A stretch of 32,000 bases of DNA from Candidatus Methanoperedens sp. (GTDB lineage: Archaea; Halobacteriota; Methanosarcinia; Methanosarcinales; Methanoperedenaceae): contig JAPZAR010000022.1 of NCBI GenBank assembly GCA_027460535.1, positions 109,886 to 141,885 of the forward strand, in the 5' to 3' direction. Made by a program: the position numbers and the translations under genes. Shown here one piece after another: positions 1 to 32,000 of this stretch; the first letter of the stretch is position 1, and each line of letters begins with the position of its first letter. The notes beneath the pieces are model-generated. The model was not told the DNA's origin, ran no database searches, and saw only the letters and a list, made by a program, of their open reading frames with translations.

Positions 1-781
1 CATTCAACCAATCTCCCCTCGTTAATCCGTAGATTATGACAACAAGAATGCAAAGTGCCGACCCACCTATTACGAAATTCCGTACCAGTGATCCGGTCTC
101 TTTCTTGAGCAATGTATCTTCCTGGTTGATGGTCGAGAGAGCCTTGCCAATCTTTCCCATCTCGGTGTGCATTCCCGTCGATGTCGCTTTCACCATTCCA
201 TGACCATGGACAACCATAGTCCCGGAATATACGAATGGCAAATCGTCTCCCCCAGGGTGCGCAGACTGCTCCTTACCATCCCAGCGGGATTTTCTCACTG
301 CCAGCGACTCACCTGTGAGAAGTGATTCATCCACGAGAAGATTCGAGCAAAAAAGCACACCGCCATCGGCCGGGACCCTGTCCCCCTCTCTCAAAATAAA
401 AATGTCCTCCCTGACGAGTTCTCGCCCCGGGATCCTTTTTTGTTTTCCGTTTCTTATCACAAGGGCCCTGGGGCTTGACATGCTTTTTAGAGACTCTAAC
501 GCACGCTCCGTCTTTTTCTCCTGGTAGAAGGTTATGCCTATGACAACGAACACAAACAGGAGCAGCATTATAGCATCGTTTTTCTCTCCGATCAATAAAT
601 AAATTGAACCAGCGCCTAAAAGAAGCAGCAGCATCGGGTCAAGTATCACATTCAATAGTATGGAAAAAATATTCTGTCTTTTTTGGGATGGAAGCTCGTT
701 ATAGCCTTCCAGTTCAATCCTTTTTTCAGCATCCTCTTCCGAAAGTCCGGATACGCTTTCCTCATCGAGCATTTTTTCCAT
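1..781 (-). CDS. P-type cation-transporting ATPase (Ca2+/cation E1-E2 type), N-terminal part; the gene continues past the left edge
   Basis: Not in the ORF track because it is open at the edge. My translation from the ATG at 781 gives MEKMLDEESVSGLSEEDAEKRIELEGYNELPSQKRQNIFSILLNVILDPMLLLLLGAGSIYLLIGEKNDAIMLL...ALVIRNGKQKRIPGRELVREDIFILREGDRVPADG...LLVDESLLTGES. This is the typical Cation_ATPase_N domain, TM1-2 and actuator-domain pattern. Confidence 0.85.
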   Translation of the reverse strand, partial: MEKMLDEESVSGLSEEDAEKRIELEGYNELPSQKRQNIFSILLNVILDPMLLLLLGAGSIYLLIGEKNDAIMLLLFVFVVIGITFYQEKKTERALESLKSMSSPRALVIRNGKQKRIPGRELVREDIFILREGDRVPADGGVLFCSNLLVDESLLTGESLAVRKSRWDGKEQSAHPGGDDLPFVYSGTMVVHGHGMVKATSTGMHTEMGKIGKALSTINQEDTLLKKETGSLVRNFVIGGSALCILVVIIYGLTRGDWLN

Positions 782-937
782 AGTCAACCAAATCAATCAT
801 TTTATCCCGCCAAATTATCTGAGATTAACAAATCAATCTCATATATATTTGTTTCAATTTCAAATTATTTGTTTTCAAAAAGAAGGAATCAAATGTTCTG
901 TTAGCTTTAAATATCGCCACTATAATGTAGTTACCCC

Positions 938-2041
938 ATGGATTTTGCAAACTACACCGCGTTCATTGACAGCCAGATTTCCCACTCTTTTGGTCTCGGA
1001 GCTCAGGCTACCGATGTCACGGTCGCGCTGATTATAGTTGCAGTCTTTGCTGTACTCGCAAGAATCACTGCATACCTGTTGCACGTGATTCTCCCGAGGT
1101 TTACCGCAAAGACAGAGACAACGCTGGACGATGAACTCATTAGAGCATTACAACGGCCAATCCAGCTCTTTGTAATGGTGACAGGATTCAGCCTTGCTGT
1201 GCATTCACTTGAGATGGGAACCGTATATTTTGAATCATTTGACAAGATTATGTCGATCCTGTTTATCCTTCTCGGGGCATACCTTGTATCCAACATTGTT
1301 CATGGCTTGATACAGTGGTATTCGAACGACATAGCTCCCAGGACGAAATCCAAACTCGATGACCAGCTGATGCCCTTCCTGGACAAGGTGGATAGGATCG
1401 TTGTATTTGCAATAGCCCTGCTGATGATACTCGATAGGCTCGGCTACCCGATAACTCCGGTGCTGGCAAGCCTTGGTGTTGCGGGCATAGCTGTAGCATT
1501 TGCCGCCCAGGAAACTCTCTCAAATGTATTTGGTGCTTTCTCTATACTGACTGACAGGCCTTTCAAGATAGGGGACAGGATCGAAATATCAGATACCGAG
1601 ATCGGGGATGTGGTTGATATAGGGGTACGCAGCACACGGATTAAGACCGCAGACAATAAGGTAATAATTCTGCCAAATTCCGTGATTTCCAAAGGAAAGA
1701 TCGTGAACTATGCTGAACCCGACATAAGGGTAAGATTCACGATCAAAGTCTCGATAAGTTATAAGTCCAATATAGATCAAGCCCTTGAGACGATGATCGA
1801 AATTGCAAAAAACACCGAAGGCGTGATACAAAATCCGGTTCCGAGGGCATATGTGGTGACACTTTCAAGTTACAGCATAGACCTTGTAATGCATGTATGG
1901 GTGAAAGATTACCGGCTTGAGTTCGAGGTGCCTGATCGAATATACAGGGAGATAATCAGGAGATTCGCAGAGGAAAAGATCGAGATACCATACCCCATAA
2001 CAACGATAATCAGGTCGCCGCCTGAACAAATTAATCCATAA
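938..2041 (+). CDS. Small-conductance mechanosensitive channel (MscS family)
   Basis: 367-aa ORF with N-terminal TM helices followed by the MscS core motif TLSNVFGAFSILTDRPFKIGDRIEI...GDVVDIGVRSTRIKTADNKVIILPNS. Confidence 0.85.
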   Translation: MDFANYTAFIDSQISHSFGLGAQATDVTVALIIVAVFAVLARITAYLLHVILPRFTAKTETTLDDELIRALQRPIQLFVMVTGFSLAVHSLEMGTVYFESFDKIMSILFILLGAYLVSNIVHGLIQWYSNDIAPRTKSKLDDQLMPFLDKVDRIVVFAIALLMILDRLGYPITPVLASLGVAGIAVAFAAQETLSNVFGAFSILTDRPFKIGDRIEISDTEIGDVVDIGVRSTRIKTADNKVIILPNSVISKGKIVNYAEPDIRVRFTIKVSISYKSNIDQALETMIEIAKNTEGVIQNPVPRAYVVTLSSYSIDLVMHVWVKDYRLEFEVPDRIYREIIRRFAEEKIEIPYPITTIIRSPPEQINP

Positions 2042-2214
2042 TCCTTTTCTATTTTTCTTCGGGCGGTTTCAGGTGCTTGAAATTGAAGCAAAAGATCTCG
2101 ATACCTGCGGCAGAGCGCATTCCGCGATATCAAGAACCAATCTTTCCCATGCGGTGCCCCGTTCCTCAGGATAGATATCCCATATATTTCACGATTGCAA
2201 CCGGTTCTATAGAA

Positions 2215-3471
2215 TTATTTGTTCTCTTTCACGCCGTTTAACTTAAATAATTCCGCCACAGTATCCAGGAACCTTTCATCGTTATGCTCTGCCGCATTTC
2301 TGAGTATCTTTGTCGGCTCGGCAAGGATCTGGTTGGCAAAAGAATGCGTCATGTCATCCAGAACCTCTCTCTCAATATCCCCAATAGTATGCCTGGACTT
2401 GAGTTTATTTATGGCCGCTTCGCGCTCTTTTTCCCGGATATCTTCTACCTTTGAATAAAGCGCTGAGATGATCTTATCCGCCTGCTGGCGCTTGTATTGC
2501 TTCTTGAGGAGGCCGAGTTCTTCTTCGATTATGAGTTCGGCTTTTTTTGCCTCTTCTCTTCGCTTTGCAAGGTTCGCCTCGCTTATGCTTTTCAGGCCGT
2601 CGATGTTGTGCAGCTTGACATCCGGTATTTCCCCCACCGTACTCTCTATATTTCGAGGGTTCCCTATATCGATAAGCATTATCTCTTTTTTTCTCTTTTC
2701 CATTATGCCTGACATTATTTCCTGCGTCAGGACGAAATGCGGTGCTGAAGTGGCACTTATAACCACATCCGATATCGGGATGTAGTCCTGCATCAACTCA
2801 TATCTGATAGCTTTGCCTTGCAGCTCGCATGCCAGGGCTTCTGCTTTATCAAATGTCCTGTTGGCTACGTAAATGACTTTTATGTTCTTGTTTGCAAGGG
2901 CCTTTGCCACGAGGGTTCCCATTTCTCCTGCACCTATGACCATCACCGTCTTCCCCTCCAGACCGCATAGTCCCTGGTCAGCAAGTTCGACCGCGGCAGA
3001 GCCGATGGATATAGAACCTTTATTTATTCCGGTTTCGTTCCGAACGCGCTTTCCCACCTGGATAGCCTTATTGAATGCAGTATCAAGGGTTTTTCCAATA
3101 GCCCCCGCCTTTTTTGCCATTATGAACAATTCTTTGACCTGGCCGAGTATCTGGTCTTCGCCGACTATCATTGACTCAAGCCCGCAGGTGAGGCGCAAAA
3201 GATGGCGGAGTGATTCCTCATGGTCAAGGAAATCCACGATCCGGGATGAGACTTTCATTCTCTTTGCGAACTCAAAAAGAACTTTGCTCCCTTTCGGAGA
3301 AACCACGTAAACTTCAACACGGTTGCATGTTTTAAGTACGGCACATTCCTCAACGAGTTCATGGGATTTAAGTCGGATCAAAAGCTGGTCGATGCCGCCA
3401 TGCCATGCGCCCTCCATCTCATCGATGGTGGCTTTGGAATGCGTAATAAGCATACTTGATATTTCACTCAT
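2215..3471 (-). CDS. hemA: Glutamyl-tRNA reductase
   Basis: 418 aa. Contains TCNRVEVY (catalytic Cys region), GEDQILGQVK and a Rossmann motif VIGAGEMG. Its start overlaps the stop of the upstream sirC-like gene by 4 nt. Confidence 0.9.
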   Translation of the reverse strand: MSEISSMLITHSKATIDEMEGAWHGGIDQLLIRLKSHELVEECAVLKTCNRVEVYVVSPKGSKVLFEFAKRMKVSSRIVDFLDHEESLRHLLRLTCGLESMIVGEDQILGQVKELFIMAKKAGAIGKTLDTAFNKAIQVGKRVRNETGINKGSISIGSAAVELADQGLCGLEGKTVMVIGAGEMGTLVAKALANKNIKVIYVANRTFDKAEALACELQGKAIRYELMQDYIPISDVVISATSAPHFVLTQEIMSGIMEKRKKEIMLIDIGNPRNIESTVGEIPDVKLHNIDGLKSISEANLAKRREEAKKAELIIEEELGLLKKQYKRQQADKIISALYSKVEDIREKEREAAINKLKSRHTIGDIEREVLDDMTHSFANQILAEPTKILRNAAEHNDERFLDTVAELFKLNGVKENK

Positions 3472-4112
3472 TCTATCTTACCTATATGTTTTGAAGCTTC
3501 TTTATATGCTTTTTCATACGATTCCTCAAGCGCGATCCATACGTCATTATCATTGATTATATTCCACAATATCTCCCTGCGTTTTTTCTGGTCATCTACC
3601 TTCAATTTCAGCAGTTCACGGATTTCGTTTTGGAGCTGCGACATCCGCTCAAATCCGGGAGTTATTACTTTTTCGATCCTCTGCCTGATATACTTTGAAA
3701 GCGCAGGGCTCTGGCCAAGAGTAGATATCCCTATTATGATATCCCCGCGCCTGATCACAGAAGGAACAATGATATCACCTGTATCATCAACCCGGTTTAC
3801 CAGCATGCCCTCCTGCCATGATATTTGGGCAATTTTCTCATTCAAGGCAGCATCGTTCGTCGCCGGGATGACTATGAAAGCATTATCCAGGTAGCGAGCC
3901 GTGTCCTTTTCAACAAGGTTTTCTACCCTCACCAGTTTTATTTTACCCTGCTCAGAAAGCCTGATCAATGAAGGAGTGAATTCACGGCTCACAACTGTTA
4001 CTCTGGCATGATCACAAAAAAGCAATGCCTTGCGTTCACCGACGTTTCCACCTCCAAAAATGATCACTTCTTTTCCCGAAAGGTCAAGCATCAGAGGAAG
4101 AAATTTCTTCAT
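3468..4112 (-). CDS. sirC: Precorrin-2 dehydrogenase / sirohydrochlorin ferrochelatase (SirC / CysG N-terminal-domain type)
   Basis: 214 aa with N-terminal IIFGGGNVGERK Rossmann motif and the family-typical GDIIIGISTLGQSPALSKYIRQRIE. It has 4-nt overlaps with the genes on both sides. Confidence 0.8.
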   Translation of the reverse strand: MKKFLPLMLDLSGKEVIIFGGGNVGERKALLFCDHARVTVVSREFTPSLIRLSEQGKIKLVRVENLVEKDTARYLDNAFIVIPATNDAALNEKIAQISWQEGMLVNRVDDTGDIIVPSVIRRGDIIIGISTLGQSPALSKYIRQRIEKVITPGFERMSQLQNEIRELLKLKVDDQKKRREILWNIINDNDVWIALEESYEKAYKEASKHIGKIE

Positions 4113-4567
4113 AGCCTCACGCCAGTTTTCTTGAACTCCCTTTCACTGAATAGTATGCTGTAATCACTGATCCCCGCTGCAATGGATATCTGCTTTGCGA
4201 CCTTTTCACATTCTTCGCGCGAATAGGCGTGGATCATGGTAAAGAGGTTATATTTCCAACCCGGGAAGCGCGGGCGTTCATAACAATGGGTGACTTCCGG
4301 GAAACCCGCCATTATTGCCCCGACCTCTTCCACTTTTTCGTCAGGAACATTCCATGTGCACATGGCATTTGCTGTTATTCCGACAGCCCTGTGCCCTATT
4401 GAAGCGCCAAAACGCCTGATCACGCCTTCTTTAATAAGTTTGTCAAGTCTTTCCAGAACTTCGTTCTCGGGGATTTCGATCTCCCGCGCTATTTGTTTGA
4501 ACGGAAGAGATACTATTGGTATTCCATCCTGCGTTGATTTCAAGAGCTTTACATCAGTCTGATCCAT
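4109..4567 (-). CDS. Siroheme decarboxylase subunit (AhbA/AhbB, NirD/L/G/H-like Lrp/AsnC fold)
   Basis: 152 aa. N-terminal HTH-like segment (LLKSTQDGIPIVSLPFKQIAREIEIPENEVLERLDKLIKEGVIRRFG) plus C-terminal VTHCYERP...YNLFTMIH. It is the first gene of the operon with sirC and hemA. I cannot tell A from B by eye. Confidence 0.75.
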   Translation of the reverse strand: MDQTDVKLLKSTQDGIPIVSLPFKQIAREIEIPENEVLERLDKLIKEGVIRRFGASIGHRAVGITANAMCTWNVPDEKVEEVGAIMAGFPEVTHCYERPRFPGWKYNLFTMIHAYSREECEKVAKQISIAAGISDYSILFSEREFKKTGVRL

Positions 4568-4782
4568 GTTAACAGATTAATTTATTTCAATTATATGCTT
4601 ATCAATACCTTAATCATGCGCTTATGGAAAGAACACATTGATAAAGATATTCTTACGGAAAAAATCAAGAACATAACTATGATAAATACCGCTATAGAAA
4701 TCCTTAACGAAGTGGTTATGGTTAATCAGAGATGAAATAATCAGAGGCAATATTGATTATCCGGCAGGGCAATAAAAAGGCA

Positions 4783-5352
4783 ATGCTCGATACGACAAAA
4801 GAGTATATCAGGACATTATTAAGACCTCTTGCCAAAAAGATCATTGGGGTAAATCCAAACACTATAACCTTTTTAGGTCTATCATTAAGCCTTTTGTCAG
4901 CAGTCTTCTTTGCAAGGGGCGAAGTTTTGATCGCGGGTATTGTTCTTCTTGCAGGCGGTTTTTTTGATGCTTTCGATGGGGCAGTGGCACGGGAAAATAA
5001 CAGGATAACAAAATACGGGGGGTTCCTGGATTCCGTGTGCGACAGGTTTGCAGATTCCGGAGTTATCATAGGTGCGATGTATGGTGGTCTTGCTGTTTTC
5101 TCCCCTTTCCCTGAGTGGTTCATCGGTACCCTGGCGATCGTTGGCTCCCTGATGGTAAGTTACACCAGAGCGCGCGCGGAGGCTGCGGGTGCCAGCGCTT
5201 CAGTGGGAATAGGAGACAGGCCTGCCAGGGTATCAATAATAATAATCGGGGCATTTCTCGACAAGGTCAGCTGGGCAATTCTTCTCGTTGCCATACTTTC
5301 ATTTATCACGGTCTTCCAGAGAATCGCATACGTTAAAAAAATACTTAAATAA
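4783..5352 (+). CDS. CDP-alcohol phosphatidyltransferase, probably archaetidylinositol-phosphate (AIP) synthase
   Basis: CDP-OH_P_transferase motif GGFFDAFDGAVAR...GGFLDSVCDRFAD. Small polytopic protein in the neighbourhood of myo-inositol-1-phosphate synthase. The track ORF starts at a TTG (4753). I prefer the ATG at 4783 (MLDTTKEY...). Confidence 0.8.
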   Translation: MLDTTKEYIRTLLRPLAKKIIGVNPNTITFLGLSLSLLSAVFFARGEVLIAGIVLLAGGFFDAFDGAVARENNRITKYGGFLDSVCDRFADSGVIIGAMYGGLAVFSPFPEWFIGTLAIVGSLMVSYTRARAEAAGASASVGIGDRPARVSIIIIGAFLDKVSWAILLVAILSFITVFQRIAYVKKILK

Positions 5353-5373
5353 CAACTTTTAAGTCAGATAAAG
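5180..5373 (+). repeat. Direct repeat copy 1, equal to the native 3' end plus stop codon of the AIP synthase gene
   Basis: Aligns by eye with 6266-6460. I count 12 substitutions in the first ~135 bp, then a perfectly identical final ~57 bp (ccagagaatcgcatacgttaaaaaaatacttaaataacaacttttaagtcagataaa) that spans the stop codon. Confidence 0.9.
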
Positions 5374-5551
5374 CTAAAATAATAACTTTTAAGCACGTTG
5401 ATATTCTAACGCTACTTCGGATCCAAACCTTATAGATTTTTATCTACTTTTTTTATGAAAATAGTTGAGATATTTAAAAATGATTGTATAATAACATATC
5501 ATTAAAATGGGGGTAAAGTGTAAGTAATCCTATGTTTATAGAGGTATCTCT

Positions 5552-5818
5552 ATGCAATTTGGAGCTGTTCTGAAAAAGAAGGCTGAAATATTGGCTCTTA
5601 TCTCTTTATCCGTAATAATGGATGTTATCCCAATTATTCTAATTATGGCGGGAATATGGATTTTGAAATATTTCTCGAAATTTTTTGGTTTTGAAGAAGC
5701 CCCTTTCATCATGATATTAACAACCTTTTCAGAGATGTTTATGATAATTCTTTATATAATACTTGCTCTTGTCAGTATTTACAGCATCTATAAGTTATTT
5801 AAAGAAGGAGAACTATAA
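5552..5818 (+). CDS. Small hydrophobic membrane protein (about 3 TM), unknown family
   Basis: 88-aa ORF with a GAGGT about 8 nt upstream of the ATG and clear TM-like hydrophobic blocks. It lies in an AT-rich insert. Confidence 0.5.
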   Translation: MQFGAVLKKKAEILALISLSVIMDVIPIILIMAGIWILKYFSKFFGFEEAPFIMILTTFSEMFMIILYIILALVSIYSIYKLFKEGEL

Positions 5819-5827
5819 ATTCTATAT

Positions 5828-6196
5828 ATGGTTTCTATTAAGACTATGTCTGGAAAAGAAATTATCAAGAGCTATTTTCTAGGTATAGGGTATCTTTTCA
5901 TGCTGACTATGGTAGGTGTATTAGTTGTTACAATTTACAATTCTGTTTCCCCCATCGATATAAATTCTGTTAAATCAGTACAGACAGTTGCGCTTATTTT
6001 TACTACGGTTCTTAGCATAGACACGATACTTCTAATTTTTAATAAACCCACTCCCACTCTTATAATAACACTGATACTAATCTCACCAATATTGGTGATA
6101 TACAAACTTATTAAGAGCACGGATCTTATCCAGATTAACCGATACACTCCTGCAAAGATTAAAAAATATGTACCGCCAAAGGTTATCAGTGGATAA
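5828..6196 (+). CDS. Small hydrophobic membrane protein (about 3 TM), unknown family
   Basis: 122-aa ORF starting 9 nt after the previous stop, with TM-like blocks and the same AT-rich composition. Confidence 0.5.
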   Translation: MVSIKTMSGKEIIKSYFLGIGYLFMLTMVGVLVVTIYNSVSPIDINSVKSVQTVALIFTTVLSIDTILLIFNKPTPTLIITLILISPILVIYKLIKSTDLIQINRYTPAKIKKYVPPKVISG

Positions 6197-6265
6197 ATAA
6201 TAATATTCTTTGCAGCGGCAAGAAAGTCTGAACATACGATATGATGTTCGTCTGAGTCGTGTTAT

Positions 6266-6460
6266 AGGCTACGGGTGCCAGCGCTGCAATGGGAATAGGA
6301 GACAGGCCTGTCAGGGTATCAATAATAATAATCGGCGCATTTCTCAACATGGTCAGCTGGGCAATTCTTCTCGTTGCTGTCCTTTCATTTATTACGGTAT
6401 TCCAGAGAATCGCATACGTTAAAAAAATACTTAAATAACAACTTTTAAGTCAGATAAAAG
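6266..6460 (+). repeat. Direct repeat copy 2 (displaced duplicate of the AIP synthase 3' end)
   Basis: See copy 1. The offset is 1086-1087 bp. Confidence 0.9.
6268..6438 (+). pseudogene. Orphan C-terminal 56-codon fragment homologous to the AIP synthase tail
   Basis: In the gene's own frame copy 2 reads ATGASAAMGIGDRPVRVSIIIIGAFLNMVSWAILLVAVLSFITVFQRIAYVKKILK*. An in-frame TAG sits immediately upstream (6265-6267). The track ORFs 5115..5336 and 6210..6422 are off-frame readings of the same repeat. Confidence 0.7.
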
Positions 6461-6482
6461 TTATCACTGGAAGGGTATTAAC

Positions 6483-7547
6483 ATGGCTGAGATTAGAATT
6501 GCACTAGCAGGTGTAGGTAATTGCGCTTCATCTTTGATACAGGGACTGAATTACTATAGGGATGTCAAAAAATCAGACGTACTTGTTCCTGGACTGATGC
6601 ATAATTCCCTGGGAGGATATCTTATCTCGGACATAAAACCTGTTGCAGCATTTGATGTTGATAAGAGGAAGGTAGATACGGACCTATCCGAGGCTATTTT
6701 TTCAGAACCTAATTGTACAAAAAAGTTCTCCGATGTAACCGGGATGGATGTTGCGGTGATGAAAGGTCAGGTTCTGGACGGTGTGGCACCGCATATGAAA
6801 GATTATTTCCTTGTGGATGACAAACAAAAACCAGTAGACGTTGCATCGGTTTTGAAAAAAACAAAAGCCGATATATTGATAAATTACCTTCCGGTAGGTT
6901 CCGAAGAGGCGGTCAAATGGTATGCTTCGCAGGCACTTGAGGCAGGATGCGCTTTCATAAACTGCATCCCGGTATTCATTGCTTCGGATAAGCAGTGGGC
7001 GGAAAAATTCAAGAGAGCGAAACTCCCTGTGATAGGCGACGACATAAAAAGCCTCGTAGGAGCAACGATCGTGCACAGGACATTGACGCAGATGATACTT
7101 GACCGCGGAGCGAGAATAGACAGCACTTACCAGTTGAATATCGGGGGTAATACCGATTTCAGGAACATGACGGACCAGTCCAGGCTTAAATCCAAGAAGA
7201 TCTCCAAGACAGAATCAGTGGCTTCGCAGATACCCTATGATGCCTACGTTTATGCAGGCCCCAACGGCTGCATTGACTGCCTTAACGATAACAAGGTATG
7301 TCACCTGAAGATCGATTTCAGGCTCTTTGGAGATGTCCCGGCTTACATCGATCTGAAACTTTCAGTTGAAGACAGCCCGAACAGTGCCGGCGTTGTGGTG
7401 GATGCCATCCGCGTTGCGAAAATCGCACTTGATAGAAAGATCGGCGGACCGGTAATACCAGCATCAGCATATTTCATGAAGCACCCTCCGCAGCAGATGC
7501 GAGAGGGAGAGGCGCGCCAGGAACTGGAAGAGTTCATCAAAGGCTGA
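6483..7547 (+). CDS. ino1: myo-Inositol-1-phosphate (inositol-3-phosphate) synthase
   Basis: 354 aa. Contains IALAGVGNCASSLIQGLNYY, VPGLMH, LPVGSEEA, IPVFIASD, VIGDDIKSLVGATIVHRTL and QLNIGGNTDF...SKKISKT. This matches the prokaryotic Ino1 family closely. Confidence 0.92.
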   Translation: MAEIRIALAGVGNCASSLIQGLNYYRDVKKSDVLVPGLMHNSLGGYLISDIKPVAAFDVDKRKVDTDLSEAIFSEPNCTKKFSDVTGMDVAVMKGQVLDGVAPHMKDYFLVDDKQKPVDVASVLKKTKADILINYLPVGSEEAVKWYASQALEAGCAFINCIPVFIASDKQWAEKFKRAKLPVIGDDIKSLVGATIVHRTLTQMILDRGARIDSTYQLNIGGNTDFRNMTDQSRLKSKKISKTESVASQIPYDAYVYAGPNGCIDCLNDNKVCHLKIDFRLFGDVPAYIDLKLSVEDSPNSAGVVVDAIRVAKIALDRKIGGPVIPASAYFMKHPPQQMREGEARQELEEFIKG

Positions 7548-7549
7548 AA

Positions 7550-8869
7550 TCAGCCTATGATCTTCATTCTTGATACTCTAACCGTGGGTGTAATAATATT
7601 CCCCACTTTTCGGACATCCTTTCCAATTCCGTCTATGCCCTGAAGCACATCGAATATGTTCCCGGAGATCATCATTGACTTTATCGGCGAATGGATCTCG
7701 CCATTCTTTATCAGGAACGAATTCCGTGCCTCGACTGAAAAATCGCCCGAAATGGGATTTGCTGTATGCGCCCCAATTACCGTATTCACTACAACGCCAT
7801 CCCGGCTATCGGCAATAATATCGAAAGACGGATGCTCAATTATCAGGTTGCGTATCCCAACCGAAGGCGTAGAAGTGAAAGACCCCCTGACCGCATTACC
7901 GGTACTTTCTTTCTTCTCCTTCCCCGCAGTATAACAATCATAAAGGAAACTGGACAGCACACCTTTTGTTATAACCCGGTTCCTTTTTGAAGGCGTACCC
8001 TCATCATCGGAAGCAGCAGTTCCGATGCCTCCCGGAAATGTACCATCGTCAATAATAGAAAGTTCACCCGCTGCGATATTGCTACCCATTTTTCCGATCA
8101 ATGCCGAACGTCCTTTCTGCACATTGTCAGCGTTCAGCGATGAAATGAGCGTGTTCTCAAGAATATCAGCAAAGGCAAGAGGTTCAAGCAGCACGACCGT
8201 ATCTCGCGATTCTGTAGGAATGCCATTTTGCGACCGAGAAGCGAGACTTGATGCTTTTTCTCCAATCCTGTAAAAATCGATATCAAGTTTCCTTGATACG
8301 TCAAATTCCGAAGCAGTTGATATCGAAGCGCTCTTTGCGATTGTGTCTATTGAAGCTTCTGAAATGGAATCTTTCTGGTCTATCTCGACACCGTGGGAAT
8401 TAATGATGAGATTTTCCGAAGATGCACAGACAAGGTGCCCTGAAGTCGGCTCCACGTGATGAACGGACTTTGCCCCATCGATCATATCCATGGTAAAATC
8501 GATGCACGACTCTATATCAATATCAGCAATCCTTCTGTCAAAAACGTCCTTTACGGCAGGCAGTCTTTTCTTCTCAGGAAGCCCTGACCAATCCGGGTCG
8601 AAATTCCTTACCTTTGCTGATTTAACTGCAAGTACACAGGCGTCATTCAAATGTTCAGGATCATTTGTACTTGAAAATCCTACAGCACCGTTCACGATAA
8701 CCCTGATCCCGATCCCCTGGAGAAGACTCTCCTTCGCCAGGTCAATTTCATCCCTGTGCACATCGATAGTTACAGATCTCCCCTTGATGCAATAAATTTC
8801 AGCCTCATCAGCCCCCGCTTTCTTTGCATAATCAAGCGCGCTGTATGCAAGCTCAAAAATGTCGGTCAT
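7550..8869 (-). CDS. PmbA/TldD-family metalloprotease
   Basis: 439 aa with the family-typical layout, including the C-terminal ...NPISGDFSVEARNSFLIKNGEI...ISGNIFDVL segment. Confidence 0.8.
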   Translation of the reverse strand: MTDIFELAYSALDYAKKAGADEAEIYCIKGRSVTIDVHRDEIDLAKESLLQGIGIRVIVNGAVGFSSTNDPEHLNDACVLAVKSAKVRNFDPDWSGLPEKKRLPAVKDVFDRRIADIDIESCIDFTMDMIDGAKSVHHVEPTSGHLVCASSENLIINSHGVEIDQKDSISEASIDTIAKSASISTASEFDVSRKLDIDFYRIGEKASSLASRSQNGIPTESRDTVVLLEPLAFADILENTLISSLNADNVQKGRSALIGKMGSNIAAGELSIIDDGTFPGGIGTAASDDEGTPSKRNRVITKGVLSSFLYDCYTAGKEKKESTGNAVRGSFTSTPSVGIRNLIIEHPSFDIIADSRDGVVVNTVIGAHTANPISGDFSVEARNSFLIKNGEIHSPIKSMMISGNIFDVLQGIDGIGKDVRKVGNIITPTVRVSRMKIIG

Positions 8870-8908
8870 AGGAACACTTAATTAAAACCGGAGCTGATAA
8901 AGATACCC

Positions 8909-10546
8909 ATGCGAGTCCTGATCATTGATGGTTATGTAGATGAACCGGCATGCCTGGGTGTACCGCCTTACATCTCGCCGTATCCAAGGTATATTGCAGG
9001 TGCACTGGTTGAAAAAGGGGTAAAGCAGGATCATGTCTTTTATCGCACCATTGACTGGATGCGCCAGCACAGGGAGAAGCTCCGGTTTGATATGATCGTA
9101 ATCGTGGCGGGCATGACCGTGCCCGGGAAATACCTGAGAGCCAATCCGATAACAAGGAGCGAGATCCAGGAGCTATCGCATCTGGATGGAGTAAAGATAC
9201 TTGGAGGGCCTATCAGGCTGGGTTTCGGGGAGGAGGGCGGAACTTCGGCAAGAGAGCTGGCAATGCCCGGGATCATCACTGCAAGAAAGGATGTGGAGTC
9301 ATTCGTTTACGATCTGCTGGATAACATGAAAGACCCGGATTCCATACAGCACAGGATGAGGAGCACAGCAGAGATCGCAAGATGGGGCGAAAAGGGAGCG
9401 TTCATAATCCGGCAGCACCCGGATTATCCATATATCATGTGCGAGCTTGAGACATATCGTGGTTGTCCTCGCCATTCCCATTGTTCTTTTTGCACAGAGC
9501 CCTTCTACGGCAAACCAGATTACCGCGAGATAAAAGAGGTAATTAAGGAGGTGTCTGCACTATATGAGCAGGGGGCCAGGTATTTCAGGATAGGAAGGCA
9601 GCCTGACCTCTTCATGTACAGGGCAAAAGATGGTATTCCCGACCCGATTGCCATCGAGGTACTATATAAGGGGATACGAAATGCGGCGCCGGAGCTCAAA
9701 GTGCTACACATGGACAATGCAAACCCTGTGACACTGGCAAGATATCCGGAGGAATCACGGAGGATCGCAAAGACCATTGTGAAATATCACACATCAGGAG
9801 ATGTGGCTGCACTGGGTATGGAAAGCGCGGACCCGGAAGTTATAAAGGAGAACGATCTGAAAGCTCAACCAGAGGAGGTATTCGAGGCCATAAAGCTCTT
9901 GAATGAAGTGGGTGCTGCGCGGGGAGAGAGCGGCCTTCCTGAACTTTTGCCGGGTATTAATTTTGTGCATGGGTTAAAGGGGGAGACAAAAAAGACATTC
10001 GAGCTCAACTTTGAGTTCCTGAAAAAAGTTCTTGAGAGCGGTCTCATGATACGCCGCGTGAATATCAGGCAGGTGATGACCTTTTCGGGGACGCCCATGT
10101 ACGGGCATGAAGAACTCGTGGTAAAGCACAAGGAATTGTTCCTGAGCTACAAGGAAAAAATGCGAAATGAGATAGACCTGCCAATGCTTCGAAAGCTGGT
10201 ACCCGTTGGAACGATCCTGCGGGATGTGAGAACCGAAATTTTTGATAAGATCACATATGGTCGGCAGTTCGGGACTTACCCTCTTCTCGTGGGCATCCCG
10301 GCGCAGGTAGAATTGGACAGGTTCTTCGACATAATGGTGACAGACCATGGATTCAGGTCGATAACCGGTATACCCGTGCCTGTGAATATCAATCGGGCGC
10401 AGCTGAAGATCATTGAGCAAATTCCCGGTGTTGGGAAGAAACAGGCAGGGAAGATCCTGATAGGGAGACCTTATAAAGACAAAGAGGATGCTGCGAAAAG
10501 GACGGGGATAAAGAGTGAACTGCTGGAGTATATTAGCTATTCATAG
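8909..10546 (+). CDS. Radical SAM superfamily enzyme with C-terminal helix-hairpin-helix (COG1031-like)
   Basis: 545 aa. Flavodoxin/B12-like N-terminus (MRVLIIDGYVDEPACLGVPPY), Cys cluster YRGCPRHSHCSFCTEP and C-terminal IPGVGKKQAGKIL HhH-like motif. Confidence 0.7.
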   Translation: MRVLIIDGYVDEPACLGVPPYISPYPRYIAGALVEKGVKQDHVFYRTIDWMRQHREKLRFDMIVIVAGMTVPGKYLRANPITRSEIQELSHLDGVKILGGPIRLGFGEEGGTSARELAMPGIITARKDVESFVYDLLDNMKDPDSIQHRMRSTAEIARWGEKGAFIIRQHPDYPYIMCELETYRGCPRHSHCSFCTEPFYGKPDYREIKEVIKEVSALYEQGARYFRIGRQPDLFMYRAKDGIPDPIAIEVLYKGIRNAAPELKVLHMDNANPVTLARYPEESRRIAKTIVKYHTSGDVAALGMESADPEVIKENDLKAQPEEVFEAIKLLNEVGAARGESGLPELLPGINFVHGLKGETKKTFELNFEFLKKVLESGLMIRRVNIRQVMTFSGTPMYGHEELVVKHKELFLSYKEKMRNEIDLPMLRKLVPVGTILRDVRTEIFDKITYGRQFGTYPLLVGIPAQVELDRFFDIMVTDHGFRSITGIPVPVNINRAQLKIIEQIPGVGKKQAGKILIGRPYKDKEDAAKRTGIKSELLEYISYS

Positions 10547-10771
10547 CCAAGCCTTTGGATCCGCTCTTATCAAGATTTCCCTGAACCACGGGTGATCAAA
10601 ACAAATTATAAGAATCTGAATGAAAGTGATCGCCAATAATCTGGATCGGGGAATTTACTGCAACGGGCTGAAAATATAGACTATTTTTATAGTATAATAA
10701 TATATAGTAATGATGAACAGAATCAAAGCATTCAATATCTTAACAGGTATCTTTAATGACCAGGAAAATGA

Positions 10772-12127
10772 ATGATGAAAGACCTTGACAGAATCCGGGC
10801 CTCAGTACTATCGAGGATCAAACCCGCTAACGAAGAAAAGGAGAGGCTCCAGGCCCTTGCGGAGGACATAATTGGCAGGATCAATGATATTGGCAGAAAA
10901 GAAGGGTTAAGCATAAGTGGCAGGCTTGTGGGTTCATCCGCGCGCGGGACGTGGCTTTCGGGGGGGCATGACCTCGATATTTTTATCATGTTCCCGCCCG
11001 ATGCATCAAGAGAGTATCTTGAAGAGAAAGGGCTTTATGTGGCGCGCAAAATTGCAGAGAAAGCGCAGAAAAGCGAGGAGAGATACGCAGAGCATCCTTA
11101 TATCAATGCAGTGTTCGACGGCTTCGAGGTCGATCTTGTCCCGGCATTTGGGGTTTCGAGCGCAGCGGAGATAAAATCAGCCGTGGACAGGACGCCTTTC
11201 CACAACAATTACGTTCTGTCCGGGATAAAAGGGCTTGAGGACGATGTACTGCTGCTGAAGCAGTTCCTGAAAGGATGTGGTGTATATGGTTCCGAGCTGA
11301 AGACCCACGGTTTTTCAGGTTATCTTGCTGAACTGCTAATAATTAATTACGGCTCGTTAATGGCAGTTTTGGAAGCTTCCTGCCAATGGAAACCCGGGAT
11401 GACCATTGACATAGAAAAGCATGGCAGCATTGCTCATCAGGACCCGTTGGTCGTAGTAGATCCAACGGATCCGGCGAGAAATGTCGCGGCCGCATTATCC
11501 CTTGATAACCTGTGCGTTTTCATGGATAGAGCCTGTGAATTCCTTGAACAGCCTGGAGAAAACTATTTTAATATCGCGGTTCTCGTCCCTCCCGATGATA
11601 CGGGTTTCAGGGACGTTTTTAATGCGAGGGGCACATCTTTGATAGCCATAGAATTCACAACACCGGATATCGTGGATGACGTATTGTTCCCGCAGCTTCA
11701 TAAAATGGAGGAATCGGTCCAGGAGATGCTTGAAAGATACGGATTCCGCGTGTATAATAGCGGTGCATGGGCTGATAAAAAGGCTATTATTTTATTTGAA
11801 ATTGAGTCGGCAGTGCTTCCGCAGGTCAAGAAACACACAGGTCCGCAGGTTTGGGCAGGAGAACATGCCGTTGCGTTCAAATCCAAGTACAAGAACTCAA
11901 ATACCTTTTCCAATGTATATATCAGGAATGGAAAATATATGGTGGAGATCCAGAGAAAATATACCGAGGCAAGAAAACTCCTGCAATCCGAGGTTCCAAA
12001 ATGCGGTCTCGGGAAGCATGTGGGTTTGAGCATCAAAGAAGGATACCAAATTCTGGAAAATAATCAGATATTAGAGGTCAAAGAAAAGGAGTTCAGAAAT
12101 TTCCTCTGGAAATTTATCAAAAAATAA
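10772..12127 (+). CDS. cca: CCA-adding enzyme (archaeal class I tRNA nucleotidyltransferase)
   Basis: 451 aa. Contains GSSARGTWLSGGHDLDIFIMF (class-I nucleotidyltransferase motif), AEHPYI and RTPFHNNY. Confidence 0.92.
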   Translation: MMKDLDRIRASVLSRIKPANEEKERLQALAEDIIGRINDIGRKEGLSISGRLVGSSARGTWLSGGHDLDIFIMFPPDASREYLEEKGLYVARKIAEKAQKSEERYAEHPYINAVFDGFEVDLVPAFGVSSAAEIKSAVDRTPFHNNYVLSGIKGLEDDVLLLKQFLKGCGVYGSELKTHGFSGYLAELLIINYGSLMAVLEASCQWKPGMTIDIEKHGSIAHQDPLVVVDPTDPARNVAAALSLDNLCVFMDRACEFLEQPGENYFNIAVLVPPDDTGFRDVFNARGTSLIAIEFTTPDIVDDVLFPQLHKMEESVQEMLERYGFRVYNSGAWADKKAIILFEIESAVLPQVKKHTGPQVWAGEHAVAFKSKYKNSNTFSNVYIRNGKYMVEIQRKYTEARKLLQSEVPKCGLGKHVGLSIKEGYQILENNQILEVKEKEFRNFLWKFIKK

Positions 12128-12130
12128 GAA

Positions 12131-13849
12131 ATGACGAAAGCACTCAGGCATATCAAGAAATATTCACCCATAATTCTTATCCTGGTCCTTTTCGCAGTTC
12201 TTGGATGCATCGGGAGTTCCCCGTACAAACAGACCACGCCTTCGGAACTGTTCTCAAACACGGGAGCCTTCGAGGGAAAAAAGGTATGCATAGAAGGGGT
12301 GGTCGAGATTCACGATATCCCTGAATATTTCTGGATTACGAATATCATGGTCGGAACAGTGGGTCAGAATAATCCGGGGCTTTACAGGGAGAATACTCTG
12401 ACCCAGGTATGCGGCACATTTTCAAATTACAGCATCCAGCCGGATTCTGTAAGAAAGATCCTCTCCATATCGACTGAAAAAAACGTTTACCTCTCGAATG
12501 AGAGTCTTATAGTGCAGGTGGATTTTAATTCTACAACAGATGGAAAAGCAAATCTCCAGGTATCGGGGATAAAAAACGTTTTTGACAGGGCATTACTGAG
12601 CGAAACCAGGCAGGTGAACCTGAAAAAAGGGGATAATTTTTTCATTTTTGATTTCAAGACCCCGTCCTGCGAAGAATGCTCTGCCCTGAAGCCAGGCGAG
12701 TATTATCTCAATGCAACGGTCTCTCAAGATGGAAAAACCTATGAAACCTTCAAGAAAATCATGCTTGAGAGAGAAGGCGAAAACGTCTCTGGGGCCACCA
12801 ATGCTTCGGCTGAAGTCATATCGCCTATGCAGGTAGGAACTAAAACATTGAACACCACTGTGAGCGTGGAATACTTCTACGACCCTGGCTGCCAGAAATG
12901 CGCAAAAGCAGCGCCTGTGATCGACCGCGTGTTGAAGTCCTATGGCGATAGGGTCAATTTTTCAAAATATAATGTGCTTACGGACGAAGGACTTCTCCTT
13001 GCGAAAAATTACCAGCTCCCCGGTGTTCCGTCAGTTGTCATTAATGGTAAAAAGCTCATTTCGTACGGGGATTATGGCGGAAATACTTCACAACTTGAGA
13101 TGCGCTTGAGAGAAGCAATTGACACCGCCATCGTTTTACCTCCAACAACAGGTATTTCGGGGGAGAAAAAAATCACCCTCTCAGTGCCATCTGTTCTGGT
13201 TGTGGGCCTCTTTGCAGGATTTAACCCGTGTCTTCTCGCCATACTGGCTTTCATAGCTACGGTAACACTTGCCACAACCGGGAAACGGCGAAATGTTATC
13301 CTGATTGTCATGATGTTCAGCCTGGGCATCTTTGTCACATATTTGATAGTGGGAATAGGTCTTCTCAGTATTCTTGAACAGTCGCCATCCCTGCAAACAA
13401 CAATCCGGAGCTTCCTGGTAGTGCTGATCGGTCTTTTGGGGATATGGCATGTATACGATGCCTGGCACATGAGAAAAAACACGGAATCTTCTTTCTATAC
13501 CCCGAAAGTTTTCATCCGCCTTACAGAGAGCGTGACAAAGAAGGTAAGCCTTCCGGCATCCTTCTTCATAGGAGCCCTTTTCTCTCTGATAAAAGCACCC
13601 TGCGTCGGAGCGGTGTATTTCGTGATACTGGACATGGTCAGGAGCGGCAAGGGCGCGGGATTATTATATCTTGCAGCCTACAACCTCGGGGTGGTGCTGC
13701 CGGTGTTCATCCTGGGCGCAGCGATCGCTTTCGGCCTTAACCCGGAAAAAGTGGAAAAGTTCAGGAAAGAAAGAAGGTCTGCAATGCGGCTGATTACTGG
13801 AGTGACATTGATCGTAATTGCACTTTTGATGTACGCGGGAATAATTTAA
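12131..13849 (+). CDS. Three-module thiol-disulfide relay protein: signal anchor plus extracytoplasmic domain (CEEC), thioredoxin/glutaredoxin-like domain (CQKC), and CcdA/DsbD-type membrane domain
   Basis: 572 aa. N-terminal TM anchor, FKTPSCEECSAL, YDPGCQKCAKAAP...LPGVPSVVINGK, then a polytopic C-terminus carrying the two CcdA cysteines (FNPCLLAIL and KAPCVGAVYF). Confidence 0.8.
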   Translation: MTKALRHIKKYSPIILILVLFAVLGCIGSSPYKQTTPSELFSNTGAFEGKKVCIEGVVEIHDIPEYFWITNIMVGTVGQNNPGLYRENTLTQVCGTFSNYSIQPDSVRKILSISTEKNVYLSNESLIVQVDFNSTTDGKANLQVSGIKNVFDRALLSETRQVNLKKGDNFFIFDFKTPSCEECSALKPGEYYLNATVSQDGKTYETFKKIMLEREGENVSGATNASAEVISPMQVGTKTLNTTVSVEYFYDPGCQKCAKAAPVIDRVLKSYGDRVNFSKYNVLTDEGLLLAKNYQLPGVPSVVINGKKLISYGDYGGNTSQLEMRLREAIDTAIVLPPTTGISGEKKITLSVPSVLVVGLFAGFNPCLLAILAFIATVTLATTGKRRNVILIVMMFSLGIFVTYLIVGIGLLSILEQSPSLQTTIRSFLVVLIGLLGIWHVYDAWHMRKNTESSFYTPKVFIRLTESVTKKVSLPASFFIGALFSLIKAPCVGAVYFVILDMVRSGKGAGLLYLAAYNLGVVLPVFILGAAIAFGLNPEKVEKFRKERRSAMRLITGVTLIVIALLMYAGII

Positions 13850-14541
13850 CCCAGCAGCGAACCAATCACAGTGATCAGGTTTTGTGTCATCGCCGTCATA
13901 TCTTCATTTGTCACGGAAGGGTTGACCTTCAAGTTTCCGTTTATGATCACTGTTGGCGTTTCGTCAACCTGGAAACTCTCGGCGAGTGCGATATCTGCGT
14001 CGGCTTCGTCCTTTGCATCCCCTCTATTCAATGCAGCGATAAAATCATTGCCAAGACCTACGCTTGTGCCTATATCCCCAAGGACGATCTCACTTGTGAT
14101 GTCTTTCTTTTCGACAAATTCTGCGTTGAAGAGCGCATTTTTCATCTCTTCGCCTTTACCCATCCTCTCAGCCAGGATATATGCCTCTATGCTTTTTCTA
14201 AAAGGCACATCTCCGGGCACTGACCTCCAGAGCATGGGTTTGTAGGTGATCTCCAGCTTGTCGCCGTACTTTTGTTTTATATCCGGCAATTGCTGATTGA
14301 GCGCATAACAATGTCCGCAATTGAATTTTAAAAATTCGGTTATTTTTACCTTTCCAGGTTCATATGTGCTCGGTTTATCCAGTTTGATGAATTTCCCTTC
14401 TGCAGGGAGTTTCCCTGGGTTCCCAGGAGCGGCAGACAAATATATGGCCAGCACCGCGATTATGAGCACTGCAATTCCCGCGTATATAAAAGTAAGGTTA
14501 GATTTTTTCGGGGGCTCAGGTTTGCGCTTCTTTTTTGCCAT
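13846..14541 (-). CDS. Membrane-anchored DsbA-family thiol:disulfide oxidoreductase
   Basis: 231 aa with an N-terminal anchor (LTFIYAGIAVLIIAVLAIYL) and a thioredoxin-fold active site FNCGHCY. It is convergent with the previous gene and overlaps it by 4 nt. Confidence 0.8.
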   Translation of the reverse strand: MAKKKRKPEPPKKSNLTFIYAGIAVLIIAVLAIYLSAAPGNPGKLPAEGKFIKLDKPSTYEPGKVKITEFLKFNCGHCYALNQQLPDIKQKYGDKLEITYKPMLWRSVPGDVPFRKSIEAYILAERMGKGEEMKNALFNAEFVEKKDITSEIVLGDIGTSVGLGNDFIAALNRGDAKDEADADIALAESFQVDETPTVIINGNLKVNPSVTNEDMTAMTQNLITVIGSLLG

Positions 14542-14612
14542 AATTTTTCAGGTTATTGGTTTTTCCTGCTATAACTATTGCGGTTTTATTTATCAACAAC
14601 GTTTGAACTATA

Positions 14613-15068
14613 TCATCTAATATTGAACTTGACCCCTATCTTGAACAGCCTCTTCGTAGGCAAATTCCTGACCTCGCATCCGGTTTTCTCGGCAATCTCC
14701 GATAAAATCTCCGCCATTCGTTCTTTACTTTCCGCTGAAAGAGTGAACCAGATATTGTAATTCGCCGGTCGAAGATAGTTATGGGATACCTCATCATACT
14801 GGTTTATAATGCCGGCCACTTCTTCGATCCTCTCCTCCGGAACCTTTACCGCGACCAGCGTACTCACGCCCCCCGTCTTCTTAGTGCTGATTATCGGGCC
14901 GATGCGCCTGATAGCGCCCTCTTCCTGAAGCCGCTTGATGCGTCTTATCACCTCGGCTTCATCCAGTCCGATGCTCTCGCCAAATTCCTTGAAAGGCCTG
15001 TGCACCAGCGGGAAATCAAGCTGGACCGCGTTCAATATCTTCTTATCGGTTTCATCAAGCGAGATCAT
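14613..15068 (-). CDS. Siroheme decarboxylase subunit (AhbA/AhbB, Lrp/AsnC-like), second copy
   Basis: [52 protein letters not shown]...VSHNYLRP...YNIWFTL. I prefer the ATG at 15068 (MISLDETD). It forms an ATGA overlap with the stop of the upstream radical SAM gene. Confidence 0.75.
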
Positions 15069-16120
15069 GCTGTCACCGGGACATAGATACAATAAGGCTC
15101 TTCATCGAGATAATCTCCTGTCGCTGCGTAGGCACGAGCCCTGCATCCCCCACAAACGGTGCGGTACTCGCATTTCCCGCATTTCCCTTTGAGCCTGCCG
15201 GGGTCGCGCAGGTCGTTGAAGACCGCTGACTTTTCCCAGATCATCTTGAAAGGGCGCTCCCGTATATTTCCGGCAAGCGCAGGAAGGTATCCGCATGGGT
15301 ATACATCGCCTCTGCTTGAAACGAAACAGAACGCCGAGCCGCCAAGACATCCCTTCGTCATCGCCTCAAATCCGTGCGTTTCCTGCGTTATCCTGATGCC
15401 CTCAGCTTTGGCGCGCTGGCGCATGATCCTGAAATAGTGCGGGGCGCATGTGGCTTTTAACTGGATACGCGAATTTTTGCTCATGTCGTAGAACCAGTTG
15501 AGCACACGTTCGTACTCCTCTGGCGGGATCTCATCCTCTTCGATATCTTCTCCTCTTCCTGTTGGAACAAGTAAAAATATATGGAGGGCGGATGCCCCCA
15601 GTTCAAGAGCAAGGTCGTATATGTGCGGGATCTCCGCAAGGTTCCTTTTTGTGATCGTGGTATTGATCTGGAAACTGATGCCTTCATTTTTCAAAATATC
15701 TATTCCGCGAAGCGCACCTTCAAATGCTCCGGGTTCACCCCTGAATGTGTCATGCGTAGCCGCATTTGAACCATCGATGCTGATGCTCACCCGCTGAATT
15801 CCGACTTCTTTCAACCTGCGGGCAATATCGGGAGTAAGGAGCGTACCGTTGGTGGCGAGCACGACGCGCAGGCCGTGCCCCGAGGCATACCTTGCGATAT
15901 CGAAAACGTCAGCCCGAAGCAGCGGTTCTCCTCCCGTCAGGATTATAATGGGTTTGTATTCTACCAGTTCATCTACAAAATGCCTGGCCTCAGCGGTAGA
16001 TAATTCATCAGGCGCTGGATCTCTTATTGCAGATGCCCGGCAATGGATGCATGCCAGGTTGCATGCGTTCGTAAGCTCCCATGCGACAAGCCTTGGGGGT
16101 CTCGTTTTATGTTCTGTCAA
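15065..16120 (-). CDS. NirJ-like radical SAM/SPASM heme-biosynthesis enzyme (AhbC or AhbD; AhbD slightly favoured)
   Basis: 351 aa. Contains [13 protein letters not shown] (CX3CX2C) and a C-terminal SPASM-type cysteine array ([21 protein letters not shown]...[20 protein letters not shown]). It is coupled to an Ahb decarboxylase subunit. Confidence 0.75.
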
Positions 16121-16230
16121 TATTCTACGGATTATCTTTGGAAGTTAATAACCTTTATGTACATATTGAAAATGCTTAAATACAAGAATTCATACAGTGC
16201 TTTATACAGTTATTTTAAGCGGGACATAAA

Positions 16231-16728
16231 ATGATAGCTACTGAGCACCTAAAGGATGATAAAGTTTGTGATGATTGGTTAAACAGCCTGAAACCTTCCA
16301 CCGCAGCTACCTACATGTATGGTCTGCTCAAGTATTGTGAATATACGGGCAAAACGCCTTCCTTCTTAATCAATGAGGCGAGGGAAGATTTCATAAATAG
16401 GGTTCCCCCATGGGAATTGAGATATGTCAAACAAATCGAGGGGCTTGTATCCTCCTTTGACGGGAGTATGGCGAACTGGACGAAAATCGGTATTATAAAG
16501 GCTGTCAAGAATTTCTATAAATTCAATAAAATTCCTGCAATGGGACTGAATTATAGTAGAATTCCCATGATGGCGACCGAAAAATATCTGGATACTCCTG
16601 TGCTGAAAATCGAGGATGTTCGCAGGGCAGTTCAGATATGCGGGATTAAGGTTGAAGGGGATAACAATTGGCTAATAATCCAGAATGCAAGTATAAATCC
16701 AGAGTCCGGAAAGAATGGTGCTCAGTAA
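16231..16728 (+). pseudogene. Tyrosine recombinase/integrase stub: N-terminal SAM-like core-binding domain only, catalytic domain missing
   Basis: 165 aa. WLNSLKPSTAATYMYGLLKYCEYTGKTPSFLINEA...IKAVKNFYKFN resembles phage-integrase N-terminal domains. No R..HxxR..Y catalytic region follows, and I saw none elsewhere in the window. Confidence 0.5.
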
Positions 16729-16737
16729 TTTTTTAAT

Positions 16738-17200
16738 TTAAATCCATTTATCTATTTTCAACACTTCCCCCGACGACCCTATATCCATCAATTCTTCCAT
16801 AATGAAGAAATTACCCTGTAATCCGCCACAATGAATACATGTATTTGCAATTACTTCTTGTTGCAATGTTTGGCTATATATTCGTTTGATGTGTGGGTAT
16901 AGTTCCATTAATTTCTTATCCAGAAGTGGCAAACTCCCAATATGATGACTTACTTCACAATCGAAATCGTAAGTGATATGTGGAGTAATCTCCGCACATT
17001 TCCAGCATTTTGTATTCCATTTGTATATTGGTAGCAATTAAATGAGACATCCACCTGTTTTTGCTCAAGCCGATTGATTTAATGCTATATGGCGCATTTT
17101 CTCCAATCCATATTACCAATGCTTGCCTCTGGTGTTGTTCCCAAGCCCTGACAGAACCCTTGGCTCTCAGTTCCAGAGAAAAATAATATACCGGCCTCAT
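16738..17200 (-). pseudogene. Frame-disrupted Cys-rich (zinc-ribbon-like) protein, unknown family
   Basis: Two overlapping minus-strand ORFs in different frames (16955..17200 and 16738..17037). The distal part carries CWKC...C and CIHCGG pairs. Confidence 0.3.
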
Positions 17201-17351
17201 CTATTCTTTTCATTTTCCCAGAGTCGGCGATGATACGGCGATGATACATTCCAGCTCGAAGATTACATCTAATCCCTTTCTACTCAGTTTTTTCTTTTTC
17301 AAGATATTCTTTTATAGCTTCGCAAACCAAACATGTTATAGAAAGTAAATT

Positions 17352-17546
17352 ATGAGCGACAAAGGACAAACATCTTCAAAACACCAGAAATCAACTGGAG
17401 AAAAGAAGAAACAGAAAAGTGGATGGATTTCAAGGAGTTCTGGTTCTGGAAAGAAAGAACAAAAAGATACAAGGATTGTATATGAAATAAGACCATATGA
17501 AACATACGAGGAATATTTGGCTTCGTTCGAAACTCCAGAAGAATAA
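17352..17546 (+). CDS. Small Lys/Ser-rich hypothetical protein
   Basis: 64-aa ATG ORF. No recognisable family. Confidence 0.3.
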   Translation: MSDKGQTSSKHQKSTGEKKKQKSGWISRSSGSGKKEQKDTRIVYEIRPYETYEEYLASFETPEE

Positions 17547-17746
17547 TATTTTTAACTTTTATATAATTATGATAAAATGGGCGCTTTTCAGTGGGTCGGG
17601 ATAGTTGGATATGTCTTGCCCAATTATTAATCGTATAGACCCTTTGTGTCCACCGCAGCGTCGGTACCGGAGCTCGGCAGGTATTTAGAAGAAACCGGGG
17701 ATGCAGGTTAAGTCGTGTTCCTTAACTGATGCCCCAATGACTGCAC

Positions 17747-18376
17747 TTATGGAGAAATTATTTTCTGTTTAAAGTAGAGTGCTAATAACATCATTGACCC
17801 CGAAGCTGTTATCATCCAAGGTGAACCCAAAAGCAATAAAGCAATGGAAAAAGTCGGATAAAAATATACAAGCGCAATCAAAGGAGTAATCAGTGCGTTA
17901 GCTAAAAAAAATCGTCTTGTCCACAGTTCAAGCCCTTTCTTTTCAAACACTGGCACTGCAAATAATGTTGCCAAGCCCATGAAAATATACCCTAATGCAT
18001 CAATGTCCCAGAAAAGAGAATGTGGTGTTTGGTCAAGTATGCGAACCTCATCGAAAGCTCCTCGAAGAGTCATTGGGATTACAGTCGCCAATTGAACAAT
18101 ATAATTCAAAGTAACATACAATGCATACATAACGGTAAAAAGAAGGGCTGCGTGAGTCCAAATTTTCATATCGTCAGATACTGAATAGTGTAGCGCAAGC
18201 ATGGCAAGGATAAATGGTATCGGGATTAAAAGAGAAAATCCATATATAAGAATTCCATCCAAAGGAAATTTAAAATAACCAACAAGTTGTAGAATTTGGG
18301 CAACATCAAATCCAACACTTGCTATAAAGGCTATGAGTGCCGAGTAAAAACCTAATTTTATGGTACTATTATTCAT
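17747..18376 (-). CDS. Polytopic membrane protein (about 6 TM), unknown family
   Basis: 209-aa ORF with regularly spaced hydrophobic helices. Confidence 0.55.
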   Translation of the reverse strand: MNNSTIKLGFYSALIAFIASVGFDVAQILQLVGYFKFPLDGILIYGFSLLIPIPFILAMLALHYSVSDDMKIWTHAALLFTVMYALYVTLNYIVQLATVIPMTLRGAFDEVRILDQTPHSLFWDIDALGYIFMGLATLFAVPVFEKKGLELWTRRFFLANALITPLIALVYFYPTFSIALLLLGSPWMITASGSMMLLALYFKQKIISP

Positions 18377-18682
18377 AATTATAAAGTGCTATTAACTTAT
18401 TTATATTTCTTATCTTTCAAGAATTCAATATTTTAATCGAGTTACCCAATAGAGATTTCTATGAATTGGGCGGGAATTACCCATACTAAAAATCTATCTA
18501 ATTTAAGGTATTTAAACATGCCTGTATTGTGCAAAAACACCCGGTAAAAAAAGGTTATTAAGCAAAAGATTTACGTACCTTTATGTAATTAAATATACTT
18601 TTCCAATCCCTGAAATAGACCCTCATCCTGCGATGTTTAACAACCCTTTTCATTCTACAATATCCTAACAGAATCGTAAAAA

Positions 18683-18892
18683 TTAGCTTTTAATATAGTT
18701 TATAATAAAAAAACCACCAAGTACTCCCAAATAAAAAGTTAAATATATATATAGAATCATATTTATAATACTTATTGGGACATCCATGAGTAGGGTAACT
18801 AAAAGGGTAATTATTCCAAAGATTACAGTAATAAACGATACTTTTATTATGAAATTCTTTCCGTTAACAATCCTTTTAGCCACGTTTACCAA
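18683..18892 (-). CDS. Small membrane protein (2 TM), hypothetical
   Basis: 69-aa ORF with two hydrophobic helices, in a very AT-rich context. Confidence 0.3.
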   Translation of the reverse strand: MVNVAKRIVNGKNFIIKVSFITVIFGIITLLVTLLMDVPISIINMILYIYLTFYLGVLGGFFIINYIKS

Positions 18893-19066
18893 CTCATAGC
18901 CTAATAAGCATAAAAAATATGCTTAATTTCGCAGACGGCTTGAAGATGACAAAGTGCCGACTAATGCAGAGGATGACCGTTCCAGAGAACGGTTGGGGAG
19001 TTTTAATTATTTTCAACAATATTCTTTACTCCCGTTCTCAATCTGGATTGATATCTATAAGTCAAT

Positions 19067-19354
19067 CTAAATTTTCTTTAGTTTTTCAACGCCTGCTTTC
19101 TTCACATTGGGTTTATTGATCTTTGCAGGCATCCAGGATGGTTTATTTTTAGGTGCAGAAACAAGCACTTTCCATCCTTTAAATATATGGACTTTCTTCG
19201 TTCCTCTTTCCCTCAGCCTTATTTCGGCAGGATTTGATTTTGTTCCTTTGCTGCGGTTGGCTGCTTTCAATGCTGCTTGTCGTGGCTGACTTCCTGAAAA
19301 TACTCCAGTCTCTTTACCGTTCTTTGCTCTTAAAACAAAACTTCTTGTTTCCAT
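19067..19354 (-). CDS. Chromosomal protein MC1 (non-histone archaeal chromatin protein)
   Basis: METRSFVLRAKNGKETGVFSGSQPRQAALKAANRSKGTKSNPAEIRLRERGTKKVHIFKGWKVLVSAPKNKPSWMPAKINKPNVKK is near-collinear with Methanosarcina MC1 as I remember it (..NFVLRDE.GNEHGVFTGKQPRQAALKAANRG.GTK.NPD.IRLRERGTKKVHVFKAWKE.V.APKNRP.WMPEKISKPFVKK). Alternative upstream ATGs exist at 19381 and 19402. Confidence 0.9.
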   Translation of the reverse strand: METRSFVLRAKNGKETGVFSGSQPRQAALKAANRSKGTKSNPAEIRLRERGTKKVHIFKGWKVLVSAPKNKPSWMPAKINKPNVKKAGVEKLKKI

Positions 19355-19490
19355 TATTTTCTTACTTCTTGTTTTCGCCATATTTTCATACCCTGACAAC
19401 ATTCCGTTGCCTTATCATTAATTTATTATTATAATATATAAGTTTTACTAAGATACTGTCGGCTATGCACACTGATTTGTAAATATGCTG

Positions 19491-19797
19491 CTACTGATGC
19501 TCCTGTTTTTTAGCGCCCATAACCAAAGCTTGCTCAACCCACAGCATATCCTTCATTACGAGAACTATCTTATCGCGTAGTGGATAACTCTCTATCGAGT
19601 TCTTCAGAAGCTCGCCATATTTCTGATTTTCTCTCCCCTGCCGTTGCCATTTTGAACCTGTAACTTGCCTTTTCATAGTATGGTTCAAGTTCCCTGAATA
19701 GTTCAGGGTCATCGAAGAAGTGCTTGAAATAGTAGGCACCGCTGATTTTGAATATGTTTATTCTGGGACGCTTTTCAGTTATATCGAAAGAAAGCAT
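19491..19797 (-). pseudogene. Frame-disrupted hypothetical gene
   Basis: ORFs 19570..19797 and 19491..19739 are in different frames on the same strand with a long overlap. Read jointly they give one ~100-aa product. Confidence 0.3.
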
Positions 19798-19811
19798 GAC
19801 TCACATATTAA

Positions 19812-19976
19812 TTATCGTCTAAAGGTAGTGGTTCTTTTTTCACCTTTTCTCTTACTCCGACAGTCCTTGCACCTAATTGGTTCACTGTATCCCTTCTCTT
19901 CAAAGAACAGTTGCTCACCTTCTGTGAAAATGAAATCTTTGTTACAATCTATGCAATATATTTTTTTATCTCCCAT
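19812..19976 (-). CDS. Small zinc-ribbon protein (CxxC-X~21-CxxC, zf-trcl-like)
   Basis: Below the track's size cut-off. My translation is MGDKKIYCIDCNKDFIFTEGEQLFFEEKGYSEPIRCKDCRSKRKGEKRTTTFRR*. The C..C..F.F...EQ.F....G...P.RC..CR pattern is characteristic of this small family. Confidence 0.6.
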   Translation of the reverse strand: MGDKKIYCIDCNKDFIFTEGEQLFFEEKGYSEPIRCKDCRSKRKGEKRTTTFRR

Positions 19977-20212
19977 ACTTTATCATGCTCCCAATGAAGG
20001 TTATTTCCTATAGCATCTTCAATTTTAACAAACTTAAATCTTTCATTTAGTTTCGGGAACACTTTCACATCCCTTACCTCAACCTTATCCAGTGAGCCTC
20101 CCTCCAATATCTGATGTATTTCTCCAGTTTCGGAACGACCATAAACTCCCATGTGATAGTGAACGCCATCACTCAACACGGCATCCCTGTTTTCCACACA
20201 TCCGAGATGCAT
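19949..20212 (-). CDS. Hypothetical 87-aa protein (weak ASCH/PUA-like flavour)
   Basis: ATG ORF. The segment EIHQILEGGSLDKVEVRD is faintly ASCH-like. It overlaps the N-terminus of the opposite-strand nuclease-like ORF, so one of the two N-termini, or this ORF itself, may not be real. Confidence 0.3.
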   Translation of the reverse strand: MHLGCVENRDAVLSDGVHYHMGVYGRSETGEIHQILEGGSLDKVEVRDVKVFPKLNERFKFVKIEDAIGNNLHWEHDKVWEIKKYIA

Positions 20213-20600
20213 CTCAAGCCCTTCATCTGTCGGGAAAGTGTCTGCAATCTAGCTGACATTATTGCAGTTTATAAACAATCTGAGCGGTTCTATATTGTGG
20301 GAATCGAGATCAAGGAATGGGATAAACGTGTAAATCCAAAAATAGCGATAGAATATCTGGAAATATACAGGCATTCGTGTGAATACTTCTATCTGGCAGC
20401 GAAAAATCTCTCAGAGTACCCTTGAATTGAAAGACATAGGACTTTTTGATTTGACAATGGTGAAGGTAATCAAGAATGCTGAATATTTGTTTCCTGATGT
20501 GGATTTCAGGGCGAATATGATGAACAGAATAAAGAATAACTTCAAGGTGCTGACCAATGCAGTAGATGACCCGTTTCAGAGGACGATAGGCGAGTTTTAG
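20114..20600 (+). pseudogene. PD-(D/E)xK nuclease-fold protein (MmcB/DUF1052-like), frame-broken
   Basis: LADIIAV (D) ... IVGIEIKEW (ExK) ... YRHSCEYFYLAA. The frame then ends (..KNLSEYP*) and continues in another frame (..LELKDIGLFDLTMVKVIKN...). An A5 run at 20402-20406 lies in the overlap. Confidence 0.45.
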
Positions 20601-20767
20601 ATTTTTATAACGCATGGTTGCTAAAAAAATAAGAAGTGAATGATTTGATTTTATCTTAAGACCTGACAACTATCCTCGCCCAAATCACTTGACTTCCCCT
20701 CTCCCCGTGTACTGGCTGAATTCCCACTGCTGCCTTTTGATGCCCTCAAGCGCACCTATCCGCATCC

Positions 20768-20920
20768 TCAGGCAATGCAAGCATAAGCGCGCCGATGTGC
20801 CTGTGGTTCAATTTGGGCGACCATGTATGCGATCTTGGCGGTGATGGTCGTGGTCTTGCCTGCGCCTGCGAGGATGAGTTGGGGGGCTTGGGTGTGCTTT
20901 ATGGATTTGAGCTGGCGGGT
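20768..20920 (-). pseudogene. UvrD/Rep-type helicase N-terminal relic
   Basis: Minus-strand reading QLKSIKHTQAPQLILAGAGKTTTITAKIAYMV matches the UvrD motif-Q/Walker-A region (Q..AV.HT.GP.LILAGAGSGKT..LT.RIAYL) but lacks two Walker-A codons. Stops bound it on both sides. It sits in an isolated GC-rich patch. Confidence 0.5.
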
Positions 20921-21192
20921 TTAAGGGGAGGAGGGAGTCTAATGTTATGGACACTACCGTTTTATGCATAATGGATTACTTTTCCCATGTTAATCCTTTC
21001 CTAAAGGAGTCTATCCTTTGCCTCAAGTTTCCTGGATTCAGTGGAGTCCAGAATGATGGGAGATAACTTCCTGGAGATATCCTCCTGATAACGATCATAA
21101 AGCATGGAAGCATTTTTTCGATGACCTTGGGCTTTTCAGAGAGGCCAGGAAGTGTTAGGACTGCTTTCCATTTTCTCAGATTACTACCACAG

Positions 21193-21483
21193 TTACGAAA
21201 AAAGTGAATGTAGAGTTTGAATAAAGTTCTCCACAGCAGAACTGTTGGGTATAGTCATAAAGATCAAACCCAAAGAAACCAGCACAATGATTCTTAAGAA
21301 CGCAATTACTGCGAAATTATGCCGGAAAGAGGTTTTTCTTGTTTTATGCTTGAAGATCATCATTGCAGCGATAGAACCAACTATCCCAAAAATGAACGTA
21401 GTGGCCAAAAGAGCTTTTTCAGGTATCCTGAAGAGGCCCAATTTGGCGAACAATTTATCGATGCTATAAATCAGGAAGGGCAA
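21193..21483 (-). CDS. DUF1294-family small membrane protein
   Basis: 96 aa. DK..AK...FRIPEKALL....FG.VGS.AAM.IFKHKTRK.SF matches the DUF1294 signature. Confidence 0.7.
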   Translation of the reverse strand: MPFLIYSIDKLFAKLGLFRIPEKALLATTFIFGIVGSIAAMMIFKHKTRKTSFRHNFAVIAFLRIIVLVSLGLIFMTIPNSSAVENFIQTLHSLFS

Positions 21484-21754
21484 GATCTGGAGTACTGTAA
21501 TTAAAATAATTAATTCTATAATTAAAGTTATATTAATATTCGTGTGTGATTTTCTTTATGATCTTGCTCTCCGGGATCTAAGGACAAGGCAGCAGCAGCC
21601 TCCGCAGCGATTGAGCGGCGCCGTCACCTGTTGAAGAGGATGAAGTATATGACTGTATTGAAATCGCACATCGTAAAGACTTCGCAGTCGCCATCAAACC
21701 CTGATGCTCAGGGGCAATATGCAAATCACACTCTAACAAGTGAGACAGGAATAT

Positions 21755-22264
21755 TCACCATGTATCCAAATGAACGCGATCCTCCAGATATGGTTTATCG
21801 CTTTCTTTTTTCTCAGCAGGTTTACCGATAGGAATAACAGCAAGTGGAAAGATATTTGATGGGATACCCAGGAGTTTCTGTAAATTCTTATATTGGCTCT
21901 CCAGCGGATAAGCTCCAGTCCATACTGCTCCGTAGCCCAGTGAGTGGGCAGCTAAAAGTATATTCTGTGCTGCAATGCTGCAATCTTGCTGCCAGAATAG
22001 AGGAACTTTATCTCGGGTTGGATCTCCACATACAACAATGGCAACAGCTGCATCTTTTGCCATTTGGGCATAAGGGCTTGCTTTTGGTATTTCATTAAGG
22101 ATGGATTTACTTTTTACAATTATGAAATGCCATGGTTGGGAGTTAGCTGCTGATGGTCCACTCATTGCAGCAGTAATAATTTTTCTAATGTCAACTTCCG
22201 GTATTTCTTCTTTTGTATATTTTCTTATTGATCTTCTGGTTCGCAATGCTTCTAAAACGTCCAT
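21755..22264 (-). CDS. Nitroreductase-family protein
   Basis: 169 aa. Contains LEALRTRRSIRKYTKEEIP, PSAANSQPWHFIIV and GYGAVWTG. Confidence 0.85.
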   Translation of the reverse strand: MDVLEALRTRRSIRKYTKEEIPEVDIRKIITAAMSGPSAANSQPWHFIIVKSKSILNEIPKASPYAQMAKDAAVAIVVCGDPTRDKVPLFWQQDCSIAAQNILLAAHSLGYGAVWTGAYPLESQYKNLQKLLGIPSNIFPLAVIPIGKPAEKKESDKPYLEDRVHLDTW

Positions 22265-22494
22265 TGTTCAGACCTCATTTTATTTGTGTGAATTCTCCAA
22301 ATTACACATTCAATAAATCTATCACTTATTTCGAATCCACTCAATTATATTAATTACTGGGGTACTATTAATAAGTATTTAGTCTTTCAGTAGGTCCGAT
22401 CAAGCTAGAAGTTGATGTATAACCTTTTGGATTACCCGGTAATGTTTGTTGTATTGTTGCATGATAGAAACGCTGTTCTTACTGGAGGATTGTG

Positions 22495-23289
22495 ATGATT
22501 ACTGTGAATGTTGAAAAGCTTGAAACTAACAAACCATATGAAGGAAAAGAAGCATCTTTTGACTTAAATATTTTTATGGATGGAAATACAATATCTGAGA
22601 TAAGAAACGATTTAAAGGAGCATGTGGATGAAGCCACTAAAATCAGTGCCCGCTCGTTTTTCAAAGAAGAAGTAAAGTTTTTTGGTGTTAAGACATCGAT
22701 CGTGAGGAAAATTGCAAAGAAATATTTCGAGGATATAAAATCCAAAAGTAAAAATGAGATATTCTCTCTATGTGAACAACTTTTACAAACAGATTATGGT
22801 GAAGAGGCTTTTATTGCATTTGAATGGGCATACTGGCTGCACAACGATTATGAACCAACCGACTTTAGGGTTTTTGAAACCTGGCTTATCAAATACGTAA
22901 ATAATTGGGCTAAATGCGATACTCTGTGTAATCATGCAATAGGCTCCTTTGTAGAACTATTCCCCCAATATATTGAAAATCTCAAAGCCTGGACAAAATC
23001 AAATAACCGATGGCTAAGGCGTGCCTCGGCAGTAACATTGATCTTGCCTGCCAGAAAAGGAAAATTCTTAGACGATATTTTTGAAATCGCAGACGGCTTA
23101 TTGAAAGATAAGGACGATTTAGTCCAAAAAGGATATGGTTGGATGCTTAAGGAAGCAAGCAGGAAACATCGGGAAGAAGTGTTTGAATATGTAATGAAAA
23201 ACAAAAATGAAATGCCGCGAACGGCGCTGAGATATGCTATTGAAAAAATGCCAGAAGATTTGAAACGCTTAGGGATGGAAAAAAATTGA
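22495..23289 (+). CDS. DNA alkylation repair protein (AlkD-like HEAT-repeat family)
   Basis: NRWLRRASAVTLILPARKG...LVQKGYGWMLKEASRKH...AIEKMP. GGAGGA lies 5 nt upstream of the ATG at 22495. The track uses the GTG at 22492. Confidence 0.8.
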   Translation: MITVNVEKLETNKPYEGKEASFDLNIFMDGNTISEIRNDLKEHVDEATKISARSFFKEEVKFFGVKTSIVRKIAKKYFEDIKSKSKNEIFSLCEQLLQTDYGEEAFIAFEWAYWLHNDYEPTDFRVFETWLIKYVNNWAKCDTLCNHAIGSFVELFPQYIENLKAWTKSNNRWLRRASAVTLILPARKGKFLDDIFEIADGLLKDKDDLVQKGYGWMLKEASRKHREEVFEYVMKNKNEMPRTALRYAIEKMPEDLKRLGMEKN

Positions 23290-23406
23290 TGTCTTAAAGT
23301 CACTTTTTATTATAGAACCATTAATATGAAGTATCAGAAATTTTTATAATACCATTCCTCACGAATCACAAACCCTGGTTGCCATAATTTTACTCCTATA
23401 AGTTCT

Positions 23407-24075
23407 CTAATCTTTGCTCTCATCGGCAAGCCGTTTGCGTCTTTTAATTTCCGCAACATTTGGATTATCAAGCGCAAACGATCCGGTCTTGAGCTTTCCG
23501 GCGGGTTCATAGGTCGCGATGATGACACCAGTGGTAGAAGTTTTGCTATCGATAAGCTTGAGATTGGCCGGTTGTGTTCCTTCGCCAAATAGCCTTTTTC
23601 CCTTCCCTATAGTAACCGGGAAAATCCATAACCGAAATTCGTCGATAAGATCGTGTTTAAGCAGGGTTTGAATAAGATTGCTGCTGCCGTGCACCTGGAG
23701 TTCGGGCCCTTTTTGTTCCTTGAGATTTCTGATTGCCTGCACCACGTTTCCCATTATCAGTGTAGAATTATTCCACTTCACTTCATCAAGCGTTCCGGAG
23801 ACAACATACTTCTTGATGCTGTTCAATTTGTCGGCAACCGGGTCATCTTTAATGTTTGGCCAGTGTGCCGCGAAGATTTCATACGTCTTCCTGCCCAATA
23901 ATAATTCAAACGGCTTTGCCATATATCCGCCCATGACTTGCCCCATCATGTCGTCCCAGTAATTGACCGTCCATCCGCCGTAGGTGAAACCGCCGGTCGG
24001 ATCTTCCTCCGGTCCTCCTGGTGCTTGCATAACGCCGTCAAGCGTTACAAATGTGCTTACAATGAGCTTTCTCAT
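23407..24075 (-). CDS. Dihydrofolate reductase-family protein (RibD C-terminal domain type)
   Basis: MRKLIVSTFVTLDGVMQAPGGPEEDPTGGFTYGGW...LLLGRKTYEIFAAHWP...LQVHGSSNLIQTLLKHDLIDEFRLWIFPVTIGKGKRLF. I prefer the ATG at 24075 over the GTG at 24090. Confidence 0.85.
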   Translation of the reverse strand: MRKLIVSTFVTLDGVMQAPGGPEEDPTGGFTYGGWTVNYWDDMMGQVMGGYMAKPFELLLGRKTYEIFAAHWPNIKDDPVADKLNSIKKYVVSGTLDEVKWNNSTLIMGNVVQAIRNLKEQKGPELQVHGSSNLIQTLLKHDLIDEFRLWIFPVTIGKGKRLFGEGTQPANLKLIDSKTSTTGVIIATYEPAGKLKTGSFALDNPNVAEIKRRKRLADESKD

Positions 24076-24110
24076 GTTAATTGACCCCACACGTCTTCAC
24101 GACATCTAAC

Positions 24111-24209
24111 GGCCCTTTCTCTGTTTTCTCCATATCGAATATTCACCCCCAATGAAGCAATCTCAATTATATGTTAGAATTTTTTGCTATAAATACTTGT
24201 CTGGGATTG
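24111..24209 (-). repeat. Promoter/leader module, copy A (upstream of the DHFR-family gene)
   Basis: Near-identical to 29341-29433 apart from a ~9-nt indel, a 2-nt indel and a few substitutions. On the minus strand it contains aagtaTTTATAgcaaaaa (TATA-like; plus-strand coordinates 24188-24193), about 115 nt upstream of the ATG. Confidence 0.8.
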
Positions 24210-24368
24210 GGCTCTGTCAAGTCTGCGGTTGTTAATATTATATAAATCATCATATCGTTAGTATTTGCCTTTGAAAAGAGCGCTATCCTTTCGGCTGACG
24301 AAGACGTACCCCTTGAGCCAAAACTTTTATCCAAATAAAAACTTAACATTATTGTTTGAGTGTGAGCA

Positions 24369-25565
24369 ATGGTAACCGCTGACAAACCCCGGGCAATAAT
24401 GTCTGCAAGAATGCTCTGGCTTGATTGGGTCAGAGTTCTTGCCATGGGCATGATTTTTTTGTTTCATAGTAGCAGGCCTTTCGCCCCTCCTTCATGGCAT
24501 ATTATGAACCAGACTCTTGACTTGGGGTTTACTCTGTTCGACATCTTCGTTTCTGGTTGGATCATGCCTTTATTCTTCGCGGTTTCAGGTATCGCAGTCT
24601 ACTTTTCTTTAGCAAAACGTAGTACCTCCCAATTCGTAGGCGACAGATTCATGAGACTCATGATTCCCTTCCTTTTCGTCGGCTTGCTCGTTATCCTGTC
24701 CGTAAACGTTTACTATGATGCAGTATTTCATCGCTATTTCACCGGAGATTTCCTCAGTTTTTACCTTGGGCCGTACTTCACGAAATATTTCCCCTTCGAC
24801 CTCAACTTTTCGCCCACTTATTTCGCAAACTCAAACCAGGGTATATACCTTTGGTATCTTTTCTGGCTCTTCGTCTTCTCTCTGGCCACATTTCACTTAT
24901 TCAAATGGCTCGCAGAAGAGCGAAACCGCAACAGACTCTCGAAACTATACTCTGTCTGCAACACGCGCGGGGGCATTTTACTGCTCGGGATCCCTCTGAT
25001 CATTGTGAACATAGCTGCGGTGCCCCCATACTTTATCTTTCCCAGCGGATATGGAGGCTGGAAGCTTCCCGCATACCTCGTATTATTCATTACAGCTTAT
25101 GTGATGGCTTCCAGCCCTCAATTCGAAGAGTCTATAGAGAAAAACAGGGTACCCGCGCTCTTTCTTGGGATCATCACCAGCCTCTTAGTATTTGCTTTGG
25201 CGACGATAGTTCTGTCTGATCCATCTGCGATGGAACGCTACTATGTTCCAGTTTCTATCGTGTGGGCGCTGAACGGATGGTGCTGGGTAACGGCGATACT
25301 TGGCTTCGGGCGCAAGTATCTCTCCTTCGACCACAAATACCTGAAGGTCTCAAATGAACTCGTTCTGCCGTTCTATGTTCTTCATCAGTCCGTAATTGTT
25401 GCAATCGCCTTCTATGTCATCGGCTTGGATTTGATCGTATTTGAAAAGTATTTCCTCATAGTGCTCGCATCGTTTTCTATCATAGTTGCCCTGCTCTATC
25501 CGATTAGCAGGATCAATTTGCTCAGGTTCCTGTTTGGAATGAGGATGAAGAAGCGGCCCCCATGA
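24369..25565 (+). CDS. Acyltransferase family 3 membrane protein
   Basis: 398 aa, polytopic. N-terminal LWLDWVRVLAMGMIFLFHSSRPF is typical of Acyltransf_3. The start could also be 24399 or 24411. Confidence 0.8.
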   Translation: MVTADKPRAIMSARMLWLDWVRVLAMGMIFLFHSSRPFAPPSWHIMNQTLDLGFTLFDIFVSGWIMPLFFAVSGIAVYFSLAKRSTSQFVGDRFMRLMIPFLFVGLLVILSVNVYYDAVFHRYFTGDFLSFYLGPYFTKYFPFDLNFSPTYFANSNQGIYLWYLFWLFVFSLATFHLFKWLAEERNRNRLSKLYSVCNTRGGILLLGIPLIIVNIAAVPPYFIFPSGYGGWKLPAYLVLFITAYVMASSPQFEESIEKNRVPALFLGIITSLLVFALATIVLSDPSAMERYYVPVSIVWALNGWCWVTAILGFGRKYLSFDHKYLKVSNELVLPFYVLHQSVIVAIAFYVIGLDLIVFEKYFLIVLASFSIIVALLYPISRINLLRFLFGMRMKKRPP

Positions 25566-25674
25566 GAGAAAGCACCGACTCAGGACAAATCTCAATCTGC
25601 GATTGATCCTTCGGTTAACTTCAAATTAGGATATTATAGAAGAATGAATAAGATTTACGACGAATGTAAAATTT

Positions 25675-26166
25675 ATGAAAAAATACAACAAACAAGATCA
25701 GAGATTATTGGCAACCTGGGCTGCGGACTGCGCCGAACGAGTACTTCCATTTTTTGAGAAGGCATATCCGAAAGACGACCGACCCCGCAAAGCCATCGAA
25801 GCATGCCGAACATGGGTTCGCACAGGGGTATTCAAGATGGCTGATATACGCGGAGCTTCTCTTGCAGCTCATGCCGCCGCCCGCGAAGCGAAAGAAAATA
25901 AAACGGCTTGTTTTGCCGCGCGTGCCGCAGGCCAAGCGGTGGCAACTGTACATGTTCCCCAACACGCCCTCGGCGGCGCTTACTATGCTCTTAAAGCCGT
26001 TGCGGTAGCTGACCTTGCTAATGCCGATGTTAAAATTGCCAAAGAACGCAATTGGCAATCACGGCGTCTTCCAAAAAATCTAAGGCAAGAAATTTTAAAT
26101 AAAATAATAATTCAAAAACGTGACGATGGAATTTTTATCAAAATACAAAAAGGCAAGGATTTTTAA
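25675..26166 (+). CDS. Alpha-helical protein of the Imm-5-like 'putative immunity protein' family (often mislabelled exonuclease SbcC)
   Basis: 163 aa. LATWAADCAERVLPFFEKAYPKDDRPRKAIEACRTWVRTG......AAHAAAREA...AARAAGQAVATVHVPQHALGGAYYALKAV matches my memory of that family's pattern. Confidence 0.5.
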   Translation: MKKYNKQDQRLLATWAADCAERVLPFFEKAYPKDDRPRKAIEACRTWVRTGVFKMADIRGASLAAHAAAREAKENKTACFAARAAGQAVATVHVPQHALGGAYYALKAVAVADLANADVKIAKERNWQSRRLPKNLRQEILNKIIIQKRDDGIFIKIQKGKDF

Positions 26167-26347
26167 TAATTAAGGGATTAGTACGTAAGCAGAGACTTAA
26201 GGAGTCGTATTTTGCTTAACCAATAATAAAAATTAAACGCAAAGTTAGATATTCTCGAAGAACTTATTCAATTCAGGGACTTGGCAATCTCGTTCAAAAT
26301 CAAAAAGGTTTTGAGCAGGCTTGGGCCTATCAATTGAGGTGGGAAAA

Positions 26348-26701
26348 ATGGTAATTACTCAAATAGCAACTGTAGCTGTCATGGTATCCGATGAAAACAA
26401 AGCAAAAGAATGGTATAAGAAAAAATTGAAATTCGAAGTTATGAGCGACGAACCGCACTGGATTGTGGTCGGTCCGAAAGGCTCTTCTACAGGATTGCAT
26501 CTCTGTCCTGATGCGGAACTTGAACCGGGAAACCAGGGGATTGTACTAAAAGCGGACAGCATAGAAAAGACATGCAAAGAATTGAAAGATAATGGCATTG
26601 AATTCGTGCGTGAACTCTCTCCATCAGAGTGGGATGAAAATATTAGATACGCAGTGTTCAAAGATCCGGATGGAAATGAGTTTTCGCTTATGCCAAAGTG
26701 A
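26348..26701 (+). CDS. VOC/glyoxalase-bleomycin resistance family protein
   Basis: MVITQIATVAVMVSDENKAKEWYKKKLKFEV...FKDPDGNEFSL. GAGGTG lies upstream of the ATG at 26348. Confidence 0.8.
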   Translation: MVITQIATVAVMVSDENKAKEWYKKKLKFEVMSDEPHWIVVGPKGSSTGLHLCPDAELEPGNQGIVLKADSIEKTCKELKDNGIEFVRELSPSEWDENIRYAVFKDPDGNEFSLMPK

Positions 26702-26829
26702 ATCCAATTCTATCGCAGGAGTGATGATGAAGCTTTATAAAGTCAAAACTTTCAGGACTCTATATTACAAATTGATAATTGTCAGCCTTAAATACAGCGC
26801 CATGTAATACTTCCCTGGAGGGTTACTAT

Positions 26830-27168
26830 ATGCATACAATCACAGACGATTTCATGAGGCAGATGCTCCTCAAGACGAAGAATTACTGTATCGTTATTTT
26901 GAGAGCCGGGCCGAAAAGTAAGGAACCTGGCGCAGAAAAGATCATATGGGAACATGGCAGGAGGAACTTCGCGCTCCGTGCGGATGGAGTGTTGCCGATT
27001 GTTTGCCCCGTCATTGACGGAAGCGATATAAGAGGCGTTGGCATATTCGATACCACTGTTGAAGAAACAAAAAGGATAATGGATGAAGATCCGGGAGTAA
27101 AAGCACAAATCTTTGTCTACGAACTTCATGCGTGTCGGAGCTTCCCGGGAAGTTGCTTACCGAAATGA
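26830..27168 (+). CDS. YciI-like (YCII-related) protein
   Basis: IVILRAGPKSKEPGAEKIIWEHGRRNFALRADGVLPIVCPV......GVGIFDTTVEETKRIMDEDPGVKAQIFVYELH. GGAGGG lies upstream of the ATG at 26830. Confidence 0.65.
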   Translation: MHTITDDFMRQMLLKTKNYCIVILRAGPKSKEPGAEKIIWEHGRRNFALRADGVLPIVCPVIDGSDIRGVGIFDTTVEETKRIMDEDPGVKAQIFVYELHACRSFPGSCLPK

Positions 27169-27584
27169 TACTTAAATTCATTACTCTGAATATAACAGGG
27201 ATTCATAAACTATATTCGACAATGCGCTTCAGACTATTTCTGACTGGTATGACGTTTTATTGACACCTAATTTTCTTATCAGCCCTACAGCTTTCACAAT
27301 TATAAGTTAACTCCCAATATATCTTTGAGAACTTGTGAGGCCTTTTTGACATATTCATCTGATGGTTCAGTGAGCTTTCCTTCTCCGACACATTCAGGGA
27401 CTATAAAATTCTTATAAAATTTCCCTATCTAAACTACCAAATACTTAAGCAAAATCTCTTCCAAAACGAAGAACTCTTTTCCACTCATCTCTTTCAGTGT
27501 ATTCCTCATTGTAGTATGCATTCAACAGAACCCACATTTTGAAGAACATATCGCTTCCTCAGCCTGATTCCACACGATGGATTT

Positions 27585-28640
27585 TCAGCAGGGCTGTGCC
27601 TCGCCTTCGGGGCCCGTCGGGGTTGGCATCTTGACGACTTCGAAATCTGTGGTTTTCACATTCTTAAGGAGTGCAAGCTCCTGGTCATTCCAGCGGGAGT
27701 CGGGGGCGCCAGACAGGAACATCGCGCCGCCGTTATCAGCGATAATCATCCCGTATTTTTTCAAAGCGCGCAGTATGACCTGCTCATTTTCAGGAAACTC
27801 GCTTATGTTAAAGCTCGCCTTGAGGCGGAAGCGGGCTCCCATGGGCGGGTATTTTGCATCCGTCAGAGTACTCGCGTAGTGCCTTGCGGGGCATACGAAC
27901 GCTTTGCGGGTTTTGGGAACGGTAAAGCGGAGAGCGTGCTTGATTTCCTTCCGGCCTACCACCTCATCGTAGCGCACCAGGCCTGGGAATATCGGGAGAC
28001 CTGCCGCGTCGGCCGAGGTGAAGCGCGCCGGCCTCAAGGCGTTTGAAGTAAGATTGAAGACTGCGCCAGACCCTGCCTTCCACGAACCGTCGCTGTTAGG
28101 GTAGCCCGCATAAAGCTCGTAAAGCGTCTTGGCGTCACGGTCGATAACGAGGATATGTCTGTCCCCGGAGCTTTGTGGCCCGCCCTCAATCGGCGCATCC
28201 GGAGGGATGGGGTAGGGGACTTTGTCGCTTTCTTCCGCATAATCGAATGAGACTTTGACTTTGGGCTGGCTTCCGGAAACGACGATATAGGGGATGCCGT
28301 TTGGCGCCCCGTTCCAGACGGTTCCGAAATCAGGGTGGAGAGGACGAATTCCGATTGTTGAAATTATGAGGTTTGAATCGGGGTCGACAGGAAGGGCCGA
28401 GATGTCCTCATTCCACGGATTGTCCGGTGGAAAAGACAAGAAACCTTGCATGTCTGCGCCCGGGCCGAGATCCGGAACACCGACCTGAGCGCTTCCTTCT
28501 GGTATGGGGGCTGAAGTCGGAGTCGTACCTATATTTGTGGAAGCTGGAGCAGTGCTCATTGGAGGTGGAATTGAGATACAGCCGGATAAAAAGAATGCGG
28601 TGACGAGAAACACAACGAAGATCTTCACTTTCCCCATCAT
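27585..28640 (-). CDS. Secreted lipoprotein of unknown function (conserved hypothetical)
   Basis: Signal peptide plus lipobox (MMGKVKIFVVFLVTAFFLSGC), a Thr/Pro-rich linker, then a ~300-aa globular domain. It is visibly GC-richer than its neighbours. Start taken at 28640, although the ORF is open to 28718. Confidence 0.7.
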   Translation of the reverse strand: MMGKVKIFVVFLVTAFFLSGCISIPPPMSTAPASTNIGTTPTSAPIPEGSAQVGVPDLGPGADMQGFLSFPPDNPWNEDISALPVDPDSNLIISTIGIRPLHPDFGTVWNGAPNGIPYIVVSGSQPKVKVSFDYAEESDKVPYPIPPDAPIEGGPQSSGDRHILVIDRDAKTLYELYAGYPNSDGSWKAGSGAVFNLTSNALRPARFTSADAAGLPIFPGLVRYDEVVGRKEIKHALRFTVPKTRKAFVCPARHYASTLTDAKYPPMGARFRLKASFNISEFPENEQVILRALKKYGMIIADNGGAMFLSGAPDSRWNDQELALLKNVKTTDFEVVKMPTPTGPEGEAQPC

Positions 28641-29039
28641 GCTACCAGCGGAATTATTTGACTCATCGCCATTATATTCACATTTTCGTCCTGCCTCTTT
28701 TTCATTCCCCTTGTTCATTTCTTGACCCTTCTTTATGGAAGGTATATTTGCTTGGCAATAAATCTAATGCCAGGAAAACAGTATAAAAATAGAAATTAAT
28801 TATTCTTATATGTTTAAATATGTAGGCCATTTTCATAAAGGGAATATTTAAAAATCCATAAATGCCCGGATTGCCATCATTGAAAAAGGATTGACCCAAT
28901 TGTCCATAAAAAACTGCGTAATATGTTATCCGATTTCGAAAGTGTTAAGCAGCATTTCTTTACATGAAGGTCAAGATTTTTCAAACCTTTTCCATTTAAA
29001 TGTGTCTCCACTTCAAGATAATCTTTCAGATAGCTATTG

Positions 29040-29136
29040 ATGCCCTCGTTACAGTTTCTGCCGAATAAAGAATAACGGTTGCCCGTCCTCCCTATTCTAA
29101 GAAGAACCGTACGTGAAAGTTCCCTCCATACGGCTC
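29040..29136 (-). mobile_element. Group II intron 3' fragment: ribozyme domain V (29104-29136) plus a probable degenerate domain VI
   Basis: The minus strand reads GAGCCGUAUGGAGGGAACUUUCACGUACGGUUC. Both 9-nt arms (GAGCCGUAU / GUACGGUUC), the AGC triad and the AC bulge match the canonical domain V (GAGCCGUAUGCGAUGAAAGUCGCACGUACGGUUC). A stem AGAAUAG...UUAUUCU follows. No RT/maturase ORF is present in the window. Confidence 0.7.
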
Positions 29137-29340
29137 AAGCATTTTTTTACACTTTAAATCGGGCAGCAGACCTGAAAGAAGCGTTTTGAATATGGGAATT
29201 TTCATAGCTTTTCCATTTTTACGGTTGATACTTCATTATACCGAAAACAGTCAGTTGTGTGATCATTCACCATTCCTACCGCCTGCATCAGGGCTTCGAG
29301 CTTCCTGAGCAAGCCGGGGGACAACTCTATCATTGATGCG

Positions 29341-29433
29341 GGGCTCTTTTTCTGTTTTCTCCATATCCCCCCAATGAAGCAGAATCTCAATTATATGTTA
29401 GAAATTTTTGCTATAAATACTTGTCTGGGATTG
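29341..29433 (-). repeat. Promoter/leader module, copy B
   Basis: See copy A. The TATA-like TTTATA lies on the minus strand at plus-strand coordinates 29412-29417. Downstream on the minus strand are only a short ORF and the intron relic. Confidence 0.8.
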
Positions 29434-29495
29434 CTGCTGTGGATAGGTTTATTTAACAAAAATTTTATAACACCTGAGTAACTTCAGGTGAAACT

Positions 29496-30026
29496 ATGGC
29501 ACGGAAAAAGATTTTGATTACAATCGTTTTGATGGTGCTGATGGCATTTACGCTCGGATGCACCGAGAAATCCCAGCCTGTACAAAGCGGAAAAGACAGG
29601 ATAGCCACCATCGAGACCAATAAGGGTATTATCAAATTCGAGCTATTCGAAAAAGAGGCACCTTTAACTACAAGTAACTTCATAGAATTGGCGCAGAGCG
29701 GTTTTTATAATGGTCTCACATTCCACAGGGTTGAGCCAGGGTTCGTAATTCAAGGCGGGGACCCCAAGGGAGATGGCACAGGCGGTTCACCTAAGACCAT
29801 TCCTCTTGAGATAGCCCCCTCACTGACGCATAAGAAAGGTGCAGTGGGTATGGCTCGTTCCAGTGATCCGAACAGTGCGTCATCTCAGTTCTATATAGTC
29901 CTTGCAGACGCAAAGTTCCTGGATGGGCAATATGCAGTATTTGGACAGGTCACTGAAGGGCAGGATGTAGCTGAAAAGATCGCAGTAGGCGATAAGATGC
30001 TTAAAGTTACGATAGGAGAGAAATAA
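29496..30026 (+). CDS. Cyclophilin-type peptidyl-prolyl cis-trans isomerase, exported/lipoprotein
   Basis: 176 aa. Signal plus LGC lipobox, then [28 protein letters not shown]...SQFYIVL...[11 protein letters not shown]. Confidence 0.9.
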
Positions 30027-30032
30027 CCAACC

Positions 30033-30755
30033 ATGGCAGACATTATAATCAGTCGCAGAAAACATCATATTCCGGCTTATATTGCCGGTACGGGAAACGC
30101 TGGAGTCATTCTCATTCACGAAGTATGGGGGCTTAACAAGAATATAAGAATCCTTGCTGATCGCCTGGCTGCTGAGGGTTATGTTGTTCTCGCACCGGAT
30201 CTTATTTCCCAGACCGGAATCACTGAAAAAATAGACCAGTCCATTCTGGCTGAGGTCGCCAATCCTTCTACCCGCGATGAAGCCCAAAAGAAAATGCGTG
30301 CGGCTATGAGTCCGATCAGGTCGGAAGAATTTGGGAAGGAAACTGTGGAACGGCTCAAAATATGCTTCAGCTATCTGAAGCGGGAGTACAAGGTGGAGAA
30401 AATTGCAGTCATGGGATTTTGTTTTGGTGGTACCTACAGCTACAGCTTTGCAGCAAGTGAAACGGCTCTTGCCGCAGCTTTGCCGTTTTATGGACACGCG
30501 CCTGAGAAAGAGGAAGAATTGGCCAAAATCTCATGCCCGGTCATAGCATTTTACGGCATAAAAGATATTGCGTTAGTGCAGGGCTTGCCGCAACTTGAAG
30601 CGTCAATGAAAAAGCTCAATAAAGATTTCCAGTACAAAGTATATCCGAATGCTGGTCATGCATTCATGAACGATACAAACCCGACAACATACAACAAAGA
30701 AGCAGCGGAGGATGCCTGGGGAAAAGCGTTGCAGTTCTTAAAGAAACATCTTTAA
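30033..30755 (+). CDS. Dienelactone hydrolase-family protein
   Basis: 240 aa. Contains ILIHEVWGLNKNIRILADRLAAEGYVVLAPDL, GFCFGG (nucleophile elbow) and GHAF. Confidence 0.85.
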   Translation: MADIIISRRKHHIPAYIAGTGNAGVILIHEVWGLNKNIRILADRLAAEGYVVLAPDLISQTGITEKIDQSILAEVANPSTRDEAQKKMRAAMSPIRSEEFGKETVERLKICFSYLKREYKVEKIAVMGFCFGGTYSYSFAASETALAAALPFYGHAPEKEEELAKISCPVIAFYGIKDIALVQGLPQLEASMKKLNKDFQYKVYPNAGHAFMNDTNPTTYNKEAAEDAWGKALQFLKKHL

Positions 30756-31185
30756 AAACATGAAGAATATCCAGCCGCTGTGGGACAGAAAAATTGATGT
30801 TCCGAGGAATAGAGACCGGGTATTATTAAAAAAGATTAGCGTAATAATGATTTCATTTTTTTAGCGTAGGAAACTATAAAGCATACCTCAAACGTGCATC
30901 ATTTAAAAACGGGACTGTAAAAAAGTTTGGTGTTGGGGGCTATCATGAAATATTTGAAAATAAGAAACCGCAGATAAACGCCGATGAACGCAGATTTATG
31001 ATAGCGTATTTGCGATATATAATATTGTAACACCAAAAGATTTTACACCCACTTAAAAACGAAAAACTTATACCCTATAATGTATAATTATTTCGAAGGG
31101 AGCGAGAAAACTGAATGTCTTAGAATGAAATATTTATAGAAGTACTTGATTTGTTATTTTGATTGTTACAATGGAGGAAGATATT

Positions 31186-32000
31186 ATGCCAAAAATGAAA
31201 GCAATACAGGTGACCGCTCCTGGAACAGATTTTAAGTTGGTTAATATTGATATTCCTGAGCCAAAAGAGAATGAAGTTCTTATTAAAGTTGAAGCATGTG
31301 GTATCTGCCATGGGGATGTATTGGTAAAGGAAGGCCACTTTCCTGGACTCACCTATCCAAGGATACCCGGACATGAAGTTGTTGGAACCATAAAAAAATT
31401 AGGTTCTGACTCAAAGCATTGGAAAGTTGGGCAAAGAGTCGGGATTGGGTGGCATGGCGGCCATTGCTGCCACTGCAGAGCCTGTCGTAATGGTGAATTT
31501 GGTTCCTGTGAAAATGCTCTTGTTACAGGTCTTTCAATGGATGGGGGGTATGCAGAATATATGGTAGCTAGAATGGAGGTGCTTACACCTATTCCCGGGG
31601 AGCTTAATTCAATTGATGCAGCACCTTTGCTCTGTGCTGGCAGAACAACTTTTGGAGCATTAAGAAGTTCCAACCTAAAAGGAGGTGACCTTGTAGCAAT
31701 TCATGGATTGGGAGGACTTGGTCATCTTGCAGTACAATTTGCTAATAAGCTGGGTTTAAAAGTTGCAGTAATTTCAAGAGGAAAAGAAAAGGAGCAATTG
31801 GCAAAAAAGCTTGGAGCTCACTACTATTTTGATTCAAATGCTGTTGAACCGGCGGAAGAGCTAATGAAACTGGGTGGAGCAAATGTCATACTTTGCACTG
31901 CTCCAAACAGCAAATCAATGGCAGAACTTGTAAATGGTTTAGCCAGAAATGGTCAGATGATTATAGTCACCTTTTCAAACGAACCAATGACCATACCGCC
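31186..32000 (+). CDS. Zinc-dependent alcohol dehydrogenase (MDR family); 3' end runs off the right edge
   Basis: Not in the track because it is open at the edge. GGAGGA lies upstream. My translation is MPKMKAIQVTAPGTDFKLVNIDIPEPKENEVLIKVEACGICHGDVLVKEGHFPGLTYPRIPGHEVVGTI...GHCCHCRACRNGEFGSCEN...GLGGLGHLAVQFA. Confidence 0.9.
   Translation, partial: MPKMKAIQVTAPGTDFKLVNIDIPEPKENEVLIKVEACGICHGDVLVKEGHFPGLTYPRIPGHEVVGTIKKLGSDSKHWKVGQRVGIGWHGGHCCHCRACRNGEFGSCENALVTGLSMDGGYAEYMVARMEVLTPIPGELNSIDAAPLLCAGRTTFGALRSSNLKGGDLVAIHGLGGLGHLAVQFANKLGLKVAVISRGKEKEQLAKKLGAHYYFDSNAVEPAEELMKLGGANVILCTAPNSKSMAELVNGLARNGQMIIVTFSNEPMTIP

Follow-up and report, generated by a model that had tools for sequence, protein, structure and literature searches.

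The insert and the repeats that bound it

The question raised by this locus of Candidatus Methanoperedens sp. is how 0.9 kb of AT-rich DNA came to lie between two genes of inositol-lipid synthesis that are direct neighbours in relatives, and why the end of the first gene is present twice. Methanoperedens is an anaerobic methane oxidiser whose mobile elements are still poorly charted. The window, that is, the whole stretch of DNA analysed, is 32,000 nucleotides long; coordinates are positions in it, and the features described lie on its + strand.

The upstream gene, for archaetidylinositol-phosphate synthase (AIPS), is intact at 4783–5352, with its ATG at 4783, and the downstream gene, ino1, for myo-inositol-1-phosphate synthase, is intact at 6483–7547. 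The identities assigned to both in a first-pass annotation of the DNA were borne out by profile matches: AIPS matched PF01066 (68 bits) and NF040950 (169.6 bits, below the model's 180-bit cut-off), and ino1 matched PF01658 (103.6 bits) and TIGR03450 (436.9 bits, below the model's 638-bit cut-off). The AIPS protein is 67–72% identical to its Methanoperedens orthologues in L006–L011, 95% to P0008 and 89% to P0009; for ino1, amino acid identity to the L006–L011 orthologues is 86–90%. An in-frame TTG at 4753, upstream of the ATG, is taken as the AIPS start in some gene calls.

Exact, ungapped alignment at an offset of 1086 showed 5180–5372 and 6266–6458 to be a 193-bp direct repeat with 12 mismatches (94% identity); the duplication first described is therefore real, although its length is not the 194–195 bp then given. 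Barring an unrelated pair of ~100 bp, it is the sole long repeat of its kind in the window, and its copies sit exactly at the two junctions of the insert. Copy 1 (5180–5372, attL-like) provides the functional AIPS 3′ end and 20 nt beyond it, and has what we call the type A tail allele; copy 2 (6266–6458, attR-like) is of type B, a fragment of the AIPS tail that is no longer functional. As had been recognized, its translation still follows that of the protein tail in frame, but an in-frame TAG, which precedes it at 6265–6267, cuts it off. A 49-aa ORF is called within copy 2 (6289–6438), and a protein search with the copy-2 peptide matched only this ORF of the window itself. The mismatches (5185, 5200, 5203, 5225, 5250, 5260, 5264, 5292, 5293, 5295, 5307 and 5313) are all confined to the first 134 bp, the uneven spread and the 12 substitutions being those that the first-pass annotation had counted by eye; only its length for the perfect terminal block needs correction, from ~57 to 59 bp (5314–5372, equivalent to 6400–6458). 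This block spans the last 12 AIPS codons, the TAA (5350–5352) and 20 nt past it.

Between the repeats lie 893 bp of inserted DNA (5373–6265) with a GC content of 30.9%, compared with 46–47% in both flanking genes, in agreement with the original description of ~890 bp of AT-richer DNA. At the left edge of the insert there is an imperfect echo of the edge of the block, also seen earlier, in which 5374–5393 is identical at 18/20 positions to the stop-codon/TATA-like segment 5344–5363; it could be a second promoter-like box or the vestige of an older attachment site. No terminal inverted repeats are present at the insert ends. Rfam and tRNA scans of the window gave no matches and, with no tRNA in the window, the insertion is not at a tRNA-linked site. 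The absence of an integrase from the insert, as first reported, was confirmed with Pfam, which detected no recombinase there or in the 28 window ORFs scanned (including all those of at least 125 aa not nested in a longer ORF); Pfam and NCBIfam profiles likewise detected no transposase or Cas1 domain.

Empty sites and the conserved block in relatives

The insert is missing from every relative examined. In 9/9, three of them close (L095, L097 and L096), AIPS is followed directly by ino1. From the AIPS stop to the ino1 start there are 44 bp in these three and 44–55 bp in L006–L011, and synteny around these empty sites is kept (hemA-sirC-ahb-AIPS-ino1-pmbA-rSAM). The spacer that follows copy 2 (6459–6482) is collinear with that of the empty-site relatives. 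Relative to the empty sites, these sequence comparisons show the 893 bp to be an insertion; the AIPS reading frame is complete by way of copy 1 and the conserved region upstream of ino1 is kept by way of copy 2.

The perfect block had been read as the crossover core of an attL/attR pair, an interpretation that the relatives do not support. Empty-site relatives show 0–1 nt differences in the 59 bp, although the adjacent coding sequence there differs by 10–17%; in every relative, no part of the locus is better conserved than the block, whose centre is invariant across the family. The clustering of the repeat mismatches, with P = 0.0125 against a uniform null, has P = 0.67 when local conservation among orthologues is allowed for. 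Because the block is equally conserved where nothing has been inserted, its perfection is expected without any crossover. It probably holds the ino1 promoter, to judge from its deep conservation and its place ~35–55 nt upstream of the ino1 ATG, the copy-2 instance (6400–6458) keeping the native ino1 upstream region and the copy-1 instance (5314–5372) being likely to be a duplicate of the putative promoter, now facing the cargo. A palindrome spanning the stop codon, ACTTAAA-N8-TTTAAGT (7+8+7; 5343–5364 and 6429–6450), has an expectation of 0.01 per window, but was picked post hoc and belongs to the conserved spacer of the host.

Two alleles of the AIPS tail

Against L095, whose site is empty, copy 1 differs at 4/193 positions, and eight informative sites place the two together. 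At seven of the 12 positions where the copies differ, copy 1 has the state of L095 and copy 2 that of L097, L096 or both; three differences are unique to copy 2, all of them nonsynonymous, and two are unique to copy 1. The probability that the copy differences coincide by chance with polymorphisms of other lineages is at most 5e-4, and at the level of sequence this shows the two copies to be different alleles of the AIPS tail rather than a fresh duplication. As distinct alleles, one of them would have come in with the element. The tail commonly found in relatives is type B (L097, L096, P0129 and P0132).

The pattern that unites copy 1 with L095, against L097 and L096, occurs at eight sites in the 134-bp tail compared with six in 1,143 bp of flanks (P = 8e-7), and the site patterns in the tail are 8:0:0; the anomalous allele thus coincides with the repeat interval. 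Site patterns in the AIPS body are 4:5:2, so that recombination among strains is evidently frequent there and blurs arguments based on alleles. Copy 2 diverges from L097 by 5.2%, in line with a flank divergence of 4.8–6.0%. As a guide to the native copy, divergence counts are not significant either way: the mismatches to L095, four for copy 1 and 12 for copy 2, are both compatible with the ~7.7 expected from the flanks.

The cargo

Homology to other loci begins at a conserved leader (5510–5551), which is followed by two genes for small membrane proteins, ORF88 (5552–5818, ~2 hydrophobic spans) and ORF122 (5828–6196, ~3 hydrophobic spans). ORF88 shares 63–76% amino acid identity with its copies in L086, L091, L098, L099 and L100, with dN/dS values of 0.16–0.34 against the window copy, and ORF122 shares 58–80% with its homologues, with dN/dS values of 0.14–0.20; both genes are under purifying selection. 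ORF122 yielded seven clusters in a first search and only 27 among 1.84 billion representatives in a profile search, some of them from Methanoculleus and other Methanomicrobiales. Neither protein matched Pfam, NCBIfam, PHROG or PADLOC, a scan of IMG/VR with ORF122 gave no match, and neither did BLASTN of the insert against PLSDB and INPHARED. The pair is a rare and uncharacterised one, linked to elements with integrase and Rep genes.

This link comes from the other loci. The DNA of the module (5510–6199) is 78–82% identical to that in L086, L091, L098 and L099 and 66% identical to that in L100, and the flanks of the module are unrelated in every other locus. Two of these contexts are clearly mobile-element-like: in L100, from contig Ga0265296_1000277, the neighbour of the module is a gene for a 398-aa Phage_integrase, and the surrounding island also encodes Rep (PF23343) and a second integrase; in L086, from contig Ga0494789_0000157, the module shares its contig with genes for a family A DNA polymerase, a HerA/FtsK-like ATPase and MazE-like proteins. 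Judged by the company that it keeps, the cargo is shown to have mobile-element affinity. With empty sites in nine relatives and the module recurring in other loci, in one of them next to integrase and Rep genes, the original proposal that foreign mobile DNA integrated at the AIPS 3′ end stands. Neither of the outcomes named at the outset as fatal to it, an even spread of mismatches over the repeat or relatives that all share the arrangement with no other copy of the cargo, was borne out. The cargo proteins could serve exclusion or some other membrane function for the element, which is a guess.

Origin of the insert

We consider it likely that the locus arose by single-crossover integration of mobile-element DNA carrying an AIPS tail, and that what is now present is an integrase-less remnant or mini-element. 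Circular mobile-element DNA would have brought along the final ~170 nt of an AIPS gene from another Methanoperedens lineage, and one recombination with the chromosomal AIPS 3′ end (Campbell-type integration) would have left 893 bp of element DNA between AIPS and ino1, with the gene tail duplicated on both sides. As the insert has no recombinase, the remaining DNA would be what is left of a larger, decayed element or else a non-autonomous mini-element of 1,086 bp that depends on an integrase acting in trans. We infer the circular intermediate, the catalyst (an integrase or host homologous recombination) and the position of the crossover. Several results weigh against such an integration. Apart from the missing integrase, we found no attP, core-like or AIPS-tail-like sequence in the parts of the module-carrying contigs that were covered, and no circular junction, the k=31 Logan unitigs L003 and L004 fitting the integrated and circular forms alike. 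The junction pieces 5373–5509 and 6200–6265 had no significant match in the module-carrying loci compared, the rest of the window, PLSDB or INPHARED. In addition, a repeat of 193 bp is far longer than the reported archaeal att sites (8–69 bp, PMC6563490). Elsewhere, the surroundings of the L100 island, screened for att repeats, gave only scattered ~50-nt palindromes, and a metagenome scan with the tail peptide, swamped by low-complexity patterns, gave three distant loci only.

As to which copy is native, we slightly favour, tentatively and short of calling it probable, a version of single-crossover integration resembling that of e14 at icd, in which copy 1 would be an element-borne replacement tail, the crossover would lie near 5180–5199 and copy 2 would be the displaced native tail. 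It is favoured because the anomalous tail allele coincides with the repeat interval and because the divergence of copy 2 from L097 matches that of the flanks. An element with a replacement tail had been part of the first-pass annotation, and the distinct alleles do suggest that one copy was element-borne; the combination with a crossover in the right-hand core fails, however, because it would leave the native tail in the working gene and make the copy from the element the dead one, and a true replacement needs a crossover near the left edge. The e14-like version has costs of its own. It requires that the L095 lineage gained a type A tail and later lost the element, and that the element was reduced to 893 bp without damage to either junction, while the mismatches of either copy to L095 fit the expectation from the flanks. 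It is improbable that the 1,086-bp unit of AIPS tail and membrane module is still active as a non-autonomous integrative mini-element in Methanoperedens, with integrases of resident plasmids or proviruses mobilising it in trans: cycles of integration and loss would then swap the C-terminal 57 codons of AIPS between lineages, and the tail allele classes A and B among close relatives would be accounted for.

An integrase crossover inside the 59-bp block, with copy 1 all native and the first 134 bp of copy 2 an element-carried AIPS fragment, is in our view unlikely. The fragment might have been acquired through aberrant excision from a type B host, which could also have yielded a 1.1-kb mini-circle; with type B common among relatives its capture is plausible, and this one event would account for the small size, the absent integrase and the gene sequence upstream of the core. 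The palindrome, and the echo just inside the insert, resemble a recombinase core site, and a dead copy 2 whose unique changes are nonsynonymous in 3/3 cases is as this reading would have it. Conservation alone nevertheless explains the perfect block, as the orthologues show, and the palindrome is part of the host spacer, noticed after the fact. An element would gain nothing from gene sequence upstream of its own crossover, and the anomalous allele of copy 1 and L095, confined to the repeat interval, is left unexplained.

An origin in situ, through template switching or an old local duplication whose copies diverged later, would involve no element-borne tail and would have the empty-site relatives lose the insert by recombination between the repeats. 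Direct repeats around 0.9 kb delete easily, so that the empty site of a close relative alone does not date the insertion, and the unique nonsynonymous changes of copy 2 fit a decaying pseudogene. We nevertheless hold such an origin to be very unlikely, as the alleles segregating in other lineages coincide with 7/12 copy differences, all nine relatives across the family are empty with collinear spacers of 44–55 bp, the AT-rich cargo recurs in several other contexts, two of them clearly mobile-element-like, and there are neither terminal inverted repeats nor a transposase.

It is hardly credible that the assembler, misled by the shared 59-bp block, joined a free 1.1-kb circle or DNA of a second strain to a chromosome whose site is empty. 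The k=31 unitigs L003 and L004 do break inside the block, where integrated and circular forms are indistinguishable, and contig L001 ends in 72 unrelated bases after 5518, an indication that chimeric joins occur in such assemblies. Both junctions nevertheless reappear in assemblies made independently, namely Logan unitigs L003 and L004, which come from other runs, ENA contigs L001 and L002, and the NCBI MAG. On both sides the block is traversed by MEGAHIT k=141 contigs, of which L002/L005 (50.8 kb) is 100% identical to the window and L001, from another sample, joins the AIPS body, copy 1 and the insert, and the same proteins lie on the 141,885-bp NCBI MAG contig.

Comparison with known systems

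Transposons, insertion sequences and casposons also leave direct repeats around inserted DNA, but they bring terminal inverted repeats and a transposase or Cas1, which this insert does not have; we know of no transposition mechanism that yields a 193-bp target duplication and, because staggered-cut repair cannot give 193-bp copies of different alleles, a target-site duplication is rejected. An integron-type gene cassette would have an attC site and an IntI/attI platform; no integrase was found among the window ORFs scanned, and there is no cassette array. Lambda dgal-type specialised transducing genomes, which arise by aberrant excision, and trans-mobilised satellites or cassettes are small elements that carry host DNA from beside the attachment site and have no recombinase of their own. 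The insert resembles the dgal-type derivatives in carrying a piece of a host gene without a recombinase, but differs in that we found no helper, packaging signal, circular form or second integrated copy.

Among archaea, the integrated elements of Thaumarchaeota, such as NitEve-E2, are similar in their insertion at the 3′ end of a gene, with the reading frame restored, and in the verification of the site against empty sites of relatives. Many elements of this sort, 14/68 in PMC6563490, are 'cryptic integrated elements', in which little can be recognised. Integrated archaeal elements normally retain an integrase, however. Their reported att repeats are near-perfect and 8–69 bp long (PMC6563490), unlike the present 193 bp at 94% identity.

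The closest analogue is the cryptic prophage e14 of E. coli at icd/icdC. Here, as with e14 and phage 21, an essential metabolic gene has an element in its 3′ end and its working copy continues into that element, a homologous C-terminal pseudogene fragment (icdC in E. coli) lies at the far end beside the native downstream DNA, and the two tail copies differ by scattered, mostly conservative substitutions. The systems differ in that e14 is 15 kb long with its own integrase and excision functions, compared with 893 bp, two membrane-protein genes and no recombinase, and in that the present host is archaeal, the duplicated block also holds the upstream region of the next gene, and either tail copy might be the element-borne one. 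Excision or deletion of e14 swaps icd tail alleles, according to a passage in PMC13626634 citing Hill et al. 1989, and an e14-style swap would explain the type A tail at the empty site of L095. The locus is a tidy but ordinary integration scar that reveals no new mechanism; it offers a clean, checkable case of mobile DNA that has entered the chromosome of an archaeon where an essential gene ends, leaving that gene and the putative promoter of its neighbour unbroken, and the analogy suggests that strains can exchange tails of the inositol-lipid synthase through element traffic, as happens to icd in E. coli through e14.

Insertion between the AIPS and ino1 genes

The gene for a CDP-alcohol phosphatidyltransferase (4783-5352, forward strand), whose top-scoring NCBIfam model is archaetidylinositol-phosphate synthase (AIPS; 169.6 bits, slightly under the model cut-off), is separated from the gene identified by domain and family matches as myo-inositol-1-phosphate synthase (ino1; 6483-7547, forward strand) by DNA bounded by a direct repeat. 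An ungapped comparison at an offset of 1086 gave a repeat of 193 bp, with copy 1 at 5180-5372 and copy 2 at 6266-6458; all 12 mismatches lie within 5185-5313, and the last 59 bp (5314-5372, identical to 6400-6458) comprise the last 12 AIPS codons, the TAA stop codon (5350-5352) and 20 nt further. Copy 2 is in frame as a protein tail, with an in-frame TAG before it (6265-6267), and the 893 bp separating the copies have a GC content of 30.9%, compared with 46-47% in the flanking genes. The first-pass annotation had described this repeat accurately, save for coordinates off by one or two bases, and the imperfect echo that it placed just inside the left junction is present, with 18 of 20 positions identical at 5374-5393.

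Comparison with relatives indicates that the interruption is a real insertion. The predicted empty site, with ino1 directly following AIPS, was found at a distance of 46-55 bp in six Methanoperedenaceae GTDB species (L006-L011), within a shared hemA-sirC-ahb-AIPS-ino1-pmbA-radical SAM gene order, and also in three much closer relatives, L095 (95% at the amino-acid level), L097 and L096 (89%); in all three the spacer is 44 bp long and aligns collinearly with 6439-6482 of the window. An assembly artefact is unlikely, because independent assemblies recover the arrangement: Logan unitigs of other runs span 5343-6429, both junctions included, and MEGAHIT k=141 contigs run through the 59-bp block on both sides. 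The window proteins are also present on the 141,885-bp NCBI MAG contig, and the assignment to Candidatus Methanoperedens fits the relatives and source names.

One ENA contig (L001; ERZ27247945 k141_242726) matches window 3926-5518 exactly and continues into 72 unrelated bases whose translation resembles an internal part of a class II aldolase/AraD-type gene. This breakpoint, at 5518/5519, lies 8 nt inside the conserved module leader and is probably a chimeric contig end, less likely an alternative junction.

Cargo of the insert

The insert encodes two hydrophobic proteins on the forward strand, ORF88 (5552-5818) and ORF122 (5828-6196), neither of which has matches in Pfam, NCBIfam, PHROG or PADLOC; dN/dS values of 0.14-0.34 against homologues show purifying selection on both. 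The first-pass annotation had proposed a search for the cargo elsewhere in the genome, and the module that begins 42 nt before ORF88 and ends with the ORF122 stop (5510-6199) recurs in four other contigs at 78-82% DNA identity and in a fifth at 66%, with unrelated flanks in all five. In L100, the ORF pair adjoins a 398-aa tyrosine-recombinase gene, with a rolling-circle-type Rep and a further integrase in the surrounding chromosomal island; in L086, it lies within a 20-kb contig, mostly of genes without known identity, that also encodes a family A DNA polymerase, a HerA/FtsK-like ATPase and MazE-like genes. This sequence evidence ties the cargo to mobile elements, and together with the empty sites it upholds the earlier general idea of an element integrated at the AIPS 3' end. 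Members of the family are few (27 clusters in 1.84 billion representatives) and extend to Methanoculleus and other Methanomicrobiales. The junction pieces 5373-5509 and 6200-6265 gave no significant matches in the parts of the module-carrying loci compared, the rest of the window, PLSDB or INPHARED.

Despite the insert, AIPS retains a complete reading frame, and the conserved upstream region of ino1 is retained through copy 2. The cargo may be transcribed from the duplicated ino1 upstream region, because the second copy of this region and the echo point into ORF88/ORF122 on the same strand.

Some 110-122-aa membrane proteins of the ORF122 family (P0162 and P0166, Methanoculleus) are named 'site-specific recombinase' by JGI; the name is almost certainly a misannotation, perhaps transferred from an adjacent gene. 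In the L100 island, with its ORF88-ORF124 pair, a palindromic unit of ~50 nt, TTTCTGTCC...GGACAGAAAA, occurs at five scattered positions (3713-3762, 5323-5373, 5790-5840, 5933-5983 and 9570-9619); these copies may be terminators or members of a miniature repeat family.

Two alleles of the AIPS tail

At seven sites (5200, 5260, 5264, 5292, 5295, 5307 and 5313) copy 1 agrees with L095 and copy 2 with L097 and/or L096; three sites, all nonsynonymous, are peculiar to copy 2 (5185, 5203 and 5293) and two to copy 1 (5225 and 5250). The copies are, by these shared states, different alleles, type A (copy 1) and type B (copy 2). A fresh duplication followed by random decay is disfavoured, the probability that such a duplicate would match other lineages at the seven sites being P <= 5e-4, and we therefore infer that one copy was imported along with the insert, as predicted for single-crossover integration of a circle bearing a homologous gene tail.

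Site patterns across the AIPS body conflict, at 4:5:2 (window 4783-5372 against L095, L097 and L096); the upstream flank puts L095 with L097, and the tail puts the window with L095. Recombination at this locus among closely related Methanoperedens strains is evidently frequent.

The conserved block and the position of the crossover

The first-pass annotation had taken the perfect core as the mark of the crossover, a claim that falls because conservation alone suffices. Between empty-site orthologues the 59-bp block shows 0-1 differences, compared with 14-23 in the 134 bp before it, and the absence of all 12 mismatches from it has P=0.67 under a conservation null (0.0125 under a uniform null). 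In the spacers of window 6425-6482, L006-L011 and L095-L097, the stop codon of AIPS and the ~20 nt after it, AAATAACAA(C/A)TTTTAAGT, are (nearly) invariant across Methanoperedenaceae with AIPS proteins no more than 67-72% identical to that of the window, and the block centre, AAATAACAA(C/A)TTTTAA, is invariant family-wide, unlike the surrounding coding sequence. With its TATA-like content and its location ~35-55 nt before the ino1 ATG, this sequence is probably the ino1 promoter, which would overlap the AIPS 3' end. A 7+8+7 palindrome spanning the stop codon within the block, a host feature spotted post hoc, could be usable by a recombinase.

Throughout 5200-5313, copy 1 carries type A and copy 2 carries type B, and the exchange therefore lay left of ~5200 or right of 5313. 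We tentatively prefer a crossover at the left edge, as in E. coli icd, in which copy 1 would be an element-borne replacement tail and copy 2 the displaced native tail. Type A is phylogenetically anomalous exactly across the repeat interval, the pattern joining the window and L095 against L097 and L096 occurring at eight sites in 134 bp compared with six in 1,143 bp of flanks (P=8e-7); in addition, copy 2 diverges from L097 by 5.2%, resembling the flanks (4.8-6.0%), divergence counts by themselves being compatible with either copy being native. Under this model, the L095 lineage must have acquired the element and later shed it, and decay must have reduced the element to 893 bp. The earlier proposal of a crossover within the conserved block, with copy 2 element-borne, seems to us rather unlikely: it would account for the small size by a single aberrant excision, but leaves the type A anomaly without explanation. 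The join would have been made by an integrase or by host homologous recombination. An autonomous integrated element fails for want of an integrase, the window ORFs scanned including no recombinase gene, which agrees with the earlier reading of the insert; the window likewise contains no tRNA or Rfam match. A transposon or casposon failed on every criterion.

Other features of the window

A second direct repeat of ~100 bp (24111-24209 and 29342-29433; 51 nt at 98% and 26 nt at 92%), its left copy immediately upstream of a RibD_C gene, encloses 5.2 kb of very uneven GC content (35-60%), encoding an acyltransferase, an Imm5-like immunity protein, a glyoxalase and, in a GC-rich gene, a 377-aa putative secreted protein without Pfam matches; this segment may be another island with long repeats at its ends. 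A 36-nt motif, AAACCGCAGATAAACGC.GAT.AACGCAGATTT, is common to AT-rich intergenic DNA of the window (30962-30997) and L100 (12817-12852, downstream of an MNT/HepT toxin-antitoxin pair), and looks like a short dispersed repeat. In the long AT-rich stretch at 16200-20700 (28-40% GC), an MC1 chromatin-protein gene (19067-19402) is surrounded by several ORFs without Pfam matches.

Parallels in other systems

The E. coli icd gene with prophage e14 (and phage 21) offers the nearest parallel: as described in PMC13626634 (citing Hill et al. 1989), the gene reads into the prophage, a C-terminal pseudogene, icdC, lies at the far end and excision exchanges the tail alleles. Integration into the 3'-distal parts of protein-coding genes is already established in archaea, with 14 of 68 thaumarchaeotal elements so placed, flanked by att repeats of 8-69 bp (PMC6563490). 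The AIPS-ino1 insert is probably another case of this known type of integration, differing from known elements in its long imperfect repeat, its tiny cargo without an integrase and the putative promoter of the neighbouring gene within the repeat.
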